Shown: positions 1 to 64,000, counted from the first letter of the stretch. The stretch is 64,000 bases of DNA from an uncultured Muribaculaceae bacterium (GCA_964630365.1 CAZVUP010000004.1:1970-65969), one strand, 5' to 3'. Notes: a model not told the origin generated them from the letters alone. Numbers and translations are program-made.

Positions 1-24
1 TATATTGTTTTTTCCCAAGTATAT

Positions 25-1278
25 TTAAACAACTTTAGCATCAATATCACCATCACTAAATTCAATAGATATTAAATCATTTTTCTTAAGCTTTTTACTG
101 CTACTAACTACTTTACCATTAACTTTAGTCATTGTATAGCCACGTTTTAAAGTAAGTAAAGGACTAAGTGTTTCTAATTTTGATATCAACTGTAAGTATT
201 GATTACTCTTCTTATCTAATAATTTATATGGTTTTTGTAAAACATAAGAATTCTTTAATCTAATTAATTCTTTTTCTTTAATATTAGTTAAATTAGTAAG
301 ACTAAATTTTAATTTTTCTAATAAATTTGAAAAAACCATCTCTTTAGTCTGATAAATTAGTAACGGATTTTTAAATAAATTACGATTCATAATATCAGTA
401 TATTTTCTCTTCAATGATTTTATCTGATTAATAACTGAATTGTTTAATCTAATACTAATTTGACTAAGATATTTACTAACATCAGCAAGTTGTGGAACTG
501 CCATTTCAGCAGCGCCAGTAGGTGTTGGTGCTCTAAGGTCCGCTACAAAATCAGCAATTGTAAAATCTATTTCATGACCAACAGCACTGATTATTGGTGT
601 TTTAGCATTATAAATAGCTCGTGCAACTATTTCTTCATTAAATGCCCATAAATCTTCAATACTACCACCACCACGACCAACTATTAGTGTATCAAGGCCA
701 AAACTATCAGCCTTCTCAATTTGCTTAACAATATCTTCTTTAGCTGATTCTCCTTGAACTAGAGCTGGAAACAAATAAATTTCAGTCAATGGCCATCTTC
801 TTTTAATCGTTGAAATAATATCTTTTATAGCAGCACCAGTAGGAGCAGTAACCACTCCAACTTTTAAAGGAATCTTAGGTATTTGTTTCTTCCGAAGTGG
901 ATCAAATAAGCCTTCACTTTCCAATTTCTTTTTAAGTTGCTCATAAGCAATATATAAATTACCAATACCATCTTCAAGCATCTCATTAACATATATTTGA
1001 TATGCACCATTAGCTTCAAAAACACTTATCTTTCCAGTCACTAAAACTTTCATCCCATCCTGGGGAATAAACTTAACATTACGAGTAGCAGATTGAAACA
1101 TAATAGCATTAATTCGACTACCTTCATCCTTTAAAGTAAAATAAAAATGTCCTCTACTATGAGCTTTAAAATTAGATATTTCACCTTTCAAAAAAACCTC
1201 ATTTAAGTTACTATCATTATCAATTTTATATTTTATATAACGTGTAAGTTGTGTAACAGATATATATTTATCAGTCAT
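25..1278 (-). CDS. xseA: Exodeoxyribonuclease VII large subunit
   Basis: The 417-aa ORF has an N-terminal OB-fold-like segment (VFLKGEISNFKAHSRGHFYFTLKD). Its length and layout are typical of XseA, and it lies directly downstream of nusB. Confidence 0.9.
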   Translation of the reverse strand: MTDKYISVTQLTRYIKYKIDNDSNLNEVFLKGEISNFKAHSRGHFYFTLKDEGSRINAIMFQSATRNVKFIPQDGMKVLVTGKISVFEANGAYQIYVNEMLEDGIGNLYIAYEQLKKKLESEGLFDPLRKKQIPKIPLKVGVVTAPTGAAIKDIISTIKRRWPLTEIYLFPALVQGESAKEDIVKQIEKADSFGLDTLIVGRGGGSIEDLWAFNEEIVARAIYNAKTPIISAVGHEIDFTIADFVADLRAPTPTGAAEMAVPQLADVSKYLSQISIRLNNSVINQIKSLKRKYTDIMNRNLFKNPLLIYQTKEMVFSNLLEKLKFSLTNLTNIKEKELIRLKNSYVLQKPYKLLDKKSNQYLQLISKLETLSPLLTLKRGYTMTKVNGKVVSSSKKLKKNDLISIEFSDGDIDAKVV

Positions 1279-1283
1279 AATTT

Positions 1284-1685
1284 TTACTTCTCTTCCTCAT
1301 GATATATTTTATCTAAAACACCATTTATCATTTTAGTTACCGCTTCATCACTATATTTTTTTGATAATTCAATAGCCTCGTTAATAGCAACAATAGCTGG
1401 AGTTTCTGAAAATTTGAGTTCATAAGCACCAACTAAAATAATAGCTTGATCAACTTTACTTAATCTATCAAATGTCCAATCAACTAAATATTTATTAATA
1501 CATTCAATAAGATCTGTTTTATTTTTAAGCACACCATTAACTAAATCATTCACAAAATCATTTTCTATTTCTAATTGATCTTTTATTAAATCGTTAACTA
1601 TATATTCAATTTTAGCATCATCATAAATTAATGTTTGATATAAAACTTTTATAGCTATTTCTCGAAGTTCACTCCTGTTTTTCAT
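1284..1685 (-). CDS. nusB: Transcription antitermination factor NusB
   Basis: The 133-aa ORF starts RSELREIAIKVLYQ and continues with DRLSKVDQAIILVGAYEL, both typical of NusB. Confidence 0.85.
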   Translation of the reverse strand: MKNRSELREIAIKVLYQTLIYDDAKIEYIVNDLIKDQLEIENDFVNDLVNGVLKNKTDLIECINKYLVDWTFDRLSKVDQAIILVGAYELKFSETPAIVAINEAIELSKKYSDEAVTKMINGVLDKIYHEEEK

Positions 1686-1740
1686 CTAAATCACCACCAA
1701 TATTTTATCATATTCATAAACTATTTAAAAGAACAATAAT

Positions 1741-1773
1741 AATAAAAAGATAAGTATGGCTTAAACCATACTT
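1741..1773 (-). terminator. Rho-independent terminator after the hydrolase gene
   Basis: An 8-bp stem pairs AAGTATGG (1752-1759) with CCATACTT (1766-1773) around a 6-nt loop. A T-rich run follows on the minus strand. Confidence 0.5.
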
Positions 1774-1779
1774 AAATCA

Positions 1780-3297
1780 TTATCTAGTATAAGTTTCATA
1801 ATTCGAATAATTACCATCAGCACAGTAACTATTATCATCAATACAACGTAAATATGTACGAACAAGACTATTATACTTTTCTTTCTGTAATCCAGCTAAT
1901 ATAAAAGCATGTGGCTGATCACTAACATTCCAGTAAAAATTAAATTTAGTACCAATTTCTTTTGCTTTATTTCTTACTTGAACAGCATTACGATAATTAA
2001 TAATATCATCAGTCTTACTATGAATAATTAATACTTTATCACTAGGCCTAAAACCTCTTCCATTACCAAATACATTTTCATAAGTATCAAAATTAGAAGA
2101 ATTAATACCAAAAACTCTATTATCAATTATGTATTGTTTAATAACATCATCAGTAACTTGACTATTATTTAATTCATTACCTTCATTATAGTTTTTAGCA
2201 TCAACATTAATTCGCCTATTATTAATATAATTATTTATTAAATTTTCAAACTCCGTAGTCGAAATATTTCCATTAGCTAAATCACTTATCGTTTTTTGAT
2301 CAACACTAAGACCCAATTCGTTTATAACTGATGTAATATTTCTTTCGAAGTTACCAGTTTCTTCTTCAGTATTTTGAACAAATAGATCTAAATCCATAGT
2401 ATCTCCAGCGTTTATTAGGCCCTTAATCAACTCAGTAAGTGAAACATAACCAGAGTCTTCAACTAACCCTTTAAAGTGATATTTATTTCTCAAATCAGCT
2501 GTAAAATTAGGATTAGTAACCAACTGCATACCAGTATTAGCTCCAAGAGAAACACCATGAACAACTAAAGTATCAACATTATAGTTATTATTAAGCCATT
2601 TAATCCAGTCAAAAGCATCTAAGCTTTCTAAATAACCCCACGAATTAACACCACCACTTTTACCATGACCTCTTAAATCTGGTGCTAAAATATTATATCC
2701 ACGAGTTACATAAGGGGCACCAACTTGATTATAGATTGCTTTTCCTCCTCCAGCATTACCATGCAATAACAAAACCCATTTATTACTACTTGCAGATGAA
2801 ATATAAACGTACCCATTTAATTTATCATCACCCAAACAATATTCACTACTTGAGCCATACGTTGAACAAACAGTATCTGTTCCAATTGTAACCTTTTTTG
2901 CCTGAATACTATTAGGATTAATTAAATTATCATAATCAGCAGATACTTTACCAAGTTCTTCATCAAGTACTTTCTTTAAATCTTCGGTAGATTTAATATT
3001 TTTATCACGCATTAAGTTTTTTATATCTTCTGAAGTATAACCAACAAGTTCTCCTTCAGAATAATACTTAGATAAATCAAGCATCTGACTAGCAATACTA
3101 TTTTTAGCATCATTTAAATCCATATTATTATCTAAGTTTGCAATAAAATCATCTAATTCAGTAATAAAATCATCAGTACTTTCATCAATTGTACTACTTT
3201 TTGTTGAAACGTCATTAATATTTGCTAAATACCAAACTAAAAAAAACAAGCCACAAATAACAAATATTAAAAATATATCTTTAATTCTCTCTTTCAA
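1780..3297 (-). CDS. Membrane-anchored, probably extracytoplasmic alpha/beta-fold serine hydrolase
   Basis: An N-terminal TM helix (IFLIFVICGLFFLVWYLANI) is followed by LLLHGNAGGG, the nucleophile elbow HGVSLGA, then HSKTDD and PHAF, which are candidates for a Ser-Asp-His triad. The start is TTG, 5 nt after AGGGGTGA, which directly follows the stop of the upstream kinase-like gene. Confidence 0.7.
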   Translation of the reverse strand: MKERIKDIFLIFVICGLFFLVWYLANINDVSTKSSTIDESTDDFITELDDFIANLDNNMDLNDAKNSIASQMLDLSKYYSEGELVGYTSEDIKNLMRDKNIKSTEDLKKVLDEELGKVSADYDNLINPNSIQAKKVTIGTDTVCSTYGSSSEYCLGDDKLNGYVYISSASSNKWVLLLHGNAGGGKAIYNQVGAPYVTRGYNILAPDLRGHGKSGGVNSWGYLESLDAFDWIKWLNNNYNVDTLVVHGVSLGANTGMQLVTNPNFTADLRNKYHFKGLVEDSGYVSLTELIKGLINAGDTMDLDLFVQNTEEETGNFERNITSVINELGLSVDQKTISDLANGNISTTEFENLINNYINNRRINVDAKNYNEGNELNNSQVTDDVIKQYIIDNRVFGINSSNFDTYENVFGNGRGFRPSDKVLIIHSKTDDIINYRNAVQVRNKAKEIGTKFNFYWNVSDQPHAFILAGLQKEKYNSLVRTYLRCIDDNSYCADGNYSNYETYTR

Positions 3298-3308
3298 CTA
3301 CATCACCC

Positions 3309-5243
3309 CTAATCATATATAGGTTTAGCATTAATTATCTTATATTTAACGCATACATCATTTTTTAATTTATAGACTCTTGAACAAGTATACTTTACTT
3401 CTGGCTCCTTAAAATCATCTTTAAGACATGTTACACCACTTAAAATATAACCATCAGGACAGGTATATAGTTCTAAAGCATCAGTAGTAACCTTACCATG
3501 ACACACACCATCTTTTAATTCCATTTCATCAGTACAAACATACTTCGCATTAGCATCAATAGTTGCCGAATTTGTACATTTATCACCTACTTTTGTATAT
3601 CCATCAGGACAAGTATAATTAGCAGTAGCAGGTACTGATACATTAATATCCTTAACACAATGACCTTGTCCATCAGAAGTTCCAACTAAACAGCTATATG
3701 TTGGTGTCGGTTGATAATAAAGACCACATTTTCCATCAGCATCACTATAACGATAGCCGTTAGGACAAATAGGATTATCATAATGATCATAACTTGGATT
3801 CTGTGTTAAATAACAACCACTATTAGTATAAGAACCGCCTCTAGAACATCCATATGTAGTAACTGCATTAGTAATAGATTGATTTGTTTTTGTACAAACA
3901 GTACCAGACTTCGTATATGAACTATCAGGGCAAGTATAAGACTTAGACGCATCAAAACTATTAATCGTAACACATATTGTTCCCGCAAGAACATAATTAT
4001 CAGGGCAAGTATAAACAACTGGCGCCTCCGCACTAATTTCTTGAATACACTTTTTGCCATCTAATTTAAAGTCATCAGCACACACATATGTTTTTTTAGG
4101 TTTTTTTGACTTTTTATAAACACATAAATCATTAGAGTATATATAATCATCTGGACAATAGAAATTCTCGGTAGCTGCAACTTCCTTCACTATCTTCTGA
4201 CACTTACTGCCATTAAGATCATATCCATCAGGGCACTCATAATGTCCATCAACACAAATACCATATTTATTAATTTTTCCATCTGAACATTTATATTTCA
4301 TCCGCCATAAGAATAATATACAACCAACTAAAACAATTACAAAAACAATCCAAGATAGTATTTTAAAGATATCTTTAAAAGAATATTTTTTACGTATACT
4401 AACAAGGTTATCATATAATTTGCTATTAGCAACAAGACTATCAAAATCTAAAGTATCACTAGATTTTTTTACTTTTCCTTTACTATCAACAATAGGCTGT
4501 TCTTCAATTATATTAATGCTATTTAATGCATCATACATCTTACCAACATCACTATATTGTTCACTAGAATCAATATCTAAAGCTAACATAATAATATTCA
4601 TTAAATCAGCGGATATATTCTCTAGATATGGTACTTTTTGACCAGTTTTTAACATTTCTAAAACTTCATCAGAACTCTTTAAATCAAAAGGAAGCTTACC
4701 AGCTAATAACTGATATAATAAAATACCAACTAGTGAAATATCAGTTTTAGTACTAAATGAATTATTAATACTAGCTAAAGCATCTATTCCACCAAGTTTA
4801 TAAGTAGTACCATCAACATAAATATTATCAACATTTATATTATTATGAATAATATCATTAACATGAAAAGCTGCTAAAGCTAATAAAATATTTTTTCCAA
4901 TTTCAATAATATTTTTTTCTGTATAATGATTACCAGTAAAACTTACTCCAAGGCTTTCTAAATATTCGAATATAATATAGAGTTTTCCCTCTTCAGAATC
5001 ATCAAAAACATCATAATATTTAATTATATATGGATTATTTTGAATTTTGCTAATAGCCTCTACTTCCCGAAATAGTGCGTCACGAACTTCAACATCAGAT
5101 ACACTATAATAATTTATAATTTTTAAATAAGCAGGTATTTTCCCAGTAGAAGTCAAATAATCAATTTTATACAACTCACCATAAGCTATATCTTTAATCT
5201 TCTCAATTATTGAGTATTTATTAATAATATCATTCTTCATCAT
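3309..5243 (-). CDS. Bitopic Ser/Thr-kinase-like protein (predicted pseudokinase) with a Cys-hairpin repeat ectodomain
   Basis: The N-terminal ~240 aa look like a Hanks-type kinase (AYLKII lysine, REVEAISK, DISLVGILLYQLLAGKLPF). The catalytic loop reads HNNINVDN instead of HRDxKxxN, and the DFG position reads GGID. One TM helix (ILSWIVFVIVLVGCILFLW) precedes a 330-aa Cys-rich repeat region. Confidence 0.7.
   Translation of the reverse strand: MMKNDIINKYSIIEKIKDIAYGELYKIDYLTSTGKIPAYLKIINYYSVSDVEVRDALFREVEAISKIQNNPYIIKYYDVFDDSEEGKLYIIFEYLESLGVSFTGNHYTEKNIIEIGKNILLALAAFHVNDIIHNNINVDNIYVDGTTYKLGGIDALASINNSFSTKTDISLVGILLYQLLAGKLPFDLKSSDEVLEMLKTGQKVPYLENISADLMNIIMLALDIDSSEQYSDVGKMYDALNSINIIEEQPIVDSKGKVKKSSDTLDFDSLVANSKLYDNLVSIRKKYSFKDIFKILSWIVFVIVLVGCILFLWRMKYKCSDGKINKYGICVDGHYECPDGYDLNGSKCQKIVKEVAATENFYCPDDYIYSNDLCVYKKSKKPKKTYVCADDFKLDGKKCIQEISAEAPVVYTCPDNYVLAGTICVTINSFDASKSYTCPDSSYTKSGTVCTKTNQSITNAVTTYGCSRGGSYTNSGCYLTQNPSYDHYDNPICPNGYRYSDADGKCGLYYQPTPTYSCLVGTSDGQGHCVKDINVSVPATANYTCPDGYTKVGDKCTNSATIDANAKYVCTDEMELKDGVCHGKVTTDALELYTCPDGYILSGVTCLKDDFKEPEVKYTCSRVYKLKNDVCVKYKIINAKPIYD
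3312..4304 (-). repeat. Coding repeat: 13 copies of a C-x10-12-C hairpin motif, consensus Y-(T/S)-C-P-D-G-Y-x-L-x-G-x-x-C, period ~25 aa
   Basis: Repeats were counted directly in the translation, for example CPDGYDLNGSKC, CPDDYIYSNDLC, CPDNYVLAGTIC, CPDGYTKVGDKC and CPDGYILSGVTC. All 26 Cys residues fall into 13 evenly spaced pairs. Confidence 0.85.
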
Positions 5244-7597
5244 CGTTTCGCCTCAAGTTTCTTTCTTAAAATGAAATAACAAATCAGTATAAGAGCCAAA
5301 GACATTAAACCAATTATTATTGCACTATTATAAAAATGGCTAGCCGTATACTCAAACATTGGATCATATTGACGAATATAACCAGGCACAACCTCCTGAA
5401 TCTTATCAATCAAGCCATTAAAATCATTAGTTGTCCCAAACATTTCTAATGACCATCGACATAATATAAAGGTTGAAATTTTTAAAACAGCACCTTTAAG
5501 TTCAAACAAAAGTCCACAAAACAATGACTGTGGAACTAAAAGCAAAGGCACATATGTCATAGCCATACTTTCATCTCTAGCAAAAGAAGAAACAACTAAA
5601 CCAATAGCTGATGAACCAAATATAGTAAGTGCCATAGTCGCCATCATTTCAATATTCCAATAATAAACAACACCATCACTAGGAGTATCAATAAATAATC
5701 CAAAAACATAAACAAACAATACAGCTTGAATTATAGAAAGAAAAGCAAACACTGTAATTTTAGAAAAAACATAAGAACTAAGCCGTAAATTAGCCATGTG
5801 CTCTTTCTTCAAAATAACTCTTTCCTTACATATTTCTTGAATAGAATTACCAAGACCTAAATATAAACCCGCCAAAGCAATACAAAACATAATTTCTTTA
5901 GTTCTTTCATATATTTCAAAAACTTTATCCGTTAAAATTAAGGACATCATAAAAACAATTATTGGAGATTGAATCAAAAGCAATAATAGTTGCGTTCTAT
6001 TATTAAGAATAGTCTTAATATAACGCTTAGTCAAAGTAAAATATTGACTAATAGCTGATGTATTAGTAATCTCTTTTTGTTTAACTTTTATCAAATGTTC
6101 ACTGTCTTCTAAAGAAGCAACATCTGGTAATATTTGTTCATCTAAATATTTTTGATGCCACTTATCAGGATCATCACCAATTAACAAATAAATATCTATT
6201 AAATCTTTAGTACCAAAGAAAGCATTTGCTTGGTTAGGAAAACCATCATAGCAAATTTTACCACCATCACCAAAGAAAACAACCCTATCACACAAATACA
6301 AATTAAGGGTATTGTGCGTAACTAAAATAACAGTTCTCCCACTATCAGCCATTTTTCGTAATGTAAGCATCATTCTTCTCTCATTTTCAGGATCCAAACC
6401 ACTTGTTGGTTCATCTAAGAAAAACAACCTAGGGTCCGCCAACAATTCAACAGCAATACCTGCTCTTTTTCTTTGTCCTCCAGACAAATTTCTAATAAGT
6501 ACATCTTCTTTACCAACCAAATCAACAATATCAAGAACCTCTTTTATTCTTCTTTCTTTTTCAACAGAAGTAGATTTAAGTGGCATTCTTAAATCAGCAG
6601 AATACTTAAGCATATCAATTAAAGTTAAATTAGTAAAAACAATATCATCCTGGGGAACATAACCTATGTTGTTTTTCAATTGTTCGTAGTTTTTAAACAA
6701 ATCACTTCCATTAATTAGAACTTGTCCTTTAGTAGGCTTATTAAGACCACACATCGAAAGCATTAATGTTGTCTTACCAACACCACTAGCTCCAACAAAA
6801 GCAACAAATTTACCAGGAGAAATAGTCATATTAATATCCTCAGAAATATTAACTTTTCGCCCTTTTATCCTAACTGTATTATAAATACCACGTACATCAA
6901 CACGAACACCCTTTTCAGCAAACTGATAAATTACTTCATCGCGCGAATATATAAGTTTAAGATCTTCAATTTGAATAACATCATTATCATCTAATACAAT
7001 ATTATCTTCAACTAATTTACTATTTACATATACATCTCTACCCATTGAAAATAATATATATCTATCTTTATCTTTTCTAATCTCAATATAATCTTCTACA
7101 TCACTTTTATAAAGCAACATAATATTACAACCACTGCAGTTACCAATTTTCGTAACTGTTCGATGTAAGCGATAATGATTCCACCTATGAATATTATTTC
7201 CAATCTTTACCATAAATAAGATACCATGTTTACTATGATCACTTATATTATCAATACGAATATAATCATTATCATTCAAAGTATACTCACTTATCTTCTG
7301 ATCATTAACAATAAGGCCATTTTTACTATCATTATCATATACTTTTAAAACATTATCCTTTATTACAAAAAAACCATGGAATTTTGAAACAAACAAAGAA
7401 GGAATTACAATGTCATTGGTTTTATCACGACCAAATGTAATTCTTTCTTTATGAAAATCAGATAAGACTATATTAGAAATTTCTCCATTAGCAACAATAG
7501 ATATATTAAAAACAGTATCTAAATAGTCTTTATTAGTAGAAATTTCATAATTATTATTATCATTTGAATTTTGAACATCTAATTTTTCTATATCCAT
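5240..7597 (-). CDS. FHA-domain-containing ABC transporter (fused ATPase and ABC-2/ABCG-type permease)
   Basis: FHA1 reads ITFGRDKTNDIVIPSLFVSKFHG...DSKNGLIVN, and a second degenerate FHA-like segment spans aa ~145-217. ABC motifs are Walker A GASGVGKTT, signature LSGGQRKR and Walker B LFFLDEPTSGLD, followed by a C-terminal multi-TM domain. The gene overlaps the downstream kinase-like gene by 4 nt. Confidence 0.85.
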   Translation of the reverse strand: MDIEKLDVQNSNDNNNYEISTNKDYLDTVFNISIVANGEISNIVLSDFHKERITFGRDKTNDIVIPSLFVSKFHGFFVIKDNVLKVYDNDSKNGLIVNDQKISEYTLNDNDYIRIDNISDHSKHGILFMVKIGNNIHRWNHYRLHRTVTKIGNCSGCNIMLLYKSDVEDYIEIRKDKDRYILFSMGRDVYVNSKLVEDNIVLDDNDVIQIEDLKLIYSRDEVIYQFAEKGVRVDVRGIYNTVRIKGRKVNISEDINMTISPGKFVAFVGASGVGKTTLMLSMCGLNKPTKGQVLINGSDLFKNYEQLKNNIGYVPQDDIVFTNLTLIDMLKYSADLRMPLKSTSVEKERRIKEVLDIVDLVGKEDVLIRNLSGGQRKRAGIAVELLADPRLFFLDEPTSGLDPENERRMMLTLRKMADSGRTVILVTHNTLNLYLCDRVVFFGDGGKICYDGFPNQANAFFGTKDLIDIYLLIGDDPDKWHQKYLDEQILPDVASLEDSEHLIKVKQKEITNTSAISQYFTLTKRYIKTILNNRTQLLLLLIQSPIIVFMMSLILTDKVFEIYERTKEIMFCIALAGLYLGLGNSIQEICKERVILKKEHMANLRLSSYVFSKITVFAFLSIIQAVLFVYVFGLFIDTPSDGVVYYWNIEMMATMALTIFGSSAIGLVVSSFARDESMAMTYVPLLLVPQSLFCGLLFELKGAVLKISTFILCRWSLEMFGTTNDFNGLIDKIQEVVPGYIRQYDPMFEYTASHFYNSAIIIGLMSLALILICYFILRKKLEAKR

Positions 7598-7624
7598 GAT
7601 TCACCAACAACCCTATTCTAGATA

Positions 7625-7633
7625 ATTATAACA
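7625..7633 (-). promoter_or_regulatory. Extended -10 element (TGTTATAAT) upstream of the FHA-ABC operon
   Basis: The minus strand reads TGTTATAAT about 30 nt upstream of the ATG at 7597. No good -35 box was found. Confidence 0.4.
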
Positions 7634-7701
7634 CATTGCACACAAAACAATCTACAAAAAATAATAAAAAAAAGAAATTATTTCAAAATAGATTATAAAA
7701 C

Positions 7702-10248
7702 CTACTTATCATTAATTTCTTTCTTTAAATTATATAAAAAATTAAGAGCTTCCATCGGTGTCATTTCTAAAGGATTAATATCTTTTAATTTCTTTTCAAT
7801 TAAATTTTCTTCTTTTTCATCCTTTTCCGTATACTCAAACAAACTTGTTTGTGTAAAAGTTTCTTTCTTTACACTCTTCTTCTCATATAAATTCAATATC
7901 TCATCAGCTCTATCAATTAAACTCTTCGGTAAATTTGCTAATGAAGCTACATGAATACCATAACTTTTATCAATAGCACCAGCTTTAACTTTATGTAAAA
8001 ATGTAATCGTATTATTTTCTTCAATTGCCGATACATGAACATTTTTTAGATGTTTTAAATCTTTTTCTAATATAGTAAGTTCATGATAATGTGTAGAAAA
8101 TAATGTCTTTGCCTTTATCTTATCATGAATATATTCAAGTATTGCTTGAGCAAGACTCATACCATCATAAGTAGCTGTACCACGGCCTAATTCATCAAAA
8201 AGAATTAAACTATTTTCCGTAGCTTCACTAAGAGCATAATTAGCTTCTTTCATTTCAACCATGAATGTCGACTCGCCAGCGACTAAATCATCACTAGCAC
8301 CAATTCTTGTAAAGATTTTATCAAAAATAGGCAAAACAGCACTTTTACAAGGGACAAAGCAGCCCATCTGAGCCATAATAACAGTAATAGCACATTGTCT
8401 CATATAGGTTGACTTACCAGCCATATTTGGACCAGTAATTAACAAAACATTGGTTGTTTTATCCATCACTATATCATTAGGAATATATTTATCTTTCATC
8501 ACCTGTTCAATAACAGGATGTCGACACTCTATTAATTTCAAATTTTTATCATTAGTTATTTCAGGTCTTGTAAATTTATAATTATCACTAACAATTGAAA
8601 AAGACTGTAACATATCAACTTCACTTAGTATTTTAGCAACTTTTTGAAGTTTTGAAACATAACGTTTTATAACCTCTCTAATATCCATAAACAATTTATA
8701 TTCAAGAGAGATAATCTTTTCTTCAGCACCTAAAATAATATTTTCTTTTTCTTTCAAAATTGGTGTAATAAATCTCTCACAATTAGTTAAAGTTTGTTTT
8801 CTTTCATAACCAAACTCTTCTTTTACTAACCCAACTTGTCCTTTAGAAACTTCTATGTAATATCCAAAAACCTTATTAAAACCAACCTTTAAGTTTTTAA
8901 TACCTGTTCGCTCTTTTTCAGCCTGTTCCATTTCTAAAATAAATTCCCGAGAGCCACTACTAATCTTTTTTAATTCATCAAGCTCGGCATTATAACCTTC
9001 TTTAATTAAATGTCCTTCATGCAAAGTAAATGGTGCATCCTCTAGTATTGTTTTTTCTAACAATTGATAAACTTCATCAAAAGTCTCTATTGTTTTATCA
9101 TACTGTAATTCTTCTAATATATCTTTAATTCTAGGTAAAACTTTTAAAGAACTTTTTAATTGTAATAAATCTTTAGCATTTAAATTACCATAAGTAATTC
9201 TTCCAACAAGTCTTTCTAAATCATATACATTTTCTAAAGATTTAATTAAATCATCACGTAAAATAAATTCTGTACTTAATTTTGAAATAAAATCATATCT
9301 TCTTTCAATTTCTTTTTTATCAGTCAAAGGAGAAAGAATACTGCTTTTTAAATATCTACTTCCCATTGCTGTACGGCATCTATCAAGCAGCCACAGTAAA
9401 CTATATTGGCGTTCTCTTGTTCGTAAAGTCTCAACAAGTTCTAGATTTCTTGTCGTATTAACATCAAATTCCAAATACATAGAACTCTTTTTAACTACAC
9501 AAGCTTGTAAGTGGTGCAAATCACCTTTTTTTGTATCAAGAACGTATTTCAATAAATGCTTAACAGTTTCAATAAGTCTAGTATCTTCTAAATCTTTATA
9601 AACATAACTATAATCATCAATATCTAAAGTTTCTTTTTCAATAGTAACTAAAACTTCATAATTAGTCCTTAATTTTTCAACAATTTCTCTATTGATACTA
9701 TCATTAACAATTACTTCTCTAAATCCAGCTCTTGCAACCTCTTTTAAGATCTTATCTTGTTCTCCATCGACTAACATGGCATAAACTTCACCAGTAGAAA
9801 TATCAGCATAACTAAGCCCAAAACAATAACCAAAATCATAAACATTTGCAATATAGTTATTACTCTTAGAATCAAGATTAGCATCGATTCTAGTACCCTT
9901 AGTAACTATTTGAACAACATCTCTTTTAACCATTCCTTTAGTTTCCTTAGGATCTTCTAATTGTTCACAAATCGCAACTTTATAGCCTTTATCAATTAAA
10001 GTATCAATATATGTCGCATAAGCATGATGTGGCACTCCACACATCGGAACTCGCTCATCAAGACCAGCTTGCTTCCCGGTTAAAGTTAGTTCTAATACTC
10101 TTGAAGCTAAAATAGCATCTTCAAAAAACATCTCATAAAAGTCTCCAAGCCTAAAAAAGATAATCGTATCTTCATACTTATCTTTTATCTCCATATATTG
10201 TTGCATCATTGGACTAAGTTTTTCTCTGTCTACTTCGCTTCGTTTCAT
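7702..10248 (-). CDS. mutS: DNA mismatch repair protein MutS
   Basis: Motifs include KLSPMMQQYMEIK, GDFYEMFFEDA, the Walker A ITGPNMAGKST and DELGRGT. The start is set at the ATG (MKRSEV) after GGTGA, not the upstream GTG of the ORF track. Confidence 0.95.
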   Translation of the reverse strand: MKRSEVDREKLSPMMQQYMEIKDKYEDTIIFFRLGDFYEMFFEDAILASRVLELTLTGKQAGLDERVPMCGVPHHAYATYIDTLIDKGYKVAICEQLEDPKETKGMVKRDVVQIVTKGTRIDANLDSKSNNYIANVYDFGYCFGLSYADISTGEVYAMLVDGEQDKILKEVARAGFREVIVNDSINREIVEKLRTNYEVLVTIEKETLDIDDYSYVYKDLEDTRLIETVKHLLKYVLDTKKGDLHHLQACVVKKSSMYLEFDVNTTRNLELVETLRTRERQYSLLWLLDRCRTAMGSRYLKSSILSPLTDKKEIERRYDFISKLSTEFILRDDLIKSLENVYDLERLVGRITYGNLNAKDLLQLKSSLKVLPRIKDILEELQYDKTIETFDEVYQLLEKTILEDAPFTLHEGHLIKEGYNAELDELKKISSGSREFILEMEQAEKERTGIKNLKVGFNKVFGYYIEVSKGQVGLVKEEFGYERKQTLTNCERFITPILKEKENIILGAEEKIISLEYKLFMDIREVIKRYVSKLQKVAKILSEVDMLQSFSIVSDNYKFTRPEITNDKNLKLIECRHPVIEQVMKDKYIPNDIVMDKTTNVLLITGPNMAGKSTYMRQCAITVIMAQMGCFVPCKSAVLPIFDKIFTRIGASDDLVAGESTFMVEMKEANYALSEATENSLILFDELGRGTATYDGMSLAQAILEYIHDKIKAKTLFSTHYHELTILEKDLKHLKNVHVSAIEENNTITFLHKVKAGAIDKSYGIHVASLANLPKSLIDRADEILNLYEKKSVKKETFTQTSLFEYTEKDEKEENLIEKKLKDINPLEMTPMEALNFLYNLKKEINDK

Positions 10249-10295
10249 ACTTATCACCAATCTCTATTATAACAAAAATATTTAATATAACGAAA

Positions 10296-11198
10296 TTATT
10301 TAGTTAATTTCTTTTTAAAATTACCATCTATTCCTACTCCATCTCCCATAATCATAAAAGCATTAGGAGATAATTCATTTAAATGTCTTTCTAATCTTTG
10401 CATTTCATATTTTGACATTGCCGAATAAACTATATAAGTTTTAGAGTCATCAAAACCACCAGTTGCTTCCCAATATGTTGAATCTCTCTTTAAATCATCC
10501 TTTATAAAACTAACCAATTTCTCAGGACGCTTCTTAGTAAAAATCATTGCATAACTACAAATATTCTGCTTATGCAATTGATCAACTACCACACTAGAAA
10601 TAACTGCATAAATAATCGAATATATCATGACAGGTATTCCATATAATATTCCACTAATAACGTATATTACTATATTAATACCTCTACCAATTTTTCCTAC
10701 AGACAAACTATTATTCTTCATACTAAATAATAAACCTATAATATCAGTTCCACCAGTAGAACCACTAGCAGTAAGTGTAATACCAAGTCCAATTCCTCCA
10801 AGAATACCACCAATTAAAACACTAGTTAAAATATCATCAACTAAAGCTGCATTAGGTATCGGTATAACTGATAAAAATATAGTTTGAAAAACAACACAGA
10901 CAACAGTCCTTCTAAAAAAAGTCTTACTAATCAGTTTATAAGCAATAAAGAATAATGGTAAATTAATAAGTAAATTTATTAATCCTGATATATCAAACTT
11001 AAAATTAATTCCAAAAAGTGAAGATAAAACACTTCTAATTAATTGAGAAATACCTAGTATACCACCATTATATAAATTATTAGGTACAATAAAAAGATTA
11101 ATTGCTAATGAGCAAATAAGACAACCAAACAAAGCTTTAAAAAACTCATCTAAATCCCATTTATAAAATTTATTTAATTTTTCATTTATATTATCCAT
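10296..11198 (-). CDS. YitT-family membrane protein (C-terminal DUF2179-like domain)
   Basis: A multi-TM N-terminal part is followed by a soluble tail (YSAMSKYEMQRLERHLNELSPNAFMIMGDGVGIDG) typical of the YitT family. Confidence 0.75.
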   Translation of the reverse strand: MDNINEKLNKFYKWDLDEFFKALFGCLICSLAINLFIVPNNLYNGGILGISQLIRSVLSSLFGINFKFDISGLINLLINLPLFFIAYKLISKTFFRRTVVCVVFQTIFLSVIPIPNAALVDDILTSVLIGGILGGIGLGITLTASGSTGGTDIIGLLFSMKNNSLSVGKIGRGINIVIYVISGILYGIPVMIYSIIYAVISSVVVDQLHKQNICSYAMIFTKKRPEKLVSFIKDDLKRDSTYWEATGGFDDSKTYIVYSAMSKYEMQRLERHLNELSPNAFMIMGDGVGIDGNFKKKLTK

Positions 11199-11215
11199 AA
11201 TATTACCTCATAAAA

Positions 11216-11244
11216 ATTCTATATCTTTTAAAGATAAAATGCAA
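11216..11244 (-). promoter_or_regulatory. Sigma-A-type promoter for the yitT-like gene
   Basis: The minus strand reads TTGCAT (11239-11244), a 17-nt spacer, then TAGAAT (11216-11221), about 18 nt upstream of the ATG region. Confidence 0.5.
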
Positions 11245-11273
11245 TAAAAAAGGAAACACAATTAATGTTACCT
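11245..11273 (-). terminator. Rho-independent terminator-like hairpin downstream of the MMPL/YhgE operon
   Basis: On the minus strand, AGGTAACA-ttaattg-TGTTTCCT forms a stem with one mismatch and is followed by TTTTTT. Confidence 0.45.
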
Positions 11274-11330
11274 TATTAAAGTATTTCCCTGTATTTAGAT
11301 TATAATACAAAATATAAAATATATCAATTT

Positions 11331-12953
11331 TTATTTTCCTAATTTATAAATAAATATTGTTGAAGTAGCATCAGTACCAGTAAATCCTGAATAATTATTA
11401 CTAAGTTCTAGCATCTTCTTAACAGTTAAAGCATAGTCACTAGCTTTAGATCCATATTCAGTTAACTTGTTTATTCCTTCTTCATTGATTTTTGCTATTC
11501 CATCACTTAACAATTTAGTAGAATCAGCAACTTGTCTATTACCAGAATCAAGTAATAAAGAATTCTCATATAAATACTGAAGCCCATTTTCTAATTCAAA
11601 AGCACCGTTAGAAAGTTCATTAGTACCAGTATATGCTTGATTAGCTTTTTCCATAATAGTATTTAATAGATTTTTAACTCCTTCAAGCAAACTATAATTA
11701 TTATTTTCTAAATACTTCATTAATTTAATATTATTCTCATAAGTTTCCTTACAAACAATAAGTTTTATAATTTCTTCTGAACTAACGCCCATATTTTCAA
11801 AATAATTAATCATTTCTTCAGAAGAAGAATATTTATCAAGTTCTTTAGAGTGATAAGTATCATCTAAAGAAATAATTACATTTCTAGCCTCATTTATAAT
11901 ATCTTGATTATCATTAATAGTCTTTCTAATTTTTTGAATTTCTGCGACAATATCAGGATCCAATCTTGCCAAATCTTCCTCAGTTTCTTGACTATTAAAT
12001 AATCTATCAATAAGCTCTAAAACACCATAATAATATTCAACCTCAGAATTCAAAGTAGAAACACCATCTGCTAATTTAACAGAACCATCATAAGCTTGTT
12101 TTAAGCCATTAGAAAACTGTGTCATACCACTACTTAACATAGCAGTACCATCGCTAAGTTTATTAGCACCTAAAGAAACCTGATTCATACCATCTTGCAA
12201 AGTATTTAAAGAATTACCAAGATTAGCTACTTTGTCTAATTTAGAAACATCAATTTCATCTAACAATTTAGGACTACTAGCAATATATATATCATTAATT
12301 TTAAAACTATCAGTAGTATAATTAATAGTTATTGTATCAAAATCAATATTATTAAATTCACTTAAAGAAATATCTTTTTCTAATCCAGGAGCGGCAATAC
12401 TAGTAATTATATATTGATTACCTGTACTAACAACTTTACCATTACTTACTGAAACTTTAGAGTTTGCATCACTATCTAACATCAAAACAGCCGTACTAAC
12501 AAAAGGTGTATATAATTTAGCAGCTTGATTATAAGCAGTATTTTCCAATTCAATTCTAATTGAAATATCACCACTCTTTCCTAAAATGTTTTTAGGGTTA
12601 ATTTCTTCATTATTAAGAAAATATTTTACTTTAACTTTAATTGGTAATTCTGAATTTAATTTTCCTTCATAAAATATATCTTTACCAGTAGAATTCCAAG
12701 TTAATTTGTTACTTTCTTTTGAAAATTTTTCACGACCATTAATATTTTTTATATTTTCTAAATATGTATAGTCAACTATATCACCACTATCTAAATTAGT
12801 TAATGAAACATTAATATCAGTACTTTTTACTTCACCATTATAATTTAAATTAGAATATATCATTTCTGATTTTTCTAAAGCAAAAATAGATAATGGTTGA
12901 AATAATAAAGATATTAAACTAAAACTAATAAATATTTTTTTAAAATTCTTCAT
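11331..12953 (-). CDS. Secreted YhgE/Pip-domain-like protein (LxxG heptad repeats)
   Basis: The protein has a signal peptide (MKNFKKIFISFSLISLLFQPLSIFA). Two blocks of L-x-x-G repeats are present (LSDGTAMLSSGMTQFSNGLKQAYDGSVKLADGVSTL and LSNGAFELENGLQYL...LSDGIAKI). The gene abuts the MMPL gene. Confidence 0.5.
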   Translation of the reverse strand: MKNFKKIFISFSLISLLFQPLSIFALEKSEMIYSNLNYNGEVKSTDINVSLTNLDSGDIVDYTYLENIKNINGREKFSKESNKLTWNSTGKDIFYEGKLNSELPIKVKVKYFLNNEEINPKNILGKSGDISIRIELENTAYNQAAKLYTPFVSTAVLMLDSDANSKVSVSNGKVVSTGNQYIITSIAAPGLEKDISLSEFNNIDFDTITINYTTDSFKINDIYIASSPKLLDEIDVSKLDKVANLGNSLNTLQDGMNQVSLGANKLSDGTAMLSSGMTQFSNGLKQAYDGSVKLADGVSTLNSEVEYYYGVLELIDRLFNSQETEEDLARLDPDIVAEIQKIRKTINDNQDIINEARNVIISLDDTYHSKELDKYSSSEEMINYFENMGVSSEEIIKLIVCKETYENNIKLMKYLENNNYSLLEGVKNLLNTIMEKANQAYTGTNELSNGAFELENGLQYLYENSLLLDSGNRQVADSTKLLSDGIAKINEEGINKLTEYGSKASDYALTVKKMLELSNNYSGFTGTDATSTIFIYKLGK

Positions 12954-12954
12954 A

Positions 12955-15018
12955 TTATTTTCCCTCCTTAAATTTTGTTGTCTTCATAATAAAGCCATCA
13001 AAGATAATTAGTAGTGCTGGTAAAATTAAGATTACAACTAACATACTAATAATGCTACCTCTTGACAATAGATTACAAATACTACCTATCATATCAATCT
13101 TAGTATATAGTGAAACTCCAATAGTTGCTGCAAAGAAACATAATGCCGATGTAATAATAGATGGAACAGTTGTCGCTAAAGTCTCTTTCATTGCATCAAT
13201 CTTATTTAAAGCTTTACTATGTCTCTGTTCTAAATAAGTATTAGACATAAGAATTGCATAATCTATAGTAGCGCCAAGCTGAATGGTACCAACAACAATA
13301 GATGCAATAAATGGTAGACTCTCCCCTGTATAATAAGCACAAGCCATATTCATAAATATAGCAAATTCAATTACAAATATTAAAATTATTGGTAATCCAA
13401 AAGATTTTAAAACAAATAACATAACCAAAAATACAACAGCAATGGAAGTATAATTAACCATATGAAAATCATGATCAGCTATTGTTACTAAATCTTTCAT
13501 TAAAGCACCCTCACCTGCTAAAATAGCATTCTTATCATATTTCGAAATGATTTTATTAATTACATTTACTTGATTATTAAGTTCATCACTAGCAATTTCA
13601 TAATCAGAATTGAAAATTATTAATTGATATTTATCATTATTTATAATCTTAGAAAAATCATCAGGAAGTAAAGATAAAACAGCAGGAGATGCTAATATAT
13701 TAGGTGCTAATACAAAATCAACACCATCAACATTTTTTATTTCATCAACAAGATCTCTAACGTCACTAGCCGAAAGATTTTTATCAATAACAATCATCTC
13801 AGGAGAAATTATATTAAATTCTTTTGCTAACCTAGAATTAGCAACTTGAAATGGTAAACTGCTTGGTAAAGATTCATCTAATTTATAATAAACATCATAG
13901 CTCTTATTACCGATATAAGCTGGAATTAATAGAACTAAAAATATTGCAAATATATATTTATAATATTTAATAGAAAAATTTTGTATTCTTCTAAACTTAG
14001 GCAGAAAAACTTTATGATTAGTCTTTTCTATATATTTATCAAATGTAAGTATTAATGCTGGAAAAATCGTTAAAACACAAATTAAACCAAATAAAACACC
14101 TTTTGCCATTACTAAACCAATATCCATGCCTAAAGTTAATTTCATAGTACATAAAGCTAAGAATCCAACAAAAGTTGTTAAGCTAGATCCTAAAACAGAT
14201 TTAAAAGTCATCATAATAGCTTCTTGCATAGCTACTCTATTATCAGTATATTTTTTCTTAGCACCCAAATACTTATGATACAGAAAGATTGAAAAATCCG
14301 TAGTAACACCCAATTGCAATACAGCAGTAATTGATTTCGTAATATAACTAATTTGACCAAATATAAAATTAGTACCTAAATTATATAAAATAGCTAAACC
14401 AATATTTAAAAGCAATAATACTGGAATAATATAAGAATCAGTAGAAATAATTAAAACAATTCCACAAAGTACAGCAGCAATTACAACATATGTAAGCATT
14501 TCTTCATTAGATAAATCCCTAGTATCTAAAACCATTGAAGTCATACTACTAATACTTGAAGCATCACCTACAACATTACGAAGTTCAGTAACAGCTTCCA
14601 CTGTTGCATCAGCCGATGCATTATCATTAAATGTTACAAGAATTACACTAGTATTATCATGATATAGTTTTTTTAAAACTTCATCAGGTAACATTTCTTT
14701 AGGAATAGTCGTTCCCACAATATCAGCAACACTTACAACTTGATTAACTCCTGATATTTTTCTAATTTTATTTTCTAAGTTTAAAACTTTTCGGTTCGAT
14801 TTCATATCAGTCATAACGAAAGCATAAGCACCTAAACCAAAATCATCATCCAAAATATTTTGGCCTTTAATTGTATCAATATTATCCGGCAAGTATACTA
14901 AAATATCATAATTAATTTTTGTAGTAACAAATCCATATACAGCTGGAATAATAAGAATTAAACTTAAAATTAATATAAGAATATTATTTTTAGATATAAT
15001 ATTAGCAAATTTTTTCAT
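12955..15018 (-). CDS. MMPL/RND-superfamily membrane transporter
   Basis: The 687-aa protein has two 6-TM bundles, each preceded by a soluble loop, which is the MMPL-type organisation. Confidence 0.8.
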   Translation of the reverse strand: MKKFANIISKNNILILILSLILIIPAVYGFVTTKINYDILVYLPDNIDTIKGQNILDDDFGLGAYAFVMTDMKSNRKVLNLENKIRKISGVNQVVSVADIVGTTIPKEMLPDEVLKKLYHDNTSVILVTFNDNASADATVEAVTELRNVVGDASSISSMTSMVLDTRDLSNEEMLTYVVIAAVLCGIVLIISTDSYIIPVLLLLNIGLAILYNLGTNFIFGQISYITKSITAVLQLGVTTDFSIFLYHKYLGAKKKYTDNRVAMQEAIMMTFKSVLGSSLTTFVGFLALCTMKLTLGMDIGLVMAKGVLFGLICVLTIFPALILTFDKYIEKTNHKVFLPKFRRIQNFSIKYYKYIFAIFLVLLIPAYIGNKSYDVYYKLDESLPSSLPFQVANSRLAKEFNIISPEMIVIDKNLSASDVRDLVDEIKNVDGVDFVLAPNILASPAVLSLLPDDFSKIINNDKYQLIIFNSDYEIASDELNNQVNVINKIISKYDKNAILAGEGALMKDLVTIADHDFHMVNYTSIAVVFLVMLFVLKSFGLPIILIFVIEFAIFMNMACAYYTGESLPFIASIVVGTIQLGATIDYAILMSNTYLEQRHSKALNKIDAMKETLATTVPSIITSALCFFAATIGVSLYTKIDMIGSICNLLSRGSIISMLVVILILPALLIIFDGFIMKTTKFKEGK

Positions 15019-15126
15019 TTTATCCCCTCACGAATAATATTTTATAAAAATATAAATGTTTTAGAAGCAATAAAAAGCATAAAATGTCTGTTATCCAACA
15101 AAAAACTTCAATTTGTATAATAATTA

Positions 15127-15174
15127 TCCTACATTTGTAGGTTATATTTACAATTGTCCAAAAAAGTAATATAA
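15127..15174 (+). promoter_or_regulatory. Candidate TetR operator palindrome plus promoter of the tetR-family gene
   Basis: A perfect inverted repeat CCTACA-tt-TGTAGG (15127-15140) lies just upstream of TTTACA (15146-15151). A 17-nt spacer and TATAAT (15169-15174) follow. The element sits between the divergent tetR and MMPL genes. Confidence 0.5.
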
Positions 15175-15193
15175 TTTCTATAGGTGATATTAT

Positions 15194-15781
15194 ATGCAAA
15201 AAAAAGAAGATTTACGAATTAGAAAAACAAAAGCTAATCTTTATAAAGGACTACTACAATTAATGGAAGAAAAAACATTTGAAGATATAAAAGTAACTGA
15301 TATTTGTAACATTTCATTAATAAATAGATCAACATTTTATGATCACTTTAATGATAAATATGAATTACTTGCTGCATTCCTTGAAGATTTAAAGAAAGAA
15401 TTAATAGCTCATCTAGAAGTAAAAAAAGAAGTCACAAGTATCAAAGAATATTATCTTGAGTTAATAAAACTTCTAATTGATTACACTGAAAAGAATATTA
15501 ATTTATACTCATCTATATCTATTGTCAAAAAAAATAATAATTCAATTGCCTATGATATGATGCTAGATGCAGCTGAAGAAGCAGTTACTAATCACTTAAA
15601 AGAAAATTACAAAAACAACTCAAATGTTCCAATAGAATTAATTTCATTATTCTATGTTAGTGGAGTTATCAAAATATGCCTTGAATTTTTAAAAGAACCA
15701 ACAAAATATAATCATGATGAACTATTAAGTTATATAGAAAAACTTATTCCCGACATAGATTATTTAGAACCAATAAAATAA
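15194..15781 (+). CDS. TetR/AcrR-family transcriptional regulator
   Basis: An N-terminal HTH (FEDIKVTDICNISLINRSTFYDHFNDKYELL) is typical of TetR. The gene is divergent from the MMPL operon. Confidence 0.85.
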   Translation: MQKKEDLRIRKTKANLYKGLLQLMEEKTFEDIKVTDICNISLINRSTFYDHFNDKYELLAAFLEDLKKELIAHLEVKKEVTSIKEYYLELIKLLIDYTEKNINLYSSISIVKKNNNSIAYDMMLDAAEEAVTNHLKENYKNNSNVPIELISLFYVSGVIKICLEFLKEPTKYNHDELLSYIEKLIPDIDYLEPIK

Positions 15782-15783
15782 AA

Positions 15784-15806
15784 AATAATACATAAATTGT
15801 ATTATT
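15784..15806. terminator. Bidirectional terminator between convergent genes
   Basis: AATAATAC (15784-15791) pairs with GTATTATT (15799-15806), with T-runs on both strands. The hairpin overlaps the stop codon of the minus-strand gene. Confidence 0.5.
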
Positions 15807-17265
15807 TTTTTAATCCACCAAGAATTCCATTAATTATTCCCTTTGGTCTAACTAATGAATAAATATTAAGATCTTCCCTTATACATTTAATAGCCGATGA
15901 TAAAATATCATCTGTTTCTCCAGGATAAAGTGCATATCTACTTCTAGGATAACTATAATCAAAGAAGAAAATAGGTATTTGCATTTCATAATCTATCGTA
16001 ACCATTTCAGTATTATAATCAGCAACAGGCATTTCTTTTCTAATACCATATAAACTAGTTATAAAAAGAGAATTAACATTAACACATGCTTCAACAACAA
16101 ACCCTAAAACTTTATCAATTTCACCTAACTGATTTTTCAAATCATTAACTGTCCTAGATACATTCATATGATAATCAAATATTATTAAATCATAATCTGA
16201 TTCATTAATTAACTTATTTACTGCCTCTTGTGTTTGAAAATATCTATTATCAAGCTTCATAAACACAACATTAGGATTATTAACATGATTATAACCATTA
16301 GCTAAGAAATTAATATAATTAATATTTTTTTCATCAGTTATAATTAATGCTTTCTTCTGAGCCTTAGTAAGAATCGCAGATAAAGTATTATCATAAACAA
16401 CATTTTCAATAAAAAATGGTATAGCATAACTACTATCTAATTTTACCAATGAGTAAAATGGTAAATTAACTTGAGCATTTTTGAATACTTCTGGTTCATT
16501 TTTAACTATACAATTAATTATATTATCATAATTAGTTCTCTTAGTATTAAAAAACATTATCGTATCACCATTAGTAATTGCACAATCATTAGTAGCACAA
16601 AAAGTAGGAACTACACATGGACGAATATTACTTTCTTTAAGGGATATTAATTTTTTATCAGTTTCACTCCATCTCTCACACGAACAATAAAAAAGCACTT
16701 TTCGCATCGCCGTAAGAATATCGATAGTAATTTCCTCCGGTAATGACTCTTTTCCCATAATAAATCCAACTGTAATACGTTCATTAATATGATATTTTAT
16801 ATAATTAATGGTTGATATTAATTTATCATAATCACCAGTAGTTTGTTGAGTAAGAATTAAATGAAGATATATTTGCTTATTAACTGGCAACTCCATGATA
16901 TTAACCATATTATTAAGTTGTTCAACAATTTTATCGCTATCTGGTTCTAAAAAAATATGAAATTTTTCTTCTTCTTTAGAAACACTTTGCAATAGACTTT
17001 GATAAGTTTTATTAGAAGTAACTTGTTCATTAAAAACATTGTTATTTAAATACTGTAATTCCGTAACAGATGTATCTCCTAAAAAAAACTGTTGATACGC
17101 ACTTTTATATTCTAGAGAATTAATAAGAGCCGTAGTAAAAAAAGATGTCTCTTTTGTTTTTGAAAGATTAGGCATACATTGATCAATTGAAATACTATAA
17201 CTACCAGGTCTCTCTATACCTAGTCCATTTATTAAAAATATAACACTTTTTTTCAAAGAAATCAT
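15802..17265 (-). CDS. Cofactor-independent phosphoglycerate mutase (iPGM)-like protein, probably non-catalytic
   Basis: The sequence is colinear with remembered iPGM blocks. VIFLINGLG matches LIILDGFG, and NTLSAILTKAQKKALIITDEKNINYINFLANG matches NTLGEVLS..LRIAETEKYAHVTFFFNGG. YDLIIFDY matches YD.IILNFAN, and LFITSLYG matches LLITADHGN. The first Asp is Asn, and the ADHG Asp-His pair is Leu-Tyr. Confidence 0.5.
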   Translation of the reverse strand: MISLKKSVIFLINGLGIERPGSYSISIDQCMPNLSKTKETSFFTTALINSLEYKSAYQQFFLGDTSVTELQYLNNNVFNEQVTSNKTYQSLLQSVSKEEEKFHIFLEPDSDKIVEQLNNMVNIMELPVNKQIYLHLILTQQTTGDYDKLISTINYIKYHINERITVGFIMGKESLPEEITIDILTAMRKVLFYCSCERWSETDKKLISLKESNIRPCVVPTFCATNDCAITNGDTIMFFNTKRTNYDNIINCIVKNEPEVFKNAQVNLPFYSLVKLDSSYAIPFFIENVVYDNTLSAILTKAQKKALIITDEKNINYINFLANGYNHVNNPNVVFMKLDNRYFQTQEAVNKLINESDYDLIIFDYHMNVSRTVNDLKNQLGEIDKVLGFVVEACVNVNSLFITSLYGIRKEMPVADYNTEMVTIDYEMQIPIFFFDYSYPRSRYALYPGETDDILSSAIKCIREDLNIYSLVRPKGIINGILGGLKK

Positions 17266-17304
17266 CTCCCATTATTAATATACAACGAAATAGAAAATTT
17301 TAAA

Positions 17305-17336
17305 AACAAAAAACGTAAAATTAAAATATTTTACGT
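17305..17336 (-). terminator. Rho-independent terminator after map
   Basis: ACGTAAAAT (17313-17321) pairs with ATTTTACGT (17328-17336), and a T-run follows on the minus strand. The hairpin touches the map stop codon. Confidence 0.55.
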
Positions 17337-18088
17337 TAATTAAGTCTTGGAGTTAATATTTCATAACCATCATCAGTAACTAAGATTGTATGCTCATAAT
17401 GTGCTGCTGCTGAACCATCTTGAGTAACTACAGTCCAATCATCATCAAGTAAAAAAACATCTCGATATCCAAATGTAAGCATAGGTTCTACACAAATAAC
17501 CATCCCCGGCTTTAATCTTGCTCCAGTATTAGCAATCCCAAAATTAGGAACTTCAGGATCCTCATGCATATCTTTACCTATTCCATGACCACATAACTCT
17601 CGAACAACGCCTAAATTGTGTGTTTCAGCATAGTTTTGTACTGCTTCCGAAATATCACCTATTCTATTACCAGGCTTTATCATTTTAATTCCTTCATACA
17701 AAGCTTTTTCCGTATGTTCCATTAAATATTTTTTATCATCATCAACTTCACCTACCGCATAAGTCCAAGCTGCATCACCTTGATATCCTTTATATCCGAT
17801 AACAACATCAATTGTAATTATATCGCCATTTTTAAGTTTTCTATTACTAGGAATACCATGAACAACTTCATCATTAACACTTGTACATAGAGCGCAAGGA
17901 AACCCTTCATAGCCTTTGCAAGAAGGAACAGCATCATTATCCAAGATAAATTTTTCACAAAGTCTATCTAATTCTTTAGTAGTTACACCAGCTTTAATAT
18001 AAGGTTTAATAAATTGATGCATCTTAGATACTAACATACCAGCATGACGCATTAATTCTATTTCTCTATCACTTTTAATAGTAATCAT
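17336..18088 (-). CDS. map: Type I methionine aminopeptidase
   Basis: The 250-aa protein carries the metal-ligand context DIVIGYKGYQGDAAWT, GHGIG, VICVEPM and HYEHT. Confidence 0.95.
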   Translation of the reverse strand: MITIKSDREIELMRHAGMLVSKMHQFIKPYIKAGVTTKELDRLCEKFILDNDAVPSCKGYEGFPCALCTSVNDEVVHGIPSNRKLKNGDIITIDVVIGYKGYQGDAAWTYAVGEVDDDKKYLMEHTEKALYEGIKMIKPGNRIGDISEAVQNYAETHNLGVVRELCGHGIGKDMHEDPEVPNFGIANTGARLKPGMVICVEPMLTFGYRDVFLLDDDWTVVTQDGSAAAHYEHTILVTDDGYEILTPRLN

Positions 18089-18152
18089 CTAATCACCCCA
18101 AACAAGTAAATTATACACGCATTTTCTTAAAAAATCCAGGAAAATATATAAA

Positions 18153-18180
18153 TATAAAAACAGTATCATTTCGATACTGT
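18153..18180 (-). terminator. Rho-independent terminator after the surface-protein gene
   Basis: ACAGTATC (18160-18167) pairs with GATACTGT (18173-18180), and TTTTT follows on the minus strand. The stop codon lies inside the hairpin. Confidence 0.55.
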
Positions 18181-19644
18181 TTTTAATTTCTTACCCAACT
18201 TAAATAAATTAGGATAAAATACCATTAATATTGCGACTATACATAAAACTAATGAAATTATAGTTCCTGTATCTGGATTAGTAATTGCTTTCCATTGAAC
18301 ATCAACTACAACATCATCATCAGGCATTACAAAAGTATAATCTTTTTTGTTATATTGAACTGTATTATTAGCAGTATCAGTTATAGTTACTGACGAAACA
18401 GAATAACCAGGATTACTTTTAAATCGCATTTGAACTTTTTCACCAGGTTTAAAATAGTCATTATCAAAATATACACTATCACTACTCTCGGCAGTCATTA
18501 CTTTTCGTTTATAAGTAAAAACAATATCATGAGCTTCCAAGTCTTCAGCTACATGACCAGTTGTATAAAGCATAACAAAGTCTCCATTACGAAGTCTTGC
18601 CACACTATTTAAAATAGTTGCTGCATTTGTTTGACTTTGATTACTTCCAAAAGCAGGTATTGTAGCAATTTCCTTTTCATATATTAAATTATAATTTAAA
18701 TCATATACTGAAATAGAAATAGTACAAGTCTGATTATCCTCGCTAAGTATTTGATTAGTAAACACATAACCATTATCAAGTTCTTCAGCATATTTAACTC
18801 GAGCTAAAATTCCAAAAAACATATGTCCCATTGCCAAATAACTACTTGCTGCATAATCAGGATGCTTTAAAGCAAAATTTTGAAGATCTTCTGTAATTAT
18901 GTAATATCCTTTATTATCCTCATCCATAGTTAAACCAATATATTTTTGTCCCTTTAATTTAACTAATGGTGCAAAACCCGAATTTTCAGGAAAATTATGA
19001 ATAGCATGATAATTCAAATTAGCATCAAGATTATATAATGTTTGTCCATGCACAAATGATGCTTCATGATCAATATTAGAAAACATCATTATTTGATTAT
19101 CATCTAATGAAATAGGTTTTGTCTTAATAACATTAAGATCTAAATCATACTGATAAATCATCGAAGTAGTAACTGAAACTAAGGTATCTCCCAATCTGAC
19201 AACAGGATTTATTTCTCCTAATGGTAAATCTACAGTTTTAAGTAATTTACCATCATTTTCTAATAAAAATGCTTTTTTAGGAAAAGCCACTATAACTCGG
19301 TTATTAGGAAGAGGTATAAGTTTTCCTGTCAAAATACTAGCTTCACCTAACCCCTCAGCCATAAAACTTTGTTTATATACTAAATTATATTTAGAATCAT
19401 ATCTTAAAACAACAATTTCTGGTGAAGTTTCATCTATTTCACCTTGTATACCAAAAATAGCATATCCATCATCATCCATAATACATAAATCACTAAAATA
19501 TAAGGCCGTCCCATTATCGCTCTTATAATCATGTTGAATTCGTTGTCGATACGCCTCCTCATCATCTGCTAAAACACTACATGGCAATAAAAAAACAGCC
19601 ACTAATATTAAACAAATAAAAAATAAATTATTCTTTTTTATCAT
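18166..19644 (-). CDS. Putative sortase-anchored surface protein (NPDTG sorting signal)
   Basis: The start is moved to the ATG at 19644 (AAGGAGTG RBS), which gives the signal peptide MIKKNNLFFICLILVAVFLLPCSVLA. The C-terminus reads NPDTG (18265-18279), then a hydrophobic stretch (TIISLVLCIVAILMVF), then a basic tail (KLGKKLK). Confidence 0.6.
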   Translation of the reverse strand: MIKKNNLFFICLILVAVFLLPCSVLADDEEAYRQRIQHDYKSDNGTALYFSDLCIMDDDGYAIFGIQGEIDETSPEIVVLRYDSKYNLVYKQSFMAEGLGEASILTGKLIPLPNNRVIVAFPKKAFLLENDGKLLKTVDLPLGEINPVVRLGDTLVSVTTSMIYQYDLDLNVIKTKPISLDDNQIMMFSNIDHEASFVHGQTLYNLDANLNYHAIHNFPENSGFAPLVKLKGQKYIGLTMDEDNKGYYIITEDLQNFALKHPDYAASSYLAMGHMFFGILARVKYAEELDNGYVFTNQILSEDNQTCTISISVYDLNYNLIYEKEIATIPAFGSNQSQTNAATILNSVARLRNGDFVMLYTTGHVAEDLEAHDIVFTYKRKVMTAESSDSVYFDNDYFKPGEKVQMRFKSNPGYSVSSVTITDTANNTVQYNKKDYTFVMPDDDVVVDVQWKAITNPDTGTIISLVLCIVAILMVFYPNLFKLGKKLKTVSK

Positions 19645-19737
19645 AAATTCACTCCTTCTATCATCAATACCAATAATACAAGAAAAAAAATGGTTTGTAT
19701 GCAAACTAGTGATATACAAAAAAAGAATGATAAATAA

Positions 19738-19890
19738 TCACTCTTCATCAAACATATTGTACATCATTTGACTAACATTTTTACCCATTTCACGCATTTT
19801 ACAAGCCGTTTCAGGATGTTTTTTCATATACATATAACCAAAAATACCCATCCCACCAATTGCAGCCATTACTTTAGTCATCATTTTCAT
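19738..19890 (-). CDS. Small Met-rich membrane peptide (50 aa), absent from the ORF track
   Basis: An ATG follows AGAGGTGATAGT. The translation is MKMMTKVMAAIGGMGIFGYMYMKKHPETACKMREMGKNVSQMMYNMFDEE. It has one hydrophobic helix and 12 Met in 50 residues, and it lies in an otherwise empty 200-nt gap. Confidence 0.4.
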   Translation of the reverse strand: MKMMTKVMAAIGGMGIFGYMYMKKHPETACKMREMGKNVSQMMYNMFDEE

Positions 19891-19925
19891 ACTATCACCT
19901 CTACGAGTAGTATGAACACATATTA

Positions 19926-22118
19926 TTAATCTATACCATAAATTAAATAATCTTTAATAGTAGTCCTTCTTTCATCTTCCTTATTATTAGCAGCAGCCAT
20001 CTCAAGAGCCTTATAATCACCTACTAAATATAGTTTTTTCTTAGCTCTTGTAACTGCTGTATATATTAATTTTTGATATAACATTTTGTTATATCCCTTA
20101 ACCATAGGAATAACAACAACATCGAATTCTGATCCTTGTGCCTTATGAATACTAATTGCATAAGCTAAACGAAAATTATTAAAATTTGCCGGTGTATATT
20201 TAACAATATTGCCATCAAAATCGATATAAACCTCTTTCTTATTCCCAACAATTATTCTGTCAATTAAACCAATATCACCATTATAAACATTATCATCAGG
20301 CATATTAGTAAGTTGAATAACCTTATCATTTTCTCTAAATAGAACATCTCCAATCCTGTTTTCTTTTATAGTATTATCTTTAGGATTAAAGATGTTTTGA
20401 GCAGTAATATTTATTTTATCAATACCTGTTATTCCCTTATACATAGGAGCAAGTATCTGAAAACTTTTATAACTTAAATCTTTATATGTATTACAAATTT
20501 CATAAATATTATTCAAAACTTCATTATCAGAGCACTCAATAAAAGTAAGATCCTCATCAACATTAAAAATATCTCTATTTATATAACTATTTCTAATATC
20601 ATAAGCTAAAGTAATAATATTAGAATTATCACCTTGGCGATATAATTCATTAAGTCGGATAACAGTTAGCATTTCACTAGAAATCAAATCATGCAAAACT
20701 TGTCCAGCACCAACACTTGGTAATTGATTATCATCACCTACAATGATTATCTTGCATTTAGAAGATAAGCCCTTAAGTAAACTAGCCATTAGCAAAGTAT
20801 CAATCATACTAGCTTCATCAATAATAACTATTTCAGCTTTACTACGATTATATTCATTAATTTGAAACTTATTTGCCTCTTTTTGCCATTTTAAAAATCT
20901 ATGAATCGTACTAGCCGGCATGAGTGTCGCCTCACTCATTCTCTTAGCAGCTCTTCCAGTAGGTGCCAGTAAAACCATTTTTTCAATTAATTCAGAATAA
21001 CTAAGTTTATTTAATTCCCGATAAAGTTCACAAATACCCTTCATAATAGTAGTCTTGCCAGTCCCAGGCCCACCTGTAATTATTAAAAAATCACGCATAC
21101 AACTCTTAACAATAGCTTCTTTCTGAGAAGTATTATACTTAATTCCTAATTTTTCTTCTAAAGCCTCTAGTTTACTATCTAAATTTTTATACTTAGTCTC
21201 TTTATTATTATTAAGCATTCTAAATCTTTTAACAATCAAAGTTTCAGCCTCATACATCTCTTTTAAATAGTGTCTTTCTCCCTTAACAACTATTTTTAAA
21301 TCCTTAATTAATATTTTAAAAGCTTTATCACTAATAGAAGTATCAACAACAACTCCTAAAACTCTTGGTAGATAAGATAAAATTTCATCACGAGAAAAAT
21401 AACTATGACCATAAGTATTACTAACTTCTTCCATGATATATATAATGGCCGCACATACTCTATTTAAATCATCTTTACTAACACCATTACGTAAAGCAAT
21501 CATATCAATTTTTTTAAATGACAATTCAAAAATATCATCAATAATTTTATATAAATTATCACTAATTACATTCTTAGTTTTACTCTTATAATAATTATAA
21601 ATAAGCATAGAATCCCGTGTAGAAAAACCTAAGTCAGTTAGTTCTATAATTATTTCATAACTAGCCTCATACTCTTTTAATTTACTATGCAAAACATCTA
21701 TGTTTTTTTTCGTAATACCCGGTATTAAAATTAAATTATCCGGATTTTCCAGAATAATTTTTAAAGTGTCTTTTCCTAAGACATCAACAATCTTTTTAGC
21801 TTTAACTTCCCCAATTCCAGGAAACAAACCACTAGTTAGAAATTCAACTATTCCATCTTTATCTTCTGGTTTTACTCTCTCATAACTATCAACCTGAAAT
21901 TGTTCCCCATACTTATCATGATTAACTAATTTCCCATAAAAAATATATCTATCAAGATTATTTAATTCATGAAAATAACCAGTAAAGGTAATACTTCTAC
22001 CTATATAGTCAGCAACTTTTTCATCATTTGTATCACTAACCTTAAAAATTCCGATAATATAACCGGAATTACTTTGATAAATACTTTTTGAAAATGTCCC
22101 TTTAATATAAGTAGCCAT
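19926..22118 (-). CDS. recD2: RecD2-type ATP-dependent DNA helicase
   Basis: Motifs include ITGGPGTGKTT, VLLAPTGRAAKRM, IIDEASM and AISIHKAQGSEF. The start is set at MATYIKGTF (22118), which removes the overlap with mtaB. Confidence 0.9.
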   Translation of the reverse strand: MATYIKGTFSKSIYQSNSGYIIGIFKVSDTNDEKVADYIGRSITFTGYFHELNNLDRYIFYGKLVNHDKYGEQFQVDSYERVKPEDKDGIVEFLTSGLFPGIGEVKAKKIVDVLGKDTLKIILENPDNLILIPGITKKNIDVLHSKLKEYEASYEIIIELTDLGFSTRDSMLIYNYYKSKTKNVISDNLYKIIDDIFELSFKKIDMIALRNGVSKDDLNRVCAAIIYIMEEVSNTYGHSYFSRDEILSYLPRVLGVVVDTSISDKAFKILIKDLKIVVKGERHYLKEMYEAETLIVKRFRMLNNNKETKYKNLDSKLEALEEKLGIKYNTSQKEAIVKSCMRDFLIITGGPGTGKTTIMKGICELYRELNKLSYSELIEKMVLLAPTGRAAKRMSEATLMPASTIHRFLKWQKEANKFQINEYNRSKAEIVIIDEASMIDTLLMASLLKGLSSKCKIIIVGDDNQLPSVGAGQVLHDLISSEMLTVIRLNELYRQGDNSNIITLAYDIRNSYINRDIFNVDEDLTFIECSDNEVLNNIYEICNTYKDLSYKSFQILAPMYKGITGIDKINITAQNIFNPKDNTIKENRIGDVLFRENDKVIQLTNMPDDNVYNGDIGLIDRIIVGNKKEVYIDFDGNIVKYTPANFNNFRLAYAISIHKAQGSEFDVVVIPMVKGYNKMLYQKLIYTAVTRAKKKLYLVGDYKALEMAAANNKEDERRTTIKDYLIYGID

Positions 22119-22128
22119 AATATCCTTT

Positions 22129-23406
22129 CTAGCTAATTTCTCCAATACAGTATGGATAATCAACTCTAACTATTTTAACTTTAATGATTTCATTATGTGG
22201 TAACTCACCTTTAATTTTAACGTATAAAAAGTTCCCAGTATGACCATAACTATAACCATCTTTATATTCTTCTATTAAAACATCAACTTCCCGATTAATA
22301 AATTTCTGCATATAATTAGTTTCTAATTCATGAGAAACTGCTATTAATCTTCTAGCTCTATCTTTTTTCACACTACCATCAAGTTTACCATCAAGCGTAG
22401 CTGCTACTGTACCTTTTCTTTCACTAAAAGGAAAAACGTGTAGTTTGCTAAATTCTAATTTCCTACAAGTATCAATTGTTGTTTGAAAGTCTTCTTCACT
22501 CTCATCTGGAAAACCTACAATTACATCTGTACTAATCGCTATTTCTGGTCTAATAGACCTAATTTCAGCTATTTTATCAAAAAAGTAAGCTAAATCATAT
22601 TTTCTCTTCATTGCCTTTAGTATCTTATCACTACCAGCTTGAATAGGGATATGCAAATGATCAACTAAAACTTTTGATTTTTTTAAAACTTCTAACACAT
22701 CATCATTTAATTCAGTTGTCTCAATTGAAGAAATTCTAAGTCTATCTAATCCAGGAATTTCAACACAACGTTTTAATAAATCAGCAAAACTAGTTTCTAA
22801 ATCAACTCCGTAACTACCAGTATGAATACCTGTAAGAACGATTTCTCGATAACCATTATTAACTAAATCCTTAATTTCAGAAATAACCTTATCTTCATCT
22901 TTACTTCGGCACTTACCACGAACAAATGGAATAATGCAATAAGAACAAAAATTATCGCACCCATCCTGAATTTTTACAAAAGCTCTAGTCCGACCAGGAA
23001 ATGAGTTAATATACATATCTTCGAATTCCTTTAAACGTCCCTTATACTGAAGCTTCATAACTTCCTTATTTTTAAAATACTCATCTAACAATTCAACTAT
23101 CCGAGCTTTATCTTTATTCGCAATAGTAATATCCAATCCATCAATAGAATAGTCTTGATTAGCTGCAATAAAACATCCCATTGCTACAACACAAGCATCA
23201 CTATTTCTTCTAATAGCTTGTCTTATCATTTTCATACTCTTTGAATCACTCTGATTAGTAACAGTACAAGTATTAATAATATAGATATCACATATATCAT
23301 CAAAATCTTTAATAATATATCCAGCTTTTTTTAACTCATTTATGACATATTCCGACTCATAAGTATTAACCTTACAACCAAGAGTTAAAACACCAACACT
23401 ACGCAT
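22129..23406 (-). CDS. mtaB: MiaB-like radical-SAM tRNA methylthiotransferase (MtaB type)
   Basis: An N-terminal UPF0004 region (VGVLTLGCKVNTYESE) is followed by the radical-SAM cluster motif CDNFCSYCIIP and a C-terminal TRAM-like tail. Confidence 0.85.
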   Translation of the reverse strand: MRSVGVLTLGCKVNTYESEYVINELKKAGYIIKDFDDICDIYIINTCTVTNQSDSKSMKMIRQAIRRNSDACVVAMGCFIAANQDYSIDGLDITIANKDKARIVELLDEYFKNKEVMKLQYKGRLKEFEDMYINSFPGRTRAFVKIQDGCDNFCSYCIIPFVRGKCRSKDEDKVISEIKDLVNNGYREIVLTGIHTGSYGVDLETSFADLLKRCVEIPGLDRLRISSIETTELNDDVLEVLKKSKVLVDHLHIPIQAGSDKILKAMKRKYDLAYFFDKIAEIRSIRPEIAISTDVIVGFPDESEEDFQTTIDTCRKLEFSKLHVFPFSERKGTVAATLDGKLDGSVKKDRARRLIAVSHELETNYMQKFINREVDVLIEEYKDGYSYGHTGNFLYVKIKGELPHNEIIKVKIVRVDYPYCIGEIS

Positions 23407-23484
23407 AATACCACCCTCTAATTAAGTATACTCATCCCAAGTAACTTTCCGTTAATAAATTATATCACACTAAATAAAAATATA

Positions 23485-23510
23485 AAATAAAAATAGGTAA
23501 AAACCTATTT
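23485..23510 (-). terminator. Rho-independent terminator
   Basis: AAATAGGT (23491-23498) pairs with ACCTATTT (23503-23510), followed by a T-run on the minus strand. Confidence 0.5.
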
Positions 23511-23512
23511 TA

Positions 23513-24547
23513 TTAATCCAATTTCTTTTGTAATTCTCTAAGTGTCATCAAGAACTCATTAGTTTTCTTAATTTCTTGATCAAGCTTTTCATAATTAGCT
23601 GTATTTTCTAATTCAATATCAGTATCTTTTTCTTTATTCTCAATCCCATATATTGGTGAAATAATAGGACTACTTTTAAATTTATAAGTCTTAGATTCAT
23701 TACTAAGAGGAACTTTAACAGAACTAAAATCTTCAAGCACAACTTTATTTGTAGCAGGTTGCATAACAGTAGGAGCATCTACTGCTTTTACTTCAGCGAC
23801 AACATTATTAGTAACTGGTAAAACATCACTAACATTATCATTTAATTCTACTTCGTTAACAGCATCACTAATCTCAAAATTTTCTGTATAGATAGCACCA
23901 GTTTTTCCCGCTTGACGTGCTAACTCATCCAAACTTATTGGTACAGTATTATCATCAATATACTGTGTCTTTTCATTATTCTCATATAGTTCTTTACTCT
24001 TTTTAACTAACTCTTCCAAACTAATTATAGCACTTTCTTCTTGCAAATCTTCATAATTATTAATTAATTCTGGTTCACTAACTTGTTGTAAGTTTTCATA
24101 ACTATTAATAATCTCCGGTTCCCTAACCTCTTCTACTACAGTATTTTCTTCTTGTGCTTTTTCAAGTTCTTCACGTAGCTTTTGTAACTCGAGTTTAGCC
24201 GTAGCTTGATCTGGCTCAATGGTTGTATATTCTAATTTTTCTTCTATTTGCTCAGGCTCTTTTTCTACTCTTTCAGGAACAACAACTGCATTATCAGCTT
24301 CTGGCTTTACTTCTTCAATAGTCTCTAATACTGGCTCATCAGAATAGTTAACTTCATTTTCTTCTCCAACTTCTTCTTGGATTTGTTCAACTAATTTATT
24401 AAGCTCTCTAGTATTACTACGTCTTTTACGCTTATCTGTATTCTTTTCAACTAAATATATAATGAAACATAGTACACAAGCTAAGCCTATAACTATATAT
24501 ACAACCATAATTTCTTCAGAAGTTAAAAAATTGATTAATTCATTCAT
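23513..24547 (-). CDS. Bitopic membrane protein with a large Glu-rich cytoplasmic domain (function unknown)
   Basis: The protein has an N-terminal TM helix followed by KRKRR and is highly acidic. It contains a tandem 14-aa repeat, EPEIINSYENLQQ / EPELINNYEDLQE (24038-24124), and a conserved-looking C-terminal SPIISPIYGI motif. Confidence 0.55.
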   Translation of the reverse strand: MNELINFLTSEEIMVVYIVIGLACVLCFIIYLVEKNTDKRKRRSNTRELNKLVEQIQEEVGEENEVNYSDEPVLETIEEVKPEADNAVVVPERVEKEPEQIEEKLEYTTIEPDQATAKLELQKLREELEKAQEENTVVEEVREPEIINSYENLQQVSEPELINNYEDLQEESAIISLEELVKKSKELYENNEKTQYIDDNTVPISLDELARQAGKTGAIYTENFEISDAVNEVELNDNVSDVLPVTNNVVAEVKAVDAPTVMQPATNKVVLEDFSSVKVPLSNESKTYKFKSSPIISPIYGIENKEKDTDIELENTANYEKLDQEIKKTNEFLMTLRELQKKLD

Positions 24548-24749
24548 AATGCCACCTCTATTTTCAGTTTAACACATTATATATAATCATTATCATAAAA
24601 TATTTACTAATATTTATAATTGACAATACTTTTTACAAAAATAATCTTATGTTCGATATCGACCATATTCGACATCCTACAACAATAAAATCATAACATA
24701 TCTATTTTTATAATGAAATATTTTTTTACAATTTTTCATAAAAATTAAT

Positions 24750-26039
24750 ATGAAAGAAAAATTTATTAAATCTACTATAATTCTCTTAATTGGCGGATTT
24801 CTAACAAAAATTCTCGGAATGCTTATAAAAATTATCATGGCCCGAATTATCGGTACCAAAACATTAGGAACTTATATGTTAATTCTACCAACATTTTCTC
24901 TTTTAATCAGCCTTAGTCAATTTGGTCTTCCAATAGCCCTTTCTAAACTAATTTCAGAAGAAACAAGAAACAATAAAAATCTTTTCTTTACTCTCTTACC
25001 ACTCTTAGTAGCAATTAATATCTTACTATCTATCTTAATAGTAATAACGGCCCCAATAATTAGTACAAGACTATTACACAATGATAATACCTATCTAGCA
25101 ATTTTAGCCATGTCCCTAGTTATACCTTTCACATCAACATCGAGTATCTGTAGAAGCTATTTTTTTGGCAAATCAAGAATGTTCCCCCATGTTCTATCAA
25201 ACATCATTGAAGACATAACTAGACTTTTATTATTAATTACAACTCTACCAAAAATTATTCTTTATGGAACAAAATACGCTGTAGCTTATCTAGTCTTAAT
25301 AAACATAATTAGTGAAATAGCATCAACAATAGTTTTAATCTTCTTTCTACCAAAAAATATAAAAATAACTAAAAAAGACTTTATACCAAATAAAAACTAT
25401 CTAAAAGATAGCCTAAAAATAAGTATTCCTAATACCAGTACTAGACTAATAGGAAGTATTGGTTATTTTCTAGAACCAATTATAATATCAACCATTCTCT
25501 TAAAAGTGGGTTATACAACTAACTATATAACTACTGAATATGGTATCATTTCTGGTTATGTAATACCCTTAATATTATTACCATCATTCTTTACACTAGC
25601 CATATCTCAAGCACTACTTCCCATAATATCAAAAGAATATACTAAAGGAAATAAAATATATGTAAAAAGAAAAATAATTCAAGCTATTGTCTTATCTTTA
25701 CTTATAGGTATCCCCGTAACTATTATTTTAGTCTTAAAACCAGCCTATTTTCTAAATTTAATCTACCATACAAACGAAGGTACAACATACATAAAAATAC
25801 TTGCTCCAATATGTATATTTCAGTATATTCAAGCACCGCTTGCAAGTTCTTTAGATGCTATGGCTAAAAGTAAAGATGCCTTTCTAGCAACCCTCTATGG
25901 CACAATAATTAGAACAACTACACTCTATCTAACATCATATTTAAAAATAGGATTCTATTCACTAATCATCGCCACTAGCCTAAATATATTAGTAGTAACA
26001 TTCTATGAAATAAAAAAAGTAAGAAAATATCTTACTTAG
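24750..26039 (+). CDS. MOP-superfamily polysaccharide/lipid-II flippase (SpoVB/MurJ-like)
   Basis: The 429-aa polytopic protein has the N-terminus FIKSTIILLIGGFLTKILGMLIKIIMARIIGTKTLGTY, typical of the SpoVB/MurJ family. Confidence 0.75.
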   Translation: MKEKFIKSTIILLIGGFLTKILGMLIKIIMARIIGTKTLGTYMLILPTFSLLISLSQFGLPIALSKLISEETRNNKNLFFTLLPLLVAINILLSILIVITAPIISTRLLHNDNTYLAILAMSLVIPFTSTSSICRSYFFGKSRMFPHVLSNIIEDITRLLLLITTLPKIILYGTKYAVAYLVLINIISEIASTIVLIFFLPKNIKITKKDFIPNKNYLKDSLKISIPNTSTRLIGSIGYFLEPIIISTILLKVGYTTNYITTEYGIISGYVIPLILLPSFFTLAISQALLPIISKEYTKGNKIYVKRKIIQAIVLSLLIGIPVTIILVLKPAYFLNLIYHTNEGTTYIKILAPICIFQYIQAPLASSLDAMAKSKDAFLATLYGTIIRTTTLYLTSYLKIGFYSLIIATSLNILVVTFYEIKKVRKYLT

Positions 26040-26961
26040 TTTTAACTATTTCTTTGTCATCTTCCATACCTCTATAATATTCTAATCTTTGTAACTCCAT
26101 ATAATAAGCATCAACTAAATCTTTTAATGTAGGAGTTATATGATATGTTTGTCCTCCTGGTAATCTTGTTATAGAAATATGAGTAAAATCCACTAAGAAC
26201 CTACTTATCAAAGAACAAGCATCAGAATAAAGCTGATCATCAACAAATATAGTTCTAAAAGGAGTTGAACCTTCAGTTTTTTCAAAAAAACCTTTAATTT
26301 TAGAATGTAAAATAATATTAATATGTTCATTAAGAAGTAAATCTTCATCATAATTTCCTGGATCTATTTTTGAAATATTATCTTCTATTATTGTAGGAAT
26401 AAATGATTTAATAAATTGATCATAATAGAAATCACCATATAATTTATCAGAATATATTTGATCTATATGCTGTAATGTTTTTTCAAAATCCGTATCACTT
26501 TGATCTCCATAGCCACATCTTCTATAATCAAACATATAATAAAGATCTAATATTTTTTTTAAAGTTGTATTTATAGTCACTTCATAAATTCTAGAATTTT
26601 CATCTTTAGACCAACAAGAAACTTTCAAATGATCTCGAAGAATATAAATAAGTATATCAAAAGCTATATCAAAATAGTTTTCTTGAATATAAAATGTATT
26701 TTCACCAGAGATAAAAAGGCCAGGTCCATGATAAGGTTGTATTTTTATCTTTTCATCAATAATTGTTTTGTCTTTAACATCATAAGGACTCCAATGTTTA
26801 CTATCTATAGAAAAGGTATCAAAATGATCATCTAAAGACACATTTATAAATATTGGTAAAAACTCTCTCATAAATCCCATTATAATATCTGTTATAGCGT
26901 CACTTTCTACATCTTGAGAATAACTTTTCATATCTTCTATTTTTTCATAAAAATTAGCCAT
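26032..26961 (-). CDS. Paralog 4 of a tandem four-gene family (two-module cytoplasmic protein, unknown function)
   Basis: The protein starts MANFYEK, follows an AAGGAG RBS, and ends YYMELQRLEYYRGMEDDK. The N- and C-halves align with each other. Confidence 0.75.
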   Translation of the reverse strand: MANFYEKIEDMKSYSQDVESDAITDIIMGFMREFLPIFINVSLDDHFDTFSIDSKHWSPYDVKDKTIIDEKIKIQPYHGPGLFISGENTFYIQENYFDIAFDILIYILRDHLKVSCWSKDENSRIYEVTINTTLKKILDLYYMFDYRRCGYGDQSDTDFEKTLQHIDQIYSDKLYGDFYYDQFIKSFIPTIIEDNISKIDPGNYDEDLLLNEHINIILHSKIKGFFEKTEGSTPFRTIFVDDQLYSDACSLISRFLVDFTHISITRLPGGQTYHITPTLKDLVDAYYMELQRLEYYRGMEDDKEIVKTK

Positions 26962-26975
26962 ATAAATTCTCCTTA

Positions 26976-27908
26976 TTACTTTTTAACCGCAACTTTTTCT
27001 TTGTCATCTTCCAAAGCCCGATAATGTTCTAATCTTTGTAATTCCATAAAATATGTTTTAATCATCTCACGTAAATATTCTTTATATTTAAAACTTACTC
27101 CGTAAGACCGACCACCATTAAAACAACATTCTGGAGATAAATAATCTTTAATAAGATTTATAAATTCAGAATAAAATTGATCATCAACAAAAATACTTTT
27201 TTCCCAACAAATTACACTATCATCTTCCATAACATCAGGAAGTTTTGAATTTTTAAAAACAGAAACTACCCCAGAATTAATTATATCTCTCTCATAATTA
27301 CTAGGGGTAATTTGAGAAATTCCTTGATTAATAACAAGCGGCATAATTTTACCAATGAACTCATCATAGAATAAATCACCATATAACTTTTCAGAATAAA
27401 TTTGTTCCAAATATTTAAGCTTTTTCTCAAAGTCAGTATAAACATTTATATCAGCTTCACCATATCTTCTAGGATCATATGAATAATACAGCCTTAAAAG
27501 ATTATTTAAACTTGTACTAAAAGTAATAATAATGTCATTATCACTATTTCTATTCCATTCATATGAATAGTCCAACTCAGAACGAATAATATTTCTTAGT
27601 TTATCAGCAAAAAATTCTAAATAATCTTCTCTAACAATAAAATCTTTATTATCAAACATAACTAAGCTAGAATCATACACCGCTTGAAAAGGGCGGATAG
27701 TTATTGTCCTCTTTTCTTCTAATTCTCTTATTGATTCTGGCTTTAAATCAGCGCTTAAACTATTTATATTATCTAATGATTCATTAATCCAATATGGTAA
27801 AACCAAATGCATAAATTCTAATATCATATCAGCAATAATATCGCTTTCTACATCTATAGAATAATTTTTAACATCATTTACTTTTTCATAAAAATTAGCA
27901 ATCTCCAT
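26976..27908 (-). CDS. Paralog 3 of the tandem family
   Basis: The protein starts MEIANFYEK and ends YFMELQRLEHYRALEDDK. It shares YSYDPRRYG and IYSEKLYGDLFYDEFI with its neighbours. Confidence 0.75.
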   Translation of the reverse strand: MEIANFYEKVNDVKNYSIDVESDIIADMILEFMHLVLPYWINESLDNINSLSADLKPESIRELEEKRTITIRPFQAVYDSSLVMFDNKDFIVREDYLEFFADKLRNIIRSELDYSYEWNRNSDNDIIITFSTSLNNLLRLYYSYDPRRYGEADINVYTDFEKKLKYLEQIYSEKLYGDLFYDEFIGKIMPLVINQGISQITPSNYERDIINSGVVSVFKNSKLPDVMEDDSVICWEKSIFVDDQFYSEFINLIKDYLSPECCFNGGRSYGVSFKYKEYLREMIKTYFMELQRLEHYRALEDDKEKVAVKK

Positions 27909-27921
27909 AGTAATACCTCTC

Positions 27922-28845
27922 TTATTTCTTTACCTTTTCTTTTGCTTTATCGTCTTCTATACCTCTATAATATTCTAATCTTCGTAATTCCATATAATAT
28001 TCTTTTACTAAATCATCCAGAGTAATATTAAATCTAAAAACATATCCTTTTAATGCTGCAGAATATCCAACAACATCCCCCCATAAATCATCCTCAAAAC
28101 GTTTTTTAAGCATAGTAATAAACTCATCATAAACAGCATCATCAACTACAAAATAAAATATATCTTTTTCTTGCTTTTTTATTAATTCAGATGAATCATA
28201 TACCGATTTTTCTACTACAACAAATTTTTCAGAGACAATATGTGTATGCATATAATTATGAGGTTGAATTCTTGATATATTACTTTCTATAATACTAGGT
28301 AATAATTTACCAATAAACTTATCATAATATGTATCACCATACAATTTATCATCATAAATATTACCTAACCAATTTAATTTTTCTTCAAAATCTCTTGGAG
28401 CAACATCTTCTCCTCCATATCTTCTAGGATCATATAAGTAATATAAATTCGTAATCTTACTTAAAGATGTTCCCATTTTAATTACACTCTCATTTTTATA
28501 TTTATGAATATCACAATTCATAACAATACCATTAAGAGATTCTATAATATTTAAAAAAGTTTTATAGTAAGCTTCATTTACAAAAATACTTGTCCCAATA
28601 ACTTCCGCCGCTTTTTTATCAGAAGATGAAATTACTCTAATAGTTTCAACAAACGTATCATCTGCAATATCATCAAAAGATAACTTAGAACTTTTAGCTT
28701 TTATTTTATCTATTTGCTTATTAATAACATTTCCTAAAAGTTCTTGCATAAACATCATTAAAATATCAGTTACTACATCAGCTTCTATATCTCGAGATAA
28801 ATCTTTTGCTTCTTCTATTTTTCTAAAAAAGTTTTTCTTTTCCAT
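27922..28845 (-). CDS. Paralog 2 of the tandem family
   Basis: The start is set at MEKKNFFRK (the ATG after AGGTGG, which overlaps the paralog-1 stop). The protein ends YYMELRRLEYYRGIEDDK. Confidence 0.75.
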   Translation of the reverse strand: MEKKNFFRKIEEAKDLSRDIEADVVTDILMMFMQELLGNVINKQIDKIKAKSSKLSFDDIADDTFVETIRVISSSDKKAAEVIGTSIFVNEAYYKTFLNIIESLNGIVMNCDIHKYKNESVIKMGTSLSKITNLYYLYDPRRYGGEDVAPRDFEEKLNWLGNIYDDKLYGDTYYDKFIGKLLPSIIESNISRIQPHNYMHTHIVSEKFVVVEKSVYDSSELIKKQEKDIFYFVVDDAVYDEFITMLKKRFEDDLWGDVVGYSAALKGYVFRFNITLDDLVKEYYMELRRLEYYRGIEDDKAKEKVKK

Positions 28846-28857
28846 AAAATACACCAC

Positions 28858-29745
28858 CTATTTCTTAACCTTTTCTTTAGGCTGATCATTTCTCATACCT
28901 TGATAGTATTCAAGTCTTTGTAATTCCATATAATATGCATTGACTAAATCCATAAAAGAACAATCAAATGCAATTTTTGATCCATCTTTAGAAAAAGAAT
29001 TACCAAGATCATAATCTTCCATAAATTGCATTATTTTTTCTCTGACCTTATCAACATATAAAGGATTAACTACAATACTATAAGGATCATCTAAAACTTC
29101 CAAAGCCACACCATAACCGCCAATGATATTACAATCAAAATTAAATTCTGGAACTTCAGAAAGATTAGCTAAATCAGTATTTTCAATTGCCTCATCAATA
29201 GTACCATAAACATATCCTGAAAGAAATTCTTGATAATAAAAATCTGTTGCCAAATCTTCACAATAAGCATTTATTTTACGTAGATTTGGTTCAAATTCTT
29301 TATCAACTATTTCTCCATCTCCCCAACGTCTTTCATCATTATGATAAAACACTTCTAATAGTCTCCATAAAGGAGCAAAAATATGGATAGAGTCTTCCTG
29401 AACTACAAATCCTAATTCATCATCAAAATAATTGGCAAGATAATCCCTAAGAGCATTATAAATCTCTGTACTAGGTATAAAAAGTTTTCCACTATTAGGA
29501 TCTATTTTTCTAAAAACAACTTTTTTCTGGCCTAAATAAAATTCAGTATTTTCGAGTTTTAATACATATTTTGTTTTTGCACCAAAAGAATACATTTTAA
29601 AATCATTTGATATTATTACCGAATTAATAATAGCAGGTAAAACTTTTCCTACAAACACGCTATAAAAATTTCCTACTACTTCTTCACTATATATATCTCC
29701 AAGCCACTCCTTAGTATTCTTATTTTTTTCATAAAAATTTTTCAT
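28858..29745 (-). CDS. Paralog 1 of the tandem family (most divergent)
   Basis: The protein starts MKNFYEK after a GGAGG RBS, ends YYMELQRLEYYQGMRNDQ, and contains FYHNDERRWG in place of YYxYDPRRYG. Confidence 0.75.
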   Translation of the reverse strand: MKNFYEKNKNTKEWLGDIYSEEVVGNFYSVFVGKVLPAIINSVIISNDFKMYSFGAKTKYVLKLENTEFYLGQKKVVFRKIDPNSGKLFIPSTEIYNALRDYLANYFDDELGFVVQEDSIHIFAPLWRLLEVFYHNDERRWGDGEIVDKEFEPNLRKINAYCEDLATDFYYQEFLSGYVYGTIDEAIENTDLANLSEVPEFNFDCNIIGGYGVALEVLDDPYSIVVNPLYVDKVREKIMQFMEDYDLGNSFSKDGSKIAFDCSFMDLVNAYYMELQRLEYYQGMRNDQPKEKVKK

Positions 29746-29769
29746 TTAAAACCTCCAAATATGCTTTTT

Positions 29770-29798
29770 ATACTAACACAATTATTTTCTAAAGACAA
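29770..29798 (-). promoter_or_regulatory. Promoter-like element for the four-paralog operon
   Basis: The minus strand reads TTGTCT (29793-29798), a 17-nt spacer, then TAGTAT (29770-29775) preceded by TGT, an extended -10. A weak hairpin with a T7 run lies just upstream. Confidence 0.4.
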
Positions 29799-29831
29799 GA
29801 AAAAAAGAAAGCTAAGCCTTCTAAAATATAA

Positions 29832-30956
29832 CTAATTAATAGTTGGAAAATCAACAAACGGATTATTAGCATCATAAACATTTTGAACAATCTGTGTCCC
29901 AGCAGCATCATATGTTGTCGCTACAATTGTATCTCCTACTCTCTCATAAGAAGTTTGAGTATAAAGATTTCCGTTATTATCATAGCGAAATTCATGCCCA
30001 TTTGCTTGTCTATCATTCAGTAAAACTCCATTCTCATAATATTGAGAAGACCCATCAGATCCACTAACATTCGTGTAAGTAGTTGAGCCATCAGAATTTG
30101 TCCTATAATCATATTTAAATTCTACACCATTTTCATCAACATGAAGTTTTACCCTTCCATCAGAATCATATTGTTTATATGACCCATCGGCATTCTTTTC
30201 TTCAAAAACAGTACCATTACTATATTTAGTATACGACCCATCAGCCTTTGCTTCATATTCCAATGCTTGACTCCCATCTTTATCGCGTTTAATGATTTTT
30301 TCTGCCCCGTCAGCAGCATAATAATGTTCTTCAGTTTTGCCAGAAAAAATATCAAAATCATAAGTTGTTTCATTTCCATTACTATCTTTAGAATAAATAA
30401 GTCCTCTATTATTTGAAATTCTATAGTTGCCATCAGAATCTATAACTAGTTTAACATCCGGATTATCAATATCCTTATAATTTAAATGCGGAAGATCTGC
30501 TGAACGAGTAATTCCATCATCTCTACCAATCCAATTAGTACACAAAGATCGTATAGCCTCTCCATACAATTCAACGCTACCATCTGGCTTAATAATTTTA
30601 AAAACTTCACCATCTTTATCATAATACTTGATAGTTCCATCATCTAATAATTCTTTTTTCTTATACTCGAGAGTAATACCATCAGTAGATATAGTAGTCT
30701 CCCTTTCCATTCCCATACGTCCCAAATCAAATCGTTCCGTATCTCTAGAAGGATCACCAATCAAAGTTAGAGCCTTTGGTACAGAACTAGCGGCACTAGA
30801 AACAGCATCTAAATCAACTGTTTCAATTTCAGCTTCTTTTTCAGCAAATTTTTGTGCTACTAAATCTTTTTTAGGAATAACTCCTCTATCATTAGGATTT
30901 TCATGTTTATATTCCAAATCATAAGTTTTAACATTATTTACAAGCATCTTTATCAC
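29832..30956 (-). CDS. Cytoplasmic YD/MORN-like beta-hairpin repeat protein
   Basis: More than 15 short D/N-G-x4-6-Y repeats are present, for example KQYDSDGRVKLHVDENGVEFKYDY, SQYYENGVLLNDRQANGHEFRYDNNGNLY and YYDKDGEVFKIIKPDGSVELY. No signal peptide, TM helix or recognisable enzymatic domain was seen. Confidence 0.6.
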   Translation of the reverse strand: MIKMLVNNVKTYDLEYKHENPNDRGVIPKKDLVAQKFAEKEAEIETVDLDAVSSAASSVPKALTLIGDPSRDTERFDLGRMGMERETTISTDGITLEYKKKELLDDGTIKYYDKDGEVFKIIKPDGSVELYGEAIRSLCTNWIGRDDGITRSADLPHLNYKDIDNPDVKLVIDSDGNYRISNNRGLIYSKDSNGNETTYDFDIFSGKTEEHYYAADGAEKIIKRDKDGSQALEYEAKADGSYTKYSNGTVFEEKNADGSYKQYDSDGRVKLHVDENGVEFKYDYRTNSDGSTTYTNVSGSDGSSQYYENGVLLNDRQANGHEFRYDNNGNLYTQTSYERVGDTIVATTYDAAGTQIVQNVYDANNPFVDFPTIN

Positions 30957-31024
30957 CCATCTTAATTATAACATATAAAATATACAGACATATCATTATT
31001 TATCATTTGATACATATCTTTACA

Positions 31025-33055
31025 TTAATTATAAATAATTAGTTCATGCTGTGCTCTCGTACACGCAACATATAATAAATTTCTCTCATCTCTTCTATAA
31101 GTATTATTGCGATCATTATAGATAATTACACTATCAAATTCTAATCCTTTAGATACATAGGCTGGAACTATAATTAAATCTTTCTTAAATGCTGTACTAT
31201 TAGCTTCTACTAATGATATATCTATTTTATCTTTAATAAGTTCATATATAGTATTAGCTTCTCTGTCATCTTTTGTGATTAACGCAACACTCTTATAATT
31301 ACTTTTTAAGTACTCAATATCTTTTATTAGTTGATCACTTAAACTATCAACATTCTTTCTAACAATAACTGGTTTATGATTATCTTTTCTAATCGCATTA
31401 ACATGATGTAGATTTAAAATCTTATTTGTATAATTGATTATTTCTGGAGAAGAACGATAAGTTTTTAATAATTCTAAGTATTTAACATCACCATCAAACA
31501 AATTAGCTAAATCATTTAATGATCCATAATGATAATATGGATTAATATTTTGATTAATATCACCAAGTATAGTAAAATCTGCTTTTCTAAATATTTTAGT
31601 AATAATAATATATTGTAATCTATTATAGTCTTGCGCCTCATCTATAATTACTTGCTTAACATTAGCTTCATAAATAAATCCTTCAAGCATTCCTTTTATA
31701 TAAGCAAAAATAAGAGCATCTTCATAATTAATAATATCCTTATTAATTGTCCTTTTAATATCTTTTTCATCCTGTTTTATTCTAAAGAATTCACTTTCCA
31801 TAAACTCTTTATATATTTCTTTGTAATCTCTTTTAAAATTAGCATTTTCAAATAATAATTTCTTGTAAGTAGCAATCTTTTTACGACTACCTTTATAATT
31901 AGTGGTTACCAGTTTCTCAGCTATTTCATCTACTCTTTCAAATAAAGGTAATCTATCATATCTATCATGTAACCATTCATTTATTTCATCTTTATCAATA
32001 TACTTAGTCTCATCTTCATAAAAACTATTAATAAACTTACAATTATCAACATAATTTTCTAAGAAAGCATCCAAATCATCAATAATTCTATCACTTTGTT
32101 TATATCTAACTAATTCTGGATTTACTTCACTATAAGAATAATATCTTGATACAAAATCAGAAAAATCTTCTACTTCCTTATATTCATCTATAAAACTTGC
32201 TAAATAATCAGCAAAAGTAGTTTGCAAAGTATTATCTTCTCCAAGTGAAGGAAGTACATCAGAAATATACTCAGTAAAGATATTATTAGGAGAAAAAATT
32301 AAAATATTATTACTATTTAAATTTTCAATTCGATAAAGTAAAAAAGCTATTCTATGTAGAGCCACTGTTGTTTTACCACTACCAGCAATTCCTTGGACAA
32401 TTAAGTGATCATCTTCTAAGTTTCTAATAACTTGATTTTGTTCTTGTTGAATAGTATTAACAACTTGCTTCATTTTATCACTTGACTCTTCTGCCAAAAC
32501 ATCTTGTAATACTTCATCATTTATATTAAGTGAATTATCAAAGACACCTAATAATTTATTATTTTCAAGTTTATATTGTCTTTTTCTTTTTAATTCTCCT
32601 GAATAAATTCCCCCTGGAGCAGTATAACTACAAGGACCTACCTCATAGTCATAAAACAAACTACAAATAGGACTCCTCCAGTCATATAAAATATTGTTGT
32701 CATCAACGTCTTTTAAATAAGTAAGGGACATATAAATATTAAAAATATTTCCTTCATCATCTTTAAAGACAATACTAGCAAAATAAGGTTTATTACGAAT
32801 ACTTTTAAGTCTTTTATAATACTTTTGTCTTCTCCAAGCCTTATCCTCTTCTTCAGCAGTCATAAGCATTGCTTGCTGTGCTTCACCTGCATCAAAACTA
32901 CTAGCATTCTCCCACATCATTTTCTTAAATTCAACTAAATCTTCTTCATCATTAACTACATCTACACCAAGTTCTTCAAGTCTCTTTTCTAATAAATTAT
33001 GAACCTTTTTTAATATTTTCTTCTCTTTAATAATTTCTGCTTCACTAATAGCCAT
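31025..33055 (-). CDS. helD: HelD-type (helicase IV-like) UvrD-family helicase
   Basis: Motifs include GIAGSGKTTVALHRIAFLLY, VIIDEAQDY, LKTYRSS and a GLEFDSVII-type motif. An N-terminal non-helicase region is present, as in RNA-polymerase-associated HelD. Confidence 0.8.
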   Translation of the reverse strand: MAISEAEIIKEKKILKKVHNLLEKRLEELGVDVVNDEEDLVEFKKMMWENASSFDAGEAQQAMLMTAEEEDKAWRRQKYYKRLKSIRNKPYFASIVFKDDEGNIFNIYMSLTYLKDVDDNNILYDWRSPICSLFYDYEVGPCSYTAPGGIYSGELKRKRQYKLENNKLLGVFDNSLNINDEVLQDVLAEESSDKMKQVVNTIQQEQNQVIRNLEDDHLIVQGIAGSGKTTVALHRIAFLLYRIENLNSNNILIFSPNNIFTEYISDVLPSLGEDNTLQTTFADYLASFIDEYKEVEDFSDFVSRYYSYSEVNPELVRYKQSDRIIDDLDAFLENYVDNCKFINSFYEDETKYIDKDEINEWLHDRYDRLPLFERVDEIAEKLVTTNYKGSRKKIATYKKLLFENANFKRDYKEIYKEFMESEFFRIKQDEKDIKRTINKDIINYEDALIFAYIKGMLEGFIYEANVKQVIIDEAQDYNRLQYIIITKIFRKADFTILGDINQNINPYYHYGSLNDLANLFDGDVKYLELLKTYRSSPEIINYTNKILNLHHVNAIRKDNHKPVIVRKNVDSLSDQLIKDIEYLKSNYKSVALITKDDREANTIYELIKDKIDISLVEANSTAFKKDLIIVPAYVSKGLEFDSVIIYNDRNNTYRRDERNLLYVACTRAQHELIIYN

Positions 33056-33128
33056 AATACCATCCTCGCTATTATTAACTATATCACAATAAATAACTAC
33101 ATACTAGAATCTAAACATCAACTTTACA

Positions 33129-33153
33129 TAAAAAAGAGCCTATAATAGGCTCT
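33129..33153 (-). terminator. Rho-independent terminator
   Basis: AGAGCCTAT (33135-33143) pairs with ATAGGCTCT (33145-33153), and TTTTTT follows on the minus strand. The hairpin includes the stop codon of the DUF3267-like gene. Confidence 0.6.
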
Positions 33154-33820
33154 CTAAGGCAAATATAATTAAGAATATTACAAAGATAATAATTGATTTC
33201 TTTGTAATTGTAAATTTCTCTATATTTTCAAATATAAAATCTTCTGATCTATAATCTTTAACCTTAATTATTTTAAAAAATATACTTTTTTTCTTTTCTA
33301 AATTTTCACTACTAATTAAGACAAATTCATCATTATTACCTGATTCACTATAAACTACATCTTTAATTCTTAAAATATAGAAAAACATTACCAAGTCCAT
33401 TGCCGCACCTGTCAGATTAACAATTGATAGAGTAATTAATAAATTAAGATTAAAAACTACACCTATAATATAAGTAATTACTCCAATTACCATAAATGGC
33501 ATTTGTAACGATATTAAAATATTCTTTTTACTTATTTCTTCACAATCCATGCAATATAATAATCCCTTTTCAAGACAAATACCATATTTTATTTTATCTC
33601 TGTGTCCTCCACCAAGAAAATATCCTACTCCATGCAAAAATTCATGAAGACAAAAATATAACATCATTGTAATAAATAAAACTAATACATTAGAATCAAA
33701 TCTATAATTTTTATCAATAACCACTGTAAAGATAAAACAAATAATTAAAATAACAAACGCCAATATATTAGCCGGTACTAAATTCATTTTAAAATAATAT
33801 GCTTTTTTATTCTTGGACAT
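33140..33820 (-). CDS. Membrane-embedded putative zincin peptidase (DUF3267-like)
   Basis: The polytopic protein has HEFLHG (HExxH) at the end of a TM helix. The gene overlaps the upstream PMM gene by 14 nt. Confidence 0.55.
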   Translation of the reverse strand: MSKNKKAYYFKMNLVPANILAFVILIICFIFTVVIDKNYRFDSNVLVLFITMMLYFCLHEFLHGVGYFLGGGHRDKIKYGICLEKGLLYCMDCEEISKKNILISLQMPFMVIGVITYIIGVVFNLNLLITLSIVNLTGAAMDLVMFFYILRIKDVVYSESGNNDEFVLISSENLEKKKSIFFKIIKVKDYRSEDFIFENIEKFTITKKSIIIFVIFLIIFALESLL

Positions 33821-35180
33821 TTTTAATTACTCCCATAAATTCATCTTCAATTTCTTTTAATCTATCTTCATTCTTAGCTTCAAACCTAACAGTTAAATTA
33901 GGCCCTGTATTACTTGCACGAACTAATGCCCAACCATCATCAAATTCAACTCTTGCTCCATCAATATCAATAAGTTTATAACCTTTTTCTCTAACATATT
34001 TAATAACCTCATCTACTATTTTAAATTTCTTATCATCACTAGTTGCAATCTTAATTTCCGGAGTTGAATAATATTTATTAATTCCTTCTAATAATTCTTC
34101 AACATTCTTATCGGTATTTGATAATACCTCTACCATCCTAAGACCAGCATATATTCCAGAGTCAAATCCTAACCATCTATCTCTAAAGTATACATGTCCT
34201 GATAACTCTCCCCCAAAAGGAATATCAAAATCTCTACAAGCAGCTTTAGTATATGAATTACCCGTTCTATAGCAAATACCTTTAGCCCCAAGTCTTTCAA
34301 TTTCATCTGCCAAAGTCTTAGAACATTTTACATCATATAAAAATTCTTTTTTATAAACTTTATCTATCATATCTCTAATAAAAATAATCATATATTGATC
34401 TGTTGGTATAAAAGTGGCTTTATTAGATACCATTCCCATTCTATCTCCATCACCATCAAAACCAATTCCAATATCTGCACCAATTTCTAATACTTTTTTC
34501 TTCAATTGTTCTAAGTTTTCTTCAACACAAGGGTCTGGATGATGATTAGGAAAATTACCATCACTAACATCATTTATATATGTTGCTTCAATCGGAAACA
34601 TATCAAATAATTTTTTTACAATAACTGCAGTTGTTCCATTCCCAGGATCAATCACAGCTTTAACACGTCTCTTACCAAATTTAAAAGCATTCTTAAACAA
34701 TTCTATATAATCAGGAGTAATATCATATTCTTTTACATGACCATAACCTTTAGAAAATTCACCTTTTAAAATATATGCTAAAAAGTCTTGAATCTCCTGT
34801 CCCTTACAATTACCAGATTCATCAAAAGCAAATTTAAAACCATTATCATCTTTTGGATTATGGGAAGCCGTAACCATTACACCACTAAATATCTTCAATT
34901 TAATACAAGCATAATAATACATTGGTGTTGTACAAAGACCCAACGAAATAATATCAATACCAGTCTCCATTATACCTTCAATTAGTGATTCATATAAACT
35001 AAGTCCACTAAGTCTATTGTCATGCCCAACAACACAAGTAGTTTTACCTATTGACTTAATATAGCTACCAAATCCAAGCCCAATAGTATATGCTGTATCT
35101 TCATCTATTTCTGTAGGATAAATTCCTCTAATGTCATATCCTCTAAAAATATTTTTTGCGATATCTTTTTTATATTTCAT
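33807..35180 (-). CDS. Phosphomannomutase/phosphoglucomutase (alpha-D-phosphohexomutase family)
   Basis: Motifs include IFRGYDIRG, the active-site loop TASHNPKDDNGFK, the metal loop GFDGDGDR and GELSGH. Confidence 0.9.
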   Translation of the reverse strand: MKYKKDIAKNIFRGYDIRGIYPTEIDEDTAYTIGLGFGSYIKSIGKTTCVVGHDNRLSGLSLYESLIEGIMETGIDIISLGLCTTPMYYYACIKLKIFSGVMVTASHNPKDDNGFKFAFDESGNCKGQEIQDFLAYILKGEFSKGYGHVKEYDITPDYIELFKNAFKFGKRRVKAVIDPGNGTTAVIVKKLFDMFPIEATYINDVSDGNFPNHHPDPCVEENLEQLKKKVLEIGADIGIGFDGDGDRMGMVSNKATFIPTDQYMIIFIRDMIDKVYKKEFLYDVKCSKTLADEIERLGAKGICYRTGNSYTKAACRDFDIPFGGELSGHVYFRDRWLGFDSGIYAGLRMVEVLSNTDKNVEELLEGINKYYSTPEIKIATSDDKKFKIVDEVIKYVREKGYKLIDIDGARVEFDDGWALVRASNTGPNLTVRFEAKNEDRLKEIEDEFMGVIKNVQE

Positions 35181-35259
35181 AAAATCATCTCCAAACTATC
35201 TATCTTAAAATAATTATATCTCAAATAATTTTTAAATAAAAGAAAAAGGATAAATTAAT

Positions 35260-36018
35260 TTATCCTATAAATAATGAAATAATTAATATAACTACACCAA
35301 TTCCAATGCCTAGAAATGAAATACGTCTATTATGAGTATTTCTAATTCTAGGAATTAATTCATCCAATATTATAAATACTAACATTCCAATAGTTAGAGA
35401 AAGTAATATACCTAATAAGATTTCACTAACAACTGTAAGTTTAAATATATACATAACTAATCCACCAATAAATGTTGAAAGTGCCACTAAAGCAATAGAG
35501 GCAAATGTCCTTTTATTATCAACATTACTTTGATAAAAACTACTAGCAATAACCATTCCCAAAGGAATATTATGAAAACCTACACCTATTGCTAATAAAA
35601 GTCCTAGATGAGCATCACTAAGAGCAGCAGAATAAACTGCAATACCTTCAACAATATTATGTAAAATAAGTGCCAAAGTAGTTATAATTCCAATGTGTGC
35701 TAAGTTATTATTTGCTTCTTTCTTAGTCATCCGATGATGATCATGATGAGCCGGAACAAGAGTATCTAAAAACTTTAATAAGAAAAAGCCTGCTATAGAA
35801 AATAGCAAAAACAAATAAATATGTTTTAATCCAAAACTTTCAAAAGTCTCCGGTAATAAATCAGTAACTAATAAAGTAGCAATAACCCCAAATGCTAATC
35901 CAATTGAAAAATCTACTATTTTTTCCTTTTTATTTATAAGTAAAGCAATAAACGCTCCAACCAAAATAAATATTCCTAATAAAAATGTAGTAAGCAAACC
36001 AACTTGATAATTATGCAT
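35260..36018 (-). CDS. ZIP-family divalent metal transporter (ZupT-like)
   Basis: The protein is polytopic, has a His-rich loop (AHHDHHRM), and carries paired HNIVEG / HNIPLG motifs. Confidence 0.8.
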   Translation of the reverse strand: MHNYQVGLLTTFLLGIFILVGAFIALLINKKEKIVDFSIGLAFGVIATLLVTDLLPETFESFGLKHIYLFLLFSIAGFFLLKFLDTLVPAHHDHHRMTKKEANNNLAHIGIITTLALILHNIVEGIAVYSAALSDAHLGLLLAIGVGFHNIPLGMVIASSFYQSNVDNKRTFASIALVALSTFIGGLVMYIFKLTVVSEILLGILLSLTIGMLVFIILDELIPRIRNTHNRRISFLGIGIGVVILIISLFIG

Positions 36019-36022
36019 ACTC

Positions 36023-36541
36023 TCATCCTCCTATAATACTCTTTAGAATACCAAATGAAACTATCATCATTATAATACTTGCTAAAAAGATACCTAAACT
36101 AGCAGCTTTAAAAGCTGTTTTTCTATCCATATTTAATACCGCAGCTATTAAACACCCAGTCCAAGCTCCAGTACCTGGAAGAGGAATACCAACAAATAAA
36201 ACTAATCCCCAAAAACCATATTTTTCTATTTTATCTTTTTTCTTTGCCACTTGCTTATCCAAAAATTTTGCAAAAGAAGAAAGAAATTTAGTATTACGCA
36301 TCCAATTTAATAATACATTACCAAACCACAATATAAATGGTACAGGTATTATATTGCCAATTATAGAAATTATATAGCTAACAATAGGATTAAGTTTTAA
36401 AAGCGATGCAGCAATCAAACCACCACGAAGTTCTAAAACTGGCAATAATGATATTATAAAAACAGTTATTTCTTTTCCAAATGGCAAACTAAATAAACTA
36501 CTAAATACCCCTATTAAATAACCAACTAGTTTTTCAACCAT
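36023..36541 (-). CDS. Small membrane protein, COG2426 / small multidrug-export-like
   Basis: The 172-aa protein has 4-5 TM helices and a PVLELRGGLIAA motif. Confidence 0.45.
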   Translation of the reverse strand: MVEKLVGYLIGVFSSLFSLPFGKEITVFIISLLPVLELRGGLIAASLLKLNPIVSYIISIIGNIIPVPFILWFGNVLLNWMRNTKFLSSFAKFLDKQVAKKKDKIEKYGFWGLVLFVGIPLPGTGAWTGCLIAAVLNMDRKTAFKAASLGIFLASIIMMIVSFGILKSIIGG

Positions 36542-36549
36542 TCAATCAC

Positions 36550-38166
36550 CTATCCCTCTATTACTTCCATTATTGTAGGAACAACATGTTTCTTTCTAGA
36601 AACAATTCCTGAAATAAATTCTCCTTCTTTAACATCTCTTTCATAGGCAATGCTAATTAAACCACTACCTTTAGTATTATAAATAATATAACTACCATTT
36701 TTAATAATGTCTGTAACATATAAAGCCACCAACATATAATCATTTCCTTCAGCCACATTATCTAGAACCTTTATATATTCATCTATTTCTTTTTCTATTT
36801 CTTCAAAGTTCATAGTAAAGAACTGTCCTATAGCAAATTTCTTATCATTAACAGTATAAATTTTATAATCATTATATAAAACATCTTCTTTACTCATTCC
36901 TTCTAAAGAAGTACCAGATTTAAGTAAATTCATACCATATTCTTCGTAATCAACACCAGCAATTTTAGAAAGTTCCATTATAGCATTCCTATCTCTATCA
37001 GTAGCAGTTGGGCTTCGAAGAATTAATGTATCAGAAAGAATTCCTGATAATAATGCTCCAGCAATATCTTGTGGTATATCAACTTTTCTTTCTTTAAACA
37101 AAGTATAAACAATAGTACAAGTAGAACCAACCGCAACGTTTCTAAAGTTAATCGGAATATTAGTTGTAATACTTCCTAAATTATGATGATCAAATATCTC
37201 TAAAATGTTTGCTTCCTCTAAACCTTCAACGCTTTGTAATTTTTCATTATGATCAACTAAAATTACATTCTTTGGTGTTTTATCAGACAAATCTGTAACT
37301 TTTAATAATCCTAAACACCTATTTTTCTTATCAACTACTGGATAATTGGTATGCTTTTGTTTATTATTAATATCAATTATATCAGATACAAAATCAGTTT
37401 CCATAAACTTAGTAGGATTATAATTACTCCTCATTGACTTTATATAATTTGAAAGAGCAATTAATCTTGAAACATGGTAAGTATCATATGGTGTCCTAAT
37501 AATATTAACACCATTGTTTTTAGCAATCAAAACATGTTCTTCTTTGATATATGAGTTACCAGATAAAACTATTAACTTTACACCAGATGTAACAGCATAC
37601 TCGATAACACTATGTCTATCACCAACAATTAAAATATCATCAGGGCCAAAAGTAATATTAGATAAAACTGTAGTACTACGATATGCTGCTACTAATATTC
37701 TACCAACTATTTCTTCATCTGCTCTATTAATTTCTTCTCCCTTTAATACTTTTAATAAATTATCATATGATGTATATAATTCTTCAATATTCTCATTAAT
37801 AATAACATGACTTAAATCTTTAATAGTAATAAGGCCAGAAAAATGATTATTTTCTTTAACTATTGGTACACCAGTAAGTTCTTCTCTAAGCATGGCTTGA
37901 TATCCATCAAAAATACTATCAGTTTCTTTGATAAAAAAACCTTTATGATATTTAATATCTTTTAATTGTAATTTAACATCGTTTAAATACTTAGGCTTAG
38001 TCAAATTAAAATAATTTAATGCATATGCTGATTCCTTATTAATATCTCCCAATACCCGTGCTTCAGTATTCTCCCCTAAAGCATTTTTTAAATATGACAA
38101 TCCAATTGCTGACATAACAGAATCAGTATCAGGTTTTCTATGTCCAAAGATTAAAGTTTTCTTCAT
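36550..38166 (-). CDS. ppaC: CBS-domain-containing family II (DHH) inorganic pyrophosphatase
   Basis: The N-terminus is FGHRKPDTDSVMSAIG. Inserted CBS/DRTGG-like regions are present, along with VDHNE, FDHH and a C-terminal DHHA2-like part. Confidence 0.8.
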   Translation of the reverse strand: MKKTLIFGHRKPDTDSVMSAIGLSYLKNALGENTEARVLGDINKESAYALNYFNLTKPKYLNDVKLQLKDIKYHKGFFIKETDSIFDGYQAMLREELTGVPIVKENNHFSGLITIKDLSHVIINENIEELYTSYDNLLKVLKGEEINRADEEIVGRILVAAYRSTTVLSNITFGPDDILIVGDRHSVIEYAVTSGVKLIVLSGNSYIKEEHVLIAKNNGVNIIRTPYDTYHVSRLIALSNYIKSMRSNYNPTKFMETDFVSDIIDINNKQKHTNYPVVDKKNRCLGLLKVTDLSDKTPKNVILVDHNEKLQSVEGLEEANILEIFDHHNLGSITTNIPINFRNVAVGSTCTIVYTLFKERKVDIPQDIAGALLSGILSDTLILRSPTATDRDRNAIMELSKIAGVDYEEYGMNLLKSGTSLEGMSKEDVLYNDYKIYTVNDKKFAIGQFFTMNFEEIEKEIDEYIKVLDNVAEGNDYMLVALYVTDIIKNGSYIIYNTKGSGLISIAYERDVKEGEFISGIVSRKKHVVPTIMEVIEG

Positions 38167-38245
38167 CCCTTTTTACCTTCTTTCTTCAAGAATTATAACA
38201 TACTTTTAAAACAAAAAAAAGAGTTAACTACTAGTTAATTAACAC

Positions 38246-38734
38246 TTACTTTAACATTCCGATAATAACTAATATAACAAAATTATAATTAGATACTAGT
38301 TTCCATCTAGTCGAAAATATTCTCTCATAGATAGCTGCAATATCATCACAAAAATCTACAATCCAACTTTCAATGTATTTAGGAGCCCTAAATGTAATTG
38401 GAAACATATGCTTAATAATTATATCTTCCTCTCTAGCAGTTAATGAAAAATATTTTTTAGCATTTTCCAAAGCAAATTTTGGATGTTCACGAAGTCGTTC
38501 TAAACTATTTTTATCTTTAACTTCATCAATAAAAAAATCATGTAATAAAGCAGCTCTAGTAGCTTCACCATAATTAAGTCCTATAAACTTAGTTACTTTA
38601 TATGTATATTCTGCTACACGAAGAGAATGATCTAATCTCGTAATACCATGATGTCCAATATCACTTAATTTTAAAAATTCTTTATTATTTATAATATCAT
38701 CTATCAAAGTATAAAATTCATCTTTTATTTTCAT
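38246..38734 (-). CDS. HD-domain phosphohydrolase
   Basis: Motifs are HGITRLDHSLRVA and ALLHDF. The start is taken at MKIKDEF, although the upstream GTG at 38761 is also possible. Confidence 0.7.
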   Translation of the reverse strand: MKIKDEFYTLIDDIINNKEFLKLSDIGHHGITRLDHSLRVAEYTYKVTKFIGLNYGEATRAALLHDFFIDEVKDKNSLERLREHPKFALENAKKYFSLTAREEDIIIKHMFPITFRAPKYIESWIVDFCDDIAAIYERIFSTRWKLVSNYNFVILVIIGMLK

Positions 38735-38828
38735 AAATATCAACCCACTAAATAGTAACACAATAATTACTAAATAAAAAATAATTTTAAAAAATTACTC
38801 TTATCTTTACATATTTTTACAAAAAAAA

Positions 38829-40136
38829 TTAGATAAGTTCATTTAAAATCTTATCTAATTCTTCTACTTCCTCATCAGATGTTTCTTTTATCTCTTGCTC
38901 TTTATTAAACCATACTGGAACAGCTTTCTCAGTTGAAGATTTATGATTAGGCTTATCCTTATTAGTACTCTGAACCATTTTCTTTAATTTCTTATGTTCT
39001 TTTTCCGTAATTTTCATTGCTTCTTCAACTGTTTCAATATTAAGTCTTTTCCATTGACCAGCTATTGTCTCAACATAACTCTTTTTCAATTGTTCATTAT
39101 TAATCTTTAAAACATAACTAATCAAAACATTAACAACACCAGGGTTTAATTTTTGATCAATTAATAAACTCTCTATTAATCTCTTGTCTCTATCTGTTGG
39201 TTCAGCCCCTTTATATTTTGCCCGCAAAAGTTGATATGGTGTTATGTTTTCAAAAGTATAGACCATCTTTGCCCATTTAGAATTATCACCTTCCGGTTTT
39301 TTCAAATATTCTGGCTGTTTATTATAAATAAGCGTTGGAAGATTACCCATATTATCAAACTGATAATAATTACGACAACTCTTCCTTAGAAGACTCTTAT
39401 CAATTAAGCCTTTTTCATTAATGGCATTCCTAACTAAACCTTGCATATCAAGGGTATTTAAATTATAAATATAACTTAAACTATTAATAAGATCTTTAAC
39501 ATCATCATTAAAACATTTCTCATTCATTTGACTAGCAGGAATACTAGACATTAAAAGATTAAAGTCTATACCTTTATTAATCAATAGATTATTTGAATCC
39601 CTCTTAGTTATATCCTGTTCTACTTCCATAATTGTTCCTTGAACAGGACTAAAAACCTCATCAAATGAAGCAGTTATATCATTAAATTCTTTTAAATTAA
39701 ATTTAGGAACCTTAAAACAATTTAATACTTTTTGATATTCTTTTTTACCTAAATTATTATATAAAACAATATTAAGTATTGGATGATTAAAAAAATCACT
39801 TGCACTAATTGGAGAATAAATTAAATATACAAATTGGTTAATATTTCCTTTTTTAAAATATGTTTTTAATAGACCTACAGCCTCCAATTTTTCTCTTGCA
39901 ATAATGATGTCTTCTAGCTTTAATTGCATTGTAGCCATTAAATGATGATGTGTTAAATCATCACTAATTATTTCTTGCTTATCTAAATCATCGAGCAATG
40001 TATAATATAGAGCTACAGCTGCAAAACCAATAATTGGCTGATATAACATTGAAATAATCTTTTTATCTTTTTCAGTAACTACTGATTTATTAATAACAGT
40101 ATATGTATCTGCAGGTAAAACACTAATATTCTTCAT
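38829..40136 (-). CDS. dnaB: Replication initiation and membrane attachment protein (Bacillus DnaB / DnaD-domain type)
   Basis: The N-terminus VINKSVVTEKDKKIISMLYQPIIGFAAVALYYTL and the C-terminal DnaD-like repeat (YVETIAGQWKRLNIETVEEA) are typical of this family. Confidence 0.75.
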   Translation of the reverse strand: MKNISVLPADTYTVINKSVVTEKDKKIISMLYQPIIGFAAVALYYTLLDDLDKQEIISDDLTHHHLMATMQLKLEDIIIAREKLEAVGLLKTYFKKGNINQFVYLIYSPISASDFFNHPILNIVLYNNLGKKEYQKVLNCFKVPKFNLKEFNDITASFDEVFSPVQGTIMEVEQDITKRDSNNLLINKGIDFNLLMSSIPASQMNEKCFNDDVKDLINSLSYIYNLNTLDMQGLVRNAINEKGLIDKSLLRKSCRNYYQFDNMGNLPTLIYNKQPEYLKKPEGDNSKWAKMVYTFENITPYQLLRAKYKGAEPTDRDKRLIESLLIDQKLNPGVVNVLISYVLKINNEQLKKSYVETIAGQWKRLNIETVEEAMKITEKEHKKLKKMVQSTNKDKPNHKSSTEKAVPVWFNKEQEIKETSDEEVEELDKILNELI

Positions 40137-40166
40137 TATATCACCACCACTTAAAATCTCTAAAAT

Positions 40167-40195
40167 GAATATATATTATCTATTTATATTTGTCA
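40167..40195 (-). promoter_or_regulatory. Sigma-A-type promoter of the dnaB-like gene
   Basis: The minus strand reads TTGACA (40190-40195), a 17-nt spacer, then TATATT (40167-40172). Confidence 0.55.
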
Positions 40196-40202
40196 ATAAA
40201 CT

Positions 40203-40225
40203 AAAAAAAGCAAGTTTAACTTGCT
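40203..40225 (-). terminator. Rho-independent terminator after pilD
   Basis: AGCAAGT (40209-40215) pairs with ACTTGCT (40219-40225), and T7 follows on the minus strand. Confidence 0.6.
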
Positions 40226-40229
40226 TATG

Positions 40230-40991
40230 TTATGTAAGAAACCCAAGAATACTAGTTATATCAACACCTGTAAAATATATAAACGTAAAACCAATTAATA
40301 AAAATGGTCCAAATGGAATTAAATCTTTATTACTTCTATATAAAATAAGTAATGAAACAGGTAAGGCTATGAAACTTGCTATAAAGATTACAACTAAACC
40401 CATAACAGGATTAAGAAGCAACCCAAAAACAAACATCATTTTAACATCGCCGCCACCCAAGGTCTCCTTTTTAAAGATAGCATTACCTAAAAACATTATT
40501 AAATACATTATCGTAAAAAGAATAATTCCACTACCAATGCTTAATAAAGCAGCAATAACTCCATTTTGAAGACAAGTTATAATTACAAAATATCCTGAGA
40601 AAAAGATTAAAATCTCATCTGGAATGACATAATATGTAATATCAGAAACAGATATAATGATAAGCATTGCAACTATTCCTAAAGCGATAAACAACTCATA
40701 TGAAAAACCAAAAGCAAAATAACTAAGTGCAAATAAAACACCTGTAAAAAACTCCATATAAGTAGATAAATCACTTATCTTAGAATGACAATACCTACAT
40801 CTTCCCTTTAAAGATAAGAAAGATATAATGGGTATCATATCCATAAATGAAAGTTCATGGTGACATTTATCACAATAACTTCTATTAGAAATAAAACTTT
40901 CTTTTTTAGGAAGTCTTAATCCAACAACCGTAAAAAACGATCCAAAAATAGTTCCTAAAATAAAAAAGATAATTAAATATAAAATCAACAT
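40230..40991 (-). CDS. pilD: Prepilin peptidase (A24 family; PilD/ComC)
   Basis: The start is set at MLILYLIIFF after GGAGGT. Motifs are the Cys pairs CDKCHH...CRYCHS and the two catalytic Asp contexts SVSDITYYVIPDE and GGGDVKMM. Confidence 0.85.
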   Translation of the reverse strand: MLILYLIIFFILGTIFGSFFTVVGLRLPKKESFISNRSYCDKCHHELSFMDMIPIISFLSLKGRCRYCHSKISDLSTYMEFFTGVLFALSYFAFGFSYELFIALGIVAMLIIISVSDITYYVIPDEILIFFSGYFVIITCLQNGVIAALLSIGSGIILFTIMYLIMFLGNAIFKKETLGGGDVKMMFVFGLLLNPVMGLVVIFIASFIALPVSLLILYRSNKDLIPFGPFLLIGFTFIYFTGVDITSILGFLT

Positions 40992-41004
40992 ATAATTACC
41001 TCCT

Positions 41005-42375
41005 CTATTTAACCTGACTATATATCGAGAACATAGGTTGAATGATAGCCATAAGAATGATACCAACAACTACAGCAAGGAAACAAATAAGTAAAGGTTC
41101 TACTAAACTTTTCATCTGATCAATAACATTTTTATGTAACATTTGAAAGTGATCAGCAACCTTCTCCATCATTTGTCCAAGTTGACCAGTAGTTTCACCA
41201 GTAACAATCATTTCATACGCAACAACTGGAATTGCCCATTCACCTTTAAAGGCACTTGATATTGAATCACCTTTACCAAGATTTTCCAATGTATTATTAA
41301 TTATTCTTTTCATAACCTCATTATTTGTAATTTTTGATAATATTTCCATACTATCAGTAATAAATACACCATGATTTATTAATGAGGCAAAAGTCTTAGT
41401 AAAATTGGCAATCTCATTATAAATAATAATATCTTTTATAACCGGTAAATGCATAAGTAAAATTTGAACATTTTCCCGAAATTTTTGACTTTTCTTAAAA
41501 GTCATTATAAAGGCAGTAGCAACTACCCCAATTATTATTAAAAGTAACCACCATTTAGTCTTAATAAAATTACTAGTTGCTAAAATTGCTAAAGTAAGTG
41601 CTGGCATTGTAGCTCCATTATCTGCAAATAATGAAGAAAATTGTGGAACTAAATAAGTAAGCATAAATATTAAAACACCAATAGCAATAGTTAAAACTAC
41701 TAATGGATAAGTCATAGCTGATTTCATCTGCTTCTTAGTTTGATCCATTGATGTATAATAATCAGCCATATCATCTAATATAGAAGGTAAATCACCAGTC
41801 ATTTCAGCAGTCTTTACCATATTCACTAAAAGTTTTGGAAAAACCTTTCCTTGATAAGACATAGCTTCAGATAAACTTTCACCTTTTAATAATTGATAAA
41901 CTAATGTATAAAAGCTCTTTTTAAGACTCGCTTTTCTAGATTGTTTAGCCAAAATCTTAACAGAATCTGCTAAAGGAATTCCAGATTTTATATAAGTTGA
42001 TAATTGTGTTAATGAAAATGATAAATCACCTGCTTTTATTTTGGCATTACCACCAATATCAATATCATATTTACTTCTTTCTTTTACTTCCAATACTTGA
42101 TAACCAAGTGATGCCAAAAAACCCTTCAAATCATTTTCATTTTCAGCTTCAAGTGTACCACTTTCTTTTTTCCCGGCATCATTAACTATAGTATAACGAT
42201 ATTCTGTAGTAGCAATTCTCTGTTTCTCCTTAGGTGCAGTTCCAGTAGCAGGACTAGCAACATTCTCAGAAGATACAGTATTATTATTCATAGCATCAGC
42301 AGCTGCAGCTACAGTTTGTGAATCTTGTTGAACTGATTGATTTTGCTCTGTAGGATTACTATTATTTTTAAACAT
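41005..42375 (-). CDS. pilC: Type IV pilus / T2SS platform protein (PilC/GspF/ComGB family)
   Basis: Two GspF-type repeats are present (LSTYIKSGIPLADS... and FTKTFASLINHGVFITDS...), along with 3 TM helices. An extra ~60-aa Q/N/A/T-rich N-terminal extension follows a GAGGGA RBS. Confidence 0.85.
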   Translation of the reverse strand: MFKNNSNPTEQNQSVQQDSQTVAAAADAMNNNTVSSENVASPATGTAPKEKQRIATTEYRYTIVNDAGKKESGTLEAENENDLKGFLASLGYQVLEVKERSKYDIDIGGNAKIKAGDLSFSLTQLSTYIKSGIPLADSVKILAKQSRKASLKKSFYTLVYQLLKGESLSEAMSYQGKVFPKLLVNMVKTAEMTGDLPSILDDMADYYTSMDQTKKQMKSAMTYPLVVLTIAIGVLIFMLTYLVPQFSSLFADNGATMPALTLAILATSNFIKTKWWLLLIIIGVVATAFIMTFKKSQKFRENVQILLMHLPVIKDIIIYNEIANFTKTFASLINHGVFITDSMEILSKITNNEVMKRIINNTLENLGKGDSISSAFKGEWAIPVVAYEMIVTGETTGQLGQMMEKVADHFQMLHKNVIDQMKSLVEPLLICFLAVVVGIILMAIIQPMFSIYSQVK

Positions 42376-42491
42376 ATTACCATCCCTCTACTATTCTCTA
42401 TCATATACATGATAACACAAAATATTTGTTTTTCAAATAACAAATTAAACATTTTAATAATTTTACATATATTAATATAGAGGTGAATATC

Positions 42492-42758
42492 ATGTATCCT
42501 AACCCTACAGTAAATACTCTAGGAAAAACAATTTCCATGTTAAAAAATATAAAATGGGCTGATTTACTTGATGGAACCCAAAAAACACTTAATGTAATAA
42601 ATCAAGCTATACCAATTGTTTATCAAATAAAACCTTTAGCAAACAATGCTAAAACTTTATTTAAAATAGCTAATATAATAAATACTCCAAGTAATGTAAA
42701 CACTAGTACAACGCAAGAAAAAAAGACTGCTCAAAACAGCCCAATTTTTTACATATAA
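42492..42758 (+). CDS. Small hypothetical protein (possibly YqfQ-like)
   Basis: An ATG follows the AGGTGA RBS. The 88-aa product is followed by a hairpin at 42761-42782. Confidence 0.45.
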   Translation: MYPNPTVNTLGKTISMLKNIKWADLLDGTQKTLNVINQAIPIVYQIKPLANNAKTLFKIANIINTPSNVNTSTTQEKKTAQNSPIFYI

Positions 42759-42760
42759 AA

Positions 42761-42782
42761 ACTTGTTTCATTAGAAACAAGT
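42761..42782. terminator. Shared terminator hairpin between convergent genes
   Basis: ACTTGTTTC (42761-42769) pairs with GAAACAAGT (42774-42782). A T-run follows on the minus strand. Confidence 0.5.
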
Positions 42783-42784
42783 AA

Positions 42785-43015
42785 TTATAATTGATTTTTC
42801 TTTGTAGAATCCATAAACTTACTATTAAAAATTTCTGGCGTATAAATCATAATGGCATTTAATTCTTCTTCACTCAAAACACATTCTTTTTTAATATATC
42901 CATCAGCCCCATAACGGTTTGGATTAGTTAACTTACTAACAGCTCTTGCAAAAGCTGGACGATAAATTTTCATTAAATCAGAATCGCTATTTTTAATTCT
43001 TGAAAAATCATCCAC
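42785..43015 (-). CDS. Small hypothetical protein downstream of tgt
   Basis: The ORF track start at 43069 overlaps tgt. A GTG at 43015, 7 nt after GAGGGG, gives a 76-aa product with no overlap. The start remains uncertain. Confidence 0.4.
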   Translation of the reverse strand: MDDFSRIKNSDSDLMKIYRPAFARAVSKLTNPNRYGADGYIKKECVLSEEELNAIMIYTPEIFNSKFMDSTKKNQL

Positions 43016-43046
43016 AATATCACCCCTCAAAAGTGTTATAATTATA

Positions 43047-44189
<1,143 letters not shown>

Positions 44190-44237
44190 TTAATATATTA
44201 TCAAAAGAAAAAAGTCCTGTCAATAAACAGGCTTTTT

Positions 44238-45263
44238 CTACTTAATAAACATTGCATCCCCAAAAGAGAAAAAACGATATTTTTCATTAACCGCAATTTT
44301 ATAAGCATTTAAAATATGTTCTCTTCCAGCAAGCGCAGAAACTAGCATGACCAAAGTTGATTTTGGCAAATGAAAATTAGTAATCAACGCATCTATTGCC
44401 TTAAATTTATATCCTGGATATATAAAGATATCAGTCCAGCCACTACATTCTCTAAATTCTCCATATTTTGATGCAATAGTCTCCAAAGTTCTAGTTGAAG
44501 TTGTTCCAACCGCAATAATTCTTTGTCCATTCTTTTTAGCTTCATTTAATTTAGCAGCTACTTCACCACTCATTTGATAGTACTCACTATGCATTTTATG
44601 ATCTTCTATTTTATCAACACTAACTGGTCTAAACGTACCAAGTCCAACATGCAAAGTAACATATAAGACACTAATCCCTTTATCTTCTATTTGTTTAAGT
44701 AAATCATTAGTAAAATGCAAACCAGCCGTAGGTGCAGCAGCACTACCAACTTCTTTAGCATAGACAGTTTGATATCTATTTTGATCAGTTAGTTTTTCAT
44801 GAATATATGGTGGTAATGGCATAGTACCTAACTCTTCTAATATTTCCATTAAAATACCATCATAAACAAGTTCAAATCCTCTAATCCCTTCTTCTGCCTC
44901 ACTAATACATCTCGCTTTAAGTTTTCCTGCACCAAAAGATACAATCGTCCCAATCTTTACTCTTCTTGCTGGTTTAACTAAACATTCCCATTTATCACCA
45001 GAAATATTTTTAAGTAATAATATTTCAATTACTGCACCAGTCTCTTCTTTTACACCAATTAAACGTGCAGGTAATACTTTTGTATCATTTAAAACCAATA
45101 CATCACCAGGTTCTAAATAATCAATAATATTATAGAATTTTCTATGTTCAACTTCTCCACTATTTTTATCCAAAACTAAAAGTCTAGACTCATCTCTTTT
45201 TAATAATGGTGTTTGAGCAATCAATTCTTCTGGTAAATTATAATCAAAGTCTTCAACCTTCAT
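44238..45263 (-). CDS. queA: S-adenosylmethionine:tRNA ribosyltransferase-isomerase
   Basis: Motifs include [38 protein letters not shown] and [10 protein letters not shown]. Confidence 0.95.
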
Positions 45264-45273
45264 GTAACCACTC

Positions 45274-46293
45274 CTATTTTTTATTTACTTTTTCTATTCC
45301 TAAAACTTCATAAGCTTTATCTGTAACAACTCTTCCGCGAGCTGTTCTTTTTAATAATCCCATTTGTAAAAGATAGGGTTCATAAACATCTTCAATTGTT
45401 GTTACTTCTTCACCTATTGTACTACTTATAGCTTCAATTCCAACAGGCCCACCATTAAATTTATTAATAATAGAAAGTAATAATTCTCTATCGGTATTAT
45501 CAAGACCCATTTTATCAACTTTTAATCTATTTAGTGCATCTTCAGTTATTTTAAGATTTATTCTTCCATCACCTTTAACCATGGCAAAGTCACGTACTCT
45601 TTTAAACAATCTATTAGCAATTCTTGGAGTACCTCTACTTCTTTTAGCAAGTTCAACAGCCGCCTCATCATCAATTTCAACATTTAAAACTCGAGCTGTT
45701 CTCTTAACTATATCAGTCAGTTCTTCTACAGTATAAAATTGTAGTTTATTAATTATTCCAAATCTATCTCTTAAAGGTGCTGATAAGTCCCCAGCTCTAG
45801 TTGTTGCTCCAACTAAAGTAAATGGTGGTAAATCTATCTTTATATTCCGACTATTTCCTTCACTACCGACAATAATATCTAAGGAAAAGTCTTCCATTGC
45901 GGGATAAAGAATTTCTTCAATATATCTAGGCATTCTATGAATCTCATCAATAAATAAGACATCACCCGGTTCCAATGAAGAAAGTATCGCTGCTAAATCA
46001 CCACTCTTTTCAATACTAGGTCCACTTGCTGTTTTAATATTAGTACCTAACTCATGCGCAATTATAAAAGCAAGAGTTGTCTTTCCAAGCCCAGGAGGGC
46101 CATATAATAAAACGTGATCAAGCGACTCATTTCGCATTTTAGCAGCTTCAACAAAAACCTTAATGTTTTCTTTAACATCAGTCTGCCCAATATACTCTTC
46201 TATTGACTCCGGTCTAATTGTATTATCAATTGTATTATCATCAAATAATTCATAGTTTCTTATAACATTTTCATTATTCATAACTGCCTCCAT
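45274..46293 (-). CDS. ruvB: Holliday junction branch migration helicase RuvB
   Basis: Motifs include [20 protein letters not shown] and GTPRIANRL. Confidence 0.95.
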
Positions 46294-46856
46294 TATTTAA
46301 GTAATAATTTTAACGCATCCTTTACCTGTTCCTCAATTGATAAAGAAGTATTAACACGAGCAAGTACTGGTTTTAATTCCTTATCCTTATACCCCAATCC
46401 AAGTAATACTTCACGAAGTTCGTTTTCTACTTGTACTTCATCATCACTTATACCAACACCAATAAACTCTAACTTTCCTTTTAAATCCAAAATAATTTGT
46501 TTAGCAAGTTTATCACCAATTTTTGGAAACTTCTTTAAATATAAAACGTTTTCTCTTTCAATAGCATCCATAATACCTTCAATAGAACCAACTGCTAAAA
46601 TAGGAAGAGCCATCTTACAACCAAGTCCTTTAACACTTATCAATTTCAAAAATAAATCCTTCTCTTCAATAGTTTTAAAACCATAAAGTAAATGTTCATC
46701 TTCCGTAATATGTTGATAAATATAAACTTTATATTCTTTACCAATTTCAAAAGAATATGGATTGGCAACATAAACTAAGTATCCTACTCCATTATTATCT
46801 AAAATAATTGCATTATTCTTAATCATTGCTATTTTACCTATAATATAATCGTACAT
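46293..46856 (-). CDS. ruvA: Holliday junction DNA helicase RuvA
   Basis: Motifs include [13 protein letters not shown] and SVKGLG, a tandem HhH region. The stop overlaps the ruvB start. Confidence 0.9.
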
Positions 46857-46913
46857 CTAACCACTCCAATTCTTATTATATAACAAAATTTAATATCTAT
46901 CTATACAAAACTA

Positions 46914-46942
46914 AATATATCGTACAATTGTTTTATTGTCAA
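46914..46942 (-). promoter_or_regulatory. Sigma-A-type promoter of ruvAB-queA-tgt
   Basis: The minus strand reads TTGACA (46937-46942), a 17-nt spacer, then TATATT (46914-46919). Confidence 0.55.
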
Positions 46943-46943
46943 T

Positions 46944-46967
46944 CAAAAAAGATGATTAAATCATCTT
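46944..46967 (-). terminator. Rho-independent terminator
   Basis: AAGATGAT (46949-46956) pairs with ATCATCTT (46960-46967), and T6 follows on the minus strand. The stop codon lies inside the hairpin. Confidence 0.55.
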
Positions 46968-47752
46968 AAATATCTTTGTATTGAATCATCTGCTATATTT
47001 AAAGATTTTACTAATCTTTTACAATCATCTTTTTCAATAGCATCAATCCTATAACTATCTCCATAATCAGAAAGACATAAAAACTCATCTGCCACATGCG
47101 AATATAATAATGTATAAAGATTATAATCGCTATCCATAGCTTCACAATCTGAAAATGGATAATTAATACCTAACAATAACCATCTAACAAAATATATTGC
47201 ATCAGAATATTGTCTATTACAAGGACTATCACCAAGCATCCTACTTAAATCATTTACCAATTTATCAAAATCTTTAATATCAGTAAAGTGACTATAATCA
47301 GCACGTGTCCTATATTGATAACCAAGTCTTGTATCAACTTCTAATAATTTTTCTCTATAATATGCATCTGTAGAAGTAAAACCTTTTGTTTCTAGACTAA
47401 GTTTTACTCGTGTTAGATCACTATATGCTGCATCTAATCTCCATATAATACCATCCCTATCTTTATAAGTTAAATAACTATGATTAGGACTATAATTATT
47501 ACTAACTTCAGCATCAGTAAATTCCTTAATTAATTTTAATAATACATACTTACAATATGTATGACAAATTACTAAATAATCATCAACCTTAGTAAGATCT
47601 ATTCTTTTATTAAATTCTTCTCCGGCAGTAAATTTATACCTACTATCAAAAGAAAACAATTTACAGGTTTCTAAATAGATATAGCGAACTTTTTCAAAAT
47701 CAGTTAAATCTTTTTCTCCAATATCTCTACCAATCTGATTAATTATATCCAT
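46961..47752 (-). CDS. Divergent transglutaminase-like (papain-fold) protein
   Basis: FEKVRYIYLETCKLFSFD is followed by LVICHTYCKYV (candidate Cys) and NHSYLTYKDRDGIIWRLDAAY (candidate His and Asp), in parallel with the upstream gene. The start is set at MDII (47752), but 47758 is also possible. Confidence 0.45.
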   Translation of the reverse strand: MDIINQIGRDIGEKDLTDFEKVRYIYLETCKLFSFDSRYKFTAGEEFNKRIDLTKVDDYLVICHTYCKYVLLKLIKEFTDAEVSNNYSPNHSYLTYKDRDGIIWRLDAAYSDLTRVKLSLETKGFTSTDAYYREKLLEVDTRLGYQYRTRADYSHFTDIKDFDKLVNDLSRMLGDSPCNRQYSDAIYFVRWLLLGINYPFSDCEAMDSDYNLYTLLYSHVADEFLCLSDYGDSYRIDAIEKDDCKRLVKSLNIADDSIQRYLR

Positions 47753-48782
47753 AATCATCTCTCCTTGGTAATGGTGGTGGTGTTTTAACATATTGCTTTG
47801 GTCTATCTGTACTAAGTAGTGGCGGAGGGCAAGGTTTAGCCATCATCCTAGCCTCAATATAAAAATTATAATCATCATGATGCTTAATAACATGTTTTCT
47901 TTTTATTATTTCATTTTCATCTACCCCATTTAGATTTTTAAAAGACAAATCATAATAACTAACACCATTAATATCTCTTAATTCGTTCCATACATGATAT
48001 TTGTTTTTATCAGGGGTACTCGCTAAAAGAATACCTTGAGTTAAAAAGCAAGGACACTTTAAATAATAATTGTTTAAAATAACTTTTAATAAGCCTGATC
48101 TTCCAGCACATACTCCAGTTTTTCTTTTAAAAGTCATTATTGGATCTTGACTATATTCACACCCTGGTTTTAAACCTGTATCAGTTGTTGCAGCTAATTC
48201 AAATCCTATGTTTTTTAAACACCAATCATAAGCAAAATTCATTTTTTCTTGTGCATTTAAATTTCTCAAATGAGGATATTTATCATAAAAATCCCTAGCA
48301 ATTTTTCGCATTTCTATTACTCTATTTCTAGCTTTTGGAGTAAGTTTACTAAGTAACACTCTATAATCAACATCATTTAGTCGCAAAGCCCACCAATCAA
48401 AATCATTAGCCTCACAATATTCAAACTCTCTAGCCTCTGTCCAGTTATCAAATAAATTAGTAATTTTAACATTATCTGGTAAATTTTTATAATTTAATTT
48501 AACACAAGAGCCAAACTTCATATTAAATCTATTTAAAGACAAAATAATTATTCTATTTGTTCTAATATCTGCCAAAGAATCAAAAAGAGCATTAAAGCTT
48601 GCAACATCATTTGCACTAGCTTTAACATTTATTATAACTTTTCTAACATAATAAGGTAATGAATTAATATTATCAATCAGTGTATCAGTAATTTCACTAG
48701 AAATATCTCCCGAAATTATTAGCGTCATATTATCAAGCAATTTATATTTTAAACCACACTGATCATTCCAATTTATCTGCAT
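47739..48782 (-). CDS. Transglutaminase-like cysteine-protease-fold protein with a Pro-rich tail
   Basis: The core motifs are KTGVCAGRSGLL (Cys) and KYHVWNELRDINGVSYYDLS (His and Asp). The C-terminal tail reads PCPPPLLSTDRPKQYVKTPPPLPRRDDYGYN. The start is set at MQINWND after GGGGGAG. Confidence 0.6.
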   Translation of the reverse strand: MQINWNDQCGLKYKLLDNMTLIISGDISSEITDTLIDNINSLPYYVRKVIINVKASANDVASFNALFDSLADIRTNRIIILSLNRFNMKFGSCVKLNYKNLPDNVKITNLFDNWTEAREFEYCEANDFDWWALRLNDVDYRVLLSKLTPKARNRVIEMRKIARDFYDKYPHLRNLNAQEKMNFAYDWCLKNIGFELAATTDTGLKPGCEYSQDPIMTFKRKTGVCAGRSGLLKVILNNYYLKCPCFLTQGILLASTPDKNKYHVWNELRDINGVSYYDLSFKNLNGVDENEIIKRKHVIKHHDDYNFYIEARMMAKPCPPPLLSTDRPKQYVKTPPPLPRRDDYGYN

Positions 48783-48810
48783 AATATACTCCCCCTTTTT
48801 TACTTCACAT

Positions 48811-48839
48811 ATTATATCACAAATAAATAAATAAAGCAA
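48811..48839 (-). promoter_or_regulatory. Sigma-A-type promoter with extended -10
   Basis: The minus strand reads TTGCTT (48834-48839), a 17-nt spacer, then TGaTATAAT (-10 at 48811-48816). Confidence 0.55.
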
Positions 48840-48840
48840 A

Positions 48841-48869
48841 AAAAAACGTAATTACTAATTGTAATTACG
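48841..48869 (-). terminator. Rho-independent terminator
   Basis: A 9-bp stem pairs CGTAATTAC (48847-48855) with GTAATTACG (48861-48869), and T8 follows on the minus strand. The stop codon is embedded in the hairpin. Confidence 0.65.
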
Positions 48870-49590
48870 CCTCAAAATTACCGGTTGCTTTTAAATTTTT
48901 AGATAAATCATAATAATTTCCATCACTTCTTTTAGCAATAATTGTTTGGCCCCAACCAGCACCTTCTTTAATACCTGAACTTGCAGATAATATACTTACT
49001 ACATCTTCTACACCTTCAAGTGTTCCATAAGAATTAAATCTTTGATTTTCATCTTGTGGTGGATATTTTACATCCTTATACAATGGAGTATATTGAACAG
49101 TACCATCTTCCATTAAATATAAAATAACCTCATAGCCTGCTGCTTGTCCAAAACCTCCAACAAATGCTTGTGCGATTTTTTTATCAAAAGTTTTTGTAAC
49201 TCTTGAACGAGTGCCATCAGTAGCCCCTCCGCACTCTCCACCATATATTGAGCATAACTTAACATTATCATATTCAATAATAGCTGTCTTCAAATCATCT
49301 TTAACACTAACAGATAAATTTATTGCTGAAAAATATGCCTCAAGATGATATACTACATTTTCATCACCATTCAAACAATCCTTCAAACCATACTCCACAG
49401 TATTCATAACAGTTTGGTCATTAACTTCACTCTTATCACTACTAGCTTTTGTAGTAACAACTTCTCCATCACTAAATATCTTATCTTTATTAACAAAGAT
49501 AAAACCACCAAGTCCACAACATATTAGTAATAATAAAACTACTAAGAAAACCAAACCACCATTACCTTTTTTCTTTTCTTTTCCTTCCAT
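48865..49590 (-). CDS. Membrane-anchored extracytoplasmic hypothetical protein
   Basis: An N-terminal basic stretch and TM helix (GGLVFLVVLLLLICCGLGGFIF) precede a ~200-aa domain with 4 Cys. No family was recognised. Confidence 0.5.
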   Translation of the reverse strand: MEGKEKKKGNGGLVFLVVLLLLICCGLGGFIFVNKDKIFSDGEVVTTKASSDKSEVNDQTVMNTVEYGLKDCLNGDENVVYHLEAYFSAINLSVSVKDDLKTAIIEYDNVKLCSIYGGECGGATDGTRSRVTKTFDKKIAQAFVGGFGQAAGYEVILYLMEDGTVQYTPLYKDVKYPPQDENQRFNSYGTLEGVEDVVSILSASSGIKEGAGWGQTIIAKRSDGNYYDLSKNLKATGNFEA

Positions 49591-49679
49591 TTTTTCACCT
49601 CAAAATAATTATATCGCACACAAATAAAAAATGTTATGTTTATAAGAATAATAATTTGTCAATTGACAAAAAAAGAAAG

Positions 49680-50228
49680 TTATTTAACTTTCTTCATCAA
49701 TCTCTTTAAATAATTCTTTGCTTGAGTAATTCTAACTTCCAAACTACTCTTAAGTCTAGGAAACACCGCTGGTATAATAAATACTACTAACCATAAACAA
49801 TCAAAGTAATTCCCCACTAACAAAGCATGAATTCCTAATATAACAACTGCAACTGCAAAAAGCAAAAGACAAACAACAACAATTAAATTAGAAATATTTT
49901 TAAAGTTACTTAAGTTTTCAAAATCAATTTCTTTCTTAGAAAGTAATTTATCTGCTCTTTCTGTAAAACGCCTATATCTAGCATTAAAATCTTCAGAATT
50001 CTCTATTTTAACACTTGACTCATATAAGTCTCCACGATACAAAAATTTCCCATCAGGTAAAACACTAACATCAACATTAGCATAATTATCAATCTTAAAG
50101 TTAATATTAAATTCTTCAGAAAGTATTTTAATAACTTTATTTCGACATTTATTTGAAATAAAACCTGATTCATTCATATAGACTTTTAATTCATTGTTAA
50201 TTCTATTTAATCTTTCTTGTTCAATCAT
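49680..50228 (-). CDS. Hypothetical protein with two C-terminal TM helices
   Basis: This is a 182-aa ORF with a soluble N-terminal half and two hydrophobic helices near the C-terminus. Confidence 0.5.
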   Translation of the reverse strand: MIEQERLNRINNELKVYMNESGFISNKCRNKVIKILSEEFNINFKIDNYANVDVSVLPDGKFLYRGDLYESSVKIENSEDFNARYRRFTERADKLLSKKEIDFENLSNFKNISNLIVVVCLLLFAVAVVILGIHALLVGNYFDCLWLVVFIIPAVFPRLKSSLEVRITQAKNYLKRLMKKVK

Positions 50229-50237
50229 AATTTCCCC

Positions 50238-50960
50238 TTAATCTTCTTTTAAATTATAATAAACATCTTGTACATCATCTAATTCCTCTAAAGCATCAAC
50301 AAGCTTCATAACTTTTTCTTGACCTTCACTGTCAAGCTCTACTTCCATATTTGGAACATAAGTCAAAGTACATTCTAAAAACTCTTTAACCCCAGCAGCT
50401 TCTAAGGCATCTCTTACACTAGTAAATGTATTTTGATCAGTAGAAATAACATAATTATCTTCTACTTTCTCAAAATCAAGCGCTCCAGCGTCAAGAGAAG
50501 CCATCATCATTTCATCTTCATCATAATCAGCAGGAATTACAATTGAACCACGACGCTCGAACATATAACTAACTGATCCATCAGTTCCAAGGTTTCCTCC
50601 TGCTTTCGTAAAAGAACTTCTAACTTGCGAAGCAGTCCTATTTCTATTATCAGTTAAACAATCAACCATAAAAGCAACTCCACCATGTCCATAACCTTCA
50701 TAACGAACACTTTCATAATTAGCGCCATCAGCACCACCAGTTGCCTTTTCTATTGCTTTTTGGATATTATCTTTTGGCATATTTTGCGCTTTTGCTTTAT
50801 CAACTGCCAATCTTAAAGCTGCATTTTGATTAGGATCTGGACTACCACCTTTTGCTGCTACCATAATTTCTTTAGCTAATTTTTGAAATATTTTACCTCT
50901 TTGTTGATCTAACAATCCCTTTTTTCTATGGATTGTTGCCCACTTTGAATGTCCACTCAT
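50238..50960 (-). CDS. yebC: YebC/PmpR-family DNA-binding regulator
   Basis: The sequence MSGHSKWATIHRKKG...GKIFQKLAKEI is diagnostic of the YebC/TACO1 family. Confidence 0.95.
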   Translation of the reverse strand: MSGHSKWATIHRKKGLLDQQRGKIFQKLAKEIMVAAKGGSPDPNQNAALRLAVDKAKAQNMPKDNIQKAIEKATGGADGANYESVRYEGYGHGGVAFMVDCLTDNRNRTASQVRSSFTKAGGNLGTDGSVSYMFERRGSIVIPADYDEDEMMMASLDAGALDFEKVEDNYVISTDQNTFTSVRDALEAAGVKEFLECTLTYVPNMEVELDSEGQEKVMKLVDALEELDDVQDVYYNLKED

Positions 50961-51071
50961 TTTATTCCTCCTCGCTTTACTACGTAATTATAATATCATA
51001 AATATTAAATTTATCCAATAATTTATTTTTACTTTAAAACAATATTACGTTATAATTAATTTGGTGATAAT

Positions 51072-51392
51072 ATGTATATCATTTTAAATAAGAAAAAAAT
51101 AGAAATAAAAGAACCAACTTCATTCTGGGACAAATTTAAAGGACTAAAATTTATTTTAAATCCTATCGATTATGGTATACTTTTCAGAAATAAAAAATTT
51201 ATTACAACAAATTTTCACTGTCAAAGAATAGATATTATAATTACTGATGAAGATAATCGAATAATTGCTATTTATAAAGATATAGGTAGTGAAAAATACA
51301 TAATTAATTTAAAGGCTAAAAACACCTATTTTTTTCCTTTACAAACAGCCGAAAATTTTCGAATAAATGACATTTTAAAAATAAAAAAATAA
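51072..51392 (+). CDS. DUF192-like small protein
   Basis: The 106-aa protein follows a GGTGAT RBS. The pattern FWDKFKGLKF...GILF...RIDIIITDEDNRIIAI resembles DUF192 (COG1430). Confidence 0.5.
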   Translation: MYIILNKKKIEIKEPTSFWDKFKGLKFILNPIDYGILFRNKKFITTNFHCQRIDIIITDEDNRIIAIYKDIGSEKYIINLKAKNTYFFPLQTAENFRINDILKIKK

Positions 51393-51413
51393 AGAATCCT
51401 TCAGGATTCTTTA
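51392..51413. terminator. Bidirectional terminator between convergent genes
   Basis: AAAGAATCC (51392-51400) pairs with GGATTCTTT (51405-51413) around the loop TTCA. Confidence 0.6.
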
Positions 51414-52211
51414 TTTGTTCATCTCTTTATACATCATTGTTTTTTCAACTATTCTTTTAATAGTTTGATCATTAAATGGTTTTTCTAGCATATCAACAAT
51501 ATCATATGTAAAAGCTCTATCTATTGTCTCTTTTGAAGAATCTCCAGATATTATTGATACTGGCATTTTTTTAAATAGATCATTTTGTCTCATAAATTCA
51601 AGTACACCAAAACCATCTACTTTTGGCATTTTTAAATCAAGTAAAACTGCTTCTATTAATTCATTATTCATATTGGCTTTTAAAACTGCAATTGCTTCTT
51701 CACCATCTTTAGCAATACCAACAGTATATTTATCACTGAATATCCTTTTTACAAAATTTCTAACTATATTAGAATCATCAACAACTAAAATAGTCTTCTT
51801 ATCAAAAACAGCATTAGCCTGTGTTTCAATATCATTAACATTTCTTGAATCATCACCATTCATATATTCTTGAATTAAAACAATAGTCTTATTTGTTTCT
51901 TCAATTAAATCATTAATATGCTCAGAAATGTATACCAAATCACCTATTTTACTCTTTTTTTCATGCTCATAAGCCATATCTGCAAGAGCTTTAAATCCAA
52001 AACTCTTTGCATCATTTTTCATTGAATGAACATAAACTTCATATGTAAACAAATCGTTAGCTTCAAACAACTTAATTAACTGACTTATTTTTGTATGAAT
52101 ACCAACTAAAAACTCTCCTAGCGTGTTATTATATGTTTCTTCATCACCAAAAACATTCATACTACTTTGAACATCTACACCATGTTCTTCTAAAAATTTA
52201 ATACTCTTCAT
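51411..52211 (-). CDS. Hpt-REC fusion protein (phosphotransfer domain plus CheY-like receiver, no output domain)
   Basis: The Hpt motif is VHSMKNDAKSFG. The receiver has VVDDS, the phospho-acceptor context VLLDLKMPKVDG, SIISGD and LEKPF. Confidence 0.8.
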   Translation of the reverse strand: MKSIKFLEEHGVDVQSSMNVFGDEETYNNTLGEFLVGIHTKISQLIKLFEANDLFTYEVYVHSMKNDAKSFGFKALADMAYEHEKKSKIGDLVYISEHINDLIEETNKTIVLIQEYMNGDDSRNVNDIETQANAVFDKKTILVVDDSNIVRNFVKRIFSDKYTVGIAKDGEEAIAVLKANMNNELIEAVLLDLKMPKVDGFGVLEFMRQNDLFKKMPVSIISGDSSKETIDRAFTYDIVDMLEKPFNDQTIKRIVEKTMMYKEMNK

Positions 52212-52233
52212 AAAACACCTCTATCTTGAATAA

Positions 52234-52262
52234 ATTATATAACACAAAAAAAGAAATTACAA
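52234..52262 (-). promoter_or_regulatory. Promoter-like element upstream of the Hpt-REC gene
   Basis: The minus strand reads TTGTAA (52257-52262), a 17-nt spacer, then TATAAT (52234-52239). Confidence 0.45.
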
Positions 52263-52266
52263 TTAC

Positions 52267-54294
52267 TTATTTCTTAATAAGTGTGTAATTTCTCTGATTA
52301 GTAGCATTCTCTAAATATTTAGCTTTATTATTTCTGATAATTTCTAAAAAGCTCTTATTATCAGGGCTAAGATAATATTCTTCAATACTATCAATAGCCA
52401 TATCACCAAGTTCTTCTTCTCCTTTTAAATAACATGACTTGGCATAAAGAAGAGTCTCATTTACAAGCCTATTTTCAACTCTCCTAGTAACTTTAGAAAA
52501 ATCCCTATTATAGCCAGACTCTTTAGCCATTGCATTAGCAACTATCAAAGAATCTAGTGCTTCATCATAATGATTAAGTTTATATAAACAACAACCATAA
52601 TAGAAATAAATAATTTCGTGAGGATTACCGCCCATAATAAGTTTTCTAAAAACCATTAAAGCTTCCATATATTTTTGATTACCATAAAGTTCTTTAGCAA
52701 TAATAAACTCTTCCTTAAAGTTAATATATTCAAAACTTCTTCTTCTAAGAACTATTCTATCTTTATTACGATAATTAATTTTAAAAGAAGCAACCTCTTT
52801 AGAATAATTATCTAAATCACCTAAAATCTTATTTGTTTGCTTTGGAGATAAAACTGGAACTAAATAAACATATCTCTCATCTTTAATAATCTCTAATAAT
52901 TTATCTACAAAGTCTTTTTTACTAGTGACTGGCTTTTTTGGTTTTTCTTTTTGATCTATTACTTTATTATCTGTAATTCTCTCAACCATATTAACAAGAT
53001 CTGATATATATGGATACCTAACACCTAATATTCTTGCTCCATATATTAAATTTAGATAAACTCTAGCAGAATCTTTATCATGCATATCTACTGCTTCTTG
53101 AAATTTTTGTAAGTGATAATCCAAATCAAATTTATAACTATTATTTCTAATATCTGCTAAAGAATTGTTAATGAGCTCATTAATACTACTATCTTTTCCA
53201 GCAAGCATTATATAAGCATCAAACAAAAATAAATAATCACTCTTATTAATCGAATATAAATATCTACTGATAGTAGATAAAACTAAAGATGTATCAATTG
53301 AAGTATTATCACTTAAATTTTTAACAATACTAGGGACATCAGAAACTTGCTTATTATTTTTTACATCATCAATAATTTTAATTACTTTTAGCAATAGAAC
53401 ATACAAAATATTCTTATTAGCATTATCACCTTTCTTAGCATATATATAAGCTACTAAATCTTCAAAATGATTATTATAAAGGCTCTCCGTCAAATCATCT
53501 TGATCAAATTCAGACACCACCTCAGGAATAGCTCCTTTTTGCAAAACATCAAAATAAGTTTGTAAAAGATATAAAATTTTTGCTTCTTTCTTTGATAATA
53601 TACTACTATCTTTTTTTTCAAGCATACGCTTAGCCTCTAATAAACAATCAGCTTTTATTGCTCCAGCAACTTTGTGCAAAAAATCTTTTTGTAGCGAACT
53701 AGCTTTAGTTAATAACTTAGAATCAGCAGAAATAGAAAAAGTATTAGTGCCAGAGACCATTCCGTTATGATTTACTTTATGAGCGAAAACATACTCATTG
53801 TGATATACAGCTTCTCTAACTTTATTTGTATCATCTAACTGAACATTATTTTCTAGCAATAAATCATTAAGATTTAAACTTGCTACATAATCCTTGTATT
53901 TTATTGGCAAATCACAAAGATAGTTTAAAATATATAATTTATAATTAAAATCTGCCTCACTTTTCAAAACATCAAAATATTTATTTAGTAAGATAATAAT
54001 TTTTTCAAAATTATCACTTTCAATAAAATAATCAAAAAATACATAAAAAACTTTCTTATCGTTTTTATCAATTAAATACTTAAAAAGATACTCTGCTTCT
54101 TCAAAACGCGAATTCTTATAACACCCAACAGCATATATAGCAAGTGAAAAATCATCTCCTAAAGAAAGATTCTTTTTACTATCACAAACTAATACTTCTT
54201 CTAAAAGTAAGTCACTAATTATGATACCTGGTATTTTTATTTGATCCATTGAAATATTTTTGGTTCTTCTTAATAATTCAAATAATTCAATCAT
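52267..54294 (-). CDS. Large TPR-like helical-repeat protein, paralog B
   Basis: The 675-aa protein has a C-terminal block (YFYYGCCLYKLNHYDEALDSLIVANAMAKESGYNRDF...LYAKSCYLKGEEELGD) that is paralogous to the upstream gene. Confidence 0.65.
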   Translation of the reverse strand: MIELFELLRRTKNISMDQIKIPGIIISDLLLEEVLVCDSKKNLSLGDDFSLAIYAVGCYKNSRFEEAEYLFKYLIDKNDKKVFYVFFDYFIESDNFEKIIILLNKYFDVLKSEADFNYKLYILNYLCDLPIKYKDYVASLNLNDLLLENNVQLDDTNKVREAVYHNEYVFAHKVNHNGMVSGTNTFSISADSKLLTKASSLQKDFLHKVAGAIKADCLLEAKRMLEKKDSSILSKKEAKILYLLQTYFDVLQKGAIPEVVSEFDQDDLTESLYNNHFEDLVAYIYAKKGDNANKNILYVLLLKVIKIIDDVKNNKQVSDVPSIVKNLSDNTSIDTSLVLSTISRYLYSINKSDYLFLFDAYIMLAGKDSSINELINNSLADIRNNSYKFDLDYHLQKFQEAVDMHDKDSARVYLNLIYGARILGVRYPYISDLVNMVERITDNKVIDQKEKPKKPVTSKKDFVDKLLEIIKDERYVYLVPVLSPKQTNKILGDLDNYSKEVASFKINYRNKDRIVLRRRSFEYINFKEEFIIAKELYGNQKYMEALMVFRKLIMGGNPHEIIYFYYGCCLYKLNHYDEALDSLIVANAMAKESGYNRDFSKVTRRVENRLVNETLLYAKSCYLKGEEELGDMAIDSIEEYYLSPDNKSFLEIIRNNKAKYLENATNQRNYTLIKK

Positions 54295-54323
54295 AAAAAC
54301 ATCTCCCTATAATATATATACAA

Positions 54324-56543
54324 TTATCTTTTAATTACCAAACAATTCATATGTTGATTTTTACGATGTGAATAAAATAATCGATTAGCCTTTAAATTCT
54401 TTATAAGTAATTTTAAAAGATCTGTTTTATTTCGACTTTTAATTACTTCCCTCAAGTATCTATCACCACATTCAAGATCGCCATCAGAATAACAATCTCT
54501 AGCATAAACAAGTTTTGCATAATTAATTTTTTCCATAGTTAAACCAAGTTTTTCAACTGTCTCTTCTAAACTAAGGCCACCATCACGAGATAGTTCAATT
54601 AATGAATTTATAAGATCAGCTTCACTTCTAAATAATTCTTTGAAACTTCCCCCAAATTTTGATTGAAAAGATTGTCTTCTTCTTTTCTTACACTGTTCCA
54701 ATAAACCATCATAATTAGTATCCCAGCCTCTTCGTTTAACCATTGAGTTAGCAATTAATAAACAATCAATTGCTTCATTATATTCACCTAAATTATATAA
54801 TATCAAACCACATTTAGCATATACTCCCGCACTTGGTCTCCCAAAAGATAATAGTTCTCTACCATATTCTAAAGCTTTTCGATAGTTTTGAAAAACATAA
54901 TAATGTTGAAATTCTTCAACTAATGGTGCTATGTCAATATACTCTTCAGTATATTTTTTCTTTTTAATAGCAATTCTTTTATCATCACCATCATCAATAG
55001 TAAAAGCAACAGCATCATCAAAATGAGAAACCATCTCAAAAATTTCACTTGTTTTTTTGTAACCTAATGGTGGTAAAACTATTACACTTCGACCATTAGC
55101 TAACTCTTTCATTTTTAAACGAACATAGTTTTTTAATGATAATACTCCATAATCTTCATCAACTACCATAGTAGCAAACTTTTGCCCACCAAAACGTTCA
55201 TATAAAGAAGTTAATTCAAGCTCCAATTCTGGATTAAAAATAAATGTTTGACTATAATCTAATATGTCATAATATAATTTTGCTTTTGGAAATTCACCAG
55301 CATATAAAGCTTCTTTATAAAGATCAATATATTTAGTACTATCAAACTGAAATTCATCTTCACTTAAATCTGTAAGCAATTCAATTACCTTACTAAATGT
55401 TTGATCATTATCTAAAGTAGAAATCATTAAAACATCGCGAACTAAGTAATAATAATCAGCCATATCTATTTCACATAAGTATTCTTTTATAGCTTGATAA
55501 TCACCAATATATACCGCACTAATAGCCCTATCTAAAGTAGTACATTCATTCTTTTTATCTCTTCGAAGTTCAACTATTGAATTAATCAATTCATTAATCT
55601 TCTTAAGCATTAAATATAAAATATTATTAGAATTATAACCTCTATAAGAAGTTAAAGCTCTTCTAAAATCTAAATTATCAATATGATCATAAGTATTAGC
55701 ATTAGCAACTGTTTTATGAATAGGAATACGACATGTCTCAGAAATCTCTAAATAGGCATTAATTGTTTTTAAAGTATAAATATCATTTTTTGAAGCTCTA
55801 CCAGATTCTTGAAGTTTTTCTAGAATCTCTTGTACACTTTCAAAGTTATCATTTTCTATTTCCCTAGCCATTTTCCTGCCTAGTTTTTTATATTTAGTAT
55901 TAGCCATTTTTATAAGTTTAGCAGAAATACTATCATAAACTGTAACCTTACTTAAAGCATCCATTTTACGATCAGTTTTAATATCTGCTTCAATTGTATA
56001 ATTCTCATATACTGATCTTCTTATTTCATTTTCAAAACTATGTTGCATATATCTTTGATCATCCATTGATACAGAAATATCATCTAAAGTAAGATTTTTT
56101 ACTCGATCTAGAGTTTCAGAATCAATTCCATCAAAAGCCTTAGTCATTAACAAATAAAAATAATTTATATCTTTACTATAATATTCATCTCCAGCATAAA
56201 CTTTTTCTAAATTTTCTAAATGTTCTCTAAATACTTCTAATTTACCATCATCAATAGAATTATTTAAAAACCATAAATTAACAACAACGTTATATCTATC
56301 CTTTAAATAACAAATATCAATAAGCTTATTTGCAAACCCTTTATTACTTTTCCAGTTTTTTATCGCAAATATAAATAACTTATCAACACTACCTAAAGTA
56401 TACTCATTAGTAGCAGCTTGTTCTAAAAAACCACTAGAAATAAACTTCTCAATTTCATTATCACTAAACCCAATAGTAATTAGTTCATCTCTAGAGATAA
56501 AACCATTCTTCAAGATAGCATCTAAAATGCTAATTAAATTCAT
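54324..56543 (-). CDS. Large TPR-like helical-repeat protein, paralog A
   Basis: The start is set at MNLISILD after GGGGGT. The C-terminal block YAKCGLILYNLGEYNEAIDCLLIANSMVKRRGWDTNY...VYARDCYSDGDLECGD matches paralog B. Confidence 0.65.
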   Translation of the reverse strand: MNLISILDAILKNGFISRDELITIGFSDNEIEKFISSGFLEQAATNEYTLGSVDKLFIFAIKNWKSNKGFANKLIDICYLKDRYNVVVNLWFLNNSIDDGKLEVFREHLENLEKVYAGDEYYSKDINYFYLLMTKAFDGIDSETLDRVKNLTLDDISVSMDDQRYMQHSFENEIRRSVYENYTIEADIKTDRKMDALSKVTVYDSISAKLIKMANTKYKKLGRKMAREIENDNFESVQEILEKLQESGRASKNDIYTLKTINAYLEISETCRIPIHKTVANANTYDHIDNLDFRRALTSYRGYNSNNILYLMLKKINELINSIVELRRDKKNECTTLDRAISAVYIGDYQAIKEYLCEIDMADYYYLVRDVLMISTLDNDQTFSKVIELLTDLSEDEFQFDSTKYIDLYKEALYAGEFPKAKLYYDILDYSQTFIFNPELELELTSLYERFGGQKFATMVVDEDYGVLSLKNYVRLKMKELANGRSVIVLPPLGYKKTSEIFEMVSHFDDAVAFTIDDGDDKRIAIKKKKYTEEYIDIAPLVEEFQHYYVFQNYRKALEYGRELLSFGRPSAGVYAKCGLILYNLGEYNEAIDCLLIANSMVKRRGWDTNYDGLLEQCKKRRRQSFQSKFGGSFKELFRSEADLINSLIELSRDGGLSLEETVEKLGLTMEKINYAKLVYARDCYSDGDLECGDRYLREVIKSRNKTDLLKLLIKNLKANRLFYSHRKNQHMNCLVIKR

Positions 56544-56547
56544 ATTT

Positions 56548-57213
56548 TTACCCCCTATTATTATAAATAATTGGATAAGGATTTCCAAACTCCTCCATAG
56601 TTTTTACCATCAACTTACCCATTCCTTTTCTCTCGACTAACTCCTCAGCTGCACAAATAACTCCATGTGCCCATTCATCAGCATCTTCATAAAAATCAAA
56701 ACCTTCACCATGAGGTCCACCATCGCCTAAGGCCACCATAAAATCAATTTTCTCAGCAATTGCTCTATCAATTACTAATTCTGCTGCCTCCTCTGGCATT
56801 AATCCAATTAAAAGATTACAGTCAGCAAGTGAACTACTTTTAGTAAACTTTTCTCTGACAAGCTTTAAACTCATAGTATCTTCTTCGTATATACTTAGTC
56901 GTGGATCATAAACAACTAATCTACCAGTATCTAATTCAGCTTCAATTCTTTTCGCTAAACATGGAATAACTCCTCCACCTACTTCAACAATTCTTCTACC
57001 ATTAAGAGTAAAATTATCTTTAAGTAATTGAAAAAAGCCATCATAAATATTTAAATTACTTGGTAAAATTTCTAATTGATCATAAACTTCTCTAACATCC
57101 GCTGGTATAAATTGTTCAGTAATTACATAATCCAAAATAAGTTTCTTTTCATAATCTGTAAAAAGTTTTGGATACTGATCTAAATATTTACGTATTTGTT
57201 GCTGATAATCCAT
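56548..57213 (-). CDS. Rossmann-like protein (possibly UPF0146-like / methyltransferase fold)
   Basis: RRIVEVGGGVIPCLAKRI is a glycine-rich loop after a beta-strand. It is followed by LVVYDPR and CNLLIGLMPEEAAELVIDRAIAEKIDFMV. The start is set at MDYQQQ after AGGTGA. Confidence 0.4.
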   Translation of the reverse strand: MDYQQQIRKYLDQYPKLFTDYEKKLILDYVITEQFIPADVREVYDQLEILPSNLNIYDGFFQLLKDNFTLNGRRIVEVGGGVIPCLAKRIEAELDTGRLVVYDPRLSIYEEDTMSLKLVREKFTKSSSLADCNLLIGLMPEEAAELVIDRAIAEKIDFMVALGDGGPHGEGFDFYEDADEWAHGVICAAEELVERKGMGKLMVKTMEEFGNPYPIIYNNRG

Positions 57214-57254
57214 ATTAATCACCTATAAACAATATTAGAAAATATCATAGCACA

Positions 57255-58529
57255 CTATTCTTTAAAATCAAAGTAAAAATCTAAAATACGAACTTGGTCG
57301 CCTTCTTTAGCTCCCATTTCAATTAATTTATCATCAATTCCCATTTTTCTTAATTTCTTAGCAAATCTATAAACTGCCTCATCACTAGAGAATTTAGTCA
57401 TCTTAAATATTCTTTCAACTTCCTTACCACTAACAGCCCATAAACCTTCCTCTTCTTTAGTAATAGTAAATGGCTCTTCTTTTTTAAATTTATAAAGTAC
57501 ATGACTCTCAATCTGAGATTCATCATAAAGTGGATTAGATGGAATAGTATCTAAAATATCTGCTAATTTATCAACTACCGTATTTAGTCCCGTATTAGTA
57601 GCAGCACTAACTTCAAATATTTCTAAATCAACTTTTTTCTTAAATTCTTCTAAATTTTCTTTAGCACCAGGAAGATCCATTTTATTCGCAATAACAATCA
57701 TTGGTTTTTTAATAAGTTTCTCATTAAAAGCTTCTAGTTCTTTATTTATTAAAAGATAATCTTCATAAGGATTTCTTCCCTCACTACCGCTCATATCAAT
57801 AACATGAGCAATAACTCTCGTTCTTTCAATATGACGTAAGAATTTATCTCCTAATCCTTCACCATGACTAGCACCCTCAATTAAACCTGGTAAATCTGCC
57901 ATAACAAAACTTCTACCATCACTTGCTTTAACAACTCCTAAATTAGGATTTAATGTTGTAAAGTGATAAGCTGCTATTTTAGGACGAGATCTAGACACAC
58001 AAGAAATAATTGTACTTTTACCAACACTAGGAAGTCCAACAAGGCCAACATCCGCAAGCATTTTAACTTCTACTTTTAAATTTTTAACTTCTCCTTCTTC
58101 TCCTCTTTCCGAATAATCAGGAGCAGTATTTGTTTGCGTTTTAAAAGCTGTATTACCGCGACCACCACGACCACCTTTAGCAATAACTTCTTCTTGATCT
58201 TTATGAGATAAATCAGCTAAAACCAATCCTGTATCTAAATCCGTAACAACAGTACCAAGTGGTACTTTAACAACTAATGGACTAGCACCTTTTCCATGTT
58301 GATTCTTTCCACGTCCTGCTTCACCATTACTACCTTTAATAGTTTTTTGATAACGTAAATCAAGTAAAGTATGTAGTCCTTCATCAACCTTAAAAATAAT
58401 ATCAGCACCATGTCCTCCATTACCACCATAAGGTCCACCCATCTCTATATATTTTTCACGACGAAAAGCAGTACAACCATCGCCACCTTTACCAGCTTCT
58501 ACCTTAATTTCTACTTCATCTACAAACAT
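57255..58529 (-). CDS. obg: GTPase Obg
   Basis: The N-terminus is MFVDEVEIKVEAGKGGDGC, a glycine-rich Obg fold. GTPase motifs are GLPSVGKST, DLPGLIEGA and NKMD, and a C-terminal OCT domain is present. Confidence 0.95.
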   Translation of the reverse strand: MFVDEVEIKVEAGKGGDGCTAFRREKYIEMGGPYGGNGGHGADIIFKVDEGLHTLLDLRYQKTIKGSNGEAGRGKNQHGKGASPLVVKVPLGTVVTDLDTGLVLADLSHKDQEEVIAKGGRGGRGNTAFKTQTNTAPDYSERGEEGEVKNLKVEVKMLADVGLVGLPSVGKSTIISCVSRSRPKIAAYHFTTLNPNLGVVKASDGRSFVMADLPGLIEGASHGEGLGDKFLRHIERTRVIAHVIDMSGSEGRNPYEDYLLINKELEAFNEKLIKKPMIVIANKMDLPGAKENLEEFKKKVDLEIFEVSAATNTGLNTVVDKLADILDTIPSNPLYDESQIESHVLYKFKKEEPFTITKEEEGLWAVSGKEVERIFKMTKFSSDEAVYRFAKKLRKMGIDDKLIEMGAKEGDQVRILDFYFDFKE

Positions 58530-58569
58530 ACAATCACCACCTATCTTATTATATCAAATATCTCTTAAT

Positions 58570-59757
58570 TTAATCTACACTTCTAAAATAACTATAAGCA
58601 TTATCTTCTAGTTTTTTAATTAACCTTTTACCTCTAAACACTTCACCAAAATTATAAAAATCTTCATCTTTCATAATCTTTTCTAATAATTCTTCCATAA
58701 AAAATTCTAACTGTAGTAAATCACTAACACCAAAAATATTTTCAAATAATTCGGTATTATTATATAAAGCTAAATAATTAAGTAAATCTCTATTCTCTTC
58801 AAAAAAATATAAAACATAATGAAATAAACCTTGATAAGAGTTTTTTAGTTTTGCTTCATCTTGTGCCCAAAGTACCATTCCTTGTAAACGTCTTAAATCA
58901 TTAACGGCATTTTCTTCCGTATGAACTTCATCAATAAGTCTATAAGGTCCACCATGCATCTGTTTCAAACCACAACCCTTATCTCCTGTTTCAATAGCAT
59001 GTCTTAGTTCATGAAAAAAGTTATGATCAATATCACCAATCTCTAATAAAGAAACTAATGGAAAATATAATATACTGCCAATATTATCATCAGTATTACT
59101 AAGGATTTGTGTCGTAGTAGCAAGATTAGGATATGTTGCTGATTTTAATATTGATAATATTTCAGAAGTAGGCAAAAGACCAAATTTTTCTCTAACCTTA
59201 GCAGTAATTCTCTTACCCCAAAGTGAGTTTTCTAAAATATATAAATCGCAATTCTTATTTAGCATTTCCATTGTACTATTTAATGCTTTTATAGTTTCAA
59301 TATTATATATTGGACTAATACCTAATCTCTTACAGGTTCTTCTGTATTCTGCATCAAATATTGTTTTGTCTTCCTCGCTAAGTGTCTCATCTAGTAAAAA
59401 TGAATAATCTAGTTCTAATAACTTTTTAGCTCCACGACGAACATTAAAAGTACTACTCAAGAGATTAATATATGGCTTTCTAAATTTTCGAATAGCCTTA
59501 CTTTCCAATCTTGAAAAGTTACAAGCTTCATCAGTCATTCTTTTAGCAAGTTTAGCATCACCCCTAGCATGTTCATAAAGCTTAACAACAGTCTCAACTG
59601 GATCAACGTCAAATAAATATAGTGTATTTCTAAGACGTTCTTCAATTATATCACGATGTTCTTCTCCATAATCTTCCATATAAATATCAAGTAAGTTACT
59701 TTGATATTCTAAAACTGCCTCTTCTGGATATAATACATTTTCATAATTAACTGCCAT
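58570..59757 (-). CDS. HExxH-motif protein, paralog B (putative cytoplasmic zinc metallopeptidase fold)
   Basis: Motifs include FFHELRHAIETGD, DEVHTEENA and WGKRIT. The start is set at MAVNYEN after AGGTGGTGA. Confidence 0.6.
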   Translation of the reverse strand: MAVNYENVLYPEEAVLEYQSNLLDIYMEDYGEEHRDIIEERLRNTLYLFDVDPVETVVKLYEHARGDAKLAKRMTDEACNFSRLESKAIRKFRKPYINLLSSTFNVRRGAKKLLELDYSFLLDETLSEEDKTIFDAEYRRTCKRLGISPIYNIETIKALNSTMEMLNKNCDLYILENSLWGKRITAKVREKFGLLPTSEILSILKSATYPNLATTTQILSNTDDNIGSILYFPLVSLLEIGDIDHNFFHELRHAIETGDKGCGLKQMHGGPYRLIDEVHTEENAVNDLRRLQGMVLWAQDEAKLKNSYQGLFHYVLYFFEENRDLLNYLALYNNTELFENIFGVSDLLQLEFFMEELLEKIMKDEDFYNFGEVFRGKRLIKKLEDNAYSYFRSVD

Positions 59758-59769
59758 ATATATCACCAC

Positions 59770-60969
59770 CTACTTCTTTTTTGAATTATCTCTTAGCTTT
59801 TTCACTAATACTCTACCTTCTTCTTTTATTTCACGAGAAAAAGCAATTTTATCTCTCCTTAAAGAAAATCCCCTTCTTAATAATTCTTCAAATTTCGCCA
59901 AATTATCTTTACCAAAATAAGATTCAAAAGAACTAATGGCATTATTAATCGCAAACCTATTTAAAACCTCACAATACTCATCAAAAAACTCTTCTAAATT
60001 TAATTCTGAATATAAATATTCATATTCATTTCTATATCTACTAGGTAAAGGTTCTTGAGACCATAAAACTTTTCCTTTAAGTGCCTCTAAATCGCGAAGA
60101 GCGTTTTTTTCAGTTCTAAGTTCATTAAACAAATCATAATGATTACCAATATTTGTACTAAGGCCTGTTGATAAATCACCAAGCTCAACAACATGTCGTA
60201 ACTCATGAAAAATTATATTATCAAGAGCTTGATATTTTAATCGTTCAATAACTGGTAAATATACAAAACTATATCTAGCTCCTCCAGATGAAACTAGTCT
60301 CCCCGTAGCACCTGAAGAATCAAGACTTAATATATTAATAATATTATCAACACTAATTTCACTATACCAATTAGAAAGCTTTCTAGTGATTCTCTTACCC
60401 CATTTAGTATTTTGTAAAAGATATCGTTTTTCATCTCTTTCAGCATTTCTTCTATTACTCTCTAAAATAGTAATATAAGCGCTATCAGTTAATGGTTTAA
60501 CACCTAAACTAACACATTGTTTTAGATAATCTTTCTGTCTTTTTAGTATTTTACTTTTCACATATCTTGGAACCTGTGCATTGTTTAACATACTAACATT
60601 TTTCGTACTAAAACTTGAATAGTCAAGCTTTTCAAGTTCAGACATGGGTACTTTCTTAGGTTTAAAAAAACTAATTAACATTGAATAATACCCTGAATAA
60701 ATATGTTTATGATTCTTCCTAGCTGCCTTAATATAATCAAAGTATTCCTCTTCGACATATTCAGGAATATCAAAACGTTTCAATTTAGCACAGAATTCAT
60801 ATGTACTAATAGGATCAGAATCAAACAAATACATAGTATCATAAATTCTATCAGCCATTTTAGTAATCTGTTCTATTCCATAATCATGTGAATACAAGCT
60901 AAAAAGATTTGGAATATAATCCAAAAAAGCTTCATCAGGACGTAAAATTGCATCTAGCTTCACACTCAT
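59770..60969 (-). CDS. HExxH-motif protein, paralog A
   Basis: Motifs include IFHELRHVVELGD, NELRTEKNA and WGKRIT. The protein is 399 aa and follows a GGGGAG RBS. Confidence 0.6.
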   Translation of the reverse strand: MSVKLDAILRPDEAFLDYIPNLFSLYSHDYGIEQITKMADRIYDTMYLFDSDPISTYEFCAKLKRFDIPEYVEEEYFDYIKAARKNHKHIYSGYYSMLISFFKPKKVPMSELEKLDYSSFSTKNVSMLNNAQVPRYVKSKILKRQKDYLKQCVSLGVKPLTDSAYITILESNRRNAERDEKRYLLQNTKWGKRITRKLSNWYSEISVDNIINILSLDSSGATGRLVSSGGARYSFVYLPVIERLKYQALDNIIFHELRHVVELGDLSTGLSTNIGNHYDLFNELRTEKNALRDLEALKGKVLWSQEPLPSRYRNEYEYLYSELNLEEFFDEYCEVLNRFAINNAISSFESYFGKDNLAKFEELLRRGFSLRRDKIAFSREIKEEGRVLVKKLRDNSKKK

Positions 60970-60995
60970 ACTAAACTCCCCTTTAACCAGTGCAT

Positions 60996-61024
60996 ATTAT
61001 ACCATAAAACACTTATTTTAGCAA
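60996..61024 (-). promoter_or_regulatory. Sigma-A-type promoter (extended -10) for the HExxH-HExxH-obg unit
   Basis: The minus strand reads TTGCTA (61019-61024), a 17-nt spacer, then TGgTATAAT (-10 at 60996-61001). It lies immediately after the rpmA terminator. Confidence 0.6.
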
Positions 61025-61048
61025 GAAAAAAGAGCCTTACTGGCTCTT
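61025..61048 (-). terminator. Rho-independent terminator after rpmA
   Basis: AAGAGCC (61030-61036) pairs with GGCTCTT (61042-61048), and T6 follows on the minus strand. Confidence 0.6.
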
Positions 61049-61054
61049 AAAAAT

Positions 61055-61345
61055 CTATTTACCTTCTGGGTAAACTGAAGCTCTTTTCTTATCTCTTCCT
61101 AAACGTTCAAATTTAACGATTCCGTCAACTGTAGTATAAATAGAATCATCATTACCACGACGAGTATTTACACCTGGGAAAACTTTAGTTCCTCTTTGAC
61201 GATATATAATAGAACCAGCTGTTACAAATTCACCATCAGCTGCTTTAGCTCCAAGTCTACGTCCTGCTGAATCACGACCATTAGATGTTGATCCTTGACC
61301 TTTATGGTGTGCAAATAATTGAATATCTAATTTCAAAAATTTCAT
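61055..61345 (-). CDS. rpmA: 50S ribosomal protein L27 (with a cleavable N-terminal extension)
   Basis: The protein reads [26 protein letters not shown]... The [11 protein letters not shown] junction matches the Prp cleavage context of Bacillota L27. Confidence 0.95.
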
Positions 61346-61357
61346 AAACTTTCCTCC

Positions 61358-61660
61358 TTATTTTACTTGAATATTTTCTGGATAATTACCTTCCAGTTCC
61401 TTTAAAAGACTAACCATATTATTAATTAGTATTTGCGTAGTAGTATCCGTACTTTTAATATCAATACTCATACCCTTTTTACTAACTAAGTAACTTAGAC
61501 TATCCTTATTAAGTGCTAAAATACCATTAACCGTAGTTGTAACAATACTACTACAAGCACTACATACAATATCTTTTCCATAATCATCATATAAAGCATG
61601 ACCAAGAATTGTAATCTTTTTGTATTTAGCTTTTTCTTTAACAACATTTACATTAATCAT
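61358..61660 (-). CDS. prp: Ribosomal-processing cysteine protease Prp
   Basis: The 100-aa protein carries GHALYDDYGKDIVCSACS (the His and Cys dyad) and lies between rplU and rpmA. Confidence 0.9.
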   Translation of the reverse strand: MINVNVVKEKAKYKKITILGHALYDDYGKDIVCSACSSIVTTTVNGILALNKDSLSYLVSKKGMSIDIKSTDTTTQILINNMVSLLKELEGNYPENIQVK

Positions 61661-61662
61661 AA

Positions 61663-61965
61663 TTAACCATTAATTTTAGTAATTTTAATCTTTGTATAAG
61701 GTTGTCTATGTCCTTGAGTCTTACGATTAGATCTATCTTTACTTTTATATTTGAAAACTTTAATTTTCTTAGCTTTACCATTCTTTAGAACTTCACCTTG
61801 AACAGTAGCATTAGTAAGATAAGGATTACCAACTTTAGAATCAAGCATTAATACTTGATCAAAGTTAACTACATCACCTGCTTCGCATTCTAACTTTTCA
61901 ACGAAAATTTCAGAACCTTCAGTAACATAGTATTGCTTTCCACCAACTTTAATTACAGCGTTCAT
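61663..61965 (-). CDS. rplU: 50S ribosomal protein L21
   Basis: The start is set at MNAVIKVGGKQYYV after AAAGGAGGT. The upstream part of the ORF-track ORF is the leader region. Confidence 0.95.
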   Translation of the reverse strand: MNAVIKVGGKQYYVTEGSEIFVEKLECEAGDVVNFDQVLMLDSKVGNPYLTNATVQGEVLKNGKAKKIKVFKYKSKDRSNRKTQGHRQPYTKIKITKING

Positions 61966-62060
61966 ATATTTACCTCCTTTTTTTAAACTAAGACTCGCTC
62001 TTAAGGTACGTAAATACGTTTTTACCTTTTCAATGCGGTTTGAGCATGAGGCGTCAAACA
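61966..62060 (-). promoter_or_regulatory. Structured 5' leader of rplU (candidate L21 ribosomal-protein leader)
   Basis: About 95 nt lie between the predicted TSS and the rplU ATG. The leader contains the hairpin AAGGTA-n14-TACCTT and is relatively GC-rich. An L21 leader is known at this position in Bacillota. Confidence 0.45.
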
Positions 62061-62065
62061 TCTAG

Positions 62066-62094
62066 ATTCTATCATATGAAATAATCTTTGTCAA
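62066..62094 (-). promoter_or_regulatory. Sigma-A-type promoter of rplU-prp-rpmA
   Basis: The minus strand reads TTGACA (62089-62094), a 17-nt spacer, then TGaTAGAAT (-10 at 62066-62071). Confidence 0.65.
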
Positions 62095-62123
62095 GTTGAA
62101 TCAACAGTTCAAAAAATAAGATT

Positions 62124-62151
62124 TAAAAAAGAGTGTATTAAAAAACACTCT
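62124..62151 (-). terminator. Rho-independent terminator
   Basis: AGAGTGT (62130-62136) pairs with ACACTCT (62145-62151), and T6 follows on the minus strand. Confidence 0.6.
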
Positions 62152-62162
62152 ATATAAAAACC

Positions 62163-63998
62163 TTATTGATATTGAACAGGCACCAAAGAACTCATAACAG
62201 TGCTATACTCTTCTTCATTTAAAATCATTCCCTCAAATATTGCCTGATACATACTATTGCCTTCACTAAGTAATCTATTAACTTTATTAACCGCAACAAG
62301 TACCCCATTAATATTATATAATCGACTACTAACTCTATATTCTTCTAAATTACTAGAATTAATACCCAAATCAACTTCTTCTTTGAAATCTAAAACATTT
62401 AATAAATAAGAATCCATCTCTTCATCTCTAATAAAGAATCTCTTACTTTGGCATACACTATAAAATGTTTCTAAATCTTGTACAGGCATATTTAAAGAAT
62501 TTAATACTTCTAATCTTTTAATATCACAAACATTAAGTATACCTAAATCTTCTTCTAAAAACTTTTCATATCCTAGTTCAAGTAAACGTTCAACTTTAAC
62601 CAATAATTCACTATCAACTAAAAACAAATAACTAGTAGTAGTTTTCAAATGACCTAATAAATCATAACTTTTAAGTATATCTAAATTATTTTGTAAAAGT
62701 AAACTATTACCTATTAAGATATTTCCATTATTAGTAAACATATTAGGATTTAAACTATAACTCTCAAATAATAATATATTATTCTTTAGTAACAAATATT
62801 TTGGACTATCACTACAAAAAACATCAAAATTACCTAGTATAAATTCATCACTTAATATACCTCTATCAATATATCCCTTTATTTCTTTAACAGTAGCTAA
62901 GTCTGTACTTTTTAAAATTTTAAATAAAATATCACTACTTAATCCTGTTTTAGAAATAATTTTTAATATATCTTCTACCTCTTCCAAACTATTATACATA
63001 ATAGCTTCAATACTTTTACTATCAACTTTTATACCATAATCACTTAAAAGGACTTGATATTTAACATTACTTTTACCATTTAATGACTCATATTCTTTCG
63101 ATAGCTCTTTATAATATTTTGCATTATGTTCATAAATAATTTCTAAAAAAGCTCTTTTTATTTCTGGATCTTTAATTAAATAAAGAATTCTTAAAACATC
63201 TGTAATTTCTTTTTTTTGTAGTCCTTCATCAAGTATTGAAACAGCTAAATCTAAATTACTAAGCTCTCTATATTTATTTTTAGCATAATCCTTAGCTTCT
63301 TTATCTATTTTTCGAACTCCTTCAGAAATTCTATTAAATAAGGCAAAAACTTCGCTAAGAGAAGTTAAACTTGATAACCCTTGTTTAATATATTTCTTTT
63401 TTAAATTATTTGCATTTCTAATAACTTCTCTTGGAGCATTCAAATCACTTAATGCACCCGCTAATCTTTCATGTATCTCTTGAACATCACGATTAATACA
63501 TCCAGCAGCATAATAGACATTCATCATATTGTTAATCAATAACTGATCTTCAAAATATAATTCAAAAAATTCTGCAATTGGAAAATTAATACTATCTGCA
63601 TGACTCTTAAGACTAGTCAAATTATCAATTATATCTTCACGCAGTTTTAAATCAAAAGACATTATTTTTGATTTTATTGAACTCTTCTCTTTTAAATATC
63701 TAACTACTTTTTCACCTTCACCGCTATCCGCAATTATTTCAGATATATATATTGTGTGACTTAATGATTGATAATCCATTCCTGAAACTACGGGATAAAC
63801 TATCCTATCAACAATTCTTTCAGCCTCTTTCTCAGATGGATTAGGATTTAAAGTTTGTGAAAAATAAAGTACTTTTAAAAGATATTTCATATCATAACCA
63901 ATAAAATCTTCTGGCTTAGAAATAAAATGATTCTTACAAAAATCACTAAGAGGATAATATTGAGGTATAAAAACATAATCACTATCTAATTCTTTTTT
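62163..63998 (-). CDS. Large alpha-helical hypothetical protein, 5' end possibly outside the window
   Basis: The reading frame stays open from the stop at 62163 to the window edge (…KKELDSDYVFIPQYYPLSDFCKNHFISKPEDFIGYDMKYLLK…). The first in-window ATG is at 63890. The sequence is rich in Leu/Ile/Asn helical segments. Confidence 0.5.
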   Translation of the reverse strand, partial: KKELDSDYVFIPQYYPLSDFCKNHFISKPEDFIGYDMKYLLKVLYFSQTLNPNPSEKEAERIVDRIVYPVVSGMDYQSLSHTIYISEIIADSGEGEKVVRYLKEKSSIKSKIMSFDLKLREDIIDNLTSLKSHADSINFPIAEFFELYFEDQLLINNMMNVYYAAGCINRDVQEIHERLAGALSDLNAPREVIRNANNLKKKYIKQGLSSLTSLSEVFALFNRISEGVRKIDKEAKDYAKNKYRELSNLDLAVSILDEGLQKKEITDVLRILYLIKDPEIKRAFLEIIYEHNAKYYKELSKEYESLNGKSNVKYQVLLSDYGIKVDSKSIEAIMYNSLEEVEDILKIISKTGLSSDILFKILKSTDLATVKEIKGYIDRGILSDEFILGNFDVFCSDSPKYLLLKNNILLFESYSLNPNMFTNNGNILIGNSLLLQNNLDILKSYDLLGHLKTTTSYLFLVDSELLVKVERLLELGYEKFLEEDLGILNVCDIKRLEVLNSLNMPVQDLETFYSVCQSKRFFIRDEEMDSYLLNVLDFKEEVDLGINSSNLEEYRVSSRLYNINGVLVAVNKVNRLLSEGNSMYQAIFEGMILNEEEYSTVMSSLVPVQYQ

Positions 63999-64000
63999 TC

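Follow-up and report, generated by a model that had tools for sequence, protein, structure and literature searches.

The tripartite 'unorthodox' kinases of the ArcB-ArcA, BarA-UvrY, EvgS-EvgA and TorS-TorR systems carry HisKA, HATPase, receiver (REC) and Hpt domains in one chain, and ArcB-ArcA-type relays run His-Asp-His-Asp to a separate receiver. In LuxQ/LuxU/LuxO, ShkA/ShpA/TacA and Sln1/Ypd1/Ssk1, a monomeric Hpt stands between an HK-REC hybrid and the receiver further down the path. Bacillus uses Spo0F and Spo0B as intermediate Asp and His carriers that lack an output domain. Spo0B is a dimer marked by a SPOB_a helical hairpin with the histidine and a pseudo-CA domain. In Firmicutes, Spo0B is defined by the L21/L27/ObgE neighbourhood, and Spo0F is a stand-alone receiver making up at least 90% of the protein and encoded near fbaA, CTP synthase or transaldolase (PMC6136694). 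Finally, the census of Salvado et al. 2015 counted 312 proteins in 264 species of an 'RRHPt' type, which consists of RR and HPt domains only, and gave no function for it (PMC4558063).

Here we describe Hpt-REC, a protein that, like the RRHPt type, holds only RR and HPt domains; its architecture is rare but known. Literature searches returned no description of the Hpt-REC family, nor of the operon that it shares with a ligase and a hybrid kinase. The kinase of this genome has the four domains of the unorthodox kinases in one chain, and phosphate would flow His-Asp-His-Asp to a separate receiver as in ArcB-ArcA-type relays. Unlike in those relays, the last receiver lacks a DNA-binding output and is joined to a second, paralogous N-terminal Hpt, and most related genera have an Hpt-less kinase with the Hpt fused to the terminal receiver. 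Some genera have split Hpt and REC genes, a layout that matches the LuxQ/LuxU/LuxO type exactly, but usually Hpt and terminal receiver form one polypeptide, there is no effector domain, and the operon contains an ANL ligase. With Spo0F-Spo0B the module shares output-less His and Asp carriers, the rplU-rpmA-obg neighbourhood and the company of Spo0A and sporulation genes. However, its Hpt is predicted to be of the monomeric four-helix-bundle type and lacks SPOB_a, and the module persists without a Spo0A receiver and is missing from many genomes that bear Spo0A_C.

The Hpt-REC gene beside obg

The window, by which we mean the whole 64-kb stretch of DNA analysed, contains the gene at the end of a minus-strand series. 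First come rplU, prp (ysxB) and rpmA (61055-62061), the genes that define the spo0B neighbourhood of Bacillus, followed by a terminator (61030-61048) and a promoter-like element (60996-61024). Two genes for 399-aa paralogs with an HELRH motif lie between rpmA and obg (58570-60969); their products are 30% identical (BLASTP E = 8e-50) and have no match in Pfam, NCBIfam, PADLOC or PHROG. The GTPase gene obg (57255-58529; ObgE, NCBIfam PRK12297, E = 6e-179) is followed by the gene for a 221-aa Rossmann-like protein, p221 (56548-57213), two genes for large proteins of 739 aa (54324-56543, ATG start) and 675 aa (52267-54294), and the 266-aa Hpt-REC gene (51411-52211). A preliminary description of this DNA had given this neighbourhood, the order of the four genes after obg and their gaps of 41, 4, 29 and 55 nt, all of which we reproduced. 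As it also stated, transcription from obg meets no earlier terminator: the only terminator-like hairpin 3' of obg on this strand is a bidirectional one at 51387-51416, with a 13-bp stem and T-runs, which also serves a convergent 106-aa gene.

The assignment of Hpt-REC made there was right. The receiver (residues 139-262; 51426-51797) matches PF00072 with E = 9e-21 and 74.6 bits (cut-off 30.2), and it is complete, with D145-D146, the phospho-acceptor D192 (codon 51636-51638), S222 and K244-P245, and no output domain behind it. The Hpt domain (residues 1-117; 51861-52211) contains the predicted phospho-accepting His62 (codon 52026-52028) within VHSMKNDAKSFGF. Its own PF01627 match (E = 5e-4, 20.7 bits) lies slightly below the Pfam cut-off of 24.6, and many orthologs have a precomputed PF01627 match; judged from these matches and the conserved histidine, the domain belongs to the Hpt class, and a four-helix bundle with the histidine on helix 2 would be expected.

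Conservation of that histidine had been named as the point on which the Hpt assignment would stand or fall. It is kept in 24/25 genus clusters and in all 18 sequences of a cross-genus alignment that includes the protein itself and all genera with an Hpt-less kinase. Arg or Gln replaces it in three lineages within the genus (G011, G016 and P0021), and its loss is seen only in this genus, whose kinase has its own Hpt. In the receiver, the 25-sequence genus alignment shows no variation at the DD pair, D192, S222 or P245 and hardly any at K244. Every aligned ortholog retains the acidic DD pocket, D192 and K-P, and all except one have Ser or Thr at position 222. Mean pairwise identity within the genus is 84% for the receiver and 76% for the Hpt.

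Full-length orthologs occur in 22/24 congeners, and Hpt-REC is conserved throughout a family of gut Bacilli with genomes of 0.7-1.6 Mb. At E <= 1e-25, 94 of the 151 genomes of the order have a match, a count that takes in REC-only and Hpt-only matches.

Does the gene have a promoter of its own? The 55-nt gap in front of it holds TTGTAA-17-TATAAT (52234-52262, minus strand) followed by an AGAGG ribosome-binding site. As a mere consensus match, the element counts for nothing, since 69 bare-consensus matches occur in the region and 68.8 in shuffled sequence. However, a TATAAT box stands about 13-35 nt (mostly 20-29 nt) before the ATG in 22/22 orthologous loci inspected, whichever gene precedes Hpt-REC (a TPR gene, p221, obg or rpmA). 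The own promoter that had been proposed from the consensus match thus probably exists, as judged from the conserved -10 box.

Passenger genes between obg and Hpt-REC

The preliminary description had read the four genes after obg as one cluster, in which the large proteins could serve Hpt-REC as Rap-like or sensor partners. All four genes point the same way, the gaps between them are short, no terminator interrupts them, and their order, TPR genes included, is unchanged in the nearest relative. Nevertheless, synteny, which had been set beforehand as the test, rules out the four genes as one system: the TPR genes are present in 3/25 genus genomes and missing from this site in the other 22, and G007 has them elsewhere, as a tandem array between pnp and smc. 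The conserved -10 box of Hpt-REC also speaks against a single unit. We give this reading next to no credence.

The large proteins are paralogs, as had been stated (BLASTP E = 2e-27, 24% identity over ~500 residues), and both C-terminal endings, VYARDCYSDGDLECGD and LYAKSCYLKGEEELGD, are present and match. The TPR signal is weak in the two proteins themselves (ANAPC3, E = 2e-5; TPR_2, E = 2e-3) and clear in their family, in which 29/36 members match TPR_2. This wHTH-TPR-R3H-like family, with 582 clusters at 50% identity, has the architecture wHTH + TPR + degenerate R3H + TPR. AlphaFold2 models the 739-aa protein (pLDDT 83) with a winged-helix-like unit (residues 1-50), a helical solenoid (53-457), an alpha/beta domain (459-528) and a TPR block (538-625). 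AbiEi_4 (PF13338) matches 13/36 family members (best E = 4e-6) and neither protein of the window.

The idea of Rap-like partners did not survive this comparison. TPR-like helical repeats are common to these proteins and the Rap/RRNPP group, which are ~380 aa long, combine an N-terminal helical bundle with 7-9 TPRs and resemble Rap, NprR or PlcR. In contrast, the 739- and 675-aa proteins are twice that size, belong to a family with a putative AbiEi_4-type winged helix at the N-terminus and a degenerate R3H-like domain in the centre, and are not consistently linked to a response regulator. Neither a profile search of the PDB, which returned only consensus or generic TPR proteins, nor a fold search revealed a likeness to Rap, NprR or PlcR; Foldseek with the 739-aa model found generic solenoids only, at TM below 0.2. 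Between the window and the nearest relative the TPR proteins are 62% and 53% (675-aa protein) identical, compared with 87-96% for the flanking genes. They are a sporadic, fast-evolving and tandemly expanding family inserted between p221 and Hpt-REC, passengers that lie outside the relay.

The Rossmann-like fold proposed for p221 is borne out by its AlphaFold2 model (pLDDT 92), whose best Foldseek matches in the PDB are class I SAM methyltransferases (E = 3e-6, TM only ~0.5). Class I SAM methyltransferases have a seven-strand Rossmann-like fold, a Gly-rich motif I and an acidic residue after strand 2; in p221, EVGGG and D103 are conserved, and neither Pfam nor NCBIfam has a match. The gene occurs in 22/25 genus genomes and in 0/16 other Bacilli genomes of the same search; one further genus has a weak relative. 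On its predicted structure, p221 appears to be a methyltransferase-like, nearly genus-restricted neighbour of Hpt-REC, and we regard it as a passenger too. A functional tie between the two is conceivable; in most congeners, as in G066, p221 is the gene immediately before Hpt-REC.

The partner kinase and its ancestral operon

No histidine kinase is encoded in the 64-kb window, which agrees with the preliminary description; the cognate hybrid kinase is found elsewhere in the genome. The genome-wide search proposed there, for orphan hybrid kinases and Spo0A, yielded both. Only five REC domains are encoded, those of an OmpR-type pair, a LytTR pair, Spo0A, Hpt-REC and one hybrid kinase. The gene of this kinase is split across two contigs, C34 and C10, which overlap by 55 nt and when joined give one open frame of ~800 aa with the order TM-HisKA-HATPase-REC-Hpt. 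The joined multi-TM protein matches HisKA (E = 3e-16), HATPase_c (E = 3e-25), REC (E = 1.5e-22) and Hpt (E = 1e-4), the domain set of a tripartite hybrid histidine kinase.

Orthologs of this kinase link it to Hpt-REC. We compared kinase coordinates with those of Hpt-REC, Hpt or REC genes in 15 genomes outside the genus; in 13 of them, from 11 genera, the kinase gene is immediately followed by Hpt-REC or by separate Hpt and REC genes. Fused and split forms alternate among genera while gene order stays the same. These adjacent kinases are ~610 aa long, show 52-61% identity over HisKA-CA-REC and lack the Hpt. The kinase is not next to Hpt-REC in G057 and possibly G061. ORF clustering added further kinase-Hpt-REC loci in G090 and G112, and one of a second family in G025. 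Twelve loci contain an ANL (acyl-CoA-ligase-like) gene, which in most cases immediately precedes the kinase; a ligase-like gene takes the same place in this genome (C34:1344-3116).

Synteny shows an ancestral unit of three genes, an operon predicted to encode a ligase-like adenylate-forming enzyme, a multi-TM HisKA-CA-REC kinase and Hpt-REC, the last being a pair of genes in some genera, Hpt first and REC second. In this genus the kinase acquired a C-terminal Hpt, and kinase and ligase genes became unlinked from Hpt-REC, which stayed beside obg; the missing kinase at the locus is a local rearrangement. The kinase Hpt is paralogous to that of Hpt-REC and is 57-60% identical to the module Hpts of other genera and just 33% identical to the Hpt of its own genome's Hpt-REC. 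Among the 22 congeners with Hpt-REC, 21 show one more Hpt match away from that gene, mostly in a frame of hybrid-kinase length; the two without Hpt-REC, G024 and G010, also have no second Hpt match.

Spo0A, phosphate flow and output

The preliminary description saw Spo0F- and Spo0B-like functions joined in one chain. Hpt and REC are indeed fused, in the spo0B neighbourhood, and the genome encodes a bona fide Spo0A (Spo0A_C, E = 9e-41) and SpoIVA. On such grounds Hpt-REC could have replaced Spo0F and Spo0B and taken the ancestral spo0B slot, a sporulation kinase phosphorylating its receiver and its Hpt passing phosphate to Spo0A. No Spo0F or Spo0B was found in the genome, none of its five REC domains is a stand-alone receiver protein, and SPOB_a is absent from Hpt-REC and, at the Pfam cut-off, from all 25 genus genomes. 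Spo0A is the genome's only orphan DNA-binding regulator. Hpt-REC lies in the L21/L27/Obg neighbourhood in at least six genera, exactly in the spo0B slot in G057 (rplU-prp-rpmA-HptREC-obg) and in the order HK-HptREC-obg in G146. The closest REC relative of its receiver within the genome is that of Spo0A (31% identity, 56 bits, compared with 29 bits for the kinase REC), which fits a phosphodonor shared with Spo0A.

The part of the idea that concerns feeding Spo0A is weakened by the wider survey. At least eight species have lost the Spo0A receiver, all with an intact Hpt-REC or split Hpt/REC module, and with the kinase where checked. Spo0A_C remnants without REC occur in three species of this genus (G004, G009 and G018), which when checked proved to lack SpoIVA too, and in other genera (G050, G166, G056 and G105); in G044 the Spo0A receiver has decayed. 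Conversely, about 50 of the 151 surveyed genomes have no Hpt module; most of these match Spo0A_C, as do 144/151 in all. G016 has both Spo0A and SpoIVA, yet Arg in place of the Hpt histidine. In a PDB profile search Hpt-REC gave generic CheY-like matches, with Spo0F not in the best 60; its receiver is fused to an Hpt and its neighbours are obg and yebC, not those of spo0F. The linkage to obg can be explained as an ancestral-synteny relic of the whole ligase-kinase-HptREC operon. Replacement of Spo0F and Spo0B is therefore unlikely. Spo0A cannot be the sole function of the module; phosphotransfer to Spo0A in sporulating members is possible, and a role of Hpt-REC in sporulation initiation is possible but not supported.

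In general, phosphate would pass from the kinase histidine to the kinase aspartate, then to Hpt His62 and receiver Asp192. In this genome, the likely route would be from H1, D1 and H2 of the kinase to D192 of Hpt-REC, whose own Hpt is conserved and may no longer strictly need its histidine. The strong conservation of this Hpt in the genus (76% identity, His in 24/25) suggests a role beyond a simple H1-D1-H2-D2 route.

Where does the signal go? The fused receiver might be only a phosphate sink or buffer that drains the Hpt, while the real output leaves from an Hpt, either that of the kinase or its own, for a different regulator. Hpt-REC has no output domain, the fusion puts the receiver at high local concentration beside the Hpt, and the Hpt histidine has been lost in some lineages while the receiver is invariant. 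However, asporogenous species that have only OmpR- or LytTR-type pairs, a complement checked in this genome alone, offer no visible alternative orphan regulator, and a pure sink gives no reason for genomes so reduced to keep the entire module. We consider this reading improbable.

We favour a relay shared across the family: Hpt-REC is probably the downstream half of a multistep phosphorelay of uncultured small-genome gut Bacilli. Lacking an output domain, its receiver would act through protein contacts, as a single-domain regulator of the CheY, DivK or Spo0F type, or as a sink.

The locus downstream of obg

The source genome (1.57 Mb, 28% GC, 71 contigs, 91% complete) is closest, among public records, to MAGs of gut origin, goat jejunum included, that carry the label "Bacilli bacterium". 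On the minus strand of the window, rplU, prp and rpmA are followed by a terminator (61030-61048) and a promoter-like site (60996-61024). Downstream of rpmA lie two 399-aa paralogs, obg, the 221-aa Rossmann-like gene p221, two giant TPR-like genes of 739 and 675 aa (p739 and p675), and finally Hpt-REC (51411-52211), a 266-aa fusion of an Hpt domain and a receiver that precedes a further minus-strand terminator (51387-51416). The preliminary description gave gaps of 41, 4, 29 and 55 nt between the genes after obg, regarded the two large proteins as paralogs, and assigned Hpt and receiver domains to the last gene. The gaps are as it described, the large proteins are paralogous with E = 2e-27, and both domain assignments were borne out, with every catalytic residue present. 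Overall, its observation was confirmed, while its interpretation was supported only in part.

The rpmA-obg interval is the slot occupied by spo0B in Bacillus. Here it holds, exactly between the two genes, the back-to-back 399-aa paralogs (58570-60969, minus strand; HELRH motif, 30% identity, E = 8e-50), which are single copy in most relatives and had no match in Pfam, NCBIfam, PADLOC or PHROGs. Upstream of rplU is a large helical protein of at least 575 aa (62163-63998, minus strand; frame open at the window edge) without a family match. Many relatives (loci L014, L027-L030, L034 and L041) carry a ~230-aa endonuclease/exonuclease/phosphatase (EEP) family gene (Exo_endo_phos E = 5e-13) 3' of obg, placed between obg and p221 or simply after obg. 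Since this gene is common in relatives and absent from the window, the stretch 3' of obg is a variable insertion zone.

Which of the genes after obg belong together? Full-length orthologs of Hpt-REC occur in 22 of 24 congeners (56-69% identity), and the order conserved in the genus is obg, the optional EEP gene, p221, Hpt-REC, a convergent 106-aa gene, and yebC. In one relative, G012, Hpt-REC sits immediately 3' of obg and p221 is missing. p221 is nearly genus-restricted: a search recovered it from 22 of the 25 genomes of the genus but from none of 16 further Bacilli genomes, and G066 encodes a weak relative (30% identity). Its AF2 model (pLDDT 92) has a class I SAM-methyltransferase-like Rossmann fold. 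The proposal that all four genes form one cluster was not borne out, as the TPR-like genes are sporadic, occurring in 3 of 25 genus genomes: the window has two copies, G019 one copy at the corresponding site, and G007 a tandem array of three. Between the source genome and its closest relative, Hpt-REC is 91% identical, obg 95%, yebC 96% and p221 87%; the TPR-like proteins are only 62% and 53% identical.

The TPR-like proteins belong to a large and very divergent family (582 clusters at 50% identity) with an AbiEi_4-type winged helix, TPRs, an R3H domain and further TPRs, an architecture with which an AF2 model (pLDDT 83) is consistent. The R3H domain is degenerate in the window's copies, which have also lost the canonical AbiEi-type RGxY motif; this motif is retained in the three tandem wHTH-TPR-R3H-like members of G007, which lie between pnp and smc (L032, G007:C17:17500-28000). 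The suggestion that these proteins act as Rap-like partners was ruled out by synteny, a PDB sequence profile search and a fold search; neither the profile search nor Foldseek matched them to Rap, NprR or PlcR. A defense or phage origin of the TPR-like, p221 and 399-aa genes was considered and rejected: none had a PADLOC or PHROG match. Because they are sporadic and fast-diverging, bear no likeness to Rap, NprR or PlcR, and are silent in PADLOC and PHROGs, we conclude that the large TPR-like genes are passengers. This negative outcome is of consequence in itself: annotation of the TPR-like and Rossmann-like genes as parts of a signaling operon is not warranted.

Hpt-REC had also been credited with its own promoter-like element. 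The bare consensus match (52262-52234) is not significant alone. Consensus promoter counts are uninformative in this AT-rich DNA, so we relied on positional conservation instead. In 22/22 orthologous loci examined, the ATG is preceded by a similarly placed TATAAT box, which often has an extended TGn, and then by a ATAGAGGTG ribosome-binding site. The -10 box and ATAGAGGTG are conserved across several genera, irrespective of the upstream gene, which supports the view that Hpt-REC would be transcribed independently. A promoter of its own fits the survival of Hpt-REC as a unit while its upstream neighbors change.

A hybrid kinase and its linkage to Hpt-REC

The preliminary description noted that no histidine kinase lies near Hpt-REC. 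This is true of the window, but a genome search located a cognate-type hybrid kinase elsewhere. The source genome encodes five REC domains: those of an OmpR-type pair, a LytTR pair, Spo0A, Hpt-REC and one hybrid kinase. The assembly is broken within this partner kinase gene, whose two parts lie at contig ends (C34:3-1271, minus strand, and C10:3-1187, plus strand) with an overlap of exactly 55 nt; joined there, they give a single open frame of ~800 aa. The encoded protein starts with about six TM helices and continues with HisKA, HATPase, REC and Hpt domains, the last being a paralog of the Hpt in Hpt-REC. Immediately upstream is a gene for an acyl-CoA-ligase-like enzyme of the adenylate-forming ANL superfamily (C34:1344-3116). 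The genome also has a candidate for direct phosphorylation of Spo0A, a 212-aa sensor-less orphan histidine kinase (HisKA-like and HATPase_c; C23:8398-9054, minus strand) whose gene is flanked by recO and a pseudouridine-synthase-like gene.

We surveyed 151 genomes of the order, from 86 genera and all 0.6-1.6 Mb, and found Hpt-REC, or its halves as separate Hpt and REC genes, in about 100. The HisKA-CA-REC part of the kinase was then used as query against 20 chosen genomes, 15 of them outside the genus. Kinase orthologs outside the genus are ~610 aa long, 52-61% identical, and lack an Hpt. In 13 of these 15 genomes (11 genera), the kinase abuts the module: fused Hpt-REC in G091, G063, G124, G082, G130, G146, G068, G098, G059, G083 and G080, and split genes in G085 and G171. 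Clustering of ORFs from fetched loci added the same adjacency in G090, G112 and G025, the last from a different family, and placed the ANL ligase immediately upstream of the kinase in most of 12 ligase-holding loci. G024 has neither kinase nor Hpt-REC. This adjacency, the position of the ligase and the joint absence in G024 indicate that the ancestral unit comprised the ligase, an HK-REC kinase and Hpt-REC. The unit would form a His-Asp-His-Asp relay in which one protein combines the final two stations and ends in a receiver that has no output domain.

The module takes other forms as well. Hpt and REC are separate adjacent genes in G085, G171, G164, G056 and G097; in a further group (G067, G087, G108 and G122), REC matches fall in ~540-aa frames beside separate Hpt genes of ~125-130 aa. 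One genus carries tandem duplicates of Hpt-REC (G063:C8:41464-43076 and G074:C2:41929-43549).

In the source genus and a few others, the kinase bears an Hpt itself and is encoded apart from Hpt-REC. This Hpt resembles the module Hpts of other genera (57-60% identity) far more than the one in the source genome's Hpt-REC (only 33%). Acquisition or absence of the kinase Hpt by lineage predicts a pattern for the phospho-histidine of Hpt-REC, and that pattern was observed. The histidine is retained in 18/18 sequences of a cross-genus alignment, including every genus with an Hpt-less kinase, and is replaced only in the source genus, by Arg in G011 and G016 and by Gln in P0021. No aligned ortholog has lost the DD pair, the phospho-acceptor Asp or the K-P of the receiver. 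General decay of the Hpt domain in the source genus was ruled out by its mean identity of 76%, versus 34% for the linker. Such conservation, despite the kinase's own Hpt, indicates that the Hpt domain of Hpt-REC retains some role there.

Hpt-REC and sporulation

Does this relay start sporulation? The preliminary description saw in Hpt-REC a Spo0F- and Spo0B-like intermediate, and we consider it unlikely that the relay stands in for these two proteins and feeds Spo0A, although part of the case held up. Spo0A is genuine (Spo0A_C E = 9e-41), SpoIVA is present in the source genome, and the closest REC to the Hpt-REC receiver within the genome is that of Spo0A. No receiver in the source genome stands alone, and SPOB_a matches in the genus do not exceed the Pfam cut-off. 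Davidson et al. identified Spo0B by its L21/L27/Obg neighborhood (PMC6136694), and Hpt-REC lies within this neighborhood in at least six genera. The arrangement is rplU-prp-rpmA-HptREC-obg in G057, ligase-HK-HptREC-(103 aa)-obg in G146, ligase-HK-HptREC-HptREC-(234 aa)-rplU-prp-rpmA-(163 aa)-obg in G063, and obg-HptREC in G050. The small ORFs that separate rpmA from obg in G063 and G066 had no informative Pfam match, which, with the SPOB_a result, led us to reject a Spo0B remnant near obg. However, obg linkage is equally explicable as a relic of the whole operon's position.

Moreover, the module survives where sporulation appears lost. Within the source genus, G004, G009 and G018 lack SpoIVA, and all that is left of their Spo0A is REC-less Spo0A_C remnants, yet they encode intact Hpt-REC with its histidine, and G004 and G009 also retain the full-length hybrid kinase. 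Other genera keep the module despite Spo0A remnants (G050, G166, G056 and G105) or a decayed Spo0A receiver (G044). Conversely, Spo0A_C is present in 144/151 genomes, whereas about 50 have no Hpt module, and in G016, which encodes both Spo0A and SpoIVA, Arg replaces the Hpt histidine. This dissociation of the module from the Spo0A receiver, SpoIVA and Spo0A_C rules out a strict tie between Hpt-REC and sporulation.

The receiver-less, diverged Spo0A_C proteins (G004:C4, G009:C1/C121, G018:C2, G050:C8, G166:C7, G056:C10 and G105:C1; loci L020-L023 and L058-L062) are frames of 120-224 aa with 35-49% identity and look like remnants, or DNA-binding domains re-used after sporulation loss. In G184, a 542-aa open frame (G184:C6:51296-52375) contains three Spo0A_C-like domains in a row (E = 8e-20 to 4e-17), and a normal Spo0A is encoded elsewhere in the genome.

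It is doubtful, in our estimate, that the unrelated ligase/hybrid kinase/Hpt-REC relay supplanted the canonical Spo0F-Spo0B relay at its own site, the rpmA-obg slot, and that it now gates Spo0A phosphorylation in sporulators while a second, Spo0A-independent output sustains it after sporulation loss. If true, this would be a third sporulation-initiation architecture, beside the Bacillus phosphorelay and the direct kinases of clostridia.

Novelty and implications of the relay

Proteins consisting of a receiver and an HPt domain are rare but already counted, with 312 in a 2015 census (PMC4558063), and the relay logic is the same as in ArcB- and LuxU-type phosphorelays. What is new is the Hpt-REC family, the three-gene unit with an ANL ligase, the series of fused, split and duplicated Hpts, and the host lineage; our literature search found no paper describing the family or its unit. 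The start of sporulation in these uncultured small-genome gut and rumen Bacilli was likewise not addressed in the literature searched, including PMC10868615 and PMC6136694. These organisms keep Spo0A and core sporulation genes and have no Spo0F or Spo0B. The present analysis points out the one orphan relay they have, delimits its conserved three-gene unit and establishes which of the parts are linked. It also gives phosphotransfer profiling a concrete set of proteins to start from, namely the kinase, Hpt-REC, Spo0A and the small orphan kinase. Finally, the relay is a natural series for the evolution of phosphorelay wiring, with the Hpt separate, fused to the receiver, or duplicated onto the kinase depending on the genus, and with the last state matched by loss of the now-dispensable histidine.
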